Shown one piece after another: positions 1 through 64,000 of a stretch of DNA of 64,000 nt. The notes beneath the pieces were generated by a model that had not been told where the DNA came from, made no database searches, and saw only the letters and a list, made by a program, of their open reading frames with translations. Positions within the stretch are counted from its first letter, which is position 1. Every line of letters begins with the position of its first letter. The DNA comes from a bacterium (lineage in GTDB: Bacteria; UBA8248). The stretch is taken from positions 3,712,001 to 3,776,000 of the forward strand of contig OZ244799.1 of the NCBI GenBank assembly GCA_965219955.1, given 5' to 3'. The position numbers were made by a program, and so were the translations under genes.

Positions 1-1
1 C

Positions 2-1447
2 TATGACTCTGATTTGCATCTTCTTTTTATACACTCAAGCGATAAGTCCTCTTTGCATGATGACCTAGCCAAAGCGGTGGGTGGGGCTAACGCATCCCTG
101 ATAAAGGGAGATTTGGTCTTTAGGACACTTGCCGGAATCAACCGCCTACAGTTCCAGAATATCGGTGTGACCCGGCATGCAAGGCGAAATCTTCGTTATG
201 CGTTGTATACCGGTGCCGACGTAAAGCTCGCCTTGGATGTGTCACAGACGGCCGGGTCAACAAAGTCGAACTTACAAGGCACAGGTTTTGAAGACGGTCA
301 CCCAGTGGCTGTTGGATGTTCCTACAAGGGACGGGTTTGGTCTAAGGAAAGCGGATCGCTCCAGGAACTTACGAGATGGTGTAAGCACGTAGGCACTAAG
401 TTGCAGAATGATGATATCGAAACTGACTGGATCATTGACAATGTCATGATTCCGGAGGAGGTGGAGATATTTCCGGAAGAGATGATTCTTAGTCTGGAAT
501 GGCCGATAGAGATTCTCCGACAGCAGGAGGATCGTATTTTGCTTCGTAACAACGGCCATGAGGTACCCTTGTCGCTTGTTGAATTAGTGTTTGAGCAAGT
601 GTCCGATGATCGAAGGCGGCTGGGTTTCCATATTCAGTATCAAGATCTCCAGATGTCCTATGAATTTCAGCTAACTTCTACTGCCGGATATTCATATCGT
701 CAGGTGGGTGGCAGAGCGTTGTCAATTACCATAGGACGACGGGACATGCTGCTCAGTGAATTTCTCAATGATTATCCGTTGCTTGTACGGTTTGTTGACT
801 TAAGCGAACTTGATGGGAATTTATTGGTACGTCCGCAAGAGACACCGGTATTGAGTTTTCCTGCGAATCGTTTTCAAGTTTGGCGATGGGAAGGGACGGA
901 TCCGAAAAAAGAGTCTTTATGGAAAAATCAGAATGAGCGCTTGGACTCTGTTCAGGCACGAGCTGTTCAAATGTTTTCACGTGATGCATTTGATGTCATC
1001 TTTGATGATGACGCGCCAGGTGAGGCAGCGGATCTCGTGTGCCTTAAGATGGATGATGACGTCATTCATCTTGCCCTAGTGCATTGTAAATATAGTTCGC
1101 AAATAGGAGGAGCACGGGTTAAGGACGTGGTGGAGGTTTGTGCCCAAGCAGTGCGGTCAGGGCGCTGGATTTGGAATTTCAAGGGCCTGTGTCGCCATAT
1201 CACCAAAAGAGAGCAGTTGCTTCGTACAGGTGAGCGATCAACTCGCTTCTTAAGCGGGAGCATACGTGAACTCAATCAAATTTTACGCGCTAGCCGTTTC
1301 AAGGAAGTTCGTGGCCAGATAATGGTGGTGCAGCCCGGCATATCACGCAAAGGGCATTCAGTTCAGCAGACAACTGTACTCGCCGCTGCCCATTGTTTCT
1401 TGAACGAAACTGTTGGTATCCCGCTGGACATCGCATGTAGCGAGTAG
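2..1447 (+). CDS. C-terminal part (5'-truncated by window edge) of a large protein, probably a DEAD/DEAH helicase-associated protein with a C-terminal PD-(D/E)xK-like nuclease domain
   Basis: Frame is open back to position 2. C-terminal motif FDDDAPGEAADLV...LVHCKYS...VVEVCAQA resembles nuclease-like tails recalled from large restriction/helicase proteins. Lies in the AT-richer island. Confidence 0.55.
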   Translation, partial: YDSDLHLLFIHSSDKSSLHDDLAKAVGGANASLIKGDLVFRTLAGINRLQFQNIGVTRHARRNLRYALYTGADVKLALDVSQTAGSTKSNLQGTGFEDGHPVAVGCSYKGRVWSKESGSLQELTRWCKHVGTKLQNDDIETDWIIDNVMIPEEVEIFPEEMILSLEWPIEILRQQEDRILLRNNGHEVPLSLVELVFEQVSDDRRRLGFHIQYQDLQMSYEFQLTSTAGYSYRQVGGRALSITIGRRDMLLSEFLNDYPLLVRFVDLSELDGNLLVRPQETPVLSFPANRFQVWRWEGTDPKKESLWKNQNERLDSVQARAVQMFSRDAFDVIFDDDAPGEAADLVCLKMDDDVIHLALVHCKYSSQIGGARVKDVVEVCAQAVRSGRWIWNFKGLCRHITKREQLLRTGERSTRFLSGSIRELNQILRASRFKEVRGQIMVVQPGISRKGHSVQQTTVLAAAHCFLNETVGIPLDIACSE

Positions 1448-1856
1448 TGGCGACGCCATACAAATTGAAAGGCGTGGCGATACGCTGAATAAAATCTCTG
1501 AGACGCGGTTGGCTGTATTCGTGGTAAGACGGAGGAGGATTTCTAGAGTTGGCAACTAAGAGGCAGGTTGTGCCAGAAGAGATGTTGATCGTGTGGTTTG
1601 AAGCGCCCATAGAGCATCCCGCTTGGAAGGTTCGTACGTTTATTGACTCTACATAATGACGACCCTCCTCCAACCGAGGCAAGTTCAATGTCTTCGCCAG
1701 ACTTGCCTCTGAATGGTAATGAAGTCGTGAAATTGCTGTTTGGTTTCTTTACATTGTGTTGTAACGAGAGGATAGTTGTCTTGCGCTTATGCGATCGACT
1801 ATACCATCTGGACTTATTCAACCTATCTGATCGAGAAACCATGTAAGGTGCTCCTG

Positions 1857-2636
1857 ATGGAGAGAATAGTGTCCTGGCTCAAGTCGAACTCCTTGTCGGT
1901 TGTTTCACGATTGTTCGCTGTCTATTTCATTTGGGCGTTCCACATTCATGTAGGACTTCCGCCGACAAGGCCCTTGACACACACTGCAGCAGCTTATCTG
2001 GCGTTGTTTATCTTTTTCTTTGTTCTACCATTTGCGCAACGATTAAAGCTCGGGAAGATCATCGAGTTTGAAGCGAAAGTCGAACAAGTCCGGGCTGACA
2101 TAAAGGAGGTACGCACCGAAACACGGGAGTTGATATCCACAATGAGCGTTGCGGTTAATGCGATTTCTGCATCTATGAACCAAAGTGTGGTAGTGAATGT
2201 TGCAGCGTTGGAAGAAGAACGAGTAGTGGCGCGCGAACAGTTGTCAAGTGCCCTTGCCGAATCCCCGGATCTAACCAGAGAAGAGAGGGAAAATCTAGAA
2301 TACTTGAGAGCAGATAAATCGGACATACACTATGCACTTGCCCGCTTGAGAATGGATTTGGAGCGGGAGCTGCGAAGGATACTTGGCAAGCGGCTAGAAG
2401 CTGACGACCCGTCTCGGATGCGAGGCAGGTTTTTGTCAGCGCGGTCACTGTTTCAGCGACTTGGATCTGCGATTCCGCGCTATAAAAACATGGGAGATTC
2501 TTTCAAATACCTACTGCAGGTCTGCAATGCAGCAATTCACGGCCAAAGAATTCCAGAGAACATCGCCCACGATGCGATTGATATAGGGTTTCGCATCCTA
2601 CGAGAGTTAGAGAAAGAGAAAGCATTAGAGCAATAA
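1857..2636 (+). CDS. Membrane-anchored hypothetical protein with coiled coil and C-terminal HEPN/DUF4145-like helical domain
   Basis: Two N-terminal hydrophobic segments, then LARLRMDLERELRRI and LQVCNAAIHG (Rx4-6H-like, with Cys in place of Arg). Start set at ATG 1857. Confidence 0.5.
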   Translation: MERIVSWLKSNSLSVVSRLFAVYFIWAFHIHVGLPPTRPLTHTAAAYLALFIFFFVLPFAQRLKLGKIIEFEAKVEQVRADIKEVRTETRELISTMSVAVNAISASMNQSVVVNVAALEEERVVAREQLSSALAESPDLTREERENLEYLRADKSDIHYALARLRMDLERELRRILGKRLEADDPSRMRGRFLSARSLFQRLGSAIPRYKNMGDSFKYLLQVCNAAIHGQRIPENIAHDAIDIGFRILRELEKEKALEQ

Positions 2637-3735
2637 AGGGTTCAAATATCAGGATGTGCGAAGGCGCTCTTATACAACTATTTAGGTGTTCTGAGAACAA
2701 TATTTGATTTCTTGTCGAAAAGCTTGACCACAAATGACGTACAAGAAACGGAAGATAATACGTTTTCATTATTCGCAAATGGCCAGTTCGATCGTATTGA
2801 GTGTTGGTTTTGGAGTGTTCCGAATTACCTGATCAATTTCGTTTTCCAGACGGGACGGGACCATAGGTAATTATGCCTAAGAATAATCGTTCAAATTTGG
2901 TTTGTTAAGGGTGCGCGATTCGATGTGCGAATCTAAAAGTGCGGACCGCTGAAAGTAGGTTTTGGGTTCGCTTGGGTCGATCCGCCCCCCTTAATGGAGG
3001 TCTTTCAAGAGAGCCAAATCCTCCGGTAACTCTCGCAAGCGGTGTAAGGTATAAAGATTGATGAGGCGACGCCTGTTGGCAAATAGTGTGCATTGCAATG
3101 GCTGAAGTGTAATCCGGCCTGTGTCGCTGAATCAAAGTTGAGGGCCACCGAAGCAGGATCACAAGAAAGCTGTTGCGAGTTGGACTTCGGGAGAGGATTA
3201 CACAATAGTAAGTGTTCATACAGGCCGTGATGGCAGCACATCAACAACAGGAGTTCGGTGTCCTGTTTAAATAAAACTGGTTCAGCGGAATGCTTTTGCC
3301 GTTATCCCGGTTGGCAGGAACTTTAAGCAATTGCAGGGCATGTACAGCATTTCAATATGGCTCTTCAACTTATGGAGGTCGGTGTCAAACTAGATCCGGT
3401 CAGTGCGGAAGCCTACCCTATCACGGCTTGAGTGAACGCTTACACACAATATTCCGTCAGGAACCTACTAGAATACGTAGAAGTTTGAATTCCACCGCTT
3501 CCGTTTTGATTACAGATTGACGAAACCGAGTCCCCAACAAAACTCCAAAAAAACAAATACTCACAACAGTTTCAACAAACTACAAAGATTACTCCCCCGC
3601 TGGAAATCCCCGGCTGTCGGAAAACACGCGAAAGCGATTGTCTAACGGCAAAACGGGACCGACTCTTGGCGTCTCTGATCCGAAAACGGCCTATCGCTCC
3701 CGTGGATCGAGTCGTCCCGGCGATTGGGAGTACTT

Positions 3736-4680
3736 TCAAGGACGGTGGATACTTATTGTCATGACACCACTATTGTTCCGATACCAAACGTCATTGACCA
3801 ACAGCACGAGTTCGCCGTCGTCAGGCGCCTTGAATTTATGAGGCTGCTCGGAACCTTTCACACCCAGAACCGGGAAAACATAATGCCCCCTGTCGATGCG
3901 ACCGACGATTTGGAACCACACGCCTTCCGGATACGGCCGAAGCCATTCCACCGACCTGGCGAAGAACCTGACGAACCCGTCAAATTCGATGCCCGTCGGT
4001 TTCGCAGAATATTCTCCGTCCTTCCATTTATGGTGGCTGACGTACTTTGCAGTGTATGTCTCGCCTTTCAGGAGCAACAGCCCGGTCTCGTTGCGCTTCC
4101 GATTGGCAAGAATCTGGACCTCAGCGGTTTCGCCGACACCGATCCGCCGAGGACTGCTAACATCGGCGCAACAGGCCGGTTTCTCCAGGATTCCGTTCTT
4201 CGTTCCCGGTTGGGCAAAGGCCCGACTTGACAAATTCGAAAGCAGGCATATCGAGATCAACAAAATGAGCAAGGCGGTTAAAACAAAAACCGAGATGTAT
4301 ATAACCGGGAAGAACCGGCTGAGCATTGCAATATTTTTGGCTGCTTTGGGCATGGGGCTCGGAAGAAAAGCTGCCCCTCGAGTGGCTCCCCATCCCTGAA
4401 ATGCCCACTCCTGCTCCTCGGCCTTCACAAGCCGGTTAAGCCAGTACATTGTCAAGATGATCGCAGCAAGAACAATTCCAGGCATGGGAAATCTCATTCC
4501 CACGGTGACGAGGTTCTCGAGAAGTCCCGGCATAAAGACGCGAGCGATTTCTACGGGCCACCGCCAAATCGGTTCAACCGCATCACCCAGGATGATGACC
4601 ACAACAATAAACCACAACACCACCAAGTTAATTGCGACGAATAGATAGTACAGTTTTTTTCGTATGTCCTCGAAGGCCAT
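3736..4680 (-). CDS. Membrane protein with C-terminal beta-sandwich (LecA/PA-IL-like) domain
   Basis: Three hydrophobic segments, then NETGLLLLKGETY...GELVLLVNDVWYRNNSGVMTISI. GAGGT RBS upstream; directly downstream of the DUF2235 gene. Confidence 0.5.
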   Translation of the reverse strand: MAFEDIRKKLYYLFVAINLVVLWFIVVVIILGDAVEPIWRWPVEIARVFMPGLLENLVTVGMRFPMPGIVLAAIILTMYWLNRLVKAEEQEWAFQGWGATRGAAFLPSPMPKAAKNIAMLSRFFPVIYISVFVLTALLILLISICLLSNLSSRAFAQPGTKNGILEKPACCADVSSPRRIGVGETAEVQILANRKRNETGLLLLKGETYTAKYVSHHKWKDGEYSAKPTGIEFDGFVRFFARSVEWLRPYPEGVWFQIVGRIDRGHYVFPVLGVKGSEQPHKFKAPDDGELVLLVNDVWYRNNSGVMTISIHRP

Positions 4681-4715
4681 GGAAACCTCAAGCGTTAACG
4701 TTTTCCCGGTACGTC

Positions 4716-5861
4716 TTATTCCGTTGGGACATCGCCCTTAACTATAGTGAATTGCTCATTCAGGATAACTTTTGGTGCATAATAGTCAGTGCCGCGTTCA
4801 ATACGCTCGAATACACTTGCGTGAATAGCTGGGCGTTCAACCCCGTGCTCATAAATATTTCGAGGCGCGTATCGATAGAACATGCCCAATCCGGTGCGCG
4901 AATCGTATATTCGACCGTGCGGGTCGGCGGCTTCGCGATATTCTCGCCACTTGCTCTCGAGAAACCGCAGTCCACACGAATCCGCCCTGTCCATCATCCA
5001 GAGTAGAGGAACGAGCGATAACGAGTCCTTCGGGTATCCACCGCCAACGTTCGCATGCACCCCGGCAAACCAGACTTGCCCGATAGTTTGTTTCTTCTGG
5101 TTGTCCATTCGGGTGGATTGATCACAATTTTTCGATTGCTTCCACACGTTGGGATGATACGTCTTCCGCTCGTCATCCAAGGCGAGCGCCTGATAAGCGT
5201 TGTGGATGCCGGGATGCGGAAAGAGATCGTGAAACCCCCACATTCGCCGTTTAAGAACCAGTCGCCAAAGACTGTCCACTATCTTCATCTCGTCGAACGG
5301 CATTCCAACAGCATCGACCGTATCCCAAACGCCTACGAAGTGAATTGGTATCGATCGAAGGTTCAGGTCATCGATACAAAGATATTTGCGTATTTGAGCA
5401 GATTTGGAATTCTCTTTGTCATCGTCTTCCGGAATTTTTTTCTCGCTTCGATAAGCGTCCAGGATTCGCTTCACGGTTCGTTTGCGCTTCCGGTGTCCCG
5501 GCTTGAGAAGAGCGTCGCGCTCGAGCAGTCCACATCGGCAGATCATGCCGGCGAGCGAACGCACGGTGAAAGCTCCCCGGCTGAATCCGAATAAAAAGAC
5601 CTTGTCGCCTTCCTCGTAGTTCATCGCGAGAAACTCGTAGGCTTCGCGAATCTTGCGGCTCAACCCCCATCCAAAGGCTCCGCTGAACAGCCGCAGCAAG
5701 CGCAGATTGTCGGTTCCGACACCGTCGTCGTAATACGTGATCTGTTTGTAATCCCCAAAGTGCCGATCGACGGAGTTGAAGATGCGCCAGACGTTCGTGC
5801 CGCGTGTTTTTCCGCCGCGGTTGCCTGTCCCATCCATGCAGATTACGATGTTCTTCGACAT
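4716..5861 (-). CDS. DUF2235 / Tle1-like alpha/beta-hydrolase (phospholipase)
   Basis: KNIVICMDGTGN, TNV, YDDGVGT, FGFSRGAFTVRSLAG (GxSxG), GVWDTV, QVWFAGVHANVGGGY. Confidence 0.9.
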   Translation of the reverse strand: MSKNIVICMDGTGNRGGKTRGTNVWRIFNSVDRHFGDYKQITYYDDGVGTDNLRLLRLFSGAFGWGLSRKIREAYEFLAMNYEEGDKVFLFGFSRGAFTVRSLAGMICRCGLLERDALLKPGHRKRKRTVKRILDAYRSEKKIPEDDDKENSKSAQIRKYLCIDDLNLRSIPIHFVGVWDTVDAVGMPFDEMKIVDSLWRLVLKRRMWGFHDLFPHPGIHNAYQALALDDERKTYHPNVWKQSKNCDQSTRMDNQKKQTIGQVWFAGVHANVGGGYPKDSLSLVPLLWMMDRADSCGLRFLESKWREYREAADPHGRIYDSRTGLGMFYRYAPRNIYEHGVERPAIHASVFERIERGTDYYAPKVILNEQFTIVKGDVPTE

Positions 5862-6102
5862 CGGATTCCGTTCCTATGGATTTTTACAAACGATGCAAAA
5901 CGATCGAGTCACCCGCCAGAAGAGTCGAGTTACTCCCACACCTTTGCATTCATGATGGCTCGATACTGCCGAAATGCTCGCCAAGGATACTTCTCGTCCT
6001 TGACGTCTTTGACATGGAGTTTGAGTATTGAACCTGGATATACGATATCATGCAAAGGCATACAAATAGCACAAGCAGGTGCAAATAAAGGGAATTATAA
6101 GC

Positions 6103-6459
6103 TTAGCTATGCAAAGATGAATTCGAATTGTCGGATGAGAAAACACCCTTTGCAGACCATACAAATATACCAATAACAATATCCTTGAAAATTTCACTAA
6201 TAGCTTTCACTATGTCGAACCACTTCATTTGAAATGAATAAACCAAATTCATAATATCTACTATCACAACCATGAGTATAACTAAGCCTAGCGTCCATAA
6301 GAAAACATGGACACGCCAAGGCATTTTCGTTATGAATTTTAGACGACCACTCAGTTTTGCCTTCCTTCCTTTCAATGTGCCTCTAATTTCAAGATTCTCT
6401 TTAGGTTCATTTTCCAAATTATCTAAATGTTCCTTAATCTTATTTATATCGTTTTCCAT
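6103..6459 (-). CDS. Small AT-rich hypothetical membrane protein
   Basis: 118-aa ORF with charged N-terminus and a hydrophobic segment in very AT-rich DNA. Confidence 0.45.
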   Translation of the reverse strand: MENDINKIKEHLDNLENEPKENLEIRGTLKGRKAKLSGRLKFITKMPWRVHVFLWTLGLVILMVVIVDIMNLVYSFQMKWFDIVKAISEIFKDIVIGIFVWSAKGVFSSDNSNSSLHS

Positions 6460-6519
6460 GTCTCATTTCCTTCATGAGTGAACTAATCATTTCTCATTCA
6501 AAATTAACAAGAGCAATCC

Positions 6520-7578
6520 GAGTTACTTTCAGCTCTGGTGTATGGGCTGAATTGAAGAAGGCGGTGCATTCCTGCTGAAATAGGGTTGCCAGAAGCCCGG
6601 TCATTCAGCACATAGGAGATGCGCCACCAAGCAAGAAGATACGACCATTCCCTTTTCGAATCCAGCCTATCGGGACGAGTTGAGCGAACTGGCGCGCGAG
6701 GGCGCGCAACGAATCATCCGCCCGGCCGCGGAAGCAGAGTTGGGGGGCCTTTCTGGAAAAACACGCGGCCGCGCGTGACGCTTGGGGACGTCGCGCAGTC
6801 GTTCGTAACGGCTATTTGCCGTCGCGGGAGATTTCGACGGGAATCGGCCCGGTGCGGGTTCGTGTTCCGCGGACGCGGGACAGGAGCGGGGCGGGACGGT
6901 GTTTCTCTTCGGATTTGTTACTGCCGTATTTGAAGAAGGCGAGGCCGGTGGAGGCAGTATTGTTGAATCTGCAGGACCGGGGGGTGAAGGCGGCGTAGCT
7001 CGCGGTGGGCGATGGGGGGCTGGGATTCTGGTCAGCCTTGGCCGAGGTGTATCCCCAGACGCGTGCGCAGCGCTGCTGGGTGCACAAGACGGCGAACGTG
7101 CTCGACAAGCTGCACAAACGCATTCAGGGCGAAGCGAAGTCGATGCTGCACGAGATATGGCGGGCCGACACCCGGATGAATGCGCACAAGGTGCTGACAC
7201 GCTTAATATCCACTTGGAAGGTGAAGTACCCCAGGGCCGCCGAATGCCTGGCGAGGGGCCGGGAGTAGTTGTTCGCCTTCTACGACTTCCCGCAGGCGCA
7301 CTGTCAGAGGCTACGGGCGACGAACCCCATCGAGTCGACCTTCGCCACCATCCGCTTGTGAATGGCGAAGACCAGGAACTGTTTGAGTGAGAGGACGGCG
7401 CTGAGCCTCGTGCATCAGTTCGCCATGAGCGCCGAGAAGCGATGGCGCCGACTAGGCAGTTTCCATCATCTGGCCGAGGTGACCGCTGACGTGAGGTTCA
7501 TCAATGGTGTGGACGAAAAAAATTGGCAGGAAGGCTGCTGGATTCAGGACGGCCATACACCAAATTTGACAGTAACTC
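6520..7578 (+). mobile_element. Decayed IS256-family insertion sequence (transposase pseudogene, internally deleted)
   Basis: Imperfect 26-bp terminal inverted repeats GAGTTACTTTCAGCTCTGGTGTATGG (6520-6545) and CCATACACCAAATTTGACAGTAACTC (7553-7578). Transposase fragments GDGGLGFWSALAEVYP, QRCWVHKTANVLDKL, TNPIESTFATIR and SAEKRWRRL are broken by stops and frameshifts. Confidence 0.85.
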
Positions 7579-7603
7579 CAATCTAGTAGCTCAAGTAGTT
7601 TTT

Positions 7604-8788
7604 TTATTGCGTTTTTTCGATATACGAGCGTAGAAACTTTTCGGTAACTTTGTCCGGACCTTTAATTCTTATAAGCCTGTAACCGTTGTCGCCGCACCAT
7701 TTCTCAGCCTCCGGGATATTAAGTGTATCAGGGGGCTGATAAACGAACGCCATTTTTCGGCTACGCAGAAGATAATCTAAACTATCTCCATCAGGCCAGT
7801 TTGGCGCCAAGCGAAAAAGAATTTCTTCGGAAGGAAAAATGGAGTGCAACACTTCGCCGAGTCTTTTAACCAAACGATGTGCTTCTGTTTCAGGATATTT
7901 GTCGGACCACCTTTTGTAATTGTCATGACGTTCTTTTTTCTCGTCATATTCAATGGATGTCTGTGAACGGGGAATAAGCTCGACGGTCTTCGGCTTGCCT
8001 GAGTCGGGCCAATAGTCTATTACTTTTCCCACCAAAGGTGCCGATACTACTCTATCCGATAACCATTTTGCCACTCGGTCATCCATCTTAGGCATATCGT
8101 CTAAAAGAAGCTTTATAACTCCGGCTAATTCGTCAGTATGAACATCTAGAAGACCGTGATGCCCCTTATGATATTTGAGGATATCTTTATCCTGCAGTTC
8201 AAACGAAAACCACTCAAGACCAAGTTCCTTGATACAGTCTTGACTCTTGATGTCAATGTGCTGTTTGCTCCAGAAGGCCATAGCTGATTGCCTACGAGGA
8301 CGGACGGCTTTAGGATGATTCCTCAGATCGATCACTTTCGAATTTTGAGATGCAACGTCTAGGGGGAATACGCACACCCTCCCTTTGTCACCAACCTTCC
8401 CGCCGCTAGCAAAATACACGGCAACATCCAGGTCGGTGGTAACATCAAGAAGCTTGGTAGGTATTCCGTAGTGCTGAAGAAATCCAACGGAAAGCATAGG
8501 CTCAATTTCCAGCATTTTCTGCAACTTGATGTCGACACAACATGCTACCGTCTCAATTTTATTTTTCACATCATCCGGAAGCGCTTCATCTGTTTTCATT
8601 CTATGCATGCTTGAAGTCGTTGTAGGATATGGGCAGCTTTCGCCTCGGTACAGGTATGCTGGCATTTCGACTTTGATACTCTCGCCTGAGTTGATATCCT
8701 TGGCTTTTGGGGGACTAACAGTCTTGTTTGGGTCGTAGTTTGACCTGATGTGTTCAACACACGCATGAAGAGAAGAAAAATGTTTCAT
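7604..8788 (-). CDS. FRG-domain protein with C-terminal degenerate restriction-endonuclease-like domain
   Basis: YLYRGES and LQHYGIPTKLLDVTTDLDVAVYFA are FRG motifs. Start set at MKHFSS (GAGG upstream). Confidence 0.8.
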   Translation of the reverse strand: MKHFSSLHACVEHIRSNYDPNKTVSPPKAKDINSGESIKVEMPAYLYRGESCPYPTTTSSMHRMKTDEALPDDVKNKIETVACCVDIKLQKMLEIEPMLSVGFLQHYGIPTKLLDVTTDLDVAVYFASGGKVGDKGRVCVFPLDVASQNSKVIDLRNHPKAVRPRRQSAMAFWSKQHIDIKSQDCIKELGLEWFSFELQDKDILKYHKGHHGLLDVHTDELAGVIKLLLDDMPKMDDRVAKWLSDRVVSAPLVGKVIDYWPDSGKPKTVELIPRSQTSIEYDEKKERHDNYKRWSDKYPETEAHRLVKRLGEVLHSIFPSEEILFRLAPNWPDGDSLDYLLRSRKMAFVYQPPDTLNIPEAEKWCGDNGYRLIRIKGPDKVTEKFLRSYIEKTQ

Positions 8789-9321
8789 TTGACATTCCTC
8801 TGATTTAGGGTTCACATGCACAATAGTCAAAGCTACGACAGTTTCTTTACCGAATCCAGCTTTTCGGGACGAACTCAGCACACCTGATAGTTTCGACAGC
8901 GTACGACGGTACTTTCAGGCAATACGGCTCCAGCGGATATTCTTCGTATACTCTTCGAAGCAGGGGAATGATGTCACAATCCCCCGGTCAGGGCCCATCC
9001 CTCCAATGGCTTCTGTAAACGCTAGGTCTGCGGCGGTCACAAACTTGCTTCACCCACCGCTGAAGCATAGGGATATTAGGACTGTTAAAAAACCTTGGTC
9101 AACTTCTTGCGGAACACGACTGACCCGCCCGGGCACGCGACGTGGAGTTGGAAACCATGTTTCGCCAAGTCGATGCCGATCATGTAAACCTGTTCCATCT
9201 CGCTCTTCCCGCAGGGCGGCAAACTATGTCACCTTGCCCCAGTGTGATGTTGTCGGAAGGGTGCGCACACCCCATCGATTACATCAAGTAAGCGTTCGGC
9301 GGCAGAGTGATGGCACATGCT

Positions 9322-9600
9322 TCAGCGGTTGAGGACTTGCTTCCAGTTTCTGCATAATAGTCTTAGCCAGACGGCCTTTTTGAGCTTGTCGTAACGTTTG
9401 TGCCTGTCGTAGTGTCCATGTCCCCGTGTGATTCCGACGCGGAGCCAGCCCGATGCCCTGTATACGGTGCCGGCGTAGCGGGGGTCTCGATGAGCACGGG
9501 AGTAATGCCATAGCGTTCGGTCCAGTCCTTGGGCAGGCGTCTATAGTGATAGCGGGCGACGAGCTTGCTCCACAGCCAGCCCTCGTGGGCACCGGAATGA
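9322..9600 (-). pseudogene. DUF4338-like (IS-associated/DruA-like) gene remnant
   Basis: Minus-strand frames read VARYHYRRLPKDWTERYGITPVLIET / RYAGTVYRASGWLRVGITRG...YDRHKRYDKLKKAVWLRLLCRNWKQVLNR*, with an internal deletion and frameshift. Confidence 0.65.
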
Positions 9601-10025
9601 GGGGCGCTTCGATGTCGGGTCCGTAGACGGCTGCTCTGGCGGCGTCCTCTTTCCCCCAGGCCGCCCCGTCAATAAAGGCAATTTGCTTTTTCTCGAATCC
9701 CTCCAAATTTTTGTACCTTGAATAAATCCCGGCGGCGTTGTTTTTGAACCGCTTCATGCTGGCGATTTCCATGACGACGCAGCAGGCGGCGGCCGGGAAG
9801 AGCCGGACGTCCGGCTTTTTCCTGAGGTGGTGGAAACAGGCCGGGGCCATGAAGCCCGCGGCAAGGAGCATCACGCTGGCGCGCCGGTCCTCGCCCCTGG
9901 CCTTCTCCCTGAGGCTTTCCGGTCTGGCCGCCACCCGGTCTTGCGCCCCAACGCCCGGGGCGGGGAAACCAGGCGCCCGGCGAGCAGGGCCAGGCACAGA
10001 CAGGCGGCGAGTCCCCTTTTCAGGA
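9600..10025 (-). pseudogene. Decayed 'gene B' (signal-peptide protein) downstream of paralog A1
   Basis: QDRVAARPESLREKARGEDRRASVMLLAAGFMAPACFHHLRKKP is homologous to the reading at 14681-14915 (+). The signal-like N-terminus is frameshifted. Confidence 0.55.
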
Positions 10026-10048
10026 GCGTGTCCCTACCACCGGGACTT

Positions 10049-10597
10049 TTACTTGACGGTTCTGAAACACTTGGTAACTCGGTAGGGTTTGCCCGCGGTG
10101 GCGGAGTTCACCACGTCCAGCCCGTCCATTTTAATTTTGTCGTAACTGGCGATGTAGAGCCACTTGCCGCCTTCAAACACGATGTAATCCGAAAAATAGG
10201 ATTGGGTTGGGTATTCGGTGGCAATGCGGAGAATTTTGTAGCCGTGCCCCCGGCTGCGATGGTTGCAGGAGGCGGCGTAACGGAGGCCGCCGCTGCCCGT
10301 ATGCACCCGCTCATCTATTGTCATTCTAGCCCCCTCTCCGAGGTTGGCCCAGCCCCTAACGCTTTTCAAGGTCATCCCCCCGTTTCCGTTGGGTTTCAGG
10401 GTGATGGTTCTAATGTGGCGTTTGGTGGCTCCCGGAGTGAGGCAGGCCCAGCGTCCGTTGAGTTGCGGGTTGCACTCGGAGGCCACGTCGGCGATTTTCA
10501 CGGCCGGCCGGCCCGGCGGCTCGACGGCGGACGCGGCGCCGGCGATTGCCGCCACGGCGGCGAACGCGCAGAGTGTGGTGATCAGGTGTTTTTTCAT
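10049..10597 (-). CDS. Secreted Cys-rich protein, YAASCNHR family, paralog A1
   Basis: Signal peptide MKKHLITTLCAFAAVAAIAGAASA; ECNPQLNGRWAC, YAASCNHR, MDGLDVVNS. Confidence 0.75.
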   Translation of the reverse strand: MKKHLITTLCAFAAVAAIAGAASAVEPPGRPAVKIADVASECNPQLNGRWACLTPGATKRHIRTITLKPNGNGGMTLKSVRGWANLGEGARMTIDERVHTGSGGLRYAASCNHRSRGHGYKILRIATEYPTQSYFSDYIVFEGGKWLYIASYDKIKMDGLDVVNSATAGKPYRVTKCFRTVK

Positions 10598-10869
10598 CGT
10601 GATTCTCCCCCCGGTGAGCGCTCTGCAGCGCGGCGCAGTGGAACCGAAAGAATAAAGAAGAACTATACGGTTTTCGTGTGAGACAATCATGTGATGTTTC
10701 GTGAATTATATGTGTTTTCGGGGATATTCGCGGGGGCTGCGCATGCCGGGCGAGCGTTGCCCGTGCAGACTCAAGCCCCGGCGGCCGGAATGCGGGATCC
10801 GCCGGTAAAGGAGAAGGCGGCGGGAAAATGTTTTCCTTTCAATCGTTCGCCCCTCCCCGGGCAGGCGGT

Positions 10870-11463
10870 CTATCCGGCGTCCCGGACGCAGATTTCCCAA
10901 TAGTCGGGACGGGCCGGGCGGGAGGAGTTCTCCACGTCGTGGCCGTCCATGCGGGTGCCGTCGACAAACCTGCCGAAGGCCAATCTCCCGTCACTGCCGA
11001 CGATATAATCTTCAATGAGAATTTTTCCCTCCGACCGCCCGGCCATCCTGAAAATTTTGTAGCCATGGGTTTTCGTGCGGTGGTTACAGGAGGCGGCGTA
11101 GGGCCTGTTCTGTTCACTGCGCCGGAACTTCCCGTCGGCGACGAAGGTTTCTTGGATGTGGTGGCAATCCCAACCGCATAAAGCTCCTCCCCACCTCTTG
11201 ATAAGCCGGGCGGCTCCGCTCGCGTCGGTGTGCAAAGAGAGATTGAGACGCCTTCTGTCTCTAAATTGATCCGTACAAATCCACTCCCCGGCCATTTCGG
11301 GGTTGCACTCGTTGGCCGCGCTAGCGATTTGTCGGGCGGAGCGGTCCCGACGCTCCCCGGCGGACGCGGTCCCTGCGAAGAGGACGAGCGCGGCCGGCAA
11401 CGCCAGGATGAGGATGATGGATTTGCGCGGCGTGATTTTGCGCCTGGCGGCGTGTTCGGACAT
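10870..11463 (-). CDS. Secreted Cys-rich protein, YAASCNHR family, paralog A2
   Basis: RBS GAGGAGG; signal peptide; NECNPEMAGEWIC, YAASCNHRTKTHGYKIFRMA, MDGHDVENS. Confidence 0.75.
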   Translation of the reverse strand: MSEHAARRKITPRKSIILILALPAALVLFAGTASAGERRDRSARQIASAANECNPEMAGEWICTDQFRDRRRLNLSLHTDASGAARLIKRWGGALCGWDCHHIQETFVADGKFRRSEQNRPYAASCNHRTKTHGYKIFRMAGRSEGKILIEDYIVGSDGRLAFGRFVDGTRMDGHDVENSSRPARPDYWEICVRDAG

Positions 11464-12098
11464 GGTTTTCCCTCCTCGTGGTGCGCGTTCGAAGCCTGAA
11501 CCTCGTAGATACCCGTTGATTCTAGAGGGCCGCGGAGGGAAATCAAGCCCGCCCGGAGCCGAACGAAAGGACGGGCATCCGCTCATGGACGCCCGTTTTC
11601 CGGCCGGGAGAGCGGAAACGGCGCCGGGCCGGTTCCGCGCCGCCTCGTTCGGGGAAGGGCCGGGGCGCATGCCGGGCCCGGTTCCCCTTCGCCGCATTCG
11701 CGTTCAGTGAACCCGGAACGGGAGATCCGCCCACCCTCGTCTCCCGACGCACGACTCCCGGCGTTCCTCCCGCCTGCCCGCCGGCCGGCAGGCGGCGCCC
11801 GGCGCATTCTCCCCTGCCAGTCACCGTGCTTTTCAGGCGCCGGAACCCGGGAGCACGCCAGGGCGGCCGGACGGCGCGGCCGGGCGAGGAGGCGCCAGTT
11901 CCGTGGGTGCATCCGGCGCGGTTGCGCTCCCCGCATCGCGGGAACATGCAACCCCGGTGGAGGCTTTCGAATGGCGGCGAGTCCCCGGAAACAGGTATAA
12001 TCGAGACCTGTTGGAGAGCCGCAAACCCTCCGTGCGCGGTTCGGCCTCCCCGGACCCGTGACTGCGGGGGAGCCGGACGAACGAAAGGAGATTTCGCC

Positions 12099-12617
12099 AT
12101 GCGCCTCATCGTTTTTTTCCTGATGGTCCTTTTTCTTTCCACACCCGCACTCGCGCAGGACCAGAAAAGAGGATACCCCGTCAACGAGTGCAACCCCGTC
12201 CTCAACGGGGATTGGCTTTGCCGAAATGCCCAAAGCGGCAGGCATAGTCATAAGACTCTCTCTTTGAAAATCGACGGCAACGGGGTCGAGCGGCTGGTGT
12301 TCGAAAGCGGCGGAAGCTGTCGCGGCTGCCACACTGGCTCCGATAGCTACCTCGCCGACGGCCGCCGCCACGTCAATGAAGTGGGTATGAAGTACGCCGC
12401 CTCCTGCAACCACCGCACCAAGACCAAAGGCCATAAAATTTTCCGCATTGCCGCCCGAGGGAACGAAGGCAGTCTCATCATCATGGAGTACTGGATTATG
12501 AGCGACGGAAGGATGGTTACTGCCCGTTTTCGGGGCACCATGGACGGATGGGACGTTAAAAACTCCGACCGGGAGGCACAACCCTTTAACTACGATATTT
12601 GCGCTAAACTGGAATAA
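12099..12617 (+). CDS. Secreted Cys-rich protein, YAASCNHR family, paralog A3 (contains CRGCH)
   Basis: RBS AAGGAG; signal peptide MRLIVFFLMVLFLSTPALA; NECNPVLNGDWLC, SCRGCH, YAASCNHRTKT, GTMDGWDVKNSDR. Confidence 0.8.
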   Translation: MRLIVFFLMVLFLSTPALAQDQKRGYPVNECNPVLNGDWLCRNAQSGRHSHKTLSLKIDGNGVERLVFESGGSCRGCHTGSDSYLADGRRHVNEVGMKYAASCNHRTKTKGHKIFRIAARGNEGSLIIMEYWIMSDGRMVTARFRGTMDGWDVKNSDREAQPFNYDICAKLE

Positions 12618-12657
12618 CGGGACGGGGTTAAACCGCCCAAGGTGGAGGGGGCTTTCC

Positions 12658-12777
12658 GTGAAGACAAAACCCCTGGCCGCCGCCGCTTTAATTTTCTCCC
12701 TGCTGTTGGTTGACCCCGTCCCCGAAGCCAAAAGCGGGGACAGGGTCGGCGAAAAACCCAAATCCCTGCGCCTGTAA
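12658..12777 (+). pseudogene. Truncated 'gene B' stub (39 codons) after A3
   Basis: GGAGG RBS, GTG start, VKTKPLAAAALIFSLLLVDPVPEAKSGDRVGEKPKSLRL*; homologous to the stubs at 13671 and 14681. Confidence 0.5.
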
Positions 12778-13069
12778 CGGGCGGTAGCATGAACCTGCGA
12801 AAACCCCGCCGTATGGCCGGGACCGTCGCCGTTTGCCGCCGTTTCGCCCGCCTGGCGGGAAGCGGGCTGCAAAGCCCGGGCAACTGATCCTCGACCGGTT
12901 CGCGCGCCTCGTTCCATGCTTCCATCGCCGGCCCGGGAGCGGTATCCTGTATTCGTGCTCCGCTCCGCGCGACGTGCGGCGCACCGGGGCTCGTCGCCGC
13001 GTTAAACGGCCGCCGGGAGGCCCGGCCGCTTTGTCCGGTGCAGCGTCGCGCTGCAAGGGAGGGATTCCC

Positions 13070-13630
13070 ATGTCCATCAAATCAGCCGCCGGCATCGTCT
13101 TTGCCCTGGTCGTTTCCGCCTGCCCCCTCGCCTTAGGAACCGCGTCCGCCGCCGAACGAACGGACCGGCCCGCCAAAGAGGCCGCCGGCGCGGCCAACGT
13201 GTGCAGCCCCGTCCTCAACGGGGAGTGGATTTGCCGAAATGCCCAAAACGGCGAACTTTCGCGTGAGAACCTCTCTTTGGAAACCGACGGAAGCGGTGCC
13301 ACCCGGCTGGTCAAGAGATGGGGGGGAGCTAGCCGCGGCTCCCACGATATGAAGGCAACCTACGTTGCCGACGGCCGCCGCCGCGTCAACGAAGAAGGTG
13401 ATGATTACGCCGCCTCCTGCAACCACCGCACCAAGACCCAGGGCAATAAGATTTTCCGCATCGCCGAGCAGTTTACCTCGGGTAGGGCCGGAATGAAGGA
13501 GTACGTTATCATGGACGACGGAAGGATGCTTATTGGCGGATTTGGCGGAACCATGGACGGGTGGGACGTCAAGAACTCCGACCGGCCGCCCGAACCCGAT
13601 TGGTATTATGTATGCGCCAAGGAGGAATAA
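13070..13630 (+). CDS. Secreted Cys-rich protein, YAASCNHR family, paralog A4
   Basis: RBS GGGAGG; signal peptide MSIKSAAGIVFALVVSACPLALGTASA; same conserved blocks, with ASRGSH in place of SCRGCH. Confidence 0.8.
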   Translation: MSIKSAAGIVFALVVSACPLALGTASAAERTDRPAKEAAGAANVCSPVLNGEWICRNAQNGELSRENLSLETDGSGATRLVKRWGGASRGSHDMKATYVADGRRRVNEEGDDYAASCNHRTKTQGNKIFRIAEQFTSGRAGMKEYVIMDDGRMLIGGFGGTMDGWDVKNSDRPPEPDWYYVCAKEE

Positions 13631-14079
13631 CGGGGAAGGGGTTTGAACCGCCCAGGGAGGGGCAAAAGAATTGAGAAAACAACTGACCGCCGCCGCCCTC
13701 GTCTTCTCCCTAGCCGGTTTTCACTTCTCCCCCGAAGCGGGGTTTGGGACAGGGTCGGCGACAAGCTCAAATCCCTGCGCCCGTAACGGGCGGTGACGTG
13801 AACCTGCGCAAAACCCCGCCGTACGGCCGGGACCGTCGCGGTTCGCCGCCGTTTCGCCCGCTCGGAGGGAAGCGGACTATGAAGCCCGTACAACTGGCCG
13901 TCGACCGACTCGCGCGCCTCGTTCCATGCTTCCATCGCCGGCCCGGGAGCGGTATCCTCTATTCGTGCTTCGCTCCGGGCGACGTGCGGCGCACCGGGGC
14001 TCGTCGCCGCGTTAAACGGCCGCCGGGCGGCCCGGCCGCTTCGTCCGGTGCAGCGTCGCGCTAGAAGGGAGGAATTCTC

Positions 14080-14640
14080 ATGTCCGTCAAATCAGCCGCC
14101 GGCATCGTCTTTGCCCTGGTCGTTTCCGCCTGCCCCCTCGCCTCAGGAACCGCGTCCGCCGCCGAGCGAACGGACCGGCCCGCCAAAGAGGCCGCCGGCG
14201 CGGCCAACAAGTGCAACCCCGCTCTTAACGGGGATTGGATGTGCCGAAATGCCCAAACGGGCAAGCATAATCATCTGGCTCTCTCTTTGAAAATCGACGG
14301 CGGCGGGGCGGAGCTGCTAGTGGTCGGAGACGACGGGGCCTGTCGCGGTTGCCACACTAGCCCGTACAGCTTTCTCGCCGACGGACGCCGCCACCGCAAC
14401 GAAAGCGGTATAGAGTACGCCGCCTCCTGCAACCACCGCACCAAGACCAGGGGCCATAAAATTTTCCGTATCGCCCTCCAATTGGACTCGGGCAAGGCCG
14501 TCATCGAAGAGTACTGGATTATGAGCGATGGAAGGATAGTCATTGCCCGTTTTCGGGGCACCATGGACGGATGGGACGTTAAAAACTCCGACCGGGAGGC
14601 GCAACCCTATAGCTACGATATTTGCGCCAAACTGGAATAA
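14080..14640 (+). CDS. Secreted Cys-rich protein, YAASCNHR family, paralog A5 (A4/A3 mosaic)
   Basis: 5' end near-identical to A4, 3' end near-identical to A3; contains ACRGCH. Confidence 0.8.
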   Translation: MSVKSAAGIVFALVVSACPLASGTASAAERTDRPAKEAAGAANKCNPALNGDWMCRNAQTGKHNHLALSLKIDGGGAELLVVGDDGACRGCHTSPYSFLADGRRHRNESGIEYAASCNHRTKTRGHKIFRIALQLDSGKAVIEEYWIMSDGRIVIARFRGTMDGWDVKNSDREAQPYSYDICAKLE

Positions 14641-14680
14641 CGGGGCAAAAGTTTAAACCGCCCAAGGAGGGGCAACAAAA

Positions 14681-15007
14681 TTGAGAAAACAACTGACCGT
14701 CGCCGCCCTTGTCTTCTCCCTCGCGGGTTTTCACTTCTCCCCCGAGGCGGGGGTAAGGGACAGGGTGGGCGACAAGATCAAGTCTCTCAAGAAAGTCGCC
14801 AAAAACCAGGACTGGTAGGCCAACGTCATGCTCTTTTCGGTGGGCTCTATGATGCCCGTCTGTTTCTACCACTGCAAAAAGAAACCCAACACCTGGGCCT
14901 TCCTCACCGCCGGAACCACACAGGGACGCGAACGCCATGACAAGCCCAAAAAGGACGTCTGGCTAAGACCCTTGCGAAAAAACTGGAAGCGTACCCTCAA
15001 CAGCTAA
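14681..15007 (+). pseudogene. Decayed 'gene B' fused in frame to a DUF4338-like C-terminal remnant
   Basis: LRKQLTVAALVFSLAG...DRVGDKIKSLKKVAKNQDW*(TAG 14816)ANVMLFSVGSMMPVCFYHCKKKP...GTTQGRERHDKPKKDVWLRPLRKNWKRTLNS*. Confidence 0.6.
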
Positions 15008-15520
15008 AGCCGGTCCTCCATCACGGCCCGAACGAACGTTCACGGACGCGCGCCCGCCGGGATGCGCTCGAGTTTGAACGAGTCCGCTTTCGGCTTGATT
15101 ACGGAGTGGGGAAGACGAATTCCGGCAGAAACGGATATGTCATTTAATATCAATGAGATAAATGGGTTTTGCAGTTGTCGGAAATGGCTTGAAAAATCTA
15201 ATTTATCGAAAAACCCCGTGAATTTATCTAATTTTATCGAATTTTTCGGAAATTATTATTTGCATTTTGCACCTTCTGCGTCTCGCCCGGGCGGCGGCCC
15301 GATTCCTGCGGGCAGCACCCCTTCCGCCGCCTGAAAAACGAAGGCCGACGGACGGCCTCTCCAGCATACCCCATAGACGCGAAAGTCCCCCGGCGGCAAA
15401 TGCGGGGAATTGCGCGTGAGGACGGTCTCTCCGATTTTCAGACCTGGGGGCGTTTCGTGAAGCGCCGCTCGGGTCAATGGCGGATGGCCGCCGCCATACC
15501 GAACCCCTGCGTGGGGCCTG

Positions 15521-16156
15521 TTATTTCGCCCCTCCCGGCTCGTAGCTCATCAACTCCCTGTAGCCGTCTCTTAATTTGTACTTGTGTTCCCACTTCATCA
15601 GCACGTTTATCTTGATGACCGGGGATATATGGTATTCTCTTCTGACGTTCGCGGTTTCACAGGCGACGCGATACGTGTCGAAACCGCCTGCGGGAACATT
15701 CACACGAACCTGTCCCTTGACTTCACAACTCGTTTGCCCGCTCCAGCTTCTGCCCGATTCGGTCGACCCTTCGTAGTCGTATTTCCATTTGTTGCCGACC
15801 TTCAGAGGCCAGATTCCGCCTTCGAGATTTGTTATCGACCCGCGTCCGTTGGAGCGGCGTCTGCCGCAATTTTTCCACTTGAGGTATTGCGCCAGGAATT
15901 CATGGTGCGTCCTCGTGGCGGTGCACCCGTAACTCGTTTCGTAGTTCGCCGTGGTCTCATCCACTCCTGTGATTGTCTCGGAGTATTTTTTCCCTCTCGA
16001 ATCTTTCCAGTGTCTTGTTGAGCCGATCTGCGGCGTGGGCTTGGGCATCGGCGCAAGGGCGGTGGGCTTGGAATCGGCCGCAATAGCCGATGGAGTGTGG
16101 CTCAAGGCTCCGGTTGCGAATGCGAACACGAGGCTTGCGATGATGATGAATTTCAT
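15521..16156 (-). CDS. Secreted hypothetical protein (VPAGxF-motif beta-rich family)
   Basis: AAGGAG RBS; signal peptide MKFIIIASLVFAFATGALS; WPLKVGNKW...VRVNVPAGGFDTYRVAC. Confidence 0.7.
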   Translation of the reverse strand: MKFIIIASLVFAFATGALSHTPSAIAADSKPTALAPMPKPTPQIGSTRHWKDSRGKKYSETITGVDETTANYETSYGCTATRTHHEFLAQYLKWKNCGRRRSNGRGSITNLEGGIWPLKVGNKWKYDYEGSTESGRSWSGQTSCEVKGQVRVNVPAGGFDTYRVACETANVRREYHISPVIKINVLMKWEHKYKLRDGYRELMSYEPGGAK

Positions 16157-16455
16157 GGGGTTGTCTCCTTTCTCGAATGAATCCCGGCCCGGCATGGCGG
16201 CGTTCCGGGAGCGGCTGGCCTTGTCTCTCTCCGCCGCGATGGGCGCCCGGGTTGCGGCGCTGCTCATGGACGAACCTCCTCACCGTTTGGGGAGCATTTC
16301 GGTCGTATCGGCATCTCCGCCTTTCCGCTGGAACGTCTGCCGGCCATGCCCGCGCGACTACCCGCCGCCCCCGGCGATGAAACCGGGAGCGGCGAGAGGG
16401 GGTCGCCCGCAGCCTTGTGATATGGGGAATAGGGGCCGGCGGGCCTTGCGCTCGG

Positions 16456-17613
16456 CTATTGTTTATATGCCCCGAAAGCGCCGATGAAGCTTCGGAGTTC
16501 ATCGTCTGTTTTCCCCCCGAACGTCCCGGCGATGGAAGCGGGTTGATCGGCCGCGCTCGCGCCGTTTCCGAATAACTTTCCGCCCCACCTGCCCGAGTAG
16601 CCGTTCGCGCTGGTGCCGCCCCTGAAATTCCCGCCTTGTCCAGTTCCGCTCGCTTGCATAATATTTGCGGACTCCAGCGTTAGGTCGGGCAGGGCAACGC
16701 CGCCATCCGTCCTGCCTTCCGTGGCACGTCCTGAGACGGTTCCCATCTCGGTCGAATCGCCGAAATTGGCTTCGAGGCTCACTTTAGCGGTGAAATTGTC
16801 GTATACCGGAGTAGCATCGGCGTTCGCCTTCATCATGTGTGTCCCGATCGCAGGACCCTCGTAGGCCGCCGTACCCGTGAGGACGGCGAGCCCGTCGTTG
16901 TTGAAGGGGTCGTTGCCGCTTGCCGCGCCGCCTAGCGTGAAACTGCCGCTGAATTCTCCAGTGTTTGAGTCCTTGAAAATATACAACCATGTTCCCAGGC
17001 TCAGATAATCCGCATCCCCGGTATTTTCGATGTCGGAATAGGCGTCCCAATTGAAAATGCCGTTGGATGACTCGCCGTGGACTTCCACCCCCTTCCAGCC
17101 CGCCGCCGGGACGCCGTCCAGCCTGTTTACCGATACATTCGGGTTTGTTGTGCTCGTGCTAAACGTTTGGCCGCTTCTTGTGTTTAGTCGCGTGTACGTG
17201 AAATGGAGTTCCCCGTTCTCGATAAACTCTGGAACGTAGGTAAATGAATCTAAGGTTCGGCCATCGAAAGAGTATGACGATTGCGTGGTGCTGGCGACTC
17301 CCTCGTTCAGCCATCCGGATGCTCTCGACCCAGCGGCTCTCAGTATGCGTATCGCCGCGCCGTTCGCCAGTTGCGGATTCTCATTGACTTCTTTCAGTAA
17401 AGATCCTGCGCGCATCGGCTGTTGCGGTGGCGTAGAACCGCCGCCGGTTCCACCGCCGGGCATCGGGTCCGGCGGCGGCATCACGGCGGCGCCGCCCCCA
17501 CCGCCACCGCCCCCACCGCAGCCCGCCAGCACGAGGGTGCAAACCAGCGTGAAGGTGAGCAGCAAAGATGAAAGTGCTGTTTGTTCCTTGAGTTGCTTTC
17601 TTGCTTTTGTCAT
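16456..17613 (-). CDS. Surface lipoprotein with transferrin-binding-protein (TbpB)-like C-terminal beta-barrel
   Basis: Lipobox LAGC plus poly-Gly/Pro linker; YLSLGTW, GTAAYEGPAIG, FTAKVSLEANF, GRWGGKLFG, IAGTFGG, FIGAFGA at the C-terminus. Confidence 0.75.
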   Translation of the reverse strand: MTKARKQLKEQTALSSLLLTFTLVCTLVLAGCGGGGGGGGGAAVMPPPDPMPGGGTGGGSTPPQQPMRAGSLLKEVNENPQLANGAAIRILRAAGSRASGWLNEGVASTTQSSYSFDGRTLDSFTYVPEFIENGELHFTYTRLNTRSGQTFSTSTTNPNVSVNRLDGVPAAGWKGVEVHGESSNGIFNWDAYSDIENTGDADYLSLGTWLYIFKDSNTGEFSGSFTLGGAASGNDPFNNDGLAVLTGTAAYEGPAIGTHMMKANADATPVYDNFTAKVSLEANFGDSTEMGTVSGRATEGRTDGGVALPDLTLESANIMQASGTGQGGNFRGGTSANGYSGRWGGKLFGNGASAADQPASIAGTFGGKTDDELRSFIGAFGAYKQ

Positions 17614-17676
17614 TTCGACTCCCTCCAATTGTGGAAAGCGGCGATCCGTCCGGCCGCAGATAAACCCGGCTTCGTC

Positions 17677-19069
17677 GCCACAAAGTCACGATTGAAGAGA
17701 GATGGATTCCCCGCCCGTTCCGCTCTCCAGGGGATGGAGAGAGGCTTCTATCCGGCGGGTAACCAGGAAACGTGCATCGTGGTTTTGTGGCAACAGCAAT
17801 GATCTTTGAAAACAACCGAAATGTCAAATGCTTGATTCATAAGGACGAACCGCCGTCGTGAGATGGCTGCCGCTTCCTGGGTGGTGGAAATTTCGGGGGA
17901 ATTCCCTGTGTTCGTTGCTGGAGATTTCCGGGAAATCGCGTGCAAGCAAGAATCAAGCTTTTTTCAGCAATGTTGTCGGTTTTCACATAAGTCGACTTTT
18001 GGAAGAATGTGTTTCGGTAAATTCAAGTTCCGCTCTCCAGGGGATGGAGAGAGGCTTCTATCCGGCGGGTAACCTAGAAACGAGCATCGTGGTTTTGTGG
18101 CAACAGGAGTGATCGGTGAAAACCGCCGGAATGTCAAATTCTTGATCCATAAGGACGAACCGCTGTCGTGAGATGTCTGCCGCCTCCCGGGTGGTGGAAA
18201 TTTCGGGGGAATCGCCTGCGTTCGTTGCCGGAGATTTCCGGGAAATCGCGTGCAAACAAGAGTCAAGCTTTTTTCAGCTATTTGTCCATTTTCACACAGG
18301 TCGACTTTTGGGAGAATGTGTTTCGCCGGATTCAGAATGAATTGAACGGGCGGGTCCATTATCCGGCGAAAAGGGTTGCTCCCCGGACTGTAGACGCTCC
18401 GGGCTGTTTGCCACAAACCACGATCGAAGAGATGGGCGCCCGCCTGTTCCGGCCCTCGGGAAACCGGGGGCCGTCATGTATTCAGTAGGCGGCATGTTCT
18501 CCGGATTTGATGAATGGACGTGTCTGTTTTCCGATGAAAAGGTTCCGCATCGGATCGATTCATTTTGTTTTCATGTCAATGAGAGAGGGCTGTTCGCCGG
18601 ACCGCGGACGCAGTCGGGCTGTTTGCCACAAAAACCACGATCGAAGAGATGGGTTTCCCGCCTATTCCGGCTCTCTTACGTCCAGTCGTTCAACCTGGAT
18701 CAATGAGGCCGTGTTGTATTCAGCGGGCAGCCCGAACGGGCTGACTGCCGTGGTTTTTGTGGCAAGGAAATGATCGGACATGACAACTGGCTTGTCAAAC
18801 GCGGGTGGACAAGGGGAGACGGGGGGACGTCGGAGTTTTTGTCGTTTCTCGAATGACGAGAAAGGCGGCGATTCGCCCGGCCACGGAAGCAGTCGCGCCT
18901 TTTGCCACAAAAATCACGATTCAGGAGATGAGTGTCCTGCCTTTCCATCTCCAGGGGGATGGAGATACGTCCTGTATTCGGCGGCTGCTTGGGTGGCGGC
19001 TGGTTTGAAGCTGTGTACTCGTGGTTTTGTCGCAAGAGAAATGATCGAACAAGAAATTCTGGATGTCAA
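17677..19069 (-). promoter_or_regulatory. Tandem array of five sigma70-like promoter + stem-closed structured leader/sRNA cassettes upstream of the TbpB-like gene
   Basis: Minus-strand TTGACA at 17822-27, 18132-37, 18574-79, 18793-98 and 19064-69. Each is followed after exactly 17 nt by GATCAT/GATCAC (degenerate in the 18574 copy), then by a segment closed by GCCACAAAA(A)CCACGAT...ATCGTGGTTTT(T)GTGGC (one arm missing or degenerate in the 18132 and 18574 copies). Confidence 0.65.
17718..18335. repeat. About 310-bp tandem direct duplication
   Basis: TTCCGCTCTCCAGGGGATGGAGAGAGGCTTCTATCCGGCGGGTAACC begins at 17718 and again at 18028, with similarity continuing to about 18335. Confidence 0.9.
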
Positions 19070-19164
19070 ACAAAATCGTGCGAGGGGGCGACGGCGCTTG
19101 AAGGAGACGGGCAAGGAATTACGCTCTCATATTTTTCTCGTACTCGGCAAACTCTCTCTCATCG

Positions 19165-19300
19165 AGGGTGTTGAAAAACCCCTCGTCGGGGGCATCGCTT
19201 TTACCCTTTTTGGTCTAGGGGGCTTTTTCAACAACCCTCCCTCCCCGGTCGGCAGCCCCTCCCTCCCCGGTCGGCGAACCCTCCCTCCCCGGTCGGGTTC
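19165..19300. repeat. Short MITE-like element (GTTGAAAAA...TTTTTCAAC) followed by three CCCTCCCTCCCCGGTCGG tandem repeats
   Basis: GTTGAAAAA 19170-78, TTTTTCAAC 19224-32; triplicated motif at about 19234-19296. Confidence 0.6.
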
Positions 19301-19400
19301 GACCCCACCATTGACACCGCTCCTCCCGCGTGAAAGCATCGGGGAAACTTTCATGGAATGGATGGATGCCGCCTCCCGCCTCTCGATAAGGAGGGCAAAG

Positions 19401-19997
19401 ATGATTCGGCGTATCGCTCGGTGTGCGGCCGCGGCATGTCTGGCGGTTTTTGCGGCGCTCGCGTTTTCTCCGCATCAGGCGCAAGGCATGGAAAAGCAAG
19501 TCGTCTTCATCAAGGCGTTTTATCCCCTGGATGAGCCGAGGTTTCACTGCATCGACATCCCGGGGCACCGCGACCGCGTGAGAACCACAGCCGCCCTTCT
19601 CGTGCACACCTGCAAGGAGGGCATCTGGAACCTCGATGGGCAGTTCGACCCCGCCGCCGTGGGGAAGGGCCAGCTCCGGATGCCCGAATACGACTTGTGC
19701 GTCGCGGCTGCTGCGGCAACCGACGGCGCGAAGCTCGTGCTCGAAAAATGCGGCGGCGCGGCCCTCCAGAACTGGCGTTTCGAGAACTACCGCCTGAGCT
19801 TGAAGGCGCATCCGGACAAGTGCATCACCATCGGTCCCGAGCCGTCGCGCCTCACGCGGGGCGGGCGCAGGCTGCCGAGCCGCCACATGGCGCGCTCCCT
19901 GGCCCTCGGGACGTGTTCGGAAGATGCGCTCGAGAGACAGCTATGGCGGCTGGAAAAACCCATGCAGCGCACCGGCTCCATCATGCCCTTCAAGTAG
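19401..19997 (+). CDS. Secreted ricin-B (beta-trefoil) lectin-like protein
   Basis: AAGGAGG RBS; signal peptide; HCIDIPG, LLVHTCK, LCVAA, LVLEKC, QNWRF, KCITIG, QLWRL repeats. Confidence 0.75.
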   Translation: MIRRIARCAAAACLAVFAALAFSPHQAQGMEKQVVFIKAFYPLDEPRFHCIDIPGHRDRVRTTAALLVHTCKEGIWNLDGQFDPAAVGKGQLRMPEYDLCVAAAAATDGAKLVLEKCGGAALQNWRFENYRLSLKAHPDKCITIGPEPSRLTRGGRRLPSRHMARSLALGTCSEDALERQLWRLEKPMQRTGSIMPFK

Positions 19998-20030
19998 GGT
20001 GAGACGCCCCTGCAAATGGATGCCTGAATC

Positions 20031-20290
20031 GCCGTCATTCCGGCGCATGCCGGAATCTAGGCGGGCGGGAATGGAAAAAAGCTATCATTCGGCGCTCCGA
20101 TCCGAGCGGCGGAATTCTCTCGCCTCCAGGTTTTCGCATCGGCTCTGGATTCCGGCATGCGCCGGAATGACGAATCATAGCCACGCTCGTCATGTGGGAG
20201 AATTTCGACCGTAGGGGCGGCCCCCCGTGGCCGCCCGTATTGAGGGGGTGCGCTTCATCAGGACAGGCACAGGGGCCTGTCCCTGCCATA
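20031..20290. repeat. REP-like palindrome cluster
   Basis: GTCATTCCGGCGCATGCCGGAATC / GATTCCGGCATGCGCCGGAATGAC pair plus GTAGGGGCGGCCCCCCGTGGCCGCCC and GGACAGGCACAGGGGCCTGTCCC. Confidence 0.75.
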
Positions 20291-20551
20291 TGATGCGAAG
20301 CTCATCATTCGTTAGGTTTTTCGATGTCACGACGAGGAGGACTCACGCCATGTTTTTCCGCAAAAACACGTCCACGAACAAACCATCTGCTTTCACGCCG
20401 GCGCCGCTCCTGGCGCTGGGGCCGGTGGGCTGCGGCGAGGCGTCTCGCGGGCGGGATTTCCTTGAGGACGCGTGCAATCGCTCCAGAAATTCTCCTCATA
20501 TAAGATGCGGCAAGAATTGCGCCGCTGGCGCATCTTCCTTTTTTTGTAGTC

Positions 20552-20747
20552 TTGACATATCCCATCTCATATCCCATCATTTTTGAAGCCACAAAAACTG
20601 CACGATCTCTGTTTGTTCTCTGAAGATGACGTTTTCTCTCCGCTGGGGAGCCAAACCACCTCTTCAATCGTGGTTTCTGTGGCGAAGAAGCCGAGTTGAT
20701 TCGTGGTCAGTTGAATCGCCTCTTCCCGCCATCGAGGAGAAGGAACA
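20552..20747 (+). promoter_or_regulatory. Sixth promoter/leader cassette, upstream of the autotransporter gene
   Basis: TTGACA 20552-57, 17 nt, CATCAT 20575-80, GCCACAAAAACTGCACGAT 20588...ATCGTGGTTTCTGTGGC 20667-83. The downstream leader is homologous to the TbpB-like gene leader. Confidence 0.65.
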
Positions 20748-23165
20748 GTGATCAAATCGAGAAGACAGCTTTACCGAAAAACATCTTTTTTGTTCATTTT
20801 ATTCTCACTTGCGTTATCCTTCGTCTTCGCGCTTTCGGGCTGCGGCGGAGGTGGCGGCGGCCCGACAACGGGCGCCCCGCCCGCCACGATGCCGGACCCA
20901 CCCGCCACGATGCCGGACCCGCCGGACGAGCCGCAAGCCCCGGAAATCGAACGGAGCCCGGTCGTGGTCGCGCCCCATCCCGTGCTCCCGGTGGGCGCGT
21001 CGCTCCCGAGGGAGGACGTATATCTCTCCACGCGGCCGGGCGTGCGGCAGCGTGTCCTGCTCGCCAGGACGGCGAACGCAGGCGCAAAGGCCGTCATCCT
21101 CTTCACGGGCGGCGACGGAACGCCGATTACGGTCCCGCAGAATGGAGGCATCCGCCTCACCGGCAATTTCCTGGTGAGAAGCTCAGCGCTCTTCGCCGAA
21201 GCGGGCTTCATCACCGCGGTCGTCGAATTGCCCCTGGACACGTCGTCCGTGAACCGCAGCGTGAGCAACGCTTACAGGCAATCGCCGATGCACCACACGG
21301 ACATACGCGCCGTGGTGGATTTTCTGGTGAGCGAGGGCGCGCGCGAGGTGTACCTCATCGGCACGAGCCGGGGCACGCTGTCCGTCGCGTATCTGGCGAC
21401 CGTGATGGCGCACCCGAACGTCAGTGGCTACGTTCTCACGGCGACCCTGGCCGAGAACCCGCAGGCCGTCCGGTCTTATGCGCCTCGCATTACGGACCCC
21501 GTCCTGATGGTGCATCACACGGACGACGGTTGCCATGTCACGAGATACGCCGACGCCCAGGCCATATTCGATTCCATTCCGGCGGGCACGCGCAAGGAGT
21601 TCATCTCCGTGAGCGGAGGGAGTCCGCCGATAGACACGAATCCCTGCCAGGCGCGGGCGCAGCACGGGTTCCTGGGCAAGGAGCATGAGGCGGTGGGAGG
21701 CATCGTCGAGTGGATGAACACGGGAACTGTGACGGAGACGAACCTGCTCACGGCGGATGACGCGGCCGCACCGCAGGAGGCGTGGCTCGCGCGCTTCGGG
21801 CGCGCGGCGGCGGAGCACGTCACCGGGGCTATCGAAGACCGGCTGCGCGGAACGCCGAGCTCGCGTCTCACGCTCGGCGGTCAGGATATCGATCTGGCAG
21901 GCTCCCCCCTTCCGCTGGCGGACGCAGATTCCGGTGCGCGACTCGCCGAAGGCATATTCGATGAGCGCAGCGGGGAGGCTTTCGCGGGACGCGAGATGTC
22001 GATGAGCGAGTTGCTGCTGGCGAGTTCCTTTCACCTGGCCTCCGCTGAGGGAGAGGACGCCGGCGGGGGCTGGTCGTTCTGGGGCGGCGCGGCGCGCTCG
22101 GGCTTCGACGCGAAAGAGGGCGCGCTCGCGCTCGACGGCGACGTCACGACCGCCACGCTGGGCTTCGATTTCGAGCGCGAGCGGTGGCTGGCCGGCGTGG
22201 CGCTCTCGCGCAGCGCGGGCGAGGGTGAGTTCCGCATCGGCGGCAACTGCGCTTCGGGCTGCGGCGGCGATCTGGAGAGCACGCTCACCGGCGCCTATCC
22301 CTATGCGCGCTATCGCTTCAGCGAGCGCCTCTCGGCCTGGGGAATGCTAGGCCACGGGCGCGGCGAGTTGACGCTCACCACGGGGGGAGGGAGTCCCGCC
22401 GAGACCGACATCGAGATGAACATGGCGTCGCTGGGCGCGCGCGGCGTGCTGCTGCCCGCTTTGAGCAAGGGAGATTTCGAACTAGCCGTTCGCTCGGACG
22501 CGCTGATGACGTGGACGAGTTCCGATGAGACGGAAAGTCTCGCCGAGGCCGAAGCGGAGACGAGCCGCCTGAGGCTCACGCTCGAAGCCTCGCGTGAGAT
22601 CGGGCTCGACTCGGGCGCGAGTCTCACGCCCTCGCTGGAAGTGGGCTTGCGCTACGACGGGGGCGACGCCGAGACGGGAGCCGGCGTCGAGGTCGGCGGC
22701 GGGCTTCGCTACGCGGGTTCGGGCTTCACGGTACGGGTGAACGCCCGCGGCCTGCTCGCGCATGCCGACAGCGATTATGAGGAGTGGGGCGTGAGCGGCT
22801 CGGTGCGCCTCGCTCCGGGCGAGGGGGGGCGCGGCTTGTCCATGCGGCTGGGTTCGTCCTGGGGCGCCCCGGCGGGTGGAGCGAACGGGCTCTGGAGCGG
22901 GCGCAGCGCGGTGGGGCTGCTCAAGAGCGGAGAATTCGACCCGGGCGCGCGCCTCGACGCGGAGGTGGGCTACGGTCTGGACGGCATGGGCGGCCTCCTC
23001 ACCCCCTACGGCGGCGTGTCGGTCTCGGAAGCGGCGCAGAGCTACCGCGCGGGCGGACGCTTCCGTCTCGGGGAGCGTTTGAGCATGAGCCTGGAGGGCG
23101 AGCGCCGCGAAGGTGCGAATGTCGTCGACCACGGCCTGGCGCTTCACGGCTCCCTGCGCTGGTAG
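20748..23165 (+). CDS. Lipoprotein autotransporter with alpha/beta-hydrolase passenger
   Basis: Lipobox LSGC plus poly-Gly and PATMPDP repeats; ILFTGGDG and YLIGTSRGTLS (GxSxG); AWLARFGR linker helix; C-terminal beta-barrel ending in LRW. Confidence 0.85.
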   Translation: MIKSRRQLYRKTSFLFILFSLALSFVFALSGCGGGGGGPTTGAPPATMPDPPATMPDPPDEPQAPEIERSPVVVAPHPVLPVGASLPREDVYLSTRPGVRQRVLLARTANAGAKAVILFTGGDGTPITVPQNGGIRLTGNFLVRSSALFAEAGFITAVVELPLDTSSVNRSVSNAYRQSPMHHTDIRAVVDFLVSEGAREVYLIGTSRGTLSVAYLATVMAHPNVSGYVLTATLAENPQAVRSYAPRITDPVLMVHHTDDGCHVTRYADAQAIFDSIPAGTRKEFISVSGGSPPIDTNPCQARAQHGFLGKEHEAVGGIVEWMNTGTVTETNLLTADDAAAPQEAWLARFGRAAAEHVTGAIEDRLRGTPSSRLTLGGQDIDLAGSPLPLADADSGARLAEGIFDERSGEAFAGREMSMSELLLASSFHLASAEGEDAGGGWSFWGGAARSGFDAKEGALALDGDVTTATLGFDFERERWLAGVALSRSAGEGEFRIGGNCASGCGGDLESTLTGAYPYARYRFSERLSAWGMLGHGRGELTLTTGGGSPAETDIEMNMASLGARGVLLPALSKGDFELAVRSDALMTWTSSDETESLAEAEAETSRLRLTLEASREIGLDSGASLTPSLEVGLRYDGGDAETGAGVEVGGGLRYAGSGFTVRVNARGLLAHADSDYEEWGVSGSVRLAPGEGGRGLSMRLGSSWGAPAGGANGLWSGRSAVGLLKSGEFDPGARLDAEVGYGLDGMGGLLTPYGGVSVSEAAQSYRAGGRFRLGERLSMSLEGERREGANVVDHGLALHGSLRW

Positions 23166-23211
23166 GTCGATTCCGATCGGGGGAGGGATAATTGAAAAAG
23201 CCCGTGAGTGG

Positions 23212-23695
23212 GTTGTTGAAAACCCCTCGTCAGGGAGGGCATCCCGATCATCGAATGGTTTCCCGTAGGGACAGGTCGCGACCTGTCCCTACAAAACCAC
23301 CGCGCCAGTCCGTAATCACTCCCCCCTTGAGGGGGAGTCGAAGAGCTAAGGGCGTAAGCCCGCAAGCGATTCGGTGGGGGGTATAATTCGGAATGGCGAT
23401 AAAACGCGATTCACCCCCCACCGATTCAGCCTTCGCACAAACCGCTCGGCTTCATCGACTCCCCCTCAAGGGGGGAGTGATACCTCTCTCGTCGGGGTGT
23501 TGCTTCTTCATACCCCCCTGACAAGGGGGGGTAGGGGGGGTTGCCTTTCGACGAGAGAAGTCGGCGAGGGCCGTATCGAGGGACGCCCCGTAGGGACAGG
23601 CCTCCGTGCCTGTCCCTACGGCAACCATCCCGCAAAGGACAACCACGGAGGGTTGTCCCTACCGTTACCCCTGCCGAATCGCCGGAATGACGATC
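23212..23695. repeat. Composite REP/MITE cluster including a 160-bp palindromic element (23318-23479)
   Basis: GTAGGGACAGG...CCTGTCCCTAC hairpins; CACTCCCCCCTTGAGGGGG...CCCCCTCAAGGGGGGAGTG element, present inverted at about 33339-33523. Confidence 0.8.
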
Positions 23696-23729
23696 CTGAA
23701 CTCACGCGTATACCGAGGGCGGCCCCTCC

Positions 23730-24554
23730 CTACTTCTTCTCCGCCGAGATGAGCCTCGCCTGCATGGGCACTTGAATAACGCCCCCGCTCTCGTACTCGC
23801 GCAGCATGTCGAGCAGCGCTTCGCGTATCTTATCTCTGGCTTCGGGCGTCTGGGAGGCGAGGCGCGAGGCCGTGCGCACGGTGGATTTCTCGAAGACCTC
23901 GATGATGCGGGCCGGCTCTTGCGCTTCCATATAGAGGGTGAAGCCTGTGATCTCGGGCGCGGTGAAGCCCGCCGCCGTCATGACGCGCGCGCATTTTTCA
24001 TCGTCTTCCAGGAAGGGTTCGGGCGGGCCGGCCACGAGGGGGACGTCCGGGTCGCCGTGCTCTTTAATCGCCCGCGCCATCAGCGACCGGTGCCCCGCGT
24101 CGTGCGTCCAGGCGGTGAAGGCGAGTTTTCCTCCCGATTTTAATACCCTCGTGGTCTCGGCCAGCGCGACTTCCGGATACGGGAAGTGCAGGAAGCCGAA
24201 GTTGCTCGCCACGGCGTCGAAGCGCTCGTCTTCAAACGGCATATCCTCCGCGTCGCAGTGCCGGAACTCCGCCCCCGGCCAGCGGCGCGCCGCCTCGGCC
24301 AGCATGTCCGGGGCGAAATCCGCCCCCACCACCGTGCAGCCGCGCATGAGCGCGCCCGCAGAGACGACCCCCGTCCCGCAGGCCAGGTCGAGCAGGCGCG
24401 TGCCGAAGCGCGCGTCCACGGCGTCGAGCAACAACCCGACCGCCTGCCCGGTAATGACGCCGAACAGATCGGCGTATTCCCCCGCCGCGCCGTTCCAGCC
24501 CGAGCGCTCGAACTCGCGGAAGGCCTCGGGGTCGTACCCGGATGTCTCATTCAT
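23730..24554 (-). CDS. Class I SAM-dependent methyltransferase
   Basis: LLDLACGTG motif I; DAEDMPFEDERFDAV; RVLKSGG. Confidence 0.9.
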   Translation of the reverse strand: MNETSGYDPEAFREFERSGWNGAAGEYADLFGVITGQAVGLLLDAVDARFGTRLLDLACGTGVVSAGALMRGCTVVGADFAPDMLAEAARRWPGAEFRHCDAEDMPFEDERFDAVASNFGFLHFPYPEVALAETTRVLKSGGKLAFTAWTHDAGHRSLMARAIKEHGDPDVPLVAGPPEPFLEDDEKCARVMTAAGFTAPEITGFTLYMEAQEPARIIEVFEKSTVRTASRLASQTPEARDKIREALLDMLREYESGGVIQVPMQARLISAEKK

Positions 24555-24557
24555 CTC

Positions 24558-25988
24558 TCATCTCCCAGGTGCTGTGCTTGCGTCCGCCGCGACGCCGCGC
24601 GCCACGAGGTCCACGCCGTCCGTGCCGATGATCTCGCACGCGATGATCTCCCCAGGCTCCGCTTCCGTCTCGTGCAGGAATACCTCGCCGTCCACTTCCG
24701 GGGCCTGGAGCCGCGTGCGCCCGCGCAGCAGGCCCTCGCCCGTCAGGTTCTCGACGAGCACCTGCGCCTTCTGGCCGATGAGCGCTTCGTTGTCCTCGGC
24801 CATGATGCGCTCCTGGAGCGCGAGCAGGCGCGCCATGCGCTCGCGCGCGAGTTCGGCGGGCACCTGATCGGGCAGGCGCGCTGCGAGCGAGCGGTCCTCG
24901 GGCGAGAAGACGAAGCCGCCCAGCCGGGCGAAGCGCGTCTCCTCGACGAAGTCGAGCAGGCGTTCGAAGTCCGCATCCGTCTCTCCCGGAAAGCCGACGA
25001 GCATGGTGGTCCTGAGCGCGCAGCCGGGAACGCGCTCCTTGATGCGCGCTACGAGTCCGCGCGTTCCTTCTTCATCTATGCCCCGCCGCATGGCGTCGAG
25101 CACGGGCGTGGCGACGTGCTGGAGCGGCATGTCGATGTACTCGCACACCTTCGGCAATTCGCGGTAGGCGTCGAGCAGCTCGTCCGTCACCCCGCGCGGG
25201 TAGTTGTAGAGCACGCGGATCCAGTCGAGGCCGTCCACCTCGTTCAACGCCTCAAGCAGCCGCGCGAGGGAGAAGCCCAATCCCAGGTCGACGCCGTAGC
25301 TCGTGATCTCCTGCGCGAGCAGGTTCACTTCCCGAACGCCCGCCTCGGCGAGCGCGCCCGCTTCTTCCACCACCAGGTCGAGCGGTCGCGAGCGGAACCT
25401 GCCGCGGAACCTGGGGATCACGCAGAAGGTGCAGGGCCGCGAGCAGCCCTCGGCGACTTTGAGATACGCGCTCGGCCCCGGCTCCGCGAGGATGCGCGGC
25501 AGCCGCCTGCCGTAGTCCATCAGGGTGTCCGAGAACGCCTCGCGCGCCCCGCCGCGCTCCCCGCTCAGGAGCGCGGGGAGTTGGTCGTACTCGCGCGTCC
25601 CGATGAACAGGTCCACCTCGGGCAGGCCCTGGGCGAGTTCCCCCCGGTAGCGCTCGGCCAGACAGCCCGCCACCACCAGGGTTTCGAGGTCGCCCGCCTG
25701 CTTCAGCTGGGCGATTTCGAGAATCGTATCGATGGATTCGCGCTTCGCGTCCTCGATGAACCCGCACGTGTTGACGATGGCGACCTGGGCGTCCTCGGCG
25801 TCGCTCACGAGGCGGTAGCCCGCGCCCGCGAGGGCGGCGAGCATGATTTCGGAATCCACCGTGTTCTTGGCGCAGCCGAGCGATATGAGCGCAGCGCCGG
25901 GCGCTTCGGGCCCCATCGGTACGGGCGCGTCACGCCGCACGAGGGGCATCTCGGAGATGGGCTGGATTTGCAGGAGGTTTTCGCTCAT
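24558..25988 (-). CDS. rimO: Ribosomal protein S12 methylthiotransferase RimO
   Basis: ISLGCAKNTVDSE, VNTCGFIEDAKRESIDTI, AYLKVAEGCSRPCTFCVIP, QAPEVDG TRAM domain. Start overlaps the upstream stop (ATGA). Confidence 0.93.
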   Translation of the reverse strand: MSENLLQIQPISEMPLVRRDAPVPMGPEAPGAALISLGCAKNTVDSEIMLAALAGAGYRLVSDAEDAQVAIVNTCGFIEDAKRESIDTILEIAQLKQAGDLETLVVAGCLAERYRGELAQGLPEVDLFIGTREYDQLPALLSGERGGAREAFSDTLMDYGRRLPRILAEPGPSAYLKVAEGCSRPCTFCVIPRFRGRFRSRPLDLVVEEAGALAEAGVREVNLLAQEITSYGVDLGLGFSLARLLEALNEVDGLDWIRVLYNYPRGVTDELLDAYRELPKVCEYIDMPLQHVATPVLDAMRRGIDEEGTRGLVARIKERVPGCALRTTMLVGFPGETDADFERLLDFVEETRFARLGGFVFSPEDRSLAARLPDQVPAELARERMARLLALQERIMAEDNEALIGQKAQVLVENLTGEGLLRGRTRLQAPEVDGEVFLHETEAEPGEIIACEIIGTDGVDLVARGVAADASTAPGR

Positions 25989-27310
25989 CGCGCTGCCCCC
26001 GCCTTCGAACCCTTGGGGTCGATGTGCCATTCCTCTTTGGGGCGGTTGAAATAGCGGATGGCCACGTCAGGCAGTTCTTCGCGGTAGACCTCCAGCATCC
26101 GCGCCATGCCCATCGCCTCGCCCATCTCCCCGATATCGGGCAGGGTATCGAGGTAGAGCGCGGGGTCGATGCAGAGGTTCTTCATCTGGATCACGTGCAG
26201 TCCCGTCCGCGCGGCGAAGGCGAGGGCCGCCTCGACCTCGGCTTCCAGGTCCGTGACGCCGGGGAAGACCAGGTAGTTGATCTGCGTGTAAAGGCCTGCG
26301 TCGACGGCGGCCTTCACGCAGTCTTCCACGTCGGAGAAGTCATACGTCTCGGGCCGGTAGTAGGCGCCGTGCCACTCGGGCGTCGCGCTGTTCGTGCTGA
26401 TCCGGATGCTCTCGAGACCCGCCGCCGCCAGTCTGCCCATCCATTCGGGCCGGCTGCCGTTCGTGTTCAGGTGCAGGGTGCCGCGCTCCGTCCGCTCGCG
26501 GATGAGGCGGCAGGCGCGCTCGATGACGCCCGCCTGGAGAAGCGGCTCCCCCTCGCAGCCCTGGCCGAAACTCGCGACGGCCATCTCTGCGCTATCGAGG
26601 TGGGGGACGGCGATCTCCGAGAGTTCCTCCGGCGTCGGGACGACTTTGATGCGCCGGTGGCTCGCCGGGAAGAGGTCGTCCGTCTGGAGCGATATGCACC
26701 CCCGGCAGTCCGCGTTGCAGAGCGGAGCGATCGGAAGCCCCATCTCCCATCTTTGGGCGAAGAAGTTTTTCGCGGCGAAGCAGTGGAACTCACGCGCGCA
26801 GCGTTCGAGGTGGGGGATCATCCGGTTTTCGGGGTGGGCGTCGCGCATCCGCTCGATCCGTCCGGGGAGGCCCGTGTCGTCGTACTGCTCGGGCTCCCAG
26901 CGCGGGCAGTCGTCGACCTGTACGGCGGCGCAGACGAACCCGCCGCTTTCTTCATCGAAGCCGAGCGCCGTGTAGGCCCAGAGCGGGAGCACCGCCGCGC
27001 CGGGGGTTCTTTCCGAGAAGGGGAGCAGGGTGCGCATCCAGCCTGGGGAGGGGAACGTGCAGGCGGCCTGCAGAGCTACCGGGCCGTCGCCCCAGTCCGC
27101 TTCCTCCACGCTCACGAGCGCGTCCTCTTCAGGGTCGCCGCCCACGGGCGTGCTGTCAGGTATCGTGAAGAACTTGCTCCCCGCCGGGAGGGGCGAGAGT
27201 TCAGAGGGATCGGGGGCCACGGGTTCGGCCCCGAGCGCGCCCACCATCTCGAACTCGGGGTGTTCGAACAGGTTGCCCCCGGCGTCCGCGACCACCATCA
27301 ACGGGCGCAT
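25985..27310 (-). CDS. Radical SAM protein of unknown function
   Basis: CNADCRGC (CxxxCxxC); SFGQGCEGEPLL; HLNTNGS. Confidence 0.9.
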   Translation of the reverse strand: MRPLMVVADAGGNLFEHPEFEMVGALGAEPVAPDPSELSPLPAGSKFFTIPDSTPVGGDPEEDALVSVEEADWGDGPVALQAACTFPSPGWMRTLLPFSERTPGAAVLPLWAYTALGFDEESGGFVCAAVQVDDCPRWEPEQYDDTGLPGRIERMRDAHPENRMIPHLERCAREFHCFAAKNFFAQRWEMGLPIAPLCNADCRGCISLQTDDLFPASHRRIKVVPTPEELSEIAVPHLDSAEMAVASFGQGCEGEPLLQAGVIERACRLIRERTERGTLHLNTNGSRPEWMGRLAAAGLESIRISTNSATPEWHGAYYRPETYDFSDVEDCVKAAVDAGLYTQINYLVFPGVTDLEAEVEAALAFAARTGLHVIQMKNLCIDPALYLDTLPDIGEMGEAMGMARMLEVYREELPDVAIRYFNRPKEEWHIDPKGSKAGAAR

Positions 27311-27603
27311 GAGCGGGATGCTCCGGGAGTTGGGCGCGGAGTCCGCCCGGGAGTTTGAGTCGCCGGAACGGTGGCGCGTGAATAAAGCATGGGTTCCCGT
27401 CTCCAGAAAAGAGGAGCGCTTATGTGAGATTCCGCCTCCTCGCACAGAGACCATAACCTAGCAGAACTCCCCCTCCCCCCGCCAGCTTGCGGCCCTTGCC
27501 AGCGGCCCCCGGTTTCGCAATACTTGAAGCCTCTCCCCGTTCATGGGTCGGGGAATTCTTTTCCAAAGACAAATCGCGATCCAGCGAGTGGAGGTGCGCC
27601 CAC

Positions 27604-28434
27604 GTGAGTCCCGAAGAACAACTTTCCCGAGTCGCTCTGGTGAAATCCGAATCCGAGCGTCTCTCGGCCTACTGGCGCGGTTTTTCGGACGCGCGCTGGG
27701 AGGTGGAGACGTTCTGCCCCGGCTGGCAGGCGCAGCACGCCGTCTCCCATCTGGCGACGGGGGCGGATTTTTACACGAACTCGATACGCAGGGCGCTGGA
27801 AGGGTTGCCGCCCGAACCGCCCTACGGCAGCAACGTGAAGGAGTTCTTCGCCATCCGCGCCGCCAGGGGCGATGAACTCATGGCCCTGCCCAGGAACGAA
27901 ATGATGGACGCGTTCGACGCCTCGGCCGCCGAAGTGAACGAGGCGCTCGCGGAGGTCACCGTGGACGACATCACCAAGCTCGGCTTTCACCCCCGGGGGC
28001 TGACGCGGCTCGACGCCTGGATCGGGCTGCGCCTCGTCGAACTCGTGGCGCACGACTGGGACATCCGCTACGGGGAAGACGCGGGAGCAGGCGTCTCCGA
28101 AGACGCCCTGGAGGGCGTCATGAGCTTCCTCCCCGCGAGCCAGAGCCGCCTGTTCGGCGTCCGCGAGAACCCGCCCTTCGACGGGCGTTTTCTCTTCCGC
28201 TCGAAGGCGCCGGACCGGGAGTGGACGATCACCGTCGCCGGTGAGAAGGCGGAGGAATCCGCCCACACGTCCGGCGCGCACGACGCCATAATCACCGCGG
28301 ACGCGGAAGCGCACTTTCTCCTGCTCTACGGGCGCGCGAAGCGCGGCGCCATGGAGGACGCGGGCCGCCTGGAGGTCGAGGGGAACGCGGAACTGGCGAA
28401 CGAACTTTTATGCGTTTTATATACGAATTATTGA
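27604..28434 (+). CDS. Mycothiol-dependent maleylpyruvate isomerase-like (MDMPI/DinB superfamily) protein with SCP2-like C-terminus
   Basis: TFCPGWQAQHAVSHL and RLVELVAHDWDI metal-binding motifs; GGAGG RBS, GTG start. Confidence 0.85.
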   Translation: MSPEEQLSRVALVKSESERLSAYWRGFSDARWEVETFCPGWQAQHAVSHLATGADFYTNSIRRALEGLPPEPPYGSNVKEFFAIRAARGDELMALPRNEMMDAFDASAAEVNEALAEVTVDDITKLGFHPRGLTRLDAWIGLRLVELVAHDWDIRYGEDAGAGVSEDALEGVMSFLPASQSRLFGVRENPPFDGRFLFRSKAPDREWTITVAGEKAEESAHTSGAHDAIITADAEAHFLLLYGRAKRGAMEDAGRLEVEGNAELANELLCVLYTNY

Positions 28435-28456
28435 TCTCTAAAGGAGAAAACCCTTC

Positions 28457-29350
28457 ATGCCACCGATCACGAAAGTAGACGGGGACGTCTATTACCCCGG
28501 CAGCAGGACGCGCATCGACGCCATGCGTCCGGCCGACCCGGCGAAAACGCCCTGGACGCCGCTGCCCAAGCCGCTCTCCGAATGCAAGGTCACCCTCGTC
28601 TCCACGGCGGGAATCTTCATGAAAGGAGACGTTTCCTTCGACTACGAGCGCGAGTGGCGCGAGCCGCACTGGGGCGACCCCACCCACCGCGAGATTCCGA
28701 AAACGGCCGCGCAGGACGACTGCGAATACTCGCACCTGCACATCAACACCGAGTACCTGGAACGGGACAGGAACGTGTCGTTCCCCGTCGATATCTTCCT
28801 GGACTACGAGCGCGAGGGGAAGATCGGCGCGCTCGCCGAGACGCTCTACTCCACGATGGGCTACACGCCCAACTTCCATCCCCTGCTGAAGAAGACGGCC
28901 CCCCTCATGGCCGAGAAGATGCACGCGGAGGACGTGGACGCGGCGTTTCTCATCCCCGTCTGACCGCTCTGCATGCGGTCCGTGAGCCTGCTGCAGAGAA
29001 GACTGGAAGAGTTGGGAATCGCCACCGTCTCGATATGCAACCAGCCCGTGGTGTCGGAGAAAGTCTGCGTGCCGAGGGCGGTCTTCATCCAGTATCCCTT
29101 CGGGCGCATGCTGGGGGACGTGGGCGACAGAATTGGCCAGCGCGCGGTGTGCGACGACATGTGCGCGCATCTCGAGGCGGCCGGGGGACCGAACGCCTAT
29201 AAGCATCTATCCCACGAGTGGCCCGAGCCGCCCGAGGAAACGCAGTGGCATCCTCTCACGCCCGCGCCCATGCACGTGCTTCGCAACAACGGCACGGCGC
29301 CCAAGGGCCTCGCGCACTACCAGGACGACGAACGGCCCGATTTGACTTGA
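28457..29350 (+). CDS. GrdB/PrdB-like (glycine/sarcosine/betaine/proline reductase selenoprotein B family) selenoprotein; Sec at TGA 28961-28963
   Basis: Track ORFs 28457-28963 and 28973-29350 are in one frame. Read-through gives VDAAFLIPV-U-PLCMRSVSLLQRRLEELGIATVSI (UxxC). PWTPLPKPLSECKVTLVSTAG, GDPTHREIP, DRNVSFP and YPFGR are family motifs. Confidence 0.88.
28967..28998 (+). promoter_or_regulatory. Putative bacterial SECIS hairpin
   Basis: CTCTGCA(28967-73)...TGCAGAG(28992-98) lower stem; bulged upper stem with a CGT apical loop 17 nt after the TGA. Confidence 0.65.
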
Positions 29351-29381
29351 GGCCCCGTCGTCATCCCGGTGCGTGCGATAA

Positions 29382-29870
29382 TGTAGGGGCGGTTCGCGAC
29401 CTGTCCCTGTGGGAATCCTCCCTCTCCGGTTGGGGTTCACCCGTAGGGACAACCCCCCGTGGTTGTCCTTTGTCAGGGTGTGGGACAGGCACGGGGGTCT
29501 GTCCCTACGCCGATTGCTGTTTTGGCCGTCATTCCGGCGAAAGCCGGAATCCATTTTTACGCCTTTTGCCTTTTCGCCTCTTCGCTCGGACGTCTTTACT
29601 CCCGGGAGAGGAGGGTCGGAATCGAACGTAAAAACGAAAGGCGAATTCTCTGAATTCCGCACCCGAACGCCGCGCAATAACAAGGTCGTGGCCACCCCGC
29701 CCGGTGAAAAGTCAAAATGGATTCCGGCTTTCGCCGGAATGACGGCGTTGTGGACGGCCTCGAACCATGCGGGAGGGATTGCGGGTGGCATCGCTTTTGC
29801 TCCCCTGACAAGGGGGGGAGTATTCGCCGGCTCGATTGCGGGCGGACACACGGGTCCGCCCCTACGGAAA
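29382..29870. repeat. REP-like palindrome cluster
   Basis: GTAGGGGCGG.../GTAGGGACAACCCCCCGTGGTTGTCC hairpins and a GTCATTCCGGCGAAAGCCGGAATCC / GGATTCCGGCTTTCGCCGGAATGAC pair. Confidence 0.8.
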
Positions 29871-29914
29871 CCCTTCCTCGGTCGGCAAAACCTCCCTCCC
29901 CGGTCGAGTTCGTT

Positions 29915-30271
29915 CTAAAACAACCGCCCGCCTAACACCGCACCTCTGTCATCCGGCGCGATGAGCACCACCTCGCCCCGCTCATCGGGCACGCCGAGCG
30001 TGAGGACTTCCGACATGAACGGCCCTATCTGCCTCGGCGGGAAGTTCACCACGGCGAGCACGAGCTTTCCTTCCAGTTCTTCCTTCGTGTAAAGCGCCGT
30101 GAGCTGGGCGGATGATTTCCTGACCCCCAGTTCCTCGCCGAAATCGATCCAGAGCTTGTAGGCCGGTTTCCTCGCCTCGGGGAAATCCGCCGCCTCGACC
30201 ACGCGCCCCAGGCGGATGTCCAGCTCCTCAAAATCCTCCATCGTCGCCATTTCCACGTTCTCCCGTTTCAT
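29915..30271 (-). CDS. csaA: tRNA-binding / export chaperone CsaA
   Basis: DFEELDIRLGRV, FPEARKPAYKLWIDFG, SSAQLT, VVNFPPRQIGPFMSEVLTLG. Confidence 0.9.
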   Translation of the reverse strand: MKRENVEMATMEDFEELDIRLGRVVEAADFPEARKPAYKLWIDFGEELGVRKSSAQLTALYTKEELEGKLVLAVVNFPPRQIGPFMSEVLTLGVPDERGEVVLIAPDDRGAVLGGRLF

Positions 30272-30335
30272 GGGCCGTGCGCGTGCGGCGCGCCGGAATC
30301 CGGGGCGGTTTCCCGCACGGGCGCAGGGGCGCGCC

Positions 30336-31229
30336 TCAGTCTATCGGCTCGCCCTGCGTTCTCTCCATCTCGAGAATATCGGCGCGCAGCCTTGTCGTTA
30401 TCGGGCCGGGGGCGGGAATCGGGCGTCCGTCCACCTCGGCCACGGCGTGCACCCGGCTGAAAGAAGAGGTGAGAAAACACTCATCCGCCGTGTAGAGGTC
30501 GTAGAGCGTCAAGTCGGCCTCTTCCGCCGGAATCCCCTCGCGCTCGGCGATTTCGAGGACGACCTTCCGCGTGATGCCGTCGAGCACGTTGTGGGCCTTG
30601 GGCGTCTTGAGCGCGCCGTCCTTCACGACGAAGACGTTCTCCCCCGGCGCCTCCGCCACGAAGCCGCGCACGTCGAGCAGAACCGCCTCGTCGAAGCCCG
30701 ATTCGACGGCCTCGATTCTCGCCATCACGTTGTTGAGGTAGTTGAGCGATTTCACGCGCGCCTCGAAGGACTCGGACGGCACCTTGCGCACCCCCGCCGT
30801 CTTGAGCCGAAGGCCCGCTCCCTTCGCCCTGTAGCTGGAACCCGTCTCGGCGGGCGGGGCGGGGTCGTGCAGGAGCACGGCGAGCGTCGCCTTATCCGTC
30901 ACTCTCGGGTCGAGCAGGGGATAGCCCGCGCCGCGCGATACCACGACGCGGAGGTACACGTCGTCCACTTGGGATCTTCGGACGCATTCCTTGACGATCC
31001 CGGCGATCCGCTCGCGCGTCTCGGGGAGCGTGAGCTTTAAGGCGCGCGCGGAGCGTTCCATGCGGTCGAGGTGTTCGGAGAACTTGAAAATCCGCCGGTT
31101 CGTCACCGTCATGGACTCGAACAGGCCGTCCCCATAGAGAAACCCGTGGTCGAAGGCGGAGACCCTGGCTTCTTCCGCCGCGACGTATTCGCCGTTCACG
31201 TAGCAGGTGTAGGACACGGCCCTATCCAT
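30336..31229 (-). CDS. Class IV PLP aminotransferase (IlvE/D-amino-acid aminotransferase family)
   Basis: VSAFDHGFLYGDGLFE, HLDRM, VKSLNYLNN, LDGITR. Confidence 0.9.
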   Translation of the reverse strand: MDRAVSYTCYVNGEYVAAEEARVSAFDHGFLYGDGLFESMTVTNRRIFKFSEHLDRMERSARALKLTLPETRERIAGIVKECVRRSQVDDVYLRVVVSRGAGYPLLDPRVTDKATLAVLLHDPAPPAETGSSYRAKGAGLRLKTAGVRKVPSESFEARVKSLNYLNNVMARIEAVESGFDEAVLLDVRGFVAEAPGENVFVVKDGALKTPKAHNVLDGITRKVVLEIAEREGIPAEEADLTLYDLYTADECFLTSSFSRVHAVAEVDGRPIPAPGPITTRLRADILEMERTQGEPID

Positions 31230-32118
31230 CCCTTCTCGAGATTTCGAGGATCGCTGCGGCGAAGGCTTCGGGCTTCTCGCGCTGGGCGAAGTGGCCCGCG
31301 CCTTGCACGAGAATCCTCTGGTAGCCGCCCGTGAAATGCCGCTCCTTGCCCTCGGAACTCTCGGGCCGAGACGCCCCGTCCTCGGCGCCTTGCACCAGAA
31401 CCGTCGGGGCGGAGATGTCCGGCAGGCCCGCCATGAAACTCTCCGCGTCCTCGAACTGTGGATCCGGCTCCTCATATCCCCACCGGTAGCGGTAGGAGTG
31501 CATGACGATATCGACGAAATCAGGATTCTGGAACGATTGCGCCGTCGCCTCGTATTCCGCGTCCGAAAAATCCCAGCCAGGCGACCACACCCGCCAGAGT
31601 TCGCGGCAGAAACCGGCGGCGTCCGCCCCCAGCGCATCGCGGCCTCTACCGGTGCAGAAAAACCACTGGTACCAGTACGCGCGCACCTGATCGACCGACA
31701 TCCGCTGTTGGGGGCGGCCCGTGCCGTAACCGGCGGGACTGACGACGAGCGCATTCAGCCGCGCAGGCCGCATGGCGGCTATGCAATAAGAAGCGCGCGC
31801 GCCCCAGTCGTGGCCCACGAGCGTGAAGCGCTCGAGTTCCAGCGCGTCGGCGAAGGCGGTGATGTCGGACGCGATGGCCGTATATTGCGCGCTTCTGGGG
31901 GTGGCGGGGTCGAGAAACCGCGTCGGGCCGTAGCCGCGCACGTAGGGGCAAAGTGTCCTTAGACCTGCGTCGTTCAGGATGGGCGTGACGCGGTCCCACG
32001 TTCTCGCGTCGTCCGGGAAGCCGTGTACGAGAACCACGGGCGGCGCGGCTTCATCGCCCGCCTCCAGATAGCCGATTTCGAGCGCGGGGGTCGTGATGGA
32101 TTTGAGCGCGCCAGGCAT
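31222..32118 (-). CDS. Alpha/beta hydrolase (epoxide hydrolase-like)
   Basis: HGFPDD, RGYGPT, GHDWGA, GAGHF. Confidence 0.9.
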   Translation of the reverse strand: MPGALKSITTPALEIGYLEAGDEAAPPVVLVHGFPDDARTWDRVTPILNDAGLRTLCPYVRGYGPTRFLDPATPRSAQYTAIASDITAFADALELERFTLVGHDWGARASYCIAAMRPARLNALVVSPAGYGTGRPQQRMSVDQVRAYWYQWFFCTGRGRDALGADAAGFCRELWRVWSPGWDFSDAEYEATAQSFQNPDFVDIVMHSYRYRWGYEEPDPQFEDAESFMAGLPDISAPTVLVQGAEDGASRPESSEGKERHFTGGYQRILVQGAGHFAQREKPEAFAAAILEISRRDG

Positions 32119-32138
32119 CTCGGTTTTTCAGTCCGCGA

Positions 32139-32882
32139 TCAGATCGCGCACCAGCCGTCGTCGACGATGAGGTCGAGGCCGTGCACCGCGCTCGCGTCGT
32201 CAGACGCCAGGAACACCGCCGCGCCCGCCATCTCCGCCGTGGTGATGTAGGCCCGGCCCGTGGGCGTGTAGCTCGCCATGAGCTTCACGAACTCGGGGTC
32301 GTCCTGTAAGTGCTGGTTGAGCGGCGTGGCCGTGTTGCCCGGCGAGATGCAGTTCACGTTGATGCCGCACTTCGAAATCTCCGCCGCCAGCGCGCGCGTG
32401 ATCATGTAGACCCCGCCCTTGCTTGCGCAGTAGGGCACCGCGTTCGGGAAGGCGTGCGTCGCGGCGATGGAGGCCATGAAGATAATCTTCCCGTAGCTCT
32501 TCTCTTTCATGATGGGCACGACGGCCTGCGACAGCAGGAAGTTGCCCTTGAGATTAATGTCGATGATGTCGTCCCACTCCTGCTCGGAATAGGCTTCGAG
32601 TTCCTTGTTGATCATGATGCCGTGGTTGCCGACTAAGATGTCCACCGTGCCGAACGCGCTCACCACGTCGGCCACCATGGCGTCCACCGCCGACTTCTTC
32701 GATACGTCGCACGGAAACGCGCGGGCCGCATCGCCGATCTCCGCCGCCAAAGCCTCTCCTGTTTCCGCCGTGCGGTTCACGACCGCGACCTTAGCACCTT
32801 CTTCCGCGAAGCGGCGGCAGATGGCCTCGCCGATTCCCTGCGAGCCGCCCGTGACGATGGCGACCTTGTCTTGTAGCTTCAT
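32139..32882 (-). CDS. Short-chain dehydrogenase/reductase
   Basis: TGGSQGIG, YCASKGG, VDDGW. Confidence 0.92.
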   Translation of the reverse strand: MKLQDKVAIVTGGSQGIGEAICRRFAEEGAKVAVVNRTAETGEALAAEIGDAARAFPCDVSKKSAVDAMVADVVSAFGTVDILVGNHGIMINKELEAYSEQEWDDIIDINLKGNFLLSQAVVPIMKEKSYGKIIFMASIAATHAFPNAVPYCASKGGVYMITRALAAEISKCGINVNCISPGNTATPLNQHLQDDPEFVKLMASYTPTGRAYITTAEMAGAAVFLASDDASAVHGLDLIVDDGWCAI

Positions 32883-33086
32883 GGATGTTTCCTCCCTGCG
32901 GCGCTTCCGGATCGCCCCGGAAGCGAAAAGTCCCCGGTAAAGACTGCGTCTCGATTTTTGCGGGCATGATACCGCCCTTTGGTGTGATGGGGAAGGGGTG
33001 GGGCATGGTTCCGGTGAGCACCTGCAGGGGGCGCATACATGCGGCCCGTGGTTTGGACGGCAAAAACAAAGGGACGCATGGTATGC

Positions 33087-33640
33087 GTGGGACGGCCCCG
33101 AGGAGGGGTTCGTCCCCTACGGTGGCATCGCAGGAATTCGCAGCCGGACAGGCGCAGGAGCCTGTCCGGGGACCGGTGTGTCCGCCCTCTTGATTTGGTA
33201 GGGGTCGTTCGCGAACGACCCCTACAGAAGGGCATGATTCCGGCTTTTGCCCGTCATTCCGGTGTCAGACCCGACCAAGGCGGGGCCGTTGAAAAAGCCC
33301 CATGGAGCGATTTTGGTTGAGCGCAAGTTTTTGAATTTCACTCCCCCCTTGAGGGTCTGGCTTCCCGAGGGGAAAGCCAGACGAGGAAGCCGAGCGGTTT
33401 GTGCGAAGGCTGAATCGGTGGGGGGTAAAATGCGTTTTATCGCCAGTCCGAGTTATACCCCCCCACCGAATCGCTTTCGGGCTTACGCCCTCAGCTCTTC
33501 GACTCCCCCTCAAGGGGGGAGTGGTTGGTTGGCGCTCTGCAAGGGAGGAGTAAAGTTTCATCCCTCCATGGGAGGCTCCATGTGTGGAATCACGATATCA
33601 GGACTTTTTCAACAACCCTGTATGCGTCCCCTACACGACC
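33087..33640. repeat. Composite REP/MITE cluster
   Basis: GTAGGGGTCGTTCGCGAACGACCCCTAC; GTTGAAAAAG 33288...CTTTTTCAAC 33613 enclosing the inverted 23318-type palindrome. Confidence 0.8.
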
Positions 33641-33669
33641 AAAGGTTCAACCGGATATGCGATGCGAAT

Positions 33670-35472
33670 CTACTTCTTGCTCAACCGCTTCCGTCTCCGC
33701 CTGGTTCTGGCCGCATCCACCTGGCCCGCGTCGTCGACCGCGACGCCGTAGATCTTCCAGGCGCGCTCCCTGGTGATCCACTTCTCCTCCACGTCCTCGC
33801 GCACCTTCTCGACCGGCCGCTCGTGCGGCGGGCCGTAGCCGCCACCGCCCGTGCAGTAGGACGCCACGTTCTCGCCGGGTTTCAGGATGATGTCCGCGCA
33901 GGCGGGGAGATCCTCCAAGGAGCCGTCCTCGCGCATGAGGAAGTTCCGGCAGACCGCTCCGTTCAGGCCGCCGAGCGTTCCCTTCGACGCGTTTATCGCG
34001 CCGTCCGACACGTAGACGACCTCCAGATCGCCGCCGCCCACGGGGCCGTATTCACAATAGCCCGATGGCGCGCCAATCGTCCGGCCCGCGCCCTCGGTGT
34101 CGGGCATGAGCCTGCGCGTCTTGATGTAGATGGGGAAGTGGAGCTCGTCCAGTTCGATGCTGTCCACGAAGCACATGCCGGCGTTGCCCGCGTGGAGGAT
34201 GGTGAGCCAGGCGTCGGTTTTCCCCGCGCCCGCCCCGCCGGTGACCATTAAAAAGAGGTGGTTCACGAAGGGCTCGTTGTCGTTCCTGGGGTCGAAACCG
34301 GAGATGACGCCCATCGACGCCGGGAAAATCGGCCCGCACTCGGCCAGTCCGATGCCGTCCTGAATCTTCGAGAACGCGCGCTGCACGGGATTCGTCACGC
34401 GGTCGGCGAGGTTCGTGGTGGCGACGGACATCGAGGTGGGGTGCTTGCCCCCGCCCGCGACCGAGCCGTCGCGGATGAGCACGTTGACCCGCCGGAAGCT
34501 GCCCGCGTTCGTGGGCACGATGTCGTCGATGCTGTTGAACACGCCTATCATCGCGCCGGTGCGCGCGCAGGCCTCGCTCAGGTTCAGGCCGCAGGGCATG
34601 GCGTCGGGGTTGTCGCGCAAATCCACCTCGATGGTGGCCTTTTTGTTATCGATCCGCACGTGCGCGGTGATGGGGATGCCTTCCTCCGGCGTGCCGGGGA
34701 CGGGGTCGTGCGTGCTGTGGGCGGTGGCCTCGCCGGTAGGCAGTTTTTTGATGGCGGAGACCATGAGCTTCTCGCTGTAGTCGAACCACTCTTTCGAGAA
34801 ATCGTGCAGCGTCTCCCAGCCGTATTCATCGCCCATGGCGAGCACCTCGCGCTCGCCGATTCTGGCCGCGCCGATCATCGCGAGGTAATCGCCGTACCAC
34901 TGCTCGGGCACGCGGATGCGCATCCGGCAGAAGTTGATGAAGTCCTCGTTGTCCTCGTAGTTCGTCTGCACCCTGGTGGGCGGGAAGATGAGCGCGCCTT
35001 CTTCATAGACGTCGCGCGCGTGGCCCATGTAGGTGGTGGGCTGGCTGCACCCGCAATCCGCCTGGTGGGCCTTCACCCACACCGTGAACTGGTGGACGCC
35101 CCGCTTGTCGATGACGGGCACGAGGATGGTGTGGTCCGCCGGGTGCGAGCAGCCATGGTAGGGCGAGTTGTGGAGATAGGCGTCGCCCCTTTTTAGATTG
35201 GGATGCAGGTCCATCATCGAGCGGGCCATCAGGTCCGCCCCGCTCAGGTGATGGATGGGGAGCGATTCCGCGCCCGTCAGCAGTTCGCACTCGCGCGTCA
35301 CGACGGAGGTGGAGAAATCGCGCGCGAGGTTCAGCACGCCCGAGCGGCCTGTCCTGAGCAGCGTGTTCGCCATCTTGGTCGTCACGGCGTCGAAGCGCTT
35401 GTGCAGCACGGCCAGGGTGATGGGGTCGAGTTTCGTCTTTCGCTTCGCGCGTCTGGTTGCTGCTCTCGCCAT
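33670..35472 (-). CDS. Hydantoinase B / oxoprolinase family protein
   Basis: LDPITLAVL, ARDFS, NSPYHGCSHPAD, AHQAD, YEEG, GGGGYG. Confidence 0.92.
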   Translation of the reverse strand: MARAATRRAKRKTKLDPITLAVLHKRFDAVTTKMANTLLRTGRSGVLNLARDFSTSVVTRECELLTGAESLPIHHLSGADLMARSMMDLHPNLKRGDAYLHNSPYHGCSHPADHTILVPVIDKRGVHQFTVWVKAHQADCGCSQPTTYMGHARDVYEEGALIFPPTRVQTNYEDNEDFINFCRMRIRVPEQWYGDYLAMIGAARIGEREVLAMGDEYGWETLHDFSKEWFDYSEKLMVSAIKKLPTGEATAHSTHDPVPGTPEEGIPITAHVRIDNKKATIEVDLRDNPDAMPCGLNLSEACARTGAMIGVFNSIDDIVPTNAGSFRRVNVLIRDGSVAGGGKHPTSMSVATTNLADRVTNPVQRAFSKIQDGIGLAECGPIFPASMGVISGFDPRNDNEPFVNHLFLMVTGGAGAGKTDAWLTILHAGNAGMCFVDSIELDELHFPIYIKTRRLMPDTEGAGRTIGAPSGYCEYGPVGGGDLEVVYVSDGAINASKGTLGGLNGAVCRNFLMREDGSLEDLPACADIILKPGENVASYCTGGGGYGPPHERPVEKVREDVEEKWITRERAWKIYGVAVDDAGQVDAARTRRRRKRLSKK

Positions 35473-35481
35473 ATCCTGCTC

Positions 35482-37548
35482 CTAAAGCGTGATGAACAGA
35501 CTCCCGCTTCTCGTGCGCTCGGCCTTTGCGCCGGGGTCGATGACCACCGTCGTGAACGGCGATTCGATGATGGCCGGCCCCCGCATCGCGGAGCCTGCCT
35601 TCATGGAATCGAACGCCGCCACGCGGGCGTTCACGAGTCCCTTGCCCGCGAAATAGGCTTCGCGCCGCCTGGGGAGCGTCGTCTCGTGGATCGCCTCGCG
35701 CACGAGCCTGCCGAAGCGGCCCTTTCTCAGCTTGCACCGCGCCACGGCGCGCCAGCCGACGAACTCGACTTCCGAGGACGGATCGCGGAAGGCGAACACC
35801 TCCTCGTGCACTTCGTCGAACGCCGCCCGCGTGCGCTCCACGTCTTTTTTCGAGCGGAAACGGTTGATGGGCAGCCCCAGGTCGATCTCCCAGATCTGGT
35901 GCTTGTAGCGCGCCTCGACGTAGAATTCCGTAGCGCTCTCCACCGCCCCCTTGCCGGGACCCTTGATGAAGGCGCGGCATCTGTCGCCGAGCGATTTCAG
36001 GGTCGCGTTCGCCCCCTTGAAGTCGAAGCGGTCCGTGATGGTGAAGAACATCGAGCGGTAGTCGGCGTGCAAGTCGCTCATCATCGCGCCCGCCGCCGAT
36101 AGCGCGGCGCCGACTTCGGGGATCACGAGGCCCTGGCAGCCCAGCCGCTTGGCGATGGCGACCGAGTTCAGCCCCGCCGCCCCGCCGCCGCCGATCAGCA
36201 CCGCGCCCCTGGGGTCGATGCCCTGGTGGATGGTGATCTCCTCGATCGCGCCCACCATGTTCTCTGTCGCCAGCCTGAGAATGGCCGAGGCCGCCTCCTG
36301 GAGAGATAGCCCCAGCGGTTCGGCCACGTCTTTCGATATGGCCTTCTCGGCTTCCGTGGTGTTGAGCGTCATCGCGCCGCCCAGGAAATAATCCGGGTCG
36401 ATGTGGCCGAGCACCAAAGATGCGTCCGTCAAGGTAGGGCGCGTTCCGCCCCGGCCGTAGCAGGCCGGTCCCGGTTCCGCGCCCGCGCTTTGCGGCCCGA
36501 CGTGCAGGAGGCCGCCCTCATCCACCCAGGCGATGCTGCCCCCGCCCGCGCCGATGCTCTTCACGTCCACGGAGGGAAAGCCCAGTATGTGGCCCCGGTA
36601 GCGCTGGCCGAGCCAGGTTTCAGGCGACATGGGAATCTCGCCCCGGCGCACGAGGCTCACGTCGTAGGTGGTGCCGCCGGTGTCGGCCACTATCGCCGTG
36701 GCGGCCCTGGCGTCGGCGCGCGAGAAGTGCCTGCCCGCGATGGGCGCCATCGAAGGCCCCGAACCCACCGAGTGGATGGGCGCTTCGGCGAGTTCGCCCG
36801 CGTCCATCACGCCGCCCTTGGAAGTCAGCATCAGAAGCCTTCCGGCGAAGCCCGCCGCGGCCAGCCTTTCCTGCAGCCCGCCGATGTAGCGCGACATCAG
36901 GGGTTTGAGAGACGCGTCGATACAGGTCGAGGACGCCCGGCGGTATTCGCGCAGGATCGGGTTGAGAACGTGCGACAGGGTGTAAGGCACGCCCTTAAGG
37001 TGTTTTTTCAGCAGGCGTCCCACGCCGATCTCGTGGGCGGGGTTCACGGTGGACCACAGGAGAGAGACGGCCACCGCCTCCACTTCTTTTTCCTTGAGTT
37101 CCTCGATGATCCCGATGACGCCCGCCTCATCGAGCGGCTCGTACACGCCCCCGTCCGCACCCATGCGCTCGGGCACCTCGTAGGTGAGCGCGCGCGGGAT
37201 GTAGGGCTTGGGGAAGGGCACCAGGAAGTTGAACGGCTCCATGCGCCCGCCCTCGCGCAGCACGAGGATGTCGGGGTGGCCCTTGGTGGTGAGGAAGGCG
37301 GTCTTCGCGGTGTTTCCCGTCACGATGGCGTTGGTGGCGTGGGTGGTGCCGTGGATGAAGAGTTCGCCCTGGGCGAGGAGTTCTTCGGTGGTCGTCGAGA
37401 GCGCAACGGCTGCCGACTCGATGGCCGCGAGGATGCCCTCCACCGGGTCCTGGGGCGTCGTGGGGGCCTTGAACATGTGGAGGCGGCCCCGGTTGTCCTC
37501 GAGCACGAGGTCGGTGAAGGTCCCGCCCGTATCTACCGCGAATCGCAT
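35482..37548 (-). CDS. Hydantoinase A / oxoprolinase family protein
   Basis: VDTGGTFTD, HGTTHATNA, SGP, DTGGTTYDV, IGAGGGSIA, VGPQSAGAEPGPACYGRGG. Confidence 0.93.
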   Translation of the reverse strand: MRFAVDTGGTFTDLVLEDNRGRLHMFKAPTTPQDPVEGILAAIESAAVALSTTTEELLAQGELFIHGTTHATNAIVTGNTAKTAFLTTKGHPDILVLREGGRMEPFNFLVPFPKPYIPRALTYEVPERMGADGGVYEPLDEAGVIGIIEELKEKEVEAVAVSLLWSTVNPAHEIGVGRLLKKHLKGVPYTLSHVLNPILREYRRASSTCIDASLKPLMSRYIGGLQERLAAAGFAGRLLMLTSKGGVMDAGELAEAPIHSVGSGPSMAPIAGRHFSRADARAATAIVADTGGTTYDVSLVRRGEIPMSPETWLGQRYRGHILGFPSVDVKSIGAGGGSIAWVDEGGLLHVGPQSAGAEPGPACYGRGGTRPTLTDASLVLGHIDPDYFLGGAMTLNTTEAEKAISKDVAEPLGLSLQEAASAILRLATENMVGAIEEITIHQGIDPRGAVLIGGGGAAGLNSVAIAKRLGCQGLVIPEVGAALSAAGAMMSDLHADYRSMFFTITDRFDFKGANATLKSLGDRCRAFIKGPGKGAVESATEFYVEARYKHQIWEIDLGLPINRFRSKKDVERTRAAFDEVHEEVFAFRDPSSEVEFVGWRAVARCKLRKGRFGRLVREAIHETTLPRRREAYFAGKGLVNARVAAFDSMKAGSAMRGPAIIESPFTTVVIDPGAKAERTRSGSLFITL

Positions 37549-37702
37549 TCCTCGCCTCCCGCCGTCAACCGCGCCCGGTGGCATGACATGTCTGCGCGGA
37601 TGAGGTTTCTGAATCGCTATCTGCGTATGGGTGATGAATTCAGGCGCAATATATCACTTTCCGGGCGGTGGGATGCAAGGAGGCCACGGGTGAAAATGCG
37701 CG

Positions 37703-38383
37703 TCACGCGTCGCGCACGTGCGCGTAATACCGGGCGAGGCGCTCGGCCGAGACGCCCAGCGCGAAGAGGATGCTCAGCCCCCACCAGATGATGAGGCACT
37801 TGGGCTTGCCCCATACGTCGATGCGCCGCCCGCTCGTGACGACGGGCGTCTCGATGACGGCGGCGCGCCCGAACGCGCGCATCCTGCGGCTCAGGTCCCA
37901 GTCCTCGAACAGGGGCATGTCGGCGTAGCCGCCCATGCGCTCGAAGGCCTCGCGCCGGATGAAGATGCACTGGTCGCCCAGGAAGCGTTTCGCGATTTTC
38001 GCGCGCGCGTTGGCGCTGAAGCTGATGAAGCGGCTGAAGCTGTCCTCGCGATCGAAGCTGTGGAGAAAGCCCCCGCCCGCCACGTCGTTCCCGCGCATGA
38101 CGTCCTCGATATCCCTTAACGCCCCAGGCGGCAGTTTCGTGTCGCAGTGTAGAAACAGGATCGTCTCGCCTTCGGCCAAAGCCGCGCCCGCGTTCATCTG
38201 GCGCGCGCGGCCGGGTTCGGTTTCGACGATAAGAGCGCGTTCGCCCGCGACCGCCCGCGTCCCGTCCGTACTCCCCCCGTCGGCGAGGATGATCTGCTTC
38301 TCCCCCGGCTGGGCGTCGAGCATGTCGAACATGGGGGACAGCCTGGGCGCTTCATTCAGTACGGGCACGACGATGGAGATCAT
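37703..38383 (-). CDS. Family 2 glycosyltransferase (TIGR04283-like)
   Basis: ISIVVPVLNE, DGGSTD, GRARQMNAGA, LFLHCD, GDQCIF, MPLFED, TSGRR. Confidence 0.85.
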   Translation of the reverse strand: MISIVVPVLNEAPRLSPMFDMLDAQPGEKQIILADGGSTDGTRAVAGERALIVETEPGRARQMNAGAALAEGETILFLHCDTKLPPGALRDIEDVMRGNDVAGGGFLHSFDREDSFSRFISFSANARAKIAKRFLGDQCIFIRREAFERMGGYADMPLFEDWDLSRRMRAFGRAAVIETPVVTSGRRIDVWGKPKCLIIWWGLSILFALGVSAERLARYYAHVRDA

Positions 38384-38505
38384 CGCTGAGTCCTTCTTAA
38401 GGAACCAGTCTTTCACCTGGAAGCGCTGAGACGATACTTTCCCCGGGCTGTGGTATGATGCCTCATGCGAAGCCATCCGGTGAACCCTAACCATTGGAAC
38501 CTTCA

Positions 38506-40089
38506 ATGTCGATAAGGCGCAACCGTATTTTCCGTCTTCTTCTCTCCCGCGCAGGCGGCGCCCGCCGCGTGAAACATCTTGCGGTCGGCCTCATCCTTTC
38601 CGTTGCGTTGCTCTCCGCGAGCCTCGTCTTTTCGCTCTCCAGCGATCAGGAAGAGGCCATCGCCCTTCTTTATGAGGTCATGGAGAAAGTCGACGATAGC
38701 TACACGCGCACACCCGATTTCAGGAAGATGTACGTCGCGGGCCTGGAAGGCCTCAAGAAAAGCGCGGGCGAGGGGAACTTCGATTTCGAGGAGAAGGCGG
38801 GAGACGAGGTTCTCCTCAAGGCGGGGGAGAAGGAGTTGCTCGTTCGCCTCCGGGGAGACACCGTCGGCGGGCTGGGCGGGTTCGAGCGCGCCTACCGGTT
38901 CGCCATGGCGAACGCCGGGGATTCGGAGAAGAAAAAAAAGGGCGGATTGGAAGTCATGTACGTGGCGCTCACCTCCATGCTGCGTTCGCTGGACCCTTTC
39001 AGTTCTTTCGTCTCGCCCGACGCCTACAGGCAGATGCGGGTGGAGCATACGGGCCGCTACGGCGGGGTGGGCGTCATCATCACGGTGCGGGAGAAGAAGC
39101 TCACCGTCATATCGCCCATCGACGACACGCCCGCGCATCGCGCGGGCCTCAAGTCCGAGGACGTGATTCTGGAAATCGACGGCGCGACCACGGCGGACAT
39201 GCCGCTCTCAGAGGTCGTGCGCCGCATGAGAGGACCCGCGGGCAAGACGGTCGATTTGCTGATTTCGCGCGCAAGCTGGCCCGAGCCCCGCAACGTGAAG
39301 CTGCGCCGCGCCATCATCAGCATCAAGAGCGTGAAGGCGGAGGTGAAAGAGGACGGGATCGGCTACCTGCGGGTCACGGCCTTTCATGGACGAACGACGC
39401 GGGAACTGGACGTGGGCCTCAACGAGTTGGTTCGAAAGAAGAAGGTGCGGGGAATCGTGCTGGACCTGCGCGACAATCCCGGTGGTTTTCTCCGCCAGTC
39501 CGTCCAGGTCTCCGAACGGTTTCTGCCCGATGGAAGCATGGTCGTCTTCACCCGGGGGCGGAGGCGCAGCGAGACGGTGTATTTCCGCTCCCGCGGCAGC
39601 GGCGTTTGGGTGGGCAAGCCCTTGATCGTGTTGATCAACAAGGGCAGCGCGAGCGCTTCCGAAATCGTAGCCGGCGCCTTGCAGGATCTGGATCGCGCCC
39701 TGATCATCGGCAGGACGAGCTTCGGCAAGGGCTCCGTTCAGGCCATCATCCCCACGAGGGGCGGAGCGGCTGTCCGGCTGACGACGGCGAAATACTACAC
39801 CCCGCTCGGCCGCCTGATCCACGAGAAAGGCATTCAGCCCGACGTCGAGGCGGGGCCTCAGCCGCTCACAAAAAAAGAGATCAGGGAGAGAAGAAGAAAG
39901 ATGAAGTCTTCGCTCTACAAGAAAGAGGAAAAGACAGACGAGAAGAAAAAGGACGCCGTCCTCGAACTGGCGGTGGCCGTCTTGAAGGACGCCGCGAGCG
40001 CGGACGTGGAAGCGCTTCGCCAGGCGGCGCTTCATGCGCAGCGCCTGATGCGGAGCGCAGAAGCGGTATCGTCCGCAGCTTCTCCCTGA
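38506..40089 (+). CDS. S41 carboxyl-terminal processing protease (CtpA/Prc-like)
   Basis: LDPFS, PDZ (YGGVG, TPAHRAGL), LDLRDNPGG, SASASEIVAGALQD, SFGKGSVQ, TTAKYYTP. Start uncertain. Confidence 0.92.
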   Translation: MSIRRNRIFRLLLSRAGGARRVKHLAVGLILSVALLSASLVFSLSSDQEEAIALLYEVMEKVDDSYTRTPDFRKMYVAGLEGLKKSAGEGNFDFEEKAGDEVLLKAGEKELLVRLRGDTVGGLGGFERAYRFAMANAGDSEKKKKGGLEVMYVALTSMLRSLDPFSSFVSPDAYRQMRVEHTGRYGGVGVIITVREKKLTVISPIDDTPAHRAGLKSEDVILEIDGATTADMPLSEVVRRMRGPAGKTVDLLISRASWPEPRNVKLRRAIISIKSVKAEVKEDGIGYLRVTAFHGRTTRELDVGLNELVRKKKVRGIVLDLRDNPGGFLRQSVQVSERFLPDGSMVVFTRGRRRSETVYFRSRGSGVWVGKPLIVLINKGSASASEIVAGALQDLDRALIIGRTSFGKGSVQAIIPTRGGAAVRLTTAKYYTPLGRLIHEKGIQPDVEAGPQPLTKKEIRERRRKMKSSLYKKEEKTDEKKKDAVLELAVAVLKDAASADVEALRQAALHAQRLMRSAEAVSSAASP

Positions 40090-40137
40090 AACCCCTCGCA
40101 TCCCCCGCCGGAATCAAGGAATCCTCGATTTTTTGCG

Positions 40138-40986
40138 TTACTGCGTGAAGGCGACGATGGTTCCCACCGCGGCGGCCAGCCCCAGAAGCTTTCTCACCGT
40201 CATCTTCTCGGACAGCCGCCAGGTGGCCAGGATGGTGGTCGTGATGAAGCTCAACTGCAGGATCGGCGTGACGATGGTGGCCTCGCCTTCCCTGAACGCG
40301 GCCAGCAGCGAGGTGATCCCGAATATGAAGCAGGTGGCGGTCACGAGTCCGTGCGCCCAGCCTTTTTTCGAAAACTGCGGCCCCCCCTGCACCACGAACG
40401 AGTAGATGTAGGAGATGGTGATGAAGAAAATCGCCTGGCTGTGCAGGAACATGATAGGCGCCACCCCGCCCTCGACGCCCAGCTTGTAGAAGAAGTTCAC
40501 GAAACCGACGGCCGCCATCGCCACGACGGCCCAAAGGATGGAGACGAGCTTGTCGGTCGAGAAACTCCCCCGGTGGAAATCCGAGAACAGGAAAATGGCG
40601 CAGCCGGTGAGGATGAGGCCCACGATCTTCGGGAGCGTGATGGATTCACTCAGAAACCAGACGGCGAGCATGGCGGTGACGACGAAACTCATCCGGTAGA
40701 TGGGCGTGCTGGCGCTCGCCTCTCCGAGCTCCACGCTTCTCATGAAGCTCCAGAAGCCGATGAACGTGAAAAAGGCGGTGCAGAATCCCAGAAGGGCGGG
40801 GGGCGTCCATGCGTAGCTGCCCTCGCAGTACGTCCATATCCACGTGATCGGAACGACGATGCTCGACTGCGAGACCGTGATCGTGCCCGGCAATATCTTG
40901 TTCCTGACCGCGCGGCCATACACGTAGTCCGCCACGCCGATCAGAAACGATGCGAAAAGGGCGAGCACGATGAACCTTGGAAGCAA
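40138..40986 (-). CDS. DMT/EamA-family transporter
   Basis: Two 5-TM repeats; GEASASTPI / GEATIVTPI. Confidence 0.85.
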   Translation of the reverse strand: MLPRFIVLALFASFLIGVADYVYGRAVRNKILPGTITVSQSSIVVPITWIWTYCEGSYAWTPPALLGFCTAFFTFIGFWSFMRSVELGEASASTPIYRMSFVVTAMLAVWFLSESITLPKIVGLILTGCAIFLFSDFHRGSFSTDKLVSILWAVVAMAAVGFVNFFYKLGVEGGVAPIMFLHSQAIFFITISYIYSFVVQGGPQFSKKGWAHGLVTATCFIFGITSLLAAFREGEATIVTPILQLSFITTTILATWRLSEKMTVRKLLGLAAAVGTIVAFTQ

Positions 40987-41376
40987 GCCGAATCTCTCCT
41001 GATAAATAACGCCGCCGCTTCAAACCCTTCGGGCGTCATGCCCGTTATCGGCGGGCGCGTTTCGTCGGTTCGGGAAGAGTACGCCGAAACGGCGCTTGAT
41101 TCATAGCTCTGCACCCGCTCGTTTTCCTGCCCGCACACCCTCGCCCGGACTCGCCGTGCGGGGGATGCGGCGCCCCGGGCCGCGGTTTCCCTTGTTGTGC
41201 CGATGGGGGCCTTCCTGTATATTGCGTGTATATATCTTGCCATGTTGCTTATGTGAACCGCACCGGAATCATTCCGGGGAGAGGGTCAAACTTTCTTCTC
41301 TGTTCGTGCGGAAACGGGCAAACCCCTGCGTCCGCACTCTGAATCCACGGAATCGGAAGCTAGGGAGGATCATGTA

Positions 41377-42633
41377 ATGGCAACGAGATCGACGTATACC
41401 CGAATGCCAAGGTTCAGCGTTTCCCGTCTTGCGGTGATGTTCACGGTGGCGTCTTTCGCGCTCATCGCCGCCTTCGGTTCCCCCGTTTTCGCTGCAAAGA
41501 AAGATCCCATTAAAATCGGGGTGCTCTCGTTTCTGAGCGGAAAGCTCAAGCCCATCGGCGACGAGATCACCACGGGCATCCAGACGGCCGTGAAGATGCA
41601 CGGACCCGTCATGGGCCGTTCCATCGAACTGATTCTGGAGGACAGCCTGGTCAACGCGCAGGTGGCGGTCACCAAGGCGACCAAGCTCGTCCAGAAGAAC
41701 CAGGTCACGGCGATTCTGGGAACCAGCACGCTCGAAGCGCTGGCGCTCCTGCCCGTGGCGAATCGCCTGCGCGTGCCGATCATCACCTCGAACAGCGGCT
41801 CGGCCGTCATCACGGGCAGCAAGTGCAACTACTGGGTGTTCCAGACGAACCCGACGCCCCAGATGGCCGTCGTGGCCATGGACTCGCTCATCAACGACAA
41901 CCCGAAGTTCAAGGCCGCGAAGTGGTTCACCATGGGCCACGACTATCCCTGGAGCAGGCGGGTGGCGCGCTCGGTCAAGATCGTCAAGGGCGTGAATTAC
42001 GTCGGCGAGGCGTATGCGCCGCTCGACACCACGGACTGGGCGCCGTTCATCGCCAAGGTCCGCGCGTCGGGCGCGACGGCGGTGGTCATCCCCGTCACCC
42101 TGGGCACGCCGCTCGTGCAGTTCATCCAGCAGGCCAACGAGTTCGGCCTGACCAAGCAGGCGACCCTGGTGGCGCCCATCGGACTGCCGGACTGGCTCAT
42201 CGCCAAGCTGGGTGAATTGTCGACCCACATCGTCTCAGCGGGCGCGTGGAGCGCGTGGCGTCTCGAGGACACGATTCCCACGACCAAAAAGTTCAACGAG
42301 CTCTACTACAAGATGCACGGCCGCGTAGCCGGGATGCAGGCCATCCAGGCGGGTACGGCGGCCCAGCTTCTGTTCAACGCCATCACGAAAGCGGGTTCCA
42401 CGGACGGCAAGGCCATCGTCGCGGCGCTCGAGAAGCTCGACGTAGAGGCTCCTGCGGGAAGAATGCGCTTCCAGAAGGACGGGCGTATGGCGGAGGTTGC
42501 GCTGATTCTCGGGAAAATCGAGAAGCTCAAGAAACCGAAGTATGGTGCGCAGTACGCGCAGTCGGTCACGGCGCTTCCGGCGTCCAGGACGCTCGAGCCG
42601 GCGAAGAAGCTCGGCTGTAATTTGAAGAAATAG
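41377..42633 (+). CDS. Liv-type ABC transporter substrate-binding protein
   Basis: Signal peptide; PIKIGVL; TTDWAPFIAKV; leads a livHMGF-like operon. Confidence 0.88.
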   Translation: MATRSTYTRMPRFSVSRLAVMFTVASFALIAAFGSPVFAAKKDPIKIGVLSFLSGKLKPIGDEITTGIQTAVKMHGPVMGRSIELILEDSLVNAQVAVTKATKLVQKNQVTAILGTSTLEALALLPVANRLRVPIITSNSGSAVITGSKCNYWVFQTNPTPQMAVVAMDSLINDNPKFKAAKWFTMGHDYPWSRRVARSVKIVKGVNYVGEAYAPLDTTDWAPFIAKVRASGATAVVIPVTLGTPLVQFIQQANEFGLTKQATLVAPIGLPDWLIAKLGELSTHIVSAGAWSAWRLEDTIPTTKKFNELYYKMHGRVAGMQAIQAGTAAQLLFNAITKAGSTDGKAIVAALEKLDVEAPAGRMRFQKDGRMAEVALILGKIEKLKKPKYGAQYAQSVTALPASRTLEPAKKLGCNLKK

Positions 42634-42641
42634 CTATTGGG

Positions 42642-43508
42642 ATGGATTGGAATTTCTTGTTCGTCAATTCACTGAACGGGATCATCTACGGCTCGTTCCT
42701 CGCGTTGACGAGTCTCGGCCTGAGCCTGGTTTTCGGCTTGGGCCGGGTCGTCAACTTCGCCCACGGCGTGTTGTACGCCCTGGGGGGGTATTTCTTCATC
42801 ATCTTCCTGCCCTCGCTGGGCTGGGGGGCGATGGTGTTCGCCCCGCTGGTGGTGGTGCCCCTGGCCATCGCGATGGAATGGCTCACGATCGCCCCCATCC
42901 GGAACCGGGATGAAATCTACACCCTGCTCGTGACGTTTGGCCTTTCGTTCATGATCACGGGCGCTATCGAGTATCTCTGGGGCACCGAGACGACCCTGAT
43001 CAAGCCGCCCGTCATCTTCCAGGGCACGGTGGACATCCTCGGCAATCAATTCCCCGTCTACAGGCTCTTCGCGTCGGCGCTGTCGCTGGTGGTGACGGGG
43101 CTGGTCTTCGTCTTCATCCAGTACACGCCGGTGGGCCTCAAGATTCGCGCCATCACGGATGACAGCGAAATGGCCGAGGCGCTCGGCATCAACACGCGCT
43201 GGCTGCTCACGAGCATCTTCGGGGGCGCTGCGGGTTTCGCGGCGTTCGCCGGCGCACTGGGCGCTCCCATTTTCTCCGTCGAACCGGAGATGGGAATGGG
43301 CATCATCATCGACTCGTTCCTGGCGGTGATCCTGGGCGGCCTCGGCCATCTGCCGGGAACCGCCGTGGGGGCGTTCATCGTGGCGCTCGCGAAATCCATC
43401 GGCGGGGGCTACATCGCGGAGTGGGCCATCGCGGTCCTGTTCCTGGTCGTGGCCGCGATCATGGTTCTGCGGCCCAGAGGAGTTTTCGGTCGTGGCCGCA
43501 TCGCCTGA
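42642..43508 (+). CDS. Liv-type ABC permease (LivH-like)
   Basis: GLSLVFGLGRVVNFAHG; VILGGLG. Confidence 0.9.
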   Translation: MDWNFLFVNSLNGIIYGSFLALTSLGLSLVFGLGRVVNFAHGVLYALGGYFFIIFLPSLGWGAMVFAPLVVVPLAIAMEWLTIAPIRNRDEIYTLLVTFGLSFMITGAIEYLWGTETTLIKPPVIFQGTVDILGNQFPVYRLFASALSLVVTGLVFVFIQYTPVGLKIRAITDDSEMAEALGINTRWLLTSIFGGAAGFAAFAGALGAPIFSVEPEMGMGIIIDSFLAVILGGLGHLPGTAVGAFIVALAKSIGGGYIAEWAIAVLFLVVAAIMVLRPRGVFGRGRIA

Positions 43509-44496
43509 TGTCGAAAACCTGACGCCGGACGCCTCGAGGGCCCGTTCGCGGGAGGTCGCGACGCGGGTGCTGCTCGCCGGCTCAGCGCTCCTGGTGCTGG
43601 CGGTTCCGTTTCTGGGCGCCAGCCCGTTTTTCATCACCCTGCTCACCGAGGCCCTGATCTTCGGCATCTGGGCGATGAGCCTCGATTTGCTGGTGGGCTA
43701 CACGGGGCTCGTCTCGTTCGGCCACGCCGCGAGTTTCGGTTTCGCGACCTATGCCGCGGGTATATTCGCCATGAACATATCCGCGGATTTTTTCCTCTCG
43801 ACCATCGTGGCCATCGTCGCCGCCGCCGCGGTGGCGTTTCTGACCGGCCTGGTGGTGACGCGCCTCTCGGGAATCGCTTTCGCCATTCTCACGCTCTGCA
43901 TCTGCCAGGTCCTGTTCCAGATATCCGTCGTGTGGCGCTCGTTCACCGGCGGACTGGACGGCTTGATCGGCGTTCCGCTCCCCACGCTATTCGGCCGGGA
44001 GGTCGAGCCCGGCAAGGAGTTATACCTCCTCACCGCGGCTACGCTCATCGTCTGCTATCTTCTCCTCAGGAGGGTGGTGGAGTCTCCGTTCGGGAAAACC
44101 CTGCTGGCGATTCGCGCGAACGAGGAGAGGGCGGCGGCCATCGGCATCGACGTGAGGCGGCACAAGCTGGTGATTCTCGTCATCTCCTGGATGACGGGCG
44201 GCGTGGCGGGAACGCTCTTCGTCTTCCTGAAGGCGGGCGCGAACCCGATGTCGCTCTACTGGATCGAGTCGGGCAACATACTGGCCATCACGATCCTGGG
44301 CGGCATCGGAACGCTGTTCGGCCCGATCATCGGGGCGATCGGCTTCATATTCATCCGCGATGAGGTCACGACGATGTACCGGGCGTGGCAGTTTTCCTTC
44401 GGGCTCGCCTTCGTGCTCGCCGTGCTCTTCATGCCGTCGGGAATCGCGGGCATCGGCGAGAGGATCTGGAGACGGCTGTGGCCAGCGCGTTCCTGA
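43492..44496 (+). CDS. Liv-type ABC permease (LivM-like)
   Basis: LLVGYTGLVSFGHA; SPFGKTLLAIRANE; LGGIGTLFGP. Confidence 0.9.
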   Translation: MAASPDVENLTPDASRARSREVATRVLLAGSALLVLAVPFLGASPFFITLLTEALIFGIWAMSLDLLVGYTGLVSFGHAASFGFATYAAGIFAMNISADFFLSTIVAIVAAAAVAFLTGLVVTRLSGIAFAILTLCICQVLFQISVVWRSFTGGLDGLIGVPLPTLFGREVEPGKELYLLTAATLIVCYLLLRRVVESPFGKTLLAIRANEERAAAIGIDVRRHKLVILVISWMTGGVAGTLFVFLKAGANPMSLYWIESGNILAITILGGIGTLFGPIIGAIGFIFIRDEVTTMYRAWQFSFGLAFVLAVLFMPSGIAGIGERIWRRLWPARS

Positions 44497-45236
44497 TAGA
44501 AGGCCTCCACAAGTCCTTCGGCGCCCTGCATGCCGTGAACGACGTGTCTCTTGACATCGAAGCCGGGCAGGTGCACTCGCTCATCGGCCCGAACGGCGCG
44601 GGCAAGACGACTTTGTTCAACTGCATCACCGGATTTCTCCAGCCCGACGCCGGAAAGGTGTTTCTGAAAGGGCGCGACGTCACCGACCTGCCGTCCCACA
44701 AGCTGGTGAAAGAGGGAATCGTCCGGACGTTCCAGATCACCCAGGTCTTCGGCGAGTTGAGCGCGCGTGAGAACGTCGAACTCGCGGCGCGCTCCCGCGA
44801 GGGGCTGAATTTCGACTTCTTCCGCAAGGCGAGCGCCTGCCGGAAGGCGCGCGAAGACGCGGAGGAATCGCTGGAGGTGGTCGGGCTGATCGAGAAGGCC
44901 CATTTGCGGCCCGAGGAGCTGGGGCACGGGGACAAGCGGGTGCTCGAAGTGGCCATCGGGCTCGCGCTCAACCCCGAGGTACTGCTGCTCGATGAGCCGA
45001 CGGCGGGCATGTCCCGAACGGAGACCGAGCGCATCGCCCGCCTGGTGCGGCAAATTGCGGACCGCACGAGCGTCCTCCTGGTCGAGCACGACACGGAGGT
45101 GGTTCTCTCGATTTCGGACAAGATCACCGTGATGACGCAGGGCCGGGTGATCGCCCAGGGTCCGCCCGAGCAGATCAGCCGGGATCCCCAGGTGCAGGAC
45201 GCCTATCTCGGGGCCGTCGAAGTGGGAGAGGACTGA
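44478..45236 (+). CDS. Liv-type ABC ATP-binding protein (LivG-like)
   Basis: GPNGAGKTT; RTFQ; LLLDEPTAG; VEHD; AYLG. Confidence 0.92.
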   Translation: MASAFLIEGLHKSFGALHAVNDVSLDIEAGQVHSLIGPNGAGKTTLFNCITGFLQPDAGKVFLKGRDVTDLPSHKLVKEGIVRTFQITQVFGELSARENVELAARSREGLNFDFFRKASACRKAREDAEESLEVVGLIEKAHLRPEELGHGDKRVLEVAIGLALNPEVLLLDEPTAGMSRTETERIARLVRQIADRTSVLLVEHDTEVVLSISDKITVMTQGRVIAQGPPEQISRDPQVQDAYLGAVEVGED

Positions 45237-45967
45237 TGCTCAAAGTCTCCTCGCTCCACGTTCATTACGGGACCGCCCACGTTCTCCACGGTGTGGACCT
45301 CGAGGTGGAGGCCGGCAAAATCGTCTGCCTCATCGGGCGCAACGGCGCCGGCAAGAGCACGACGCTCAAGGCCATCATGGGGCTCACGCCCCCCACTTCA
45401 GGCGAAATCCTCTTCGGGGAGCAGCGCATCGACGCCATGGCGGCCCACCAGGTCGCCCGTATGGGAGTCGCCTACGTGCCCGAGGACAGGCGGCCCTTCG
45501 GTTCCTTGAGCGTGGAGGAGAACATCCGCGTGGCCGCGCAGGCGAGTCCTCGCTCGGACGCAAACGGCGTCAGCGAGGCGCTGGCGTTTTTCCCCGTCCT
45601 CGAAGAGCGCTCCAGACAACTGGCGGGGAGCCTGAGCGGCGGTGAGCAGCAGATGCTCGTGATCGCGCGCGCCCTGGTGGCGCGGCCACGGCTGATTCTG
45701 CTCGACGAGCCGACCGAGGGATTGGCCCCCAGCCTCGTCGGCTCCATCAGAGACGGAATCCTGAAGACCCGGACGCATGGCCTCTCGATTCTGCTCGTGG
45801 AGCAGAACCTCTCCCTGGCGCTGGAGGTGGGGGATTATTTCTACGTGCTGAGCCGGGGTTTCGTCGCCTTCGAGGGTACGAGCGAGGAACTCCTTGCGCG
45901 CGAAGACGTTATCGCCGAGCATCTGGGCGTCGGCCGTGTGAAGGAGGCCCTGAGAGCGCGAAAATGA
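45236..45967 (+). CDS. Liv-type ABC ATP-binding protein (LivF-like)
   Basis: GRNGAGKST; LSGGEQQM; LLDEPTEGLAP; VEQN. Confidence 0.92.
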   Translation: MLKVSSLHVHYGTAHVLHGVDLEVEAGKIVCLIGRNGAGKSTTLKAIMGLTPPTSGEILFGEQRIDAMAAHQVARMGVAYVPEDRRPFGSLSVEENIRVAAQASPRSDANGVSEALAFFPVLEERSRQLAGSLSGGEQQMLVIARALVARPRLILLDEPTEGLAPSLVGSIRDGILKTRTHGLSILLVEQNLSLALEVGDYFYVLSRGFVAFEGTSEELLAREDVIAEHLGVGRVKEALRARK

Positions 45968-46042
45968 GGCGCTGAGCATCCCTGCGCGGTGTCGCGAAAA
46001 ACCGGACCGGACCGACCCGCCTGAAACGGAAGAGATCACCCA

Positions 46043-47005
46043 TTGCTTGCCTGCGTGCTGGAGGAAAACGGCCCCTCTTTGAAAGAGATAGCGCGCCCTG
46101 AGCCGCTTGCGGACGAGGCGCTCGTCCGGGTGAGGCTCGCGGGCATTTGCGCCACCGACCTGGAGCTCATTCGCGGGTACATGAATTTCCGTGGCGTGCT
46201 GGGCCATGAGTTCGTGGGCGAGGTGGCGGGGCCGAAGGCGCATCCGCTTCTCGGGCGAAGGGTCGTGGGCGAGATCAACTGCGGATGCGGAAGCTGCGCC
46301 TGGTGCGCGCGGGGAATGGAGCGGCATTGCCCCGGGAGGAGCGTTCTCGGCATTCTCGACCGCCATGGAGTCTTTGCGGAATACACCTGCCTGCCGAGCC
46401 GGAACCTGCACCCCGTTTCTGACGCCGTGGAAGATGAGGCGGCCGTTTTTTGCGAGCCTCTGGCCGCCTGCTTCGAGGTGATCGAGCAGTTTCCCGAAAT
46501 CGTGGAGCGAGAAGTCCTGGTGATAGGAGACGGGAGGCTCGGCCTGCTGCAGGCCGGGGTGTTGCGCGCCGCCGGGGCGAGAGTGGGCCTGCTGGGCCGC
46601 CACCGGGAAAAAATGGCGCTGCTCGCTCCTTATGAGATTCCCGCCTGGAGCGAACCGGCGCAGGCCGCCTGCTCCGATGGGGAGAAATGGCCCGTCGTGA
46701 TCGAGGCCACGGGTGCGGCGGATGGGTTTTCCCTCGCGGTTTCTAAAACGAAGCCCCGGGGCGTGGTGGTTCTCAAGAGCACGGTGGCCTCCGAGGCTCG
46801 CCTGAACCTGTCCTCCGTCGTGGTGGATGAAATCACGGTTCTGGGTTCGCGCTGCGGCCCTTTCGAGCCGGCGATTGAGGCACTCGAGACGGGCGCGGTT
46901 CGCACGTCCTCGATGATTCATGGCTCCTACTCCCTGCAAAACGCGCCCGAAGCGCTTGAAAAAGCCCGCGAAAAGGGCATAATCAAGGTGCTGCTCCGGC
47001 CCTAG
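46043..47005 (+). CDS. Zinc-dependent alcohol dehydrogenase (MDR) family protein
   Basis: GICATD, GHEFVG, CGSCAWCARGMERHC, GDGRLG, GSRCGPF. Confidence 0.9.
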   Translation: MLACVLEENGPSLKEIARPEPLADEALVRVRLAGICATDLELIRGYMNFRGVLGHEFVGEVAGPKAHPLLGRRVVGEINCGCGSCAWCARGMERHCPGRSVLGILDRHGVFAEYTCLPSRNLHPVSDAVEDEAAVFCEPLAACFEVIEQFPEIVEREVLVIGDGRLGLLQAGVLRAAGARVGLLGRHREKMALLAPYEIPAWSEPAQAACSDGEKWPVVIEATGAADGFSLAVSKTKPRGVVVLKSTVASEARLNLSSVVVDEITVLGSRCGPFEPAIEALETGAVRTSSMIHGSYSLQNAPEALEKAREKGIIKVLLRP

Positions 47006-47079
47006 GTATTATTTGCATTTTAGTGTAGAATGGTGAGTCCATATTGCTTCATAGGGTGGCGCTCGATAAGGAGCATGCG

Positions 47080-47973
47080 ATGAGAGGCCTCATGGGGATG
47101 GCCTTGATGGTGTGGCTCCTCGCTTCGGCTTGGAGCATGGGGGCGTTTGCGGCCACGCCGGAGACCCCCGGGGCGATAGAGAAAAGGCGCGTCTCTCGCA
47201 TCGTCGCTCACCTCAAGCGACTGGAGAGGCCTCAGGACTGGCGTCTGGTGCGCAAGCTTTTCTCCTCGGATTCGAACGTGCAGCTCAACGCCCTCTCGAA
47301 CTGTCCATTGCCCGAAAACGAATGGCCCTGGTATCTCTCCTCGGATCACCTCAAGAATTACGCCTTCTCGGTGGATTTCATCCCGATCAACATGGATGCG
47401 GACAAGCGCCTCGAAACCCTCATGGTGATCCAGTCGGATCACGACAAGGACCACTACATCACCTTTTGCCTGATGGATGACGAGAAAAGGGCCCGCAAGC
47501 CGCTCGCATCCTACAGCGACTTGAGCCGGGGCCGTCAGATTACCTACCAGATAGCCGATCTGACGGCGGACGGGTCGTATGAGTTGATCGTCAACGTTCG
47601 CGAGGGTTCGGACGGCCGCTACTCCGACGCCGTGCGTGTCATCAAGCCGACCCGGAAGAACCGTTTCGAACTGATGTGGTTCGCGCGCCTGCAGGATGAG
47701 TTGCAGTGGCCGAAAAGCTACCTGGACGACGCGGGTAAACAGGCCGTCCAAAGGCGTGAAGACCTGCGGGCCAAGGTTCGCTTTCGCTTTAACGGACCGG
47801 GCAACCCCGTCACCCTCATTCTCAAGGGGGTGAGGGAATACGAGGAACGCGTTTTCAACATCAAAGGCAGGGAAGAAAAAAGCAAGCTCCTCGTCGACCG
47901 GTTCCCGTTCGAGGAATTCTGGCGGTGGGATAAAGCGAAACTGCAATTCGTCCGCGTTTTCGACTCCAGATAA
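47080..47973 (+). CDS. Secreted hypothetical protein with FG-GAP/EF-hand-like acidic motifs
   Basis: Signal peptide; NMDADKRLE and DLTADGSYELIV motifs. Confidence 0.6.
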   Translation: MRGLMGMALMVWLLASAWSMGAFAATPETPGAIEKRRVSRIVAHLKRLERPQDWRLVRKLFSSDSNVQLNALSNCPLPENEWPWYLSSDHLKNYAFSVDFIPINMDADKRLETLMVIQSDHDKDHYITFCLMDDEKRARKPLASYSDLSRGRQITYQIADLTADGSYELIVNVREGSDGRYSDAVRVIKPTRKNRFELMWFARLQDELQWPKSYLDDAGKQAVQRREDLRAKVRFRFNGPGNPVTLILKGVREYEERVFNIKGREEKSKLLVDRFPFEEFWRWDKAKLQFVRVFDSR

Positions 47974-48008
47974 CTGAAGAAGCATATCCGCTTTTCCGGA
48001 AAGGTCGT

Positions 48009-49556
48009 GTGAAGCCGTTGAACTACCCCCGCCCCGTCATGCTCATCGTTCTGGATGGGTGGGGCTTTTCCGATGAACGCGCCCACAACGCCGTCGCGTT
48101 GGCCGATACCCCGACCATGGACGCCCTGCTCGCTCACCGCCCCCACACCCGTCTCGTTACCTCGGGGCGCGCCGTGGGACTTCCCGACGGCCAGATGGGC
48201 AATTCAGAAGTGGGTCATCTGAACCTGGGCGCCGGCCGGGTGGTGGATCAGGACATCGTTCGCATCGACCGCTCCATCGAGGCGGGTGATTTCTTCGAAC
48301 TCCTCCCGTTTGTGGAGTGCATTCAAAAAGCCAAAGAAAATGGCGGCGCCCTGCACATCCTTGGCCTCGTTTCGGACGGCGGGGTGCACAGCCTCCAGGA
48401 CCACGGGGTGGCGCTGGCGCGGCTGGGCAGAAAAATCGGGATTGAGCGCATCTTCGCCCATGCCTTCACCGACGGGAGGGATACGCCTCCCCGTTCGGGG
48501 CTGGACTTCGTGGGTCGGTATGAGGAGAGTCTGCGGCGCGAGGCGGGGGCCGAACTCGCCACCGTCATCGGACGCTACTACGCGATGGACCGCGACAGCC
48601 GGTGGGAGAGAAGCGAGCGGGCCTACCGGGCCATGGTGGCGGGAGAGGGAGTCTTCTCCCGAAGCGCCGCCGAGGCGATAGAGGCCTCCTATGCGCAGGG
48701 GGTGACGGATGAGTTCATCAAACCGGTGGTTCTTGGTGAGGACGGGCGTCCGGTGGGGTTGATTCGGGACGGCGACGCCGTGATCTGCATGAACTTCCGC
48801 GCGGACAGGGTGCGTCAAATCACCCGCGCCTTCACCGATGACGGGTTCGACGGCTTCGACGTCTCGGGCGGACCTGCGGTTCATTACGCCTGCATGACGG
48901 AATATGACGAGCGTTTCGCGCTACCCGTCGCGTTTCCCCCATTGAAGATGGAGGGTCTGTTCTACCACGCCCTGGCCGGTGCGGGAAAAACTTGCCTGAG
49001 AGTGGCCGAGACGGAAAAATATCCCCACGTCACGTATTTCTTTAACGGCGGCGAGGAGGAGCCGCCCCCCGGCGAGCGGCGGCGCATGGTTCCTTCGCCC
49101 AAGGTGGCCACCTATGATCTAATGCCCGAGATGAGCGCAGAAGGAGTAACGGAAGTGGTCCTGGACGCTATCGGGCGGGGTGAGGATGACGCCATCGTCT
49201 TGAACTACGCCAACCCCGACATGGTGGGACACACGGGCGTCGAGAGCGCCGCCGTGCAGGCCGCCGGTTTCGTGGACGCCTGTCTCGGTCGCGTTCTCGA
49301 AGCGCTCGAGCGCGCGGGCGGGGCGGCGGTGGTGACGGCGGATCACGGGAATTGCGAGACGATGTGGGATGCGGAGAACGACTGTCCGCACACCGCGCAC
49401 ACGCTGAACGAGACGCCCTGCATCGTCGTAGCGCCCGGTTTCGAAGGCCCGCTCAGATCGGGCGGCGCGCTTTGCGACGTGGCGCCCACCCTGCTGGGGT
49501 TGATGGGTATCCCCCAGCCTCCTGAGATGACGGGTGTGGATTTGCGGATTCTCTAG
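48009..49556 (+). CDS. gpmI: 2,3-bisphosphoglycerate-independent phosphoglycerate mutase
   Basis: LDGWG, GLPDGQMGNSEVGH, SDGGVHS, GRYYAMDRD, NFRADR, AETEKYPHVT, NPDMVGHTG, ADHGN. Confidence 0.96.
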   Translation: MKPLNYPRPVMLIVLDGWGFSDERAHNAVALADTPTMDALLAHRPHTRLVTSGRAVGLPDGQMGNSEVGHLNLGAGRVVDQDIVRIDRSIEAGDFFELLPFVECIQKAKENGGALHILGLVSDGGVHSLQDHGVALARLGRKIGIERIFAHAFTDGRDTPPRSGLDFVGRYEESLRREAGAELATVIGRYYAMDRDSRWERSERAYRAMVAGEGVFSRSAAEAIEASYAQGVTDEFIKPVVLGEDGRPVGLIRDGDAVICMNFRADRVRQITRAFTDDGFDGFDVSGGPAVHYACMTEYDERFALPVAFPPLKMEGLFYHALAGAGKTCLRVAETEKYPHVTYFFNGGEEEPPPGERRRMVPSPKVATYDLMPEMSAEGVTEVVLDAIGRGEDDAIVLNYANPDMVGHTGVESAAVQAAGFVDACLGRVLEALERAGGAAVVTADHGNCETMWDAENDCPHTAHTLNETPCIVVAPGFEGPLRSGGALCDVAPTLLGLMGIPQPPEMTGVDLRIL

Positions 49557-49658
49557 CGCCTGGGCGTTGCCCCTCTCGCCCGGTTCGGCGAGTATGGAGA
49601 GCGGCGGGGAATTCGACGGTTTCATGGTGAGGAAACATTCATTCGGGAGGAGACGGGC

Positions 49659-50339
49659 GTGAGCGAGGGTGTCCCCGATTTTCAGGCGTTGCGCGTGATG
49701 TATCACCAGGAGGTGGAAGGGCTGAGCGACGCCCAGCTTGACTGGGAAGACCCGTCCGAGGAGTGGTCGCGCTGGAGCATCAGGCGGCAGGTAAGCCACG
49801 TGGCGCTCGCTTATTTCTTCTGGTGGGTGAAGATGTGGGGCAAGACCCTCTGGCCGGAGAACCCGCCGGAAGACCCGGTGGATTTCACGAAAGCGGCCCC
49901 CAATCAGTACGACCGCAGGCTGGATGAGGAGAAATACTGGCGGCTCGAGGATTTGCTGCCCAAATTCGACGAGGCGCTCGCCTTTGCCGAACGCGCCGCC
50001 GAGGGGAAGAGCGCGGATGATTTGAAGGCGCTGGCCATCACCCGCACTTTCAAGCCGGAGTTGCTGATGGGCGATACGGACCTGCCGGTATACCGGTTCT
50101 GGATGCACGTCTCCACGTTTCACGACGAGGGCCTCACGCAAGACCCCGAGGATGAGACGAAATTCACGTATACCCTGGCGGGGATGCTCCGCCAGCTTTA
50201 TTGGGAGGCGCTCGTGCACTTGCGGACCATTCACCGCCTGAAACTCAAACAGGGGCTCACGCCCGCCGCGCAGATACCGCGCGAGGGCTTGCTGCTCGAC
50301 CCGTTTTTCTGGGGACCCGAGGATGAACCCAGGATGTGA
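49659..50339 (+). CDS. DinB-superfamily protein
   Basis: GLSDAQLDW, WSIRRQVSHVA, WEALVHLRTI. Confidence 0.7.
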   Translation: MSEGVPDFQALRVMYHQEVEGLSDAQLDWEDPSEEWSRWSIRRQVSHVALAYFFWWVKMWGKTLWPENPPEDPVDFTKAAPNQYDRRLDEEKYWRLEDLLPKFDEALAFAERAAEGKSADDLKALAITRTFKPELLMGDTDLPVYRFWMHVSTFHDEGLTQDPEDETKFTYTLAGMLRQLYWEALVHLRTIHRLKLKQGLTPAAQIPREGLLLDPFFWGPEDEPRM

Positions 50340-50378
50340 GGGCGCGCGGCGCTTGCGCTTATTTGCGGGGACCTTCCC

Positions 50379-51182
50379 ATGCCGTTCGTGACGCTGGAAT
50401 CAGGCCTTGAAATTTTTTATGAGATATATGGAGAGGGGCACCCCCTTCTGCTGGTGAGCGGAACGGGGCACGACCACACCTTCTGGTCGGCGCAACTGCC
50501 CCTGTTGAGCGCGGATTACCGCTGCGTCGTCATCGACAACCGGGGGGTGGGCAAGAGCACGGCGCCCCCTCCGGGATATACGCTCGCGGACATGGCGGAT
50601 GACGCAGCAGTCGTTCTGGACGCGGCCGGCGTGGAGCGCGCCCACGTGATGGGTTTTTCCATGGGGGGGCACATTTCCACCGAGCTCACGCTTCGCCACC
50701 CCGGGCGCGTTGTCAGCCTGGGGCTCCACCACACCTGGGCGAGGAACTGCCCGCGGCTGGGTTCTTTTCAGCGCGCCCGCATGCGCTTCGCCGCGCGCGG
50801 GGAGCGCGAGGCGCTCGTGGAACTGAGCCTCCTGGGGCTGTATTCCCATGAATTCTACGATGCGAACGCCGAGCTTATGGAGCAGAAAAGACGCTGGCTC
50901 ACCGAGCAATCCGGCGTCGACCTGGGATGGGAGGGGCAACTGCTCGCCTGCCTGGAAGGGGATACCCTCGAGCGTCTCCACCGGATACGAGTTCCCACGC
51001 TCATCACCTGTTCGGATCGCGACCTGATCGTCGACCCCCACCACGCGAAGGAAATCCACGAGCGCATCGAAGGCTCGAAGCTCATCATCATGGAGGGGAC
51101 GGGCCACGTGGCGCTCATCGAGCGGCCCGATGCCTTTGCGAGCATCTGCCATGAGTTCCTGGCCTCCCTGCCGCCGGGATAG
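50379..51182 (+). CDS. Alpha/beta hydrolase
   Basis: DNRGVGKS, GFSMGG, GTGH. Confidence 0.9.
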   Translation: MPFVTLESGLEIFYEIYGEGHPLLLVSGTGHDHTFWSAQLPLLSADYRCVVIDNRGVGKSTAPPPGYTLADMADDAAVVLDAAGVERAHVMGFSMGGHISTELTLRHPGRVVSLGLHHTWARNCPRLGSFQRARMRFAARGEREALVELSLLGLYSHEFYDANAELMEQKRRWLTEQSGVDLGWEGQLLACLEGDTLERLHRIRVPTLITCSDRDLIVDPHHAKEIHERIEGSKLIIMEGTGHVALIERPDAFASICHEFLASLPPG

Positions 51183-51450
51183 AGAGTCACAGGCGACCGC
51201 CTGTCCGGGGCGAGTGACCGCCCGGCCCGACTTTCCTGGAGCGCCTGAAGCCGCCGCCGGTTTGACAAAAGCCCTGGGCTTGAGGCAAGAAAAAACGGTT
51301 TTATCCTCTTAGGTCATACAGCCGGACGGCATCGGGACCCGGAAAGCGAGGTGTGTCATCCTCAAGAAGATTTTCGGCTGGTTCGCGCAAAAGAACGACC
51401 CCCCCTCGGGAGGCGGGTCTCCTCCTTCGGGTGGCGGCTTCGGCCTGCCC

Positions 51451-52008
51451 ATGGCGCCGGACCAGGTGGAGCAGGAGGCCCTTTTCGCCGAAAAAATCGA
51501 AGCCCACGGTAAATGGCTGCAGAGTTCGGGCGCGCGCGGGGAGCGCGCCGACTTCTCTGGCGCGCATCTGGAGGCCATCAGCCTTTTCATGGTGAATCTC
51601 TCCAAGGCGGATCTGCGCGATGCGCGTCTCGCGGGCGCCAACGCGCAATGGGCGAACCTGGACGGGGCGGACCTCGCCGGCGCCAATCTCGAAGGGGCCG
51701 ATCTGTTCCAGTCCAGCCTCGAGGGGGCGAACCTCACCGGCGCGCGGATGGCCGGGGCGAACATGATGTCGGCGGATCTCAAGTTCGCGGATCTGGCGGG
51801 TGCCGACTTGAGCGGAGCCGACCTGCGCGGCGCCTCGCTCCAGCGGACGAAACTCGGGGGCGCGAACCTGGCGGACGCGCTCATCGACGACGCCGACCTG
51901 GAACTCGCCGACATCCGGGGCGTCGACCTCTCGGGCGTGAATGGCCTGACGCCCGAACAGGCCGAAGGCGCGCTCAAGGACGGCGAAACGCTCTTTCCGG
52001 ATGCCTAG
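51451..52008 (+). CDS. Pentapeptide repeat protein
   Basis: HGKWL then tandem A(D/N)LxG pentapeptides. Frame is open further upstream, so the start is uncertain. Confidence 0.9.
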   Translation: MAPDQVEQEALFAEKIEAHGKWLQSSGARGERADFSGAHLEAISLFMVNLSKADLRDARLAGANAQWANLDGADLAGANLEGADLFQSSLEGANLTGARMAGANMMSADLKFADLAGADLSGADLRGASLQRTKLGGANLADALIDDADLELADIRGVDLSGVNGLTPEQAEGALKDGETLFPDA

Positions 52009-52124
52009 AAAAGGTGATTTCAAAGACGTTTCGATTTCTTCCTCTCCCCCCTCCCGTCTTTTTCTTTTGCAGGATTCGGTTTATGATGAATTTTTTGGGA
52101 AACAATGAGCAGGAGTGACGCAGC

Positions 52125-53219
52125 ATGCCGCAGACGACGCAGATGGTGGACCAGGAAGTTGATTTGGTGGAGTACTACTACGAGCAGGGTTTCTCGGACG
52201 GGCTTCCCGTCGTCCCGCCCACGCCCGAGAAGATAGACGCCGCCGTCTCGGCCCTGGGCGGCGATAAAGACTACATCGAGTGCCGCGTGCCGCCTCGCTG
52301 GGGCAACCTCACGAGAGAGGTTCTGGCGATCAACATGGTGATGGCGGGCTGCAAGGCGGAGTACGCGCCCGTCGTCCGCGCGGCGATGCTCGCGCTTTGC
52401 GACCCCCACTTCAACCTGAACGGCGTGCAGGCCACCACCCACATGGCGTGCCCGCTCATCGTGGTGAACGGGCCGGTTCGCGGCGAGATCGGCATGAACG
52501 CGGGCTGCAACGTGTTCGGCTCGGGCAACCGCGCGAACGCGACGATAGGCCGCGCGGTGCGGATGATGCTCCTGAACGCCGGCGGCGCGTGGCCGGGCGA
52601 CTTGGACAAGAGCACCCTGGGCTGCCCCACGAAATACACCTACTGCATCGCCGAGAACGAAGAGGCCAGCCCCTGGGCGCCCTACCACGTGGAACAGGGC
52701 TACGCGCCCGAGGATTCCACGGTCTTCGCTATCGCCGCCGAGGCGCCCCACAGCGTGACGAACCACATCTCGGATGATCCCGAGGGCATCCTCGACAGCA
52801 TCTGCTCGGCGATGAGCACCATCGCGCATAACAATTCTGTGAGCAGCGGCTCGTGCGCCGTCGTCATCAGCCCCGAGCACGGGGCGACCATCAGCGCGAA
52901 GAACTGGACGCGAAACGACGTGAAGAGCTATCTGTGGATGCACACAAAGAACACGTTCGCCGATATCTCGTTCAACCACCGCTACGGGAAGGTCTACAAC
53001 CGCAACATCCCCAAGTGGTACAGGCGGGAGCCTGACGAGAGAATCCCCATCGTTCCCAGTCCCGAGAACATCCACCTGTTCGTGGCGGGGGGGGAGGCGG
53101 GCCGTTTTTCGGCTTTCATTCCCGGCTGGGGCCACATGACGAACCCGGTGCTGCGCGCAATCGACGGAAGAGCGCTCGAAGGCGGCCCCGTCTGCGTGGA
53201 CGGCACCTGTCTGCTATAG
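52125..53219 (+). CDS. Conserved hypothetical protein (DGLPVVPPT family), usual partner of UGSC selenoproteins
   Basis: GFSDGLPVVPPT, AINMVMAGC, VQATTH, NRANATIGRA, IAENEEASPW; C-terminal CVDGTC. Confidence 0.75.
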   Translation: MPQTTQMVDQEVDLVEYYYEQGFSDGLPVVPPTPEKIDAAVSALGGDKDYIECRVPPRWGNLTREVLAINMVMAGCKAEYAPVVRAAMLALCDPHFNLNGVQATTHMACPLIVVNGPVRGEIGMNAGCNVFGSGNRANATIGRAVRMMLLNAGGAWPGDLDKSTLGCPTKYTYCIAENEEASPWAPYHVEQGYAPEDSTVFAIAAEAPHSVTNHISDDPEGILDSICSAMSTIAHNNSVSSGSCAVVISPEHGATISAKNWTRNDVKSYLWMHTKNTFADISFNHRYGKVYNRNIPKWYRREPDERIPIVPSPENIHLFVAGGEAGRFSAFIPGWGHMTNPVLRAIDGRALEGGPVCVDGTCLL

Positions 53220-53247
53220 CGTTTGGAATAGAAACCAGGAGGAAACC

Positions 53248-53790
53248 ATGAGTGACGTCATGACCGGCCAGGTCGTCTACGACCCCAGAGGGGTGGTCGA
53301 GGCCGAGGCGCAACCCACCGCAGAGCGCGTCCGGAATTTGAAGGGTCTCAAACTCGGGGTCCTGGACAACACGAAGTGGAACGGGCGCAGGCTGCTCGAA
53401 AAAACCACGGCGCTGATGGAGGCGGAAGGCCCCTTCGCCGAAGTGCATTACTACAAGAAAGAGAGCTTTTCCAAGAACGCGGCGCCTGAACTGATCGCCC
53501 GGATCGCGGAGGAGAACGACGTCGTCCTGACGGCGATTGGCGACTGAGGCTCCTGCACCTCGTGCTGTATGCACGATGCGGTCTCCCTGGAAGAAAAAGG
53601 GGTGCCCACCGCCGTGGTGGTGACGGAGGTTTTCCTGCACGAAGCCCACGTGCAAAGGGCGGCACTGGGGATGAACGACCTCGACCCCGTGGTTATCCAA
53701 CACCCCCTGAGCACGCTCTCGGATGAGGAAATCTCCGCGCGCGCGGGCGATGCGGCTCGCCAGGCGGTGAAGATTCTGCTCGAAGGCTAG
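53248..53790 (+). CDS. UGSC-family selenoprotein; Sec at TGA 53545-53547
   Basis: Track ORFs 53248-53547 and 53569-53790 are in one frame. Read-through gives LTAIGD-U-GSCTSCCMHDAVSLEEKGVPT. Confidence 0.9.
53555..53581 (+). promoter_or_regulatory. Putative bacterial SECIS hairpin
   Basis: TCGTGC(53560-65)-TGTAT-GCACGA(53571-76) stem-loop, extendable by CTGCA/TGCGG. The loop begins 18 nt after the TGA and contains GU. Confidence 0.65.
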
Positions 53791-53801
53791 TCCGGCTTTT
53801 C

Positions 53802-55034
53802 ATGACGAAGCCATTAGAAGGCATCCGCGTCCTCGACCTGACGCAGTTTCTCTCAGGCCCGCAGGCCACGCTTTTTCTGGCGGGGCTGGGGGCCGAGGTC
53901 ATCCGGATCGACAATCCGGCCACGGGCGACCCGGTGGCCTATTCTCCTCCCTATATCGGCGAGAAGGGCGTCTCCTACCATCCCCAGACGGATGAGGACC
54001 TGGGAATGGCCTACTTGAAGCGCACGCGCGCGAAAAAGGCGATTACCCTGAACATCAAGGACCCCCGGGGTCTCGAGATGTTCTACGGGCTCGTCGATCG
54101 CTCCGACATCCTGGTGGAGAATTTCTCCGTCGGCGTCACGAAAAGGCTTAAAGTTGACTACGAGACGCTTCACGCGCGGAAACCCTCCCTGGTCTACTGC
54201 TCCATCACGGGCTACGGCCAGACGGGGCCGGATGCGGGCCTCAAGGGCTATGACGCCGTCTCACAGGCGGCTTCCGGCCTCATGAACCTCACGGGCTTTC
54301 CCGACGGCCCGCCCACCAAGGCGGGCTCCGCGCTCGGCGACAGCGTGGGCGGCACGTTCGCCTTCGGCGCCATCATGACGGCGCTCTTTCACCGCGAGCG
54401 CACCGGGGAGGGCCAGCAGGTCGACATCTCGATGATCGACTGCATCTTCTCGCTGATCTTCGATGAGCCGATGGATTTTTACGAACAGCTGGGCCTCCCG
54501 CCGCGCATCGGCAACCGCATCATGCGGCTCGCCCCGTTCAACGCCTATGAGACGAAAGACGGCTGGGTCATCATCGCCTCGGGCACCAACGCGCACTGGC
54601 ACAACATCCTGCGCGGCATCGAGCGCCCCGAATTGATCGGCGATGAGCGTTACGAGGACATGAGCCGGCGCGTGAGCAGAGTCGCGGAAGTCGACGCCAT
54701 CATCACCGAATGGACGAAGCGCCGCGAGGCGAAAGAAGCGGTCTCTTCCCTGCGCGCGCACGACGTCATCTGCGGGCCGGTGAATAATATCCACGACATC
54801 CTCGCCTGGCCCCACATGCAGGAACGCGGGATGATAGTCGACATCGAACACCCCACCCTCGGAACGCTCAAGAACGCGAAAGCCCCGGGCTTTCCCTTCA
54901 AGTTCAGTGAAATAAAAGGCGGCTACGCCGCCCCCGCTCCGCTCGTGGGCCAGCACAACGCGGAGATCCTCGGCGGTCTTCTCGGCGTATCGGACGCGGA
55001 ATTGAAAGAGCTGGCGGATGAGGGTGTGGTCTAG
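53802..55034 (+). CDS. Class III CoA-transferase (CaiB/BaiF family)
   Basis: PLEGIRVLDLTQFLSGP, LVENF, SITGYGQTGP, GYDAVSQAASG, GEGQQVDISM. Confidence 0.93.
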   Translation: MTKPLEGIRVLDLTQFLSGPQATLFLAGLGAEVIRIDNPATGDPVAYSPPYIGEKGVSYHPQTDEDLGMAYLKRTRAKKAITLNIKDPRGLEMFYGLVDRSDILVENFSVGVTKRLKVDYETLHARKPSLVYCSITGYGQTGPDAGLKGYDAVSQAASGLMNLTGFPDGPPTKAGSALGDSVGGTFAFGAIMTALFHRERTGEGQQVDISMIDCIFSLIFDEPMDFYEQLGLPPRIGNRIMRLAPFNAYETKDGWVIIASGTNAHWHNILRGIERPELIGDERYEDMSRRVSRVAEVDAIITEWTKRREAKEAVSSLRAHDVICGPVNNIHDILAWPHMQERGMIVDIEHPTLGTLKNAKAPGFPFKFSEIKGGYAAPAPLVGQHNAEILGGLLGVSDAELKELADEGVV

Positions 55035-55070
55035 GGGGGCATGAAGAGCGGAGCCTTCGGGTGTTCAGCC

Positions 55071-55862
55071 ATGCGGCATTTTATCTTTCTACTGGTGCCG
55101 GTTTGTTTTCTCTTATCGGGCTGCGCCGCCGGGGTCGACCCCAAGACGCTCGACTTGGCCGATGAGGCGAGCCGCACCTTCGACGCCGCCTACGTCATGC
55201 TCGGGGCAGAGGGCGCGCTCATCGAAGGCAGGATGAGCGACGATTTCGTTCAGCGAAAACTCGCGAGCCTCAAGAAAAAACGCCCCACCGTCGTTTTCGC
55301 GCACGGCTGCACCGGGCTGGGCCGGGGAAACTTGCGCTATATGCGGCTTCTGGCGCGGGCGGGATACGCCGTCATCGCGCCCGACAGCTTCGCCCGCCGC
55401 TATCGTCCCGAAACCTGCGATCCTTCCCGGCGCCGAGGCATAAAGGGAGCGCCGCACCGGCGGGTGGGCCGAATGCGGCAGGAGGAGATCCATCACGCGG
55501 CGTACCGCGTCCGGCGCATTCGGTGGGTGGACCGGAAAAACCTCTTCCTGATGGGACACAGCCAGGGCGGCACCGCGGTCGCCGCTTACGAAGGGGATGG
55601 GTTCAAGGCCCACGTCATCAGTGGTTCCGTATGCTGGCGCGGCGTTCGGTCGCCAAACGGGACGCCCATCCTGGCCTTGTACTCAGAAGACGACCCCTGG
55701 CGGCGGGGCAGGCCTGCCGATTCTTGCCTGCGAAAGGCCAGGGCGCGGGGTGTGAGCATGGCGTTTCATCTCTTCGAGGGCCGGGCGCACAATCTCTCGC
55801 GCAACGAGCAGGCGCGGCGGCTGATTCTCGATTTTCTGAACCGGCACCGCAGAACGGAATAA
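55071..55862 (+). CDS. Dienelactone hydrolase-family lipoprotein
   Basis: Lipobox LSGC; HGCTG; PDSFAR; GHSQGG. Confidence 0.8.
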   Translation: MRHFIFLLVPVCFLLSGCAAGVDPKTLDLADEASRTFDAAYVMLGAEGALIEGRMSDDFVQRKLASLKKKRPTVVFAHGCTGLGRGNLRYMRLLARAGYAVIAPDSFARRYRPETCDPSRRRGIKGAPHRRVGRMRQEEIHHAAYRVRRIRWVDRKNLFLMGHSQGGTAVAAYEGDGFKAHVISGSVCWRGVRSPNGTPILALYSEDDPWRRGRPADSCLRKARARGVSMAFHLFEGRAHNLSRNEQARRLILDFLNRHRRTE

Positions 55863-56001
55863 AATCGCTTCAGGACGCGTCTTGACGTTTCGAGTGTAGT
55901 TGGTTTTCCTGGAACGCTGTTTCACGAGCGGTGCGGCATCGCCCGCGCCCCTGTGGTAGGATTCCCCTTGTCGCGGACTTGAAACCTGGAGGCTCATCTT
56001 C

Positions 56002-56988
56002 ATGCGAATCTGCACTTTCAGCCTGGCGGGCGAGGCGCGCATCGGCGTGTTGTTCGGGGAGAAAATCGCCGATCTCAAGCTGGCCTACGCCCTGTCGCTC
56101 GATGAGGAAACAGCGGCGGAGGCGATGGATCGCGTCGAGGCCGAGGTCCCCGATGATTGCGAGGAGTTCATCGAGGACCTGGAGCTGAACCGTCCTCTCG
56201 CCGAGGAAGCTATTGAGGCGCTCGAAGCGCACGGGAGCAAAAAGGACCCGGTTCGCTTCGACGGCATGCAGGTCGTCTATGAGCACGGTGAAGTCGAGAT
56301 TCTTCCCCCCGTCGTGCCGGACACGCTGTTTTGCATGGCGAGGAACTATGTGGCCCACGCCGCCGAGATGGCGCGCACCGAAGTGGATGATTTCAAGGAA
56401 GAGCTCCCGCTCTACTGTTTCCTGAAGCCCGCCACGTGCGTGAGCGGCCCGTATGAGGACGTGCCCGTCTATCCCTCGATGGAAAAGCTCGATTATGAAC
56501 TCGAACTCGGCGTGCTCATCGGACAGGGCGGCAAGAATATCCCCGTGGACAGGGCCATGGACCACGTGGGCGGCTACACCCTGTTCAACGACATGAGCGA
56601 CCGCACGAGCCTCAACATGGGAAAGTTCATCGACTGGTACGCCATGAAGGCGCCCGACGGCTTCGCCCCCATCGGCCCCTGTATCCTGCTTCCCGAGGAG
56701 GGCCTCGACCCCCACGATTTGAGACTCAAGCTCTGGGTGAACGGCGAACTGAGGCAGGACGCCACCACGGGCGACATGGTCTGGCGGGTCGCCGAGCAGG
56801 TATCGTATCTGTCGGGGATAGCGACCTTGCGGACGGGTGACATCATCGGCACCGGCTCTCCCGCCGGCAACGCCGCCTCGTGGGGGGAATATCTCCAGCC
56901 GGGCGACCTGATAGAGGGCGAAATCGAGGGCATCGGGCGCCAGGCCTTTCGGATCAGGAGCGAAAACCCCGAATATACGCCGGGCTAG
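56002..56988 (+). CDS. Fumarylacetoacetate hydrolase family protein
   Basis: RNYVAH, FLKP, LDYELELGVLIG, FNDMSDR, GDIIGTGSPAG. Confidence 0.92.
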   Translation: MRICTFSLAGEARIGVLFGEKIADLKLAYALSLDEETAAEAMDRVEAEVPDDCEEFIEDLELNRPLAEEAIEALEAHGSKKDPVRFDGMQVVYEHGEVEILPPVVPDTLFCMARNYVAHAAEMARTEVDDFKEELPLYCFLKPATCVSGPYEDVPVYPSMEKLDYELELGVLIGQGGKNIPVDRAMDHVGGYTLFNDMSDRTSLNMGKFIDWYAMKAPDGFAPIGPCILLPEEGLDPHDLRLKLWVNGELRQDATTGDMVWRVAEQVSYLSGIATLRTGDIIGTGSPAGNAASWGEYLQPGDLIEGEIEGIGRQAFRIRSENPEYTPG

Positions 56989-57082
56989 TTCTCCCGGCGG
57001 TTGATTCGCACCCGTTTGCGCATTAAGATTTTCGCATCGATCAATGGAATTCCGAATTGCTGAAACCCGAGAGGGGACCCTC

Positions 57083-58450
57083 ATGAATCCAGCCATAGCC
57101 GAAGCCGAATCCCTGCGGACGATGGACAAGGAACACGTCTGGCATCCGCTCATGAACCATTCCGGGATGGAGGAGAATCCCCTCGACGTCGTGGTCAAGG
57201 CCAAAGGCTCGACCATCCAGGACGCCTCCGGCAGGGAATACATCGACGCCATGGCGGGACTCTGGTGCGTGAACATCGGCTACGGGCGCGACGAGGTGGC
57301 CAAGGCGGCGTACGAGCAGATGCTTGAGCTGGCCTACTATCCGCTGACGCAGGTGAATCCCCCCGCGGCCAGGCTCGCCGAGCGGCTGGCGTCCCTGCTG
57401 CCCGAGGGGGTCGAGCGCGTCTGGTTCGTGAACTCGGGTTCTGAAGCCGTGGACACGGCCATCAAGCTGGCCCGCGCCTATGGCCGCCTGAACGGCGGGC
57501 GGCGGTACAAGATCATCGCCCGCCACCAGGGCTATCACGGGGCGACCATCGGAGGCGCCAGCCTCACCGGCCAGACGCTCCGGCGCGCGATGTTCGAGCC
57601 GCTTCTGCCGGGCGTGATTCACGTGAGCGCGCCCTATTTCTACCGAAGCAACGCGGACACCGAGGAAGAACTCGCGCGGCGGTGCGCGGACGAGTTGGAT
57701 GAGGTCATCCGCTACGAAGACCCCGAGACCGTGGCGGCGTTCATCGCGGAGCCCGTCATCGGCGGCGGGGGGGTGATTCCCCCGCCCGCGGATTATTTGA
57801 AGCGCATGCGCGAGGTGTGCCGGAACCACGGCGTGCTGTTCATCGCCGATGAGGTCATCACCGGCTTCGGGCGCACGGGGGAACTCTTCGCCTCCGATCT
57901 GTACGAGATCGAGCCGGACATCATGACGATGGCCAAGGGGCTGAGCAGCGCCTATCTGCCCATCGGGGCGACGGCGACCACGAACGAGATATTCGAAGCC
58001 CTGAACGCCGAGGGAGACTCGGGCTTTCTGCAGATAAACACCTACGGCGGACACCCCGTCGCCTGCGCGGCGTCGCTCAAGAACCTCGAGATCATGATGG
58101 AAGAGGAGTTGCCCGCGCGCGGCGCCAAGGTGGGCGCATATCTCGGCGGGCTTTTGGGGAAACTCTCCGACATCCCCTGCGTGGGCGACGTGCGGGGCGT
58201 GGGCCTCATCTGGGGGGTGGAGTTGATAGAAGAGAGCGGCGCGCCGCTGTCCACGGCGGCCACGGCGAAGGTGCTGGCCTACGCGAAGGAGCAAGGCGTG
58301 ATCTTCGGCAAGAACGCAGGCATCGCCGCCGGCCCTTCGAACACCGTCACCCTCAGCCCGCCGCTGGTCTTGACCGAAGAAGAAGCCGAGCGCGCCGCCT
58401 CCGCTCTCGACACCGCATTGCGCCGCGTCCAGGCTGAGAGCGGCGCCTGA
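57083..58450 (+). CDS. Class III PLP aminotransferase (omega-amino acid/diamine type)
   Basis: GLWCVNIGYG, SGSEA, YHG, FIADEVITGFGRTG, MAKGLSSAYLP, TYGGHP. Confidence 0.93.
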   Translation: MNPAIAEAESLRTMDKEHVWHPLMNHSGMEENPLDVVVKAKGSTIQDASGREYIDAMAGLWCVNIGYGRDEVAKAAYEQMLELAYYPLTQVNPPAARLAERLASLLPEGVERVWFVNSGSEAVDTAIKLARAYGRLNGGRRYKIIARHQGYHGATIGGASLTGQTLRRAMFEPLLPGVIHVSAPYFYRSNADTEEELARRCADELDEVIRYEDPETVAAFIAEPVIGGGGVIPPPADYLKRMREVCRNHGVLFIADEVITGFGRTGELFASDLYEIEPDIMTMAKGLSSAYLPIGATATTNEIFEALNAEGDSGFLQINTYGGHPVACAASLKNLEIMMEEELPARGAKVGAYLGGLLGKLSDIPCVGDVRGVGLIWGVELIEESGAPLSTAATAKVLAYAKEQGVIFGKNAGIAAGPSNTVTLSPPLVLTEEEAERAASALDTALRRVQAESGA

Positions 58451-58498
58451 TGCGATAGCCGATCACTTATCCCGCACATCATTTCAGGGAGATTTCAT

Positions 58499-59161
58499 AT
58501 GTCCAACATCACCATGCTCGACATCGAGGATCTGAAGAAGACGAAACTCGCTCCTTTCCTCAACAAGGCGCTCAAGCACCGCGCGCCCGACCCCGCCTTT
58601 CACGCCATGCAGGGCCACAACGAGGATCTGGCGAAGTCGATGTACCTCGCCTGGGGCACGGTGTTCAACACCGGCGTGATCGATCACAAGCTCAAGGAGA
58701 TCATCCGCGTCCAGCTCTCGCGCCGCGCCTTTTGCAACTACTGAGGGAACGTGCGCTCTGCTTCGGCGAAGCAGGCCGGCTTGACGGAAGAGATGATAGA
58801 CGAGGGCATCGACAACTGGCGCGAGAGCGAGCTTTTCACCGAGGCCGAAAAGCTGGCGCTCGAATACAGCGAACTCATGGATTCCGAGCCCGAGAAGATC
58901 GACAAGGCCTTCTACGCGAGGCTGCGCGAGCACTACTCGGATGAGGAAATCGTGGAGCTCGGCTCCTTCATCGGCTTCAACGTGGGCTACCACACCTTTT
59001 TCAGAACGCTCGATTTCTACCCCATGTTCACCCCCGACGGCAGGCTGGTGAGCCAGGAGGAATCGCGCCGCATCTACGGCGATTGCCCCGTATCGCACAT
59101 GAGCGGCCCGCTCGAACGCGCGATCGCAGAGGGCGAGGCGCAACGGGCAAACGGAAGTTAG
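58499..59161 (+). CDS. AhpD/carboxymuconolactone decarboxylase-like selenoprotein; Sec at TGA 58742-58744 (CxxU)
   Basis: Track ORFs 58499-58744 and 58751-59161 are in one frame. Read-through gives KLKEIIRVQLSRRAF-CNYU-GNVRS, and the product aligns end to end with the downstream paralog. Confidence 0.88.
58755..58776 (+). promoter_or_regulatory. Putative bacterial SECIS hairpin
   Basis: CTGCTTC(58758-64)-GGC-GAAGCAG(58768-74) perfect stem; G-initiated loop 20 nt after the TGA. Confidence 0.65.
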
Positions 59162-59170
59162 GAGGGGACC

Positions 59171-59776
59171 ATGCCGATTATCGATCCGCTCGAACCCGAA
59201 GCGATTGAAGAGAAGAACTGGAAGCGCGTCATGGAGCGCACTGCCGAGACCCACGCGCCCGATGCGCTCTTCTCGCGCATCATGGCCCATGCGCCCGGCT
59301 ACGCCGACGCCCTGCACGACGCGATGCACCGCTCCCACGCCATGGGCGGGGTGGACCACAAGCTCAAGGAGATGGTCCGCATCCAGCTCGCCAGGACCGC
59401 GCAAGACACCTACTTCGCGAACCTTCGCTCCGAGCAGGCGAAAAAAGAGGGCCTGACGGAAGAACGCATCGAGGCCGCCTGCGGGGATTTCGAGAACGAC
59501 CCGCAGTTCACCGAAGCCGAGAAGTGGGCGCTCCGGTTTTCCTACTGGATGTACCGCGACGCCGCGAGGCTCGACAAGGATTTCTACGACGAGGGCAAGA
59601 AGCACTTCACCGAAGCCCAGATCATGGAGATCGGCGCGATGGTGGCGCTTCACTACGGCCTCCAGGTCTTCATGCGCACGCTCAAGGCCTATCCGCTCCA
59701 CGATCCGGAGGGAAACCCGGTGACGCAGGCGCAGTCCGAGCAGATTTACGGGAAAGACGTGCCCCTGCCTTCTTGA
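59171..59776 (+). CDS. AhpD/CMD-family paralog lacking the redox motif
   Basis: DHKLKEMVRIQLARTAQ-DTYF-ANLRS; FTEAEKWAL; HFTEAQIMEIG. Confidence 0.85.
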   Translation: MPIIDPLEPEAIEEKNWKRVMERTAETHAPDALFSRIMAHAPGYADALHDAMHRSHAMGGVDHKLKEMVRIQLARTAQDTYFANLRSEQAKKEGLTEERIEAACGDFENDPQFTEAEKWALRFSYWMYRDAARLDKDFYDEGKKHFTEAQIMEIGAMVALHYGLQVFMRTLKAYPLHDPEGNPVTQAQSEQIYGKDVPLPS

Positions 59777-59792
59777 GTTTCGCCATCGAGTG

Positions 59793-59824
59793 AAAAGCGC
59801 CCGCCGACCGGCGGGCGTTTTTTT
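59793..59824 (+). terminator. Intrinsic terminator (possibly bidirectional)
   Basis: AAAA-GCGCCCGCCG-AC-CGGCGGGCGT-TTTTTT. Confidence 0.8.
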
Positions 59825-59869
59825 ATGCGGCTTGAAGTGCCGGATGGCGCACAATTCCGGGGAATCGGG

Positions 59870-60250
59870 ACTTGTTGAAAAAGTCCTTCGCGAGGAGGGA
59901 GGGAATCCCGATCATCGAATTGTTTGCCGTAGGGACAGGCCTCCGTGCCTGTCCTGACGAAGGACAACCACGGAGGGTTGTCCCTACAACCGCCAATTCT
60001 CCTTTATCGGACTTTTTCAACAACCCCGACAAGGAGAAGCAGGGGGCAAGCCGAGAGCCTGCGCCTCCGCCCGGGTTCGGGTTTTGGCCGTCATTCCGGC
60101 ATGCGCCGGAATGACGATCCAGGGCGAATGACGTGTATGCCTGCAGGGGCCGTTCGCGAACGGCCCTTGCCGGAGGAACGGGCGCTTCACGAAGCGCCCC
60201 TACGGGTTCGTCTCAAAACGTAAGCGATGCGTAGGGGGCGGGTTTTCTCC
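59870..60250. repeat. Composite REP/MITE cluster
   Basis: GTTGAAAAAG 59874...CTTTTTCAAC 60021 enclosing GTAGGGACAGGCCTCCGTGCCTGTCC; further palindromes downstream. Confidence 0.8.
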
Positions 60251-60586
60251 CGCGCAGGCATCGGCTGTGGAGCCGGACGCCGGGGGCGGCCGGAGCGACT
60301 TGATCGATGCGATGAAGCCGGGTCGCGCCGAACCCGCGAGCATCCTCGTGAAAAAAATTCTTGAATCGCGCCCCTCCCATGCTCTAATATGTCTTCAATA
60401 TAATTGCGGCACACATCGACGGCCCTATCCGGAGGCGTGTATGGTGAACCTCGTTCCGCCTCGCCCGCTGAATACATGGCGCGTCCTGTCCGCCTCTTTT
60501 CCGGCCTATCCACGATGTCCTCGTGCGCAACGCCTCCGAAAACAAAACCGATTTCGAGCGGATTTCACCAGAATTGGAGTGAACTC

Positions 60587-61993
<1,407 letters not shown>

Positions 61994-62060
61994 GGGGAAG
62001 GCTGCGAAGAAGTGATTGATTTACAGGCGTGTCCCCCGCCGGGGTTTTGGGAAAGTTGAG

Positions 62061-62089
62061 AGCGCCCGCCATCCGGCGGGCGCTTTTTT
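62061..62089 (+). terminator. Intrinsic terminator after amtB
   Basis: AGCGCCCGCC-ATCC-GGCGGGCGCT-TTTTT. Confidence 0.85.
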
Positions 62090-62152
62090 CGTCAATGAGT
62101 AAAGGAAAATTTCTTTAGCGGATGAGAGGGGCGAACGTAAAGCGGTTTGGCC

Positions 62153-62905
62153 TCACGCCAACCCGAAATACGCCTTGATGCGCCGGGCCGCCTCGTGGGA
62201 GACGCCGCGCATCACCTCGGCCACGCGCTCGGGCGAGGTGTCCTCTATCACGCCGTACCAGCCCGATTCGTACATGTCGCGCACGTCCCTGGGGATGTAG
62301 TAGACCGCCGGGTCGCGCCGGGCCGCGTCGCTCTTCGCTCCGTGGTCCATGGGGGATGCGTCCGTGGCGAGTTCGAGATGTGCGAGCTCGGGCCTGTCGG
62401 CGAGCACGGGGAGGATTTCGAGTTCCCCGCCGTGGGTGAGGCCCACCTCCCCCCCGTAGAGGTTCTTGGCGATGAAGTGCGCGTGAACGATGAGGATCCG
62501 CAAACCCTCGTGCGCGTTCTGGGCGTCTTCGGCCGCTATCTCCATCGCCGGCAGGTTGCGCTCGTGCCAGTTCAGGAACACCATCTTCCTCGCCCCGTGG
62601 CGGTGGAGGCTGCCGACGACGTCGCGCATCAGGTGGATCATCGTCTCCGATCGAAGCGTCACCGTGCCGCCGAAGCCCATGTGCAGGGGGGTGACGCCGA
62701 AGGGGCAGAAATCCACCAGCAATCCGCCGGTGATGGCCGCGACCCGCCTCGCGAAAGACTCCGCCGCGTAGTAGTCCGTACCCATCGGCAGGTGGGCGCC
62801 GTGCTGCTCCACGCTGCCCAGGGGAATGATGGCGAGGCCGGTTTCCTCCAGGATTTTTTCGGCCTCGGGGTTCGTCATCTCCATCAGCGTGCGCGCTTTT
62901 TCCAT
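62153..62905 (-). CDS. Creatininase / creatinine amidohydrolase family protein
   Basis: PLGSVEQHGAHLPMGTD, LNWHERN, HGGELE. Confidence 0.9.
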   Translation of the reverse strand: MEKARTLMEMTNPEAEKILEETGLAIIPLGSVEQHGAHLPMGTDYYAAESFARRVAAITGGLLVDFCPFGVTPLHMGFGGTVTLRSETMIHLMRDVVGSLHRHGARKMVFLNWHERNLPAMEIAAEDAQNAHEGLRILIVHAHFIAKNLYGGEVGLTHGGELEILPVLADRPELAHLELATDASPMDHGAKSDAARRDPAVYYIPRDVRDMYESGWYGVIEDTSPERVAEVMRGVSHEAARRIKAYFGLA

Positions 62906-62909
62906 GACT

Positions 62910-63335
62910 TTATGACTCCTCGTTATGTTCCGGGGGTGACGCGGGAAGCGGCCCTTTGGTTTCCATGAGTTCTATCACCACCCCGTCGGGCCCCTGGAAG
63001 TAGAGGTATTTGAGGTGCGGCATGTCGTCTTCCTCCACGATGGGGACGCCGCGCTCCAACAGAATTGCCCGGGCGGCCTCGAGTTCCCCCTCCCCCACAT
63101 AGAAGCCGATGTGGTCTACGCCCAGCCTGGGGGTGCGGCCCGGGGGCGCAGGTTTCTCTCCGGGGCGGATGCCCCGCACGATGAGCATCCCGCCGCCAAT
63201 CATGAGCTTGGTCTGGGGCGCTCCCTTGCGCTCGCGCGAGTCGACGACGCGCGCGTCCAGGATTTCCCGGTAGAAGCGCACCGCCTCGTCGTGGTCCGTA
63301 TGGAGGATGTGCGCGTGCTCGTAGGTGAGTTCCAT
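62910..63335 (-). CDS. VOC/glyoxalase family protein
   Basis: EHAHI, AVRFYREIL, DHIGFYV, YFQGPDGVVIELME. Confidence 0.85.
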   Translation of the reverse strand: MELTYEHAHILHTDHDEAVRFYREILDARVVDSRERKGAPQTKLMIGGGMLIVRGIRPGEKPAPPGRTPRLGVDHIGFYVGEGELEAARAILLERGVPIVEEDDMPHLKYLYFQGPDGVVIELMETKGPLPASPPEHNEES

Positions 63336-63478
63336 GGCGGTTCTTCTTTCAGGCGCGCCGAGAGAAAGCGCGCTCGATAAAATTTGCCCATACATGATTT
63401 AGGTTGAACAACCTGCATTCTGGCGCAAAAGACCCTTTTTTTGAAGGGAGAGCCGTGAATTTCGCCTCCCCTGGAGGG

Positions 63479-63960
63479 GGCTGTTGAAAAAGCCCTCCTG
63501 AGGAAGGGAGGGCATCCCGATCATCGAATTGTTTACCGTAGGGACAGGCCTCCGTGCCTGTCCTGACGAAGGACAACCACGGAGGGCAGGACAGGCACGG
63601 AGGCCTGTCCCTACAAAACCATCGTACCCCCCACCGCTTGAGAGGACTTTTTCAACACCCCCCCCCTGGGGGGACTGTTGAAAAAGTCATCCCCGGTCGA
63701 AATTGACCACCGACGTCATTCCGGCGAAAGCCGGAATCCATTTTCAAGCAGAATGACGATACGCCGGCTTTTCATCTCCTCGTCATTGGCGCAAACCAAT
63801 CAGAAAAGAAAAAACAAAGACAAAGCAAACGGATTCCGTCGAACCCTCTCTCCGCGGTCGGCTCCGACACCGGAATGATGAACAAAACCGCACCGCCTCA
63901 TAGCAACCTCGGACAGGCACGGGGGCCTGTGCGGACTGTTTCAACGACCCCTGGAGGCGG
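63479..63960. repeat. Two tandem MITE-like elements carrying REP palindromes
   Basis: GTTGAAAAAG 63483...CTTTTTCAAC 63656, then GTTGAAAAAG 63677...CTGTTTCAAC 63945. Confidence 0.8.
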
Positions 63961-64000
63961 CAAAGCCCTTGAGGCGAGGCCGGCGGAATGCCGTCGCCCC

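Follow-up and report, generated by a model that had tools for sequence, protein, structure and literature searches.

Promoter-leader units between two lipoprotein genes

The window (the whole stretch of 64,000 nucleotides that was analyzed) contains two divergent lipoprotein genes, between which lie six units that each combine a promoter, or a degenerate form of one, with a segment of structured RNA. Units D, C, B, A', and A are on the minus strand, and unit E is on the plus strand. In the following feature list, P1 to P3 are helices of the RNA and J is its joiner.

19041..19069, minus strand: promoter of unit D (TTGACA, 17 nt, GATCAT; 10/12 consensus positions; exact pattern search)
18885..19034, minus strand: unit D, degenerate copy (P1 arms 19018-19034 and 18904-20 kept, P2 broken)
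18770..18798, minus strand: promoter of unit C (exact pattern search; 10/12)
18606..18764, minus strand: unit C, intact copy (perfect 17-bp P1, 18623-18639 with 18749-18765)
18546..18579, minus strand: degenerate promoter of unit B (TTGACA at 18574-18579, without -10 box; promoter score 0)
18390..18525, minus strand: unit B (core and 3' arm, 18410-18424, present; P1 5' arm missing)
18109..18137, minus strand: promoter of unit A' (exact pattern search)
18027..18101, minus strand: unit A', 5' half only (P1 5' arm through GGAAC)
17799..17827, minus strand: promoter of unit A (exact pattern search; promoter scoring)
17657..17792, minus strand: unit A, putative leader of a lipoprotein gene (diverged core, GGAUAGAA / GGAAC)
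17687..17704, minus strand: predicted anti-Shine-Dalgarno (anti-SD) box of unit A, CAUCUCUCUUCAAUCGUG (CU-rich joiner J and start of the P1 3' strand)
17614..17637, minus strand: ribosome-binding region of the unit A lipoprotein gene (CCACAAUUGGAGGGAG, then 6 nt, then AUG)
16456..17613, minus strand: lipoprotein gene after unit A (385 aa from ATG, lipobox LAGC)
19155-19300 and 19974-20324: multicopy repeats in the array region
19401-19997: ricin-type lectin ORF with signal peptide (Pfam PF00652, Ricin_B_lectin, E = 2e-08)
20552..20580, plus strand: promoter of unit E (TTGACA, 17 nt, CATCAT; exact pattern search)
20587..20703, plus strand: unit E, reduced copy (P1, CU-rich joiner, and short hairpin kept; core loop lost)
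20748..23165, plus strand: lipoprotein gene after unit E (805 aa, lipobox LSGC)

All six promoter-plus-RNA units of a preliminary description of this locus were recovered in place. The exact promoter pattern TTGACA-N17-NATCAY occurs at five sites in the window, all inside the array region (0.04 expected from shuffles; 0/100 shuffles reached five). The sixth TTGACA (18574-18579, minus strand) had been called degenerate, and it indeed has no -10 box. The complete arm pairs reported earlier, 17677-17791, 18625-18763, 18904-19034, and 20588-20683, were all confirmed. Arms of this kind form inverted repeats of 15 to 19 nt, spaced 95 to 140 nt apart, with the promoter hexamers outside the repeats, 5 to 7 nt upstream of the first arm. 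With up to three mismatches allowed, the arm motif occurs four times (0.18 expected); a gapped form occurs eight times in the whole 4.28-Mb genome, every time at window positions 17677-20683, compared with 0 occurrences of the reversed control pattern. The 5' arm carries one mismatch in GCCAC in unit D and a 2-nt insertion in unit E. Of the interior boxes described earlier, the series CCGCYGRATA, hairpin, GGAAYRGGCRGG, and CATCTC is present in units A, B, C, and D, whereas A' comprises the 5' half only and E lacks the core boxes. Nor is the intergenic region empty, as had been supposed; it holds the lectin ORF and the multicopy repeats.

Unit C has, in addition to its perfect P1, the outer-stem strands, P2, the AAUACAA/GAAUA loop, and a long P3, and no gene follows it (102.7 bits with model R1 and 110 bits with model R2; inverted repeat I11, 100% complementary; fold z-score, -5.2). 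Unit A scores 51.7 bits (R1) and 69.4 bits (R2), with a fold z-score of -4.56, and unit B scores 45.5 bits (R1). The R1 scores of units E and D are 20.7 bits (E = 0.94 genome-wide; fold z-score, -3.07) and 19.8 bits (E = 0.009, the match being window positions 18885-19026; fold z-score, -1.47), respectively. Unit A' belongs to a stretch of 255 nt that duplicates the unit A region at 91% identity (repeat family D1). The array is read as a set of duplicated promoter-leader modules, in which A and E would control the two divergent lipoprotein genes, C is an intact module without a gene, and D, B, and A' are degenerate or truncated.

No minus-strand terminator-like sites were found within the array. 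Because the array units all have one P1 sequence in common, read-through transcripts could pair across units. The 385-aa lipoprotein matched no Pfam family and gave only weak matches in a PDB sequence search (E = 0.25 to 0.8); the 805-aa lipoprotein also matched no Pfam family. The window stretch is present in runs labeled sponge metagenome. A joint from 17514 to 18604 (side 24) had low support in the contigs and was disregarded.

Covarying structure and distribution of the leader family

Helix P1 of the element is long (15 to 25 bp), and its sequence varies from locus to locus. Inside it lies a conserved core composed of an outer-stem strand (GUCGGGCUG), helix P2, an AAUACAA/GAAUA internal loop, the variable hairpin P3, and the CU-rich joiner J, which is the CATCTC box of the preliminary description. 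The partner of the outer-stem strand (CAGCCCGGC) sits just 3' of P1. Covariation in 52 sequences supports four helices (P1, P2, P3, and the outer stem). In an alignment that was fitted to the model for P1, P2, and P3, which favors pairing, 92.2% of cells pair, compared with 72.7% in shuffles (0/500 reached the observed value), and pairs changed on both sides number 18/18 in P1, 4/6 in P2, and 8/8 in P3. The outer stem, which is outside the model, has 4/8 pairs changed on both sides and 89.8% paired cells; slid controls were 33 to 45% paired. On the transcript strand, G-U cells outnumber A-C cells in P1 (74 to 27), P2 (48 to 1), P3 (17 to 6), and the outer stem (63 to 13). The pairing is RNA-level and strand-specific. 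P1 and the outer stem cross in the predicted structure and would be either alternatives or a pseudoknot.

Several structural candidates were dropped. In 23/30 instances, the 3' outer-stem strand can pair with the stretch that follows it to give a hairpin of 5 bp or more, but taken one by one most of these hairpins do not outdo shuffles. An HDV-like ribozyme topology would need a far shorter P1, the conserved loop has no GGA and so is no CsrA site, the loop is too large for a k-turn, and the GTTRRRY of attC sites is missing.

With the covariance model, about 13 credible copies were found in the 4.28-Mb genome, copies were retrieved from 20/22 sister species of the genus, and five genomes of other phyla had 1 to 11 copies each. 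Genomes with the family carry 1 to 15 copies, and by record label the family occurs in at least six phyla. Within Nitrospinota, copies are present in 20/22 genomes of one genus and in 3/28 genomes outside that genus. Together with the covariation, these searches bear out the earlier proposal of a multicopy family of promoter-proximal structured RNAs. Tandem copies are also found in G065 (Acidobacteriota) and, in the genome under study, at three further loci. A stand-alone copy at genome position 3669345 is extremely conserved, being nearly invariant across the genus, and no ORF of at least 60 aa starts within 160 nt of it. A single viral contig matched the exact core pattern, and the covariance model fitted 0/1.

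A promoter with at least 9/12 consensus positions and a -10 box ending 3 to 10 nt before P1 is present in 14/41 instances, compared with 0/205 control windows; in the genome under study, 11/15 copies have a promoter with its -10 box at this distance. Judging from this placement, transcription should start at the first base of P1.

Resemblance to sRNA-Xcc1 and the genes downstream

The sole known RNA that the element resembles is the poorly understood sRNA-Xcc1 of Xanthomonas campestris (Rfam RF02221). They share a 9-bp GC-rich closing stem (GUCGGGCUG/CAGCCCGGC in the element, GgCcGGggG/CccCCgGcC in RF02221), a 6-bp P2, and a short hairpin flanked by the same loop sequences, AAUACAA on the 5' side and GAAUA on the 3' side; both also finish in a CACC(C) tail. 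Alignments to RF02221 span model positions 1 to 87, with the closing stem, P2, loop, and short hairpin in register. Units C and B have these parts, A and D have diverged versions of them, and E lacks them. The element differs from sRNA-Xcc1 in its extra 5' helix P1 of 15 to 25 bp, the 3' strand of which replaces the second hairpin of Xcc1, in its often much larger P3, and in its total length (120 to 190 nt versus 88 nt). It is followed by genes for exported proteins, whereas sRNA-Xcc1 is followed by symE, and no integron context was seen here. By its title, a 2011 paper by Chen et al. reportedly deals with sRNA-Xcc1 on integron cassettes, transposons, or plasmids, and a trans-acting role has reportedly been claimed for Xcc1.

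RF02221 is the only Rfam family recurring on these elements, with scores of 25 to 31 bits versus a gathering threshold of 53; the cutoff was exceeded in 0/5 genomes. The best genome-wide RF02221 matches are these elements in 7/8 (G061), 2/3 (G065), and 0/2 (G064) cases; G000 and G062 gave no match at all. Of 20 other-phylum loci, 6 score 26.9 to 29.9 bits. Rfam returned 0 matches for the window at the gathering threshold and 0 for 17400-21000 at E up to 10; nor did the best-scoring copies elsewhere in the genome under study yield anything relevant at that E limit. The label "undescribed" used in the preliminary description stands insofar as no Rfam family reaches threshold, but it does not extend to the core, which has the architecture and loop sequences of sRNA-Xcc1. 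If the reading proposed below holds, the leader family with this core is a class uncurated so far; no published description of the extended family was found in a limited text search, which does not demonstrate absence.

In published work, sRNA-Xcc1 is an RNA of about 88 to 100 nt by Northern blot and end mapping (PMC2996969); Xylella fastidiosa Temecula1 has five tandem Xcc1 homologues about 380 nt apart, all five detected by RNA-seq (PMC12189769); and Xcc1 lies upstream of symE in Xanthomonas integron cassettes (10.1101/2025.06.18.660453) and, in APSE phages, precedes an ORF6N protein (10.1101/2020.03.17.996009).

For most copies of the element described here, the first ORF begins 15 to 80 nt downstream. 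Start codons were picked by hand from ORFs and Shine-Dalgarno-like sequences, without a gene caller. In the five other-phylum genomes, the N terminus is signal-peptide-like in 21/27 first downstream genes, a count inflated by paralogues (one paralogous family follows five of the copies, and duplicates make up two), versus a background of 652/2979 ORFs (22%) by the same rule. In the genome under study, 6/15 copies precede a signal-peptide-like product (2512365, 3143486, 1232812, 2358948, and window units A and E), 5/15 do not, and 4/15 have no ORF of at least 60 aa starting within 160 nt. Among the nine copies not scored signal-peptide-like, four are followed by a further copy (2358665, 1564561, and units C and B) and one is solitary (3669345). 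A Pfam search of 22 proteins (21 downstream proteins and the neighboring lectin ORF) found trypsin, reprolysin, subtilase, and PPC domains in 4/22, Ricin_B_lectin in the lectin ORF, and no match in the remaining 17/22. The downstream genes have no metabolic theme in common; what they have in common is destination (export). The element precedes signal-peptide proteins in general and is neither lipoprotein- nor locus-specific. The tie to surface lipoproteins suggested earlier is thus retained for this organism, where lipoprotein genes do follow the element, and is too narrow for the at least six phyla in which signal-peptide proteins in general take their place.

A putative translational switch and its alternatives

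We propose with moderate confidence that each unit is a sigma-70-type promoter with a cis-acting 5' leader RNA, which would act as a translational switch through P1 versus anti-SD pairing. The element is read in this way because J and the P1 3' strand are complementary to the gene's own ribosome-binding site; given this complementarity, the P1 5' strand and the ribosome-binding site would compete for one partner. With P1 closed, the ribosome site would be free, and with P1 open, it would be sequestered. On this model, the leader probably turns translation of exported-protein genes on and off. We infer that the Xcc1-like core receives a common signal (a small molecule, protein, or RNase), which would set the balance between P1 and Shine-Dalgarno pairing for a regulon of exported-protein genes.

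Across 20 loci, the predicted duplex of J and the P1 3' strand with the cognate ribosome-binding region averages -16.43 kcal/mol, compared with a mean of -14.18 (standard deviation, 0.72) in within-genome permutations, of which a fraction of 0.0011 reach the observed value. The P1 5' strand has no such complementarity to the ribosome-binding region (permutation P = 0.986). The cognate duplex ranks first among the 20 for only 3 loci, and some duplexes are poor (-7.8 kcal/mol at 3143486). Generic anti-SD content of J was set aside: J is pyrimidine-rich (mean, 67%) but holds the best anti-SD window in only 16/51 sequences, a point against the switch. Unit A can form a 15-bp duplex with its ribosome-binding region (-19.1 kcal/mol), and the duplex of unit E has a predicted energy of -16.4 kcal/mol. 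A bipartite duplex of 12 to 17 bp is kept in 8/8 unit A orthologues; one of them (G014) has UUG for AAU in J and, in compensation, UAA for AUU next to the ribosome-binding site. These orthologues were compared by per-sequence duplexes because shifts near the ribosome-binding site made the MAFFT alignment unsuitable for counting columns. Unit A has two predicted folds of nearly equal energy, one with P1 closed (-69.7 kcal/mol) and one with the SD sequestered (-70.7 kcal/mol); when P1 is forced, the ribosome-binding site is still paired, in a weak local hairpin. The minimum-free-energy folds of 11 leaders do not consistently sequester this site. Copies without a downstream gene, namely unit C, 3669345, and three in the genome labeled Candidatus Entotheonella, cannot act by an own-gene SD switch.

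Like translational riboswitches, the element has a conserved structured domain next to a promoter, found with covariation in the predicted 5' UTRs, and two mutually exclusive pairings would decide access to the SD. Tandem copies are likewise known from tandem riboswitches. Unlike riboswitches, each tandem copy here has its own promoter, the core lies outside both alternative helices, the downstream genes are joined by export rather than by pathway, and there is no named candidate ligand. The ompA leader is a 5' stabilizer hairpin starting at +1, and the element would similarly begin with a helix at the first transcribed base of envelope-protein mRNAs; it differs in that its helix encloses a conserved 100-nt domain and that the 3' strand has a second candidate partner at the ribosome-binding site.

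Unlikely, although deserving some weight, is a reading in which independent trans-acting sRNAs of the sRNA-Xcc1 kind are encoded by the units, or at any rate by those that lack a gene (unit C and the stand-alone copy). The array would then be a group of such sRNA genes, and the position upstream of genes would be secondary (e.g., 5' UTR derived). The discrete Xcc1 RNA and the five-copy Xylella layout, much like the array in the window, would suit this, as would the near-invariant copy at 3669345 and the intact yet gene-less unit C, which outscores the other units in the arrays of all seven relatives examined. However, no terminator follows the units, most copies run straight into an ORF, and the locus-specific complementarity to the gene's own ribosome-binding site argues for cis action. 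We are more doubtful still of a nonswitching, constitutive module (mRNA end protection, an RNase III site, or a put-like antitermination RNA) that travels with horizontally acquired exoprotein genes. The predicted helix start at +1, as in ompA-type stabilizers, and a P1 as long and sequence-free as double-stranded RNA substrates are in keeping with such a module, and a universal partner would agree with core conservation over six phyla (by record label); patchiness in Nitrospinota and the absence of a common metabolic theme also point that way. It nevertheless leaves the locus-specific complementarity of J and the P1 3' strand and the compensatory change in G014 unexplained, and the only viral contig with the exact core failed the model.

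The preliminary description had itself raised relic leaders and invertible segments. That the gene-less and partial units are relics of leaders of deleted genes, in an array without function of its own, is improbable as an account of the whole. It fits A' (a 5' half), B (without 5' arm and -10 box), and D (P2 broken), and it agrees with the poor conservation of the B-to-A' stretch in relatives (0.20 to 0.41; 0.20 to 0.37 for the A' segment) and with the 3,274 other letters that a related strain has between 18493 and 18587, between units B and C. It fits poorly with unit C, which keeps its perfect P1 and 10/12 promoter and scores best in every orthologous array examined. Moreover, the D-C block, spacers included, is 73 to 84% identical in four relatives (76% for unit D positions), the order D, C, (B), A recurs in seven species, and tandem copies recur elsewhere in this genome and in G065. 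Because the D-C spacers are as conserved as the units, differential conservation does not single out the RNAs. Action of the inverted repeats at the DNA level, as invertible segments or mobile-element ends, is the kind of explanation that long inverted arms in a multicopy family invite, and we consider it highly improbable. The repeats do not include the promoter, the arms show covariation from locus to locus together with a strand-specific G-U excess, and the orientation of the interior is constant relative to promoter and gene. No inversion joint inside 17677-19034 was among the joints listed for contigs of four runs, which is weak evidence because contigs drop rare variants.

Beyond the translational switch at single genes, we tentatively consider it possible that one leader family makes up a posttranscriptional regulon for exported proteins in at least six phyla, built from an Xcc1-like receptor core sensing one common signal, a 5' clamp helix of free sequence, and an anti-SD joiner. 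Behind the signal could be a universal RNA-binding partner or a new riboswitch ligand, such as a second messenger or a compound derived from the host. Where units stand in tandem, promoter choice would alter how many 5' relative to 3' P1 strands a transcript carries and so preset translation of the downstream lipoprotein. The regulon would take in lipoproteins, secreted proteases, and many proteins without a known family. If this wider reading is true, sRNA-Xcc1 would be a minimal cis-regulatory member of a superfamily and not a classical trans-acting sRNA, and a function would be at hand for an architecture annotated in many genomes, integrons, and phages. P1 competing with an anti-SD helix would provide a concrete, testable mechanism, and the core would offer an orphan receptor domain for which to seek a ligand or partner. 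A widespread class of leader RNA would then tie exported-protein expression together across distant phyla, with a candidate set of coregulated surface and secreted proteins in little-studied, uncultured symbionts.

Units of the array and their surroundings

The preliminary description of an array of promoter and structured-RNA units was borne out by counts against expectation. The exact pattern TTGACA-N17-NATCAY occurs at five sites in the 64-kb window, all inside the array region (shuffles expect 0.04), while a consensus scan retrieved four promoter-like sites versus 1.0 ± 0.9. The arm motif, with up to three mismatches, occurs four times (0.18 expected), and its gapped form eight times in the whole 4.28-Mb genome, with all eight at window positions 17677-20683 and none for the reversed control. 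The array region was inspected on both strands.

Units of the array (window positions)
Unit D: 18885-19034, minus strand
Unit C: 18606-18764, minus strand
Unit B: 18390-18525, minus strand; 5' arm and -10 box lost
Unit A': 18027-18101, minus strand; 5' half, within a 255-nt duplication (91%)
Unit A: 17657-17792, minus strand
Unit E: 20587-20703, plus strand; core lost

The sequence of P1, the long 5' helix, is common to all units, with only the 3' arm left in B and only the 5' arm in A'. Single-sequence fold z-scores were -4.56 (A), -5.20 (C), -3.07 (E), -1.47 (D), and -0.61 (partial B). Unit A precedes a lipoprotein gene (ATG at 17613, lipobox LAGC), and unit E precedes a second one (GTG at 20748, lipobox LSGC). 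Contrary to the preliminary description, the intergenic region is not empty, since it holds a signal-peptide ricin-type lectin open reading frame (ORF) at 19401-19997. This ORF encodes a beta-trefoil protein, lies between two divergent leader arrays, and has its own promoter-like site (TTGACA-17-AAGCAT) without a leader element.

Covariance matches recovered the unit order D, C, (B), A in orthologous loci of seven species, and unit C was the top-scoring unit in every one of these arrays (101 to 121 bits). In four relatives, the D-C block including its spacers retains 73 to 84% identity, and the B-to-A' stretch has an identity of 0.20 to 0.41. In the window, the family forms a conserved tandem array that mixes intact and decayed modules. 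No terminator-like site was found on the minus strand within the array; thus, read-through is possible. The earlier alternative of invertible segments gained no support, as no array inversion joint is among the joints listed for contigs of four runs. A run labelled sponge metagenome covers the window stretch almost whole (share, 0.97), and a second run, from a related strain, covers part of it. A related strain, sampled in a run labelled sponge metagenome, carries 3,274 other letters in place of 93 nt between units B and C (18493-18587).

Several other features were observed nearby. A palindromic element at 20033-20172 (wider limits, 19974-20324), with 96% complementarity between its 28-nt arms (CGTCATTCCGGCGCATGCCGGAATCTAG and its complement), is highly multicopy in metagenome contigs (summed depth of 2000 to 3500 versus a baseline of 12 to 27), shows many variant joints, and resembles a repeat of the REP or MITE type. 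At 19233-19296, a 22-nt unit (AACCCTCCCTCCCCGGTCGG) is repeated three times in tandem, beside a second repeated element at 19155-19271 (contig depth of 40 to 125 versus 12 to 27). Inside an 805-amino-acid lipoprotein gene, a 21-nt tandem repeat at 20876-20917 encodes two copies of PPATMPD; an additional copy is present in contigs of two runs, which points to a variable copy number or to one unit having been collapsed in assembly. Promoters A' and A each have a conserved element of ∼58 nt (GTGTGAAAAT..CAAATAGCTGAAAAAAGCTTGA..) upstream (18254-18311 and 17945-18001), which recurs at genome position C1:3689349-3689406, and is present in more than 10 sister species at 82 to 100% identity. Finally, the small signal-peptide proteins encoded by five paralogous ORFs on both strands of 10049-14640 share the motifs ECNP..NG.W.C and YAASCNHR.KT.G.KIFRIA; no leader of the RNA family was found before these ORFs.

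Covariation and promoter position

In order along the RNA, the elements are the P1 5' strand, a linker, the outer 5' strand, the 5' strand of inner helix P2, AAUACAA, inner helix P3, GAAUA, the P2 3' strand, a CU-rich joiner (J), the P1 3' strand, 1 to 3 nt, and the outer 3' strand. In an alignment of 52 sequences that was itself fitted to P1, P2, and P3, 92.2% of cells pair, versus 72.7% in shuffles and 33 to 45% in slid controls. The preliminary description had proposed a covariation check, and changes on both sides were found in 18/18 pairs of P1, 4/6 of P2, and 8/8 of P3, with 45 different P1 5' strands represented in the 52 sequences. The outer stem, GUCGGGCUG with CAGCCCGGC, which is not in the covariance model, is paired in 89.8% of cells, with both sides changed in 4/8 pairs. 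Summed over the four helices, G-U cells (n = 202) exceed A-C cells (n = 47), which shows that pairing occurs at the RNA level on the transcript strand. Given the order of the elements, P1 and the outer stem cross; they are therefore either alternatives or parts of a pseudoknotted junction.

A sigma-70-like promoter (match of at least 9/12, -10 box ending 3 to 10 nt before the model start) preceded 14/41 instances versus 0/205 control windows, and 11/15 in the window's own genome. From this spacing, transcripts should begin at the base of P1, which we take as the predicted start.

Distribution and relation to sRNA-Xcc1

When the array was searched by BLAST against 61 genomes, 18 matched, all of the window's genus (17 of 22 sister species and the own genome). 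Fragments of unit C had additional matches elsewhere, two of them at further places in the own genome. These extra copies have the same interior and entirely different arm sequences, which first hinted that the arms are under selection to form a helix. A scan for the exact 18-nt core pattern over one genome per species retrieved 78 loci, a number that is a lower bound and biased, because only loci with an identical core are picked up. Of these, 50 also passed a simple check of the core's 3' half, and four more (L072, L076, L079, and L096) were later matched by covariance model. The record labels of core loci are Nitrospinota, Pseudomonadota (alpha and gamma), Acidobacteriota, Gemmatimonadota, Verrucomicrobiota, and Tectimicrobiota.

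Covariance model R1, built from 16 copies of the window's genus, gave 17 matches in the own genome at E values up to 1, of which ∼13, at nine loci, are credible; four of the loci carry tandem copies. In five other-phylum genomes, the numbers of copies found by a second model, R2, were 11, 6, 1, 4, and 5. Among Nitrospinota, R2 matched 24/51 genomes including the own genome, without which the counts are 20/22 in the genus and 3/28 outside it. On metagenome contigs, 12/42 exact-core loci fit R2, while the single viral exact-core locus did not. Judged by these sequence matches, the array units belong to a large family and are not a local curiosity.

The only Rfam family recurring on these elements is sRNA-Xcc1 (RF02221). 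Its matches that are these elements number 7/8 in genome G061, 2/3 in G065, and 0/2 in G064, with no match in G062 or the own genome (G000); none of the five genomes searched yielded a match at or above the 53-bit threshold. Among 20 other-phylum loci, six scored 26.9 to 29.9 bits. In a compact member that reached 31 bits, the closing stem, P2, AAUACAA, hairpin, GAAUA, and CACC tail are all in register. By the Rfam criterion, the family is therefore outside RF02221, but the two have a common core architecture. The Xcc1 RNA is about 88 nt long (PMC2996969). In integron cassettes it precedes symE (10.1101/2025.06.18.660453), in APSE phages it precedes an ORF6N gene (10.1101/2020.03.17.996009), and in Xylella it forms a five-copy cluster (PMC12189769), tandem like the window units.

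Downstream genes and a proposed translational switch

In the five other-phylum genomes, the first downstream ORF is signal-peptide-like for 21/27 copies, a count inflated by paralogues (five copies before one paralogous family, and two duplicates); four are not signal-peptide-like and two copies lack a nearby ORF. Under the same rule, background ORFs give 21.9% (652/2979). In the own genome, 6/15 copies qualify (2512365, 3143486, 1232812, 2358948, and window units A and E), five do not, and four have no ORF of at least 60 amino acids starting within 160 nt. Of these last nine copies, four (2358665, 1564561, and window units C and B) have another copy downstream, and 3669345 is solitary. We submitted 22 proteins to Pfam, comprising 21 downstream proteins and the lectin ORF. 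The former included trypsin-like, reprolysin-like, and subtilase domains and a PPC domain, and the latter matched Ricin_B_lectin; the other 17 had no match.

J, the CATCTC box of the preliminary description, is together with the P1 3' strand complementary to the ribosome-binding region of the next gene. The cognate duplex has a mean energy of -16.43 kcal/mol over 20 loci, versus -14.18 ± 0.72 for within-genome permutations, of which only a fraction of 0.0011 were as strong; the P1 5' strand shows no such complementarity to this region (permutation P = 0.986). The pairing is bipartite, with J facing the Shine-Dalgarno (SD) sequence and the base of the P1 3' strand facing a short upstream copy of the P1 5' sequence. 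All eight unit A orthologues retain a duplex of 12 to 17 bp. In that of G014, AAU to UUG in J is accompanied by AUU to UAA beside the ribosome-binding site, and in that of G021, a wobble pair has become a Watson-Crick pair. For unit A, the P1-closed (-69.7 kcal/mol) and SD-sequestered (-70.7 kcal/mol) states are near-equal in energy. Together with the complementarity, this led us to propose that the P1 5' strand and the ribosome-binding site would compete for the P1 3' strand and J. We infer that the balance may shift and that the conserved core may contribute. In minimum-free-energy folds, sequestration of the SD sequence is inconsistent, complementarity is poor at some loci, and gene-less copies fall outside the switch explanation and need another account. 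A translational switch is a candidate function supported by sequence evidence.

Outside the window, at C1:3669483-3669540 (L018/L039), a second near-copy of the P1 3' strand (GGAUUGUAUGGG) sits downstream of a stand-alone RNA copy and may be an alternative partner of the P1 5' strand. It coincides in part with an SD-like GGGAGGA and with the AUG that opens a six-codon mini-ORF, MG(H/Q/R)A(A/S)S, that is semi-conserved across the genus.

Overall, the element is best described as a predicted promoter-proximal leader RNA of the Xcc1 kind, found across phyla and serving genes for exported proteins.

Follow-up and report, generated by a model that had tools for sequence, protein, structure and literature searches.

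A conserved gene pair joining a UGSC selenoprotein to an unnamed partner, possibly a thioredoxin-linked oxidoreductase

What might a selenoprotein of the UGSC family do, and which of the genes that stand beside it help it to do this? Both questions are raised by a locus in the window analysed here, the window being the whole stretch of bacterial DNA, 64,000 nucleotides long, that was examined. Four co-directional genes lie on its + strand, where a check of open reading frames finds P2, a UGSC selenoprotein, a family III CoA-transferase, and a dienelactone-hydrolase-like lipoprotein, with successive intergenic gaps of 28, 11, and 6 nt. The available text of four papers gives no function for the UGSC family (PMC2398784, PMC13188914, PMC1976440, PMC9312934); the second of these, a 2026 review, places UGSC in that text among families with largely uncharacterised functions. 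The features of the locus are as follows.

52125..53219, + strand: P2, an unnamed 364-aa protein of the 'Unknown_1' family (open reading frame)
53248..53790, + strand: UGSC-family selenoprotein, 180 aa (open reading frame and family scores above cut-offs)
53545..53547, + strand: in-frame TGA read as selenocysteine (Sec), U100 of the UGSC protein (translation, paralogs, Sec machinery)
53560..53576, + strand: SECIS-like hairpin (consensus hairpin across 8 paralogs)
53802..55034, + strand: family III CoA-transferase, 410 aa (PF02515, E 1.6e-114)
55041..55862, + strand: dienelactone-hydrolase-like alpha/beta hydrolase (PF01738)

A sequence-only reading of this DNA had described the four open reading frames as tightly spaced and co-directional, and the description holds at the same coordinates, the gaps running from 6 to 28 nt. 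A scan for promoters and terminators around the operon returned nothing usable. Contigs from an RNA library span the P2/UGSC and UGSC/CoA-transferase junctions; being about 91% alike, they come from a relative, may reflect carried-over DNA, and offer a weak hint of expression across these junctions. Their cover ends near position 54,700, which does not mean that transcription stops there. Further downstream in the window lie a class III aminotransferase (at 2 kb; it directly follows the CoA-transferase in the closest relative) and an AhpD-like CxxU selenoprotein (2.7 kb from the locus).

Is the TGA in the UGSC frame a codon for selenocysteine? The Pfam model of the family (PF24696) covers residues 10-178, across the TGA, with an E-value of 2.1e-58 and 197.7 bits against a cut-off of 25; the NCBIfam model NF041046 gives 157.7 bits against 125. 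Because the Pfam match runs through the TGA, and because the paralogs keep it, the codon is not there by chance. All 8 UGSC genes of the genome have exactly one in-frame TGA, in the same alignment column, and one is found in each of the 150 UGSC matches listed out of 239, which are spread over 43 of the 51 genomes of the phylum. At loci in other genomes, the motif column is TGA in 55 of the 57 that could be scored, a ratio of Sec to Cys of 55 to 2; the GOS data give 255 to 21 for the two forms (Table 2 of PMC2398784). Natural Cys forms also occur in cultured strains, one example being a record under the title Parapusillimonas granuli LMG 24012 (L038). The genome itself carries a Sec-decoding set, consisting of tRNA-Sec, SelA, and SelB.

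The hairpin begins 15 nt past the U of the UGA, and has a 6-bp stem (UCGUGC/GCACGA) and a UGUAU loop. It is common to all 8 UGSC paralogs, where its stem undergoes compensatory changes (UGC..GCA versus UGG..CCA, and CG..CG versus CA..UG). Folded singly, the sequence from the window is unexceptional (z -1.10), and an Rfam scan of the window gave no match.

The protein is a full member of the UGSC family (PF24696; NF041046; called "UGSC-containing protein" by Zhang and Gladyshev), with Sec in the motif and no difference at the level of the family. The dense cluster of Sec and Cys that had been noticed in it is indeed there, as U100-G-S-C-T-S-C-C107. Across 50 UGSC sequences, U100, G101, S102, and C103 are near-invariant; in the family at large, the second and third Cys that follow the Sec lack such conservation. 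The predicted fold is built from five parallel beta-alpha units in a flavodoxin/Rossmann-like arrangement, with the Sec at the N-terminus of a helix (residues 101-116). Flavodoxin, CheY, RpiB, and Rossmann-like domains are the best structural matches of the model (Z up to 11.2), and the 180 chains that reach a Z of at least 8 are generically Rossmann/flavodoxin-like, with no specific family among them. This model appears to differ from the thioredoxin-like fold guessed earlier in the available text of PMC2398784; no thioredoxin is among the structural matches listed for it, and Pfam returns no thioredoxin-type match. A sequence search of the PDB with UGSC gave chance-level matches only (best E 0.13).

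Which of the neighbours, then, belongs with the selenoprotein? The genome holds 8 UGSC genes, beside 15 paralogs of P2. For 7 of the 8, a P2 gene is no more than 190 nt away, one such pair being a single fused frame; 3 of the 15 P2 paralogs are solitary. Among 80 P2 loci of other genomes, where the kinship of neighbouring genomes makes the counts overstate independence, UGSC stands on the same strand as P2 in 65, and within 300 nt, in either order, in 62. At the other 15, UGSC is not in the vicinity; for 11 of these, the sequence extends at least 2 kb to either side. These loci, together with the lone paralogs, imply that P2 can work without an adjacent UGSC. Within one class, P2 is found in 5 of 5 genomes that hold UGSC and in 0 of 5 that lack it; over all 10 genomes tested, the two are thus either both there or both missing. 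Further, among the 65 long P2 representatives scanned, 41 have on the same chain UGSC itself, or what remains of it when the TGA is taken as a stop. By adjacency, fusion, and shared presence, neighbourhood statistics support the conserved co-occurrence looked for in the pair. As judged by gene context, P2 and UGSC are the conserved unit of the four-gene row, and very probably function as one redox unit.

The hydrolase, which the earlier proposal had counted in the unit, drops out of it. The gene is of course real enough as a family member: it matches PF01738 (37.2 bits, the cut-off being 21), and its translation shows GHSQG, a nucleophile motif, as well as a signal of the lipoprotein type (LLSGC). 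It is, however, present in 0 of the 80 loci of other genomes, absent in the closest relative (L031), and skipped by a DNA contig from a related strain (run X18), which joins position 55060 to 55921. Its codon-usage score is 31, against 146-162 for its neighbours. From these comparisons, the hydrolase appears as a local, strain-variable addition outside the conserved unit.

What kind of protein is P2? It has no match at E<=0.1 in Pfam or NCBIfam; its profile has none among PDB sequences at E<=10; and a search of the ESM Atlas returned unnamed clusters only. The family is nonetheless large, with 4,877 representative clusters (50% identity) at E<=1e-3. A name for so large a family, which lacks a model in Pfam and NCBIfam as well as a solved relative, would help annotation across many phyla. 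Its near-invariant residues are D25-GLPxxPPT33 (DGLPVVPPT, residues 25-33, in the window), A74-G-C76, G116-P117, R136-ANATIGRA144, C174, E177, P183-W184, and G322-G323. The only conserved cysteines are C76 (77 of 80) and C174 (72 of 80); an Fe-S site in P2 was considered and rejected, since there are just these two.

The AF2 model of P2 has a pLDDT of 94.4. With it, Foldseek places class I fumarate hydratase at the top (E 5e-4, TM 0.25), followed by cyanuric acid hydrolases; VIA-align gives a best Z of 6.3, with class I fumarate hydratase at Z 5.0 over 195 aligned residues (rmsd 5.5 A). In these searches with the whole chain, a TM of 0.25 and Z of 5-6 are at the level of background, and no fold was assigned from either search. 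VIA-align likens the C-terminal subdomain to YjgF or chorismate-mutase-like domains. Within the pair, P2 is presumed to be the substrate-binding or catalytic subunit.

P2 has been met before. It is the "Unknown_1" domain shown fused to UGSC by Zhang and Gladyshev (2008, PLoS Genet, Figure S1A). A block in their supplementary alignment (AVNxVMAGCxPEYxP...NGP) corresponds to P2 residues 68-117, and the P2-UGSC fusion is therefore already on record. The available parts of that paper note for "Unknown_1" only a fusion and one conserved cysteine; the near-obligate adjacency, the family size, the fold, and the fusions to thioredoxin, FTR, and TrxR modules go beyond those parts.

One feature of P2 turns out to be more local than it looked. 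The chain ends in ...CVDGTCLL, and the sequence-only reading took this CxxxxC tail to be an electron shuttle. The hairpin C357-x-D-G-x-C362 is kept in 118 of 120 close orthologs, but it is absent in 14 of 14 P2 paralogs of the genome and in 63 of 81 P2 copies of other genomes. Because it is missing from these, the tail cannot be the general electron shuttle of the family; by its distribution in the sequences compared, it marks the P2 ortholog group of the window only.

Where, then, might the pair obtain its electrons? Some members of the P2 family carry redox modules on the same chain. Among the 65 long representatives, 5 have an AhpC-TSA/Redoxin domain (with a CxxC or CxxS/T motif), 2 have FeThRed_B, and 1 has Pyr_redox_2 with a CAVCD motif; one representative, P0198, joins three parts on one chain, namely a UGSC piece, P2, and FeThRed_B. 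In 3 of the 4 thioredoxin-like-P2 fusions found among the loci, UGSC is still encoded downstream, which fits a relay rather than a replacement. The electron source of the pair is likely to be thioredoxin, a thioredoxin reductase, or FTR.

A chain can be proposed on this basis. Electrons from NAD(P)H or ferredoxin would enter a thioredoxin-reductase or FTR-type module and pass, sometimes by way of a CxxC thioredoxin-like domain, to the selenenylsulfide that U100 and C103 of UGSC would form. UGSC would hand them to a putative active site in P2 around C76 and C174, together with D25, R143, and E177, for the reduction of a small organic substrate. In the ortholog group of the window, the extra cysteines (the CxDGxC tail of P2, and C106/C107 of UGSC) might form one more thiol relay. 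Against the chain as proposed, the preference for Sec (55 to 2; 255 to 21) would be unusual if UGSC simply carried disulfides, and is more in keeping with a selenol that acts in catalysis. Taken whole, the proposal that P2 and UGSC form a thioredoxin-linked, two-part selenol/thiol oxidoreductase has perhaps an even chance of being right. The earlier suggestion of a two-subunit thiol/selenol reductase survives here in the unity of the pair and in the thiol-redox fusions of P2, and not in the tail as a general shuttle.

Close precedents in logic are the thioredoxin-dependent, two-cysteine reductases of the MsrA/B, ArsC, and PAPS reductase types, which draw on TrxR or FTR for electrons. P2 likewise has two conserved cysteines, and is coupled by fusion to thioredoxin-like, TrxR-like, and FTR-B modules. 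Its fold, however, is unrelated to theirs and unsolved, and its chain would include an extra, dedicated selenoprotein. With P2 as a defined partner, the function of UGSC becomes directly testable.

A different chemistry for the same two proteins is suggested by the selenoenzymes of Stickland metabolism. Glycine, sarcosine, betaine, and D-proline reductases are known from Stickland-fermenting anaerobes; in them, GrdB/F/H with GrdE, or PrdB with PrdA, pair a Sec subunit with a larger one that binds the substrate, and the thioredoxin system feeds them. By analogy, UGSC would play the part of selenoprotein B (GrdB/PrdB) in miniature, and P2 that of GrdE/PrdA; the selenol would attack a substrate held by P2, a C-N or C-X bond would be cleaved reductively, and thioredoxin would re-reduce the selenenylsulfide. 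The outline is alike, and there is a weak echo in sequence at the Sec site, where UGSC has faint NCBIfam matches to PrdB (E 0.005), GrdB (0.02), and GrdF (0.086). The strong preference for Sec, the link to thioredoxin-reductase and thioredoxin modules, and the class III aminotransferase downstream (next to the CoA-transferase in the closest relative) would also suit such an enzyme. The NCBIfam scores are, however, far under their cut-offs (16.3 bits against 300 for TIGR04483; 13.8 against 602 for TIGR01917), and Pfam GRDB (PF07355) does not match UGSC at E<=0.1. When 50 UGSC sequences were aligned by hhalign with 1, 12, and 22 GRDB-family sequences of the lineage, the probability stayed below 1%; the homology, not being significant, was set aside as unproven. 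The lack of any Pfam or NCBIfam match for P2 extends to GrdE/PrdA, P2 shows no sign of a pyruvoyl group, and the unconserved second and third Cys of UGSC also speak against this reading. The hosts of the pair are not Stickland-fermenting anaerobes of that kind, the record titles naming Nitrospinota-like, Alphaproteobacteria, Dehalococcoidia, and sponge-associated lineages.

We consider a Stickland-type enzyme unlikely. The same small likelihood attaches to its broader form, a new selenoenzyme class with an unsolved catalytic fold, serving non-fermenters as an analogue, driven by thioredoxin, of the Stickland reductases; the UGSC selenol itself would then break a C-N, C-S, or C-X bond in a substrate bound to P2 (here a CoA thioester). 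Were it true, the 15 paralogs per genome would be a substrate-diversified family that degrades organic compounds in sponge-associated and soil bacteria.

It is also conceivable that P2 performs no redox chemistry at all, being perhaps a hydro-lyase or isomerase for acyl-CoA or organic acids, and that UGSC merely maintains, activates, or regulates it by keeping a catalytic Cys reduced. Among solved chains, class I fumarate hydratases alone can be aligned with P2 across some 190-200 residues, its C-terminal subdomain has the likeness to YjgF or chorismate-mutase-like domains already mentioned, and enoyl-CoA hydratases, an HpcH lyase, and LarA-like genes are among the neighbours. Those alignments, however, are at background, and P2 falls short of class I (Fe-S) fumarate hydratase membership, having no Pfam match and, with two conserved Cys, no three-cysteine Fe-S site. 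Further, the fusions of P2 to FTR-B and to a complete thioredoxin-reductase-like domain point to electrons flowing in stoichiometric amounts rather than to repair now and then. These points leave the non-redox reading quite improbable. Least probable is a peroxide-detoxifying pair, a peroxiredoxin-like system with selenium, which the AhpC-TSA/Redoxin fusions and the AhpD-like selenoprotein downstream might suggest, but to which the CxxC or CxxS/T motifs of the fused domains (of the thiol-disulfide oxidoreductase kind) and 15 diverged paralogs per genome in catabolic and transporter contexts, unlike a housekeeping antioxidant, are ill suited.

For the thioredoxin-linked oxidoreductase, there is of course the matter of its substrate. 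The CoA-transferase is a clear family III member, matching PF02515 over all 366 profile positions (1-366) with 383.3 bits and an E-value of 1.6e-114. It is not CaiB, an identity rejected at 123.1 bits against the equivalog cut-off of 413 (NF002914). All NCBIfam equivalogs are below cut-off (the best at 285 bits against 750), the nearest of these models being dicarboxylate CoA-transferases. At the window locus, the substrate may be a carboxylic acid that the CoA-transferase following the pair handles as its CoA thioester.

How far does this extend to the pair at large? The earlier note had the pair acting on a CoA-activated substrate, and the neighbourhoods lend this modest support. As in the window, a family III CoA-transferase directly follows UGSC (within 40 nt) in 6 of the 80 loci, 4 of the 6 being just 30-33% identical to the one here, and genes for acyl-CoA dehydrogenase (ACAD) and enoyl-CoA hydratase (ECH) recur: paralog loci of the genome include the orders CoAT3-ECH-UGSC-P2, ACAD-ACAD-UGSC-P2, and UGSC-ECH. 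Among 96 genes flanking ortholog loci, Pfam finds 6 ACAD, 5 CoA_transf_3, 2 ECH, and 2 MaoC, in tallies that took in 235 of 374 flanking genes called by codon usage. Against this, any family III CoA-transferase lies within 6 kb in just 12 of 80 loci; and since the genome carries 18 copies, the 2 of 11 P2 clusters that lie near one are close to chance. The CoA-transferase is probably an accessory gene of the window's ortholog group, and a CoA thioester as the substrate of the pair is a tentative suggestion, somewhat doubtful on balance. The genes around the pair can serve as a guide to candidate classes of substrate, and at many other P2 loci the neighbours are unrelated to CoA chemistry, including luciferase-like, SDR, DAO, peptidase S15, and transporter genes.

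The four genes are tightly spaced and read in one direction, as the sequence-only reading had held. All four open reading frames were found, with gaps of 28, 11 and 6 nt between them.

The four-gene row in the window (coordinates, strand, product)
52125-53219, +, P2, open reading frame of 364 aa
53248-53790, +, UGSC selenoprotein, 180 aa, with the TGA at 53545-53547 read as Sec
53802-55034, +, family III CoA-transferase, 410 aa (PF02515, E 1.6e-114)
55041-55862, +, dienelactone-hydrolase-family protein, 273 aa, a weak member (37.2 bits against a cut-off of 21)

With the TGA read as Sec, the second protein matches the Pfam UGSC family (PF24696) over residues 10-178 (E 2.1e-58), and its NCBIfam NF041046 score of 157.7 bits exceeds the cut-off (125). 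P2 has no Pfam or NCBIfam match at E<=0.1. The third protein had been read as a family III CoA-transferase and referred to as CaiB. The family holds, but CaiB does not (123 bits against 413); indeed, the protein falls under every NCBIfam equivalog cut-off, that of CaiB included.

The selenocysteine is real. The genome encodes tRNA-Sec, SelA and SelB, and its eight UGSC genes each contain exactly one in-frame TGA, always in the same column. A hairpin that starts 15 nt past the U of the UGA is common to all eight, its pairing kept through two-sided changes (UGC..GCA versus UGG..CCA; CG..CG versus CA..UG). Folded singly, the window hairpin is unremarkable (z -1.10), and an Rfam search of the window returned no match. 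Across the phylum, UGSC occurs in 43 of 51 genomes, and all 150 matches listed carry one TGA, with 89 further matches lying outside that count. Among 65 UGSC-carrying P2 loci, 55 have Sec and 2 have Cys, with 8 not scorable. Natural Cys-form pairs occur in L038 (record title Parapusillimonas granuli LMG 24012) and L042.

The conserved unit of the row is P2 together with UGSC. The genome holds 15 P2 paralogs (identity 32-45%), and seven of the eight UGSC genes have one of these no more than 190 nt away, in either order. The eighth is separated by 4.4 kb, including an IS transposase, from a tandem row of four P2 genes; for three P2 paralogs, UGSC was not found within 10 kb. Beyond this genome, the P2 family comprises 4,877 representative clusters (50% identity, E<=1e-3). 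A scan of species genomes gave 598 P2-encoding stretches, and in the best 80 of these, UGSC stands on the same strand in 65 (62 within 300 nt, three at 563-698 nt). P2 precedes UGSC in 40 of the 65 and follows it in 25. The 15 loci without UGSC include 11 flanked on each side by 2 kb or more of sequence and four with little flank. P2 was matched, adjoining UGSC, in all five UGSC-holding genomes tested, versus none of five UGSC-lacking genomes of the same class or order. Carriers, as named in the sequence records, are Nitrospinota-like bacteria, Alphaproteobacteria, Burkholderiales, Dehalococcoidia, Actinomycetota, Acidobacteriota, Methylomirabilota, Binatia, Poribacteria, a Robertmurraya and a Nitrosocosmicus. 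By the same titles, cultured carriers include Parapusillimonas granuli LMG 24012 (L038) and Robertmurraya sp. 2P01SA (L091).

The genome also contains a natural UGSC-P2 fusion in a single frame (G000:C1:4065209-4066795; L027:8033-9694 in its locus, - strand). Here, the frame passes from the UGSC domain through its TGA and on into a P2 domain, with a second P2 paralog next. Such fusions have precedent. UGSC appears in print as an abundant selenoprotein whose function is not known (PMC2398784, PMC13188914, PMC1976440, PMC9312934), and a "UGSC/Unknown_1" fusion is mentioned in PMC2398784. The block AVNxVMAGCxPEY...NGP in supplementary Figure S1A of that paper corresponds to P2 residues 68-117; thus, going by this figure, the UGSC-P2 fusion has been on record since 2008. 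The near-obligate pairing is not described in the available portions of the four papers.

Three P2 clusters have a DDE_Tnp_1_4 transposase of identical Pfam score (E 2e-152) beside them (L022:9076-10506, L029:12317-13747, L030:13612-15042). In L022, it lies in the gap between UGSC and the tandem row of four P2 genes, a gap that also contains a molybdopterin-binding-domain ORF. In L030, the match of a stand-alone P2 paralog (G000:C1:2356179-2357234; L030:7019-8110) crosses a TGA near the C-terminus (...YDAV-TGA-LGGSGG...), which could be Sec in the tail or merely a stop codon. A same-genus genome likewise has a P2 match with one TGA (G023:C1:383043-384068).

Domains joined to P2 in single chains link the pair to redox chemistry. 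The scan covered the 65 representatives longer than 400 aa among 150 listed.

Domains beside P2 in the 65 long representatives
Full UGSC domain, N-terminal: 15
Post-Sec part of UGSC only, N-terminal: 22
Pre-Sec part of UGSC, C-terminal: 4
AhpC-TSA/Redoxin domain: 5
FeThRed_B: 2 (one of them among the 22 with post-Sec UGSC)
Pyr_redox_2 domain: 1
No named domain: 17 (six of these measure some 710-740 aa and match P2 two or three times)

The post-Sec pieces are what would be expected if gene callers stopped at the TGA. The thioredoxin-like domains have a CxxC or CxxS/T motif, and the flavoprotein domain has CAVCD. In one representative, a UGSC piece, P2 and FeThRed_B make up one polypeptide. Four thioredoxin-like-P2 fusions occur in the 92 P2 copies examined. 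UGSC lies within 400 nt of two and at 698 nt from a third; none was found in the 3.3 kb downstream of the fourth. UGSC near three of the four argues that the thioredoxin-like domain supplements UGSC and does not replace it.

The near-invariant residues of UGSC are D99, U100, G101, S102 and C103, together with P13, K43, K71, D110, E115, G118, P120, F129, H152 and P153. In its model (pLDDT 91.8), five beta-alpha units run parallel and Sec begins helix 101-116 at the N-terminal end; the best structural matches are generic flavodoxin/Rossmann-like domains, with no thioredoxin among them. P2 is also modelled confidently (pLDDT 94.4, pTM 0.93); it has no sequence match in the PDB and only background-level matches to solved structures. 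Its invariant residues are D25, G75, G142, R143, E177 and G322, and its only conserved cysteines are C76 (77/80) and C174 (72/80). The flexible CxxxxC tail on which the first reading had drawn is kept, as CxDGxC, in 118 of 120 close orthologs, but in none of the 14 other paralogs of the genome; in other genomes, 18 of 81 P2 copies have it, all within the ortholog group L031-L048. The motif after Sec tracks gene order, being UGSCT[ST]C[CS] when P2 comes first and UGSCTSWS when UGSC does.

From such sequence comparisons, P2 and UGSC very probably form a single functional unit with a link to thiol/selenol redox chemistry. Electrons may pass from a thioredoxin-type donor to UGSC, then to P2 and the substrate, with C76 and C174 as putative catalytic residues and a CoA thioester as candidate substrate. 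A bolder reading, for which the extreme preference for Sec leaves room, is that the selenol itself would be catalytic, as in glycine and proline reductases; homology of UGSC to those enzymes was tested and found no support.

The neighbours of the pair vary. In 12 of the 80 loci, a homolog of the CoA-transferase is found no more than 6 kb away; in six, it begins within 40 nt after UGSC, and there its identity to the window protein is 84% (L031), about 50% (L046, L048) or 30-33% (L034, L042, L057). As the genome has 18 copies of this family, mere proximity is near chance level; direct adjacency is not. Paralog loci of the genome include the orders CoAT3-ECH-UGSC-P2, ACAD-ACAD-UGSC-P2 and UGSC-ECH; further ones are set among genes for peptidase S15, peptide transporters, amidohydrolases and a 2-oxoacid dehydrogenase paired with an HpcH lyase. 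Acyl-CoA genes rank first in the flanks of the ortholog group; in the batch after that, the picture is mixed and luciferase-like genes are commonest (6/139).

The hydrolase, earlier counted as part of the operon, drops out of the conserved unit: it and the fumarylacetoacetate-hydrolase-family (FAH) gene behind it were each sought in the 80 loci and found in none. At 56002-58450, after the four genes, come that FAH gene and a class III aminotransferase. In L031, the closest relative (88% identity), the aminotransferase comes directly after the CoA-transferase, so the hydrolase and FAH genes look inserted into an older row, P2-UGSC-CoAT3-aminotransferase. Two other studies yielded DNA contigs that span the whole stretch at 97-98% identity, and contigs of runs X5 and X6 keep the hydrolase gene; a DNA contig from a third (run X18) joins 55060 to 55921, skipping that gene and holding 35 other letters instead. 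The stretch is present in sponge, coral and marine metagenomes. Contigs of a sponge RNA library, with a likeness of about 91%, cross both the P2/UGSC and the UGSC/CoA-transferase junction, which hints weakly at expression in a relative.

GRDB-family genes and a second selenoprotein candidate were also seen. The 168-aa protein at 28457-28963 (+) aligns with the GRDB family solely over the C-terminal third of that family (PF07355 positions 218-344, E 3.2e-11), and the aligned part is free of in-frame stops. Two further short proteins of this sort are present in the genome, along with a full-length GRDB-family gene without in-frame TGA (G000:C1:1275837-1276874). At 58499-59161 (+), two same-frame ORFs joined by one TGA (58742-58744) give this second selenoprotein candidate, which is 220 aa long, CMD/AhpD-like (PF02627, E 6.5e-7) and bears the motif C-N-Y-U. 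A TGA-less paralog follows (59171-59776), and both are conserved in L031.
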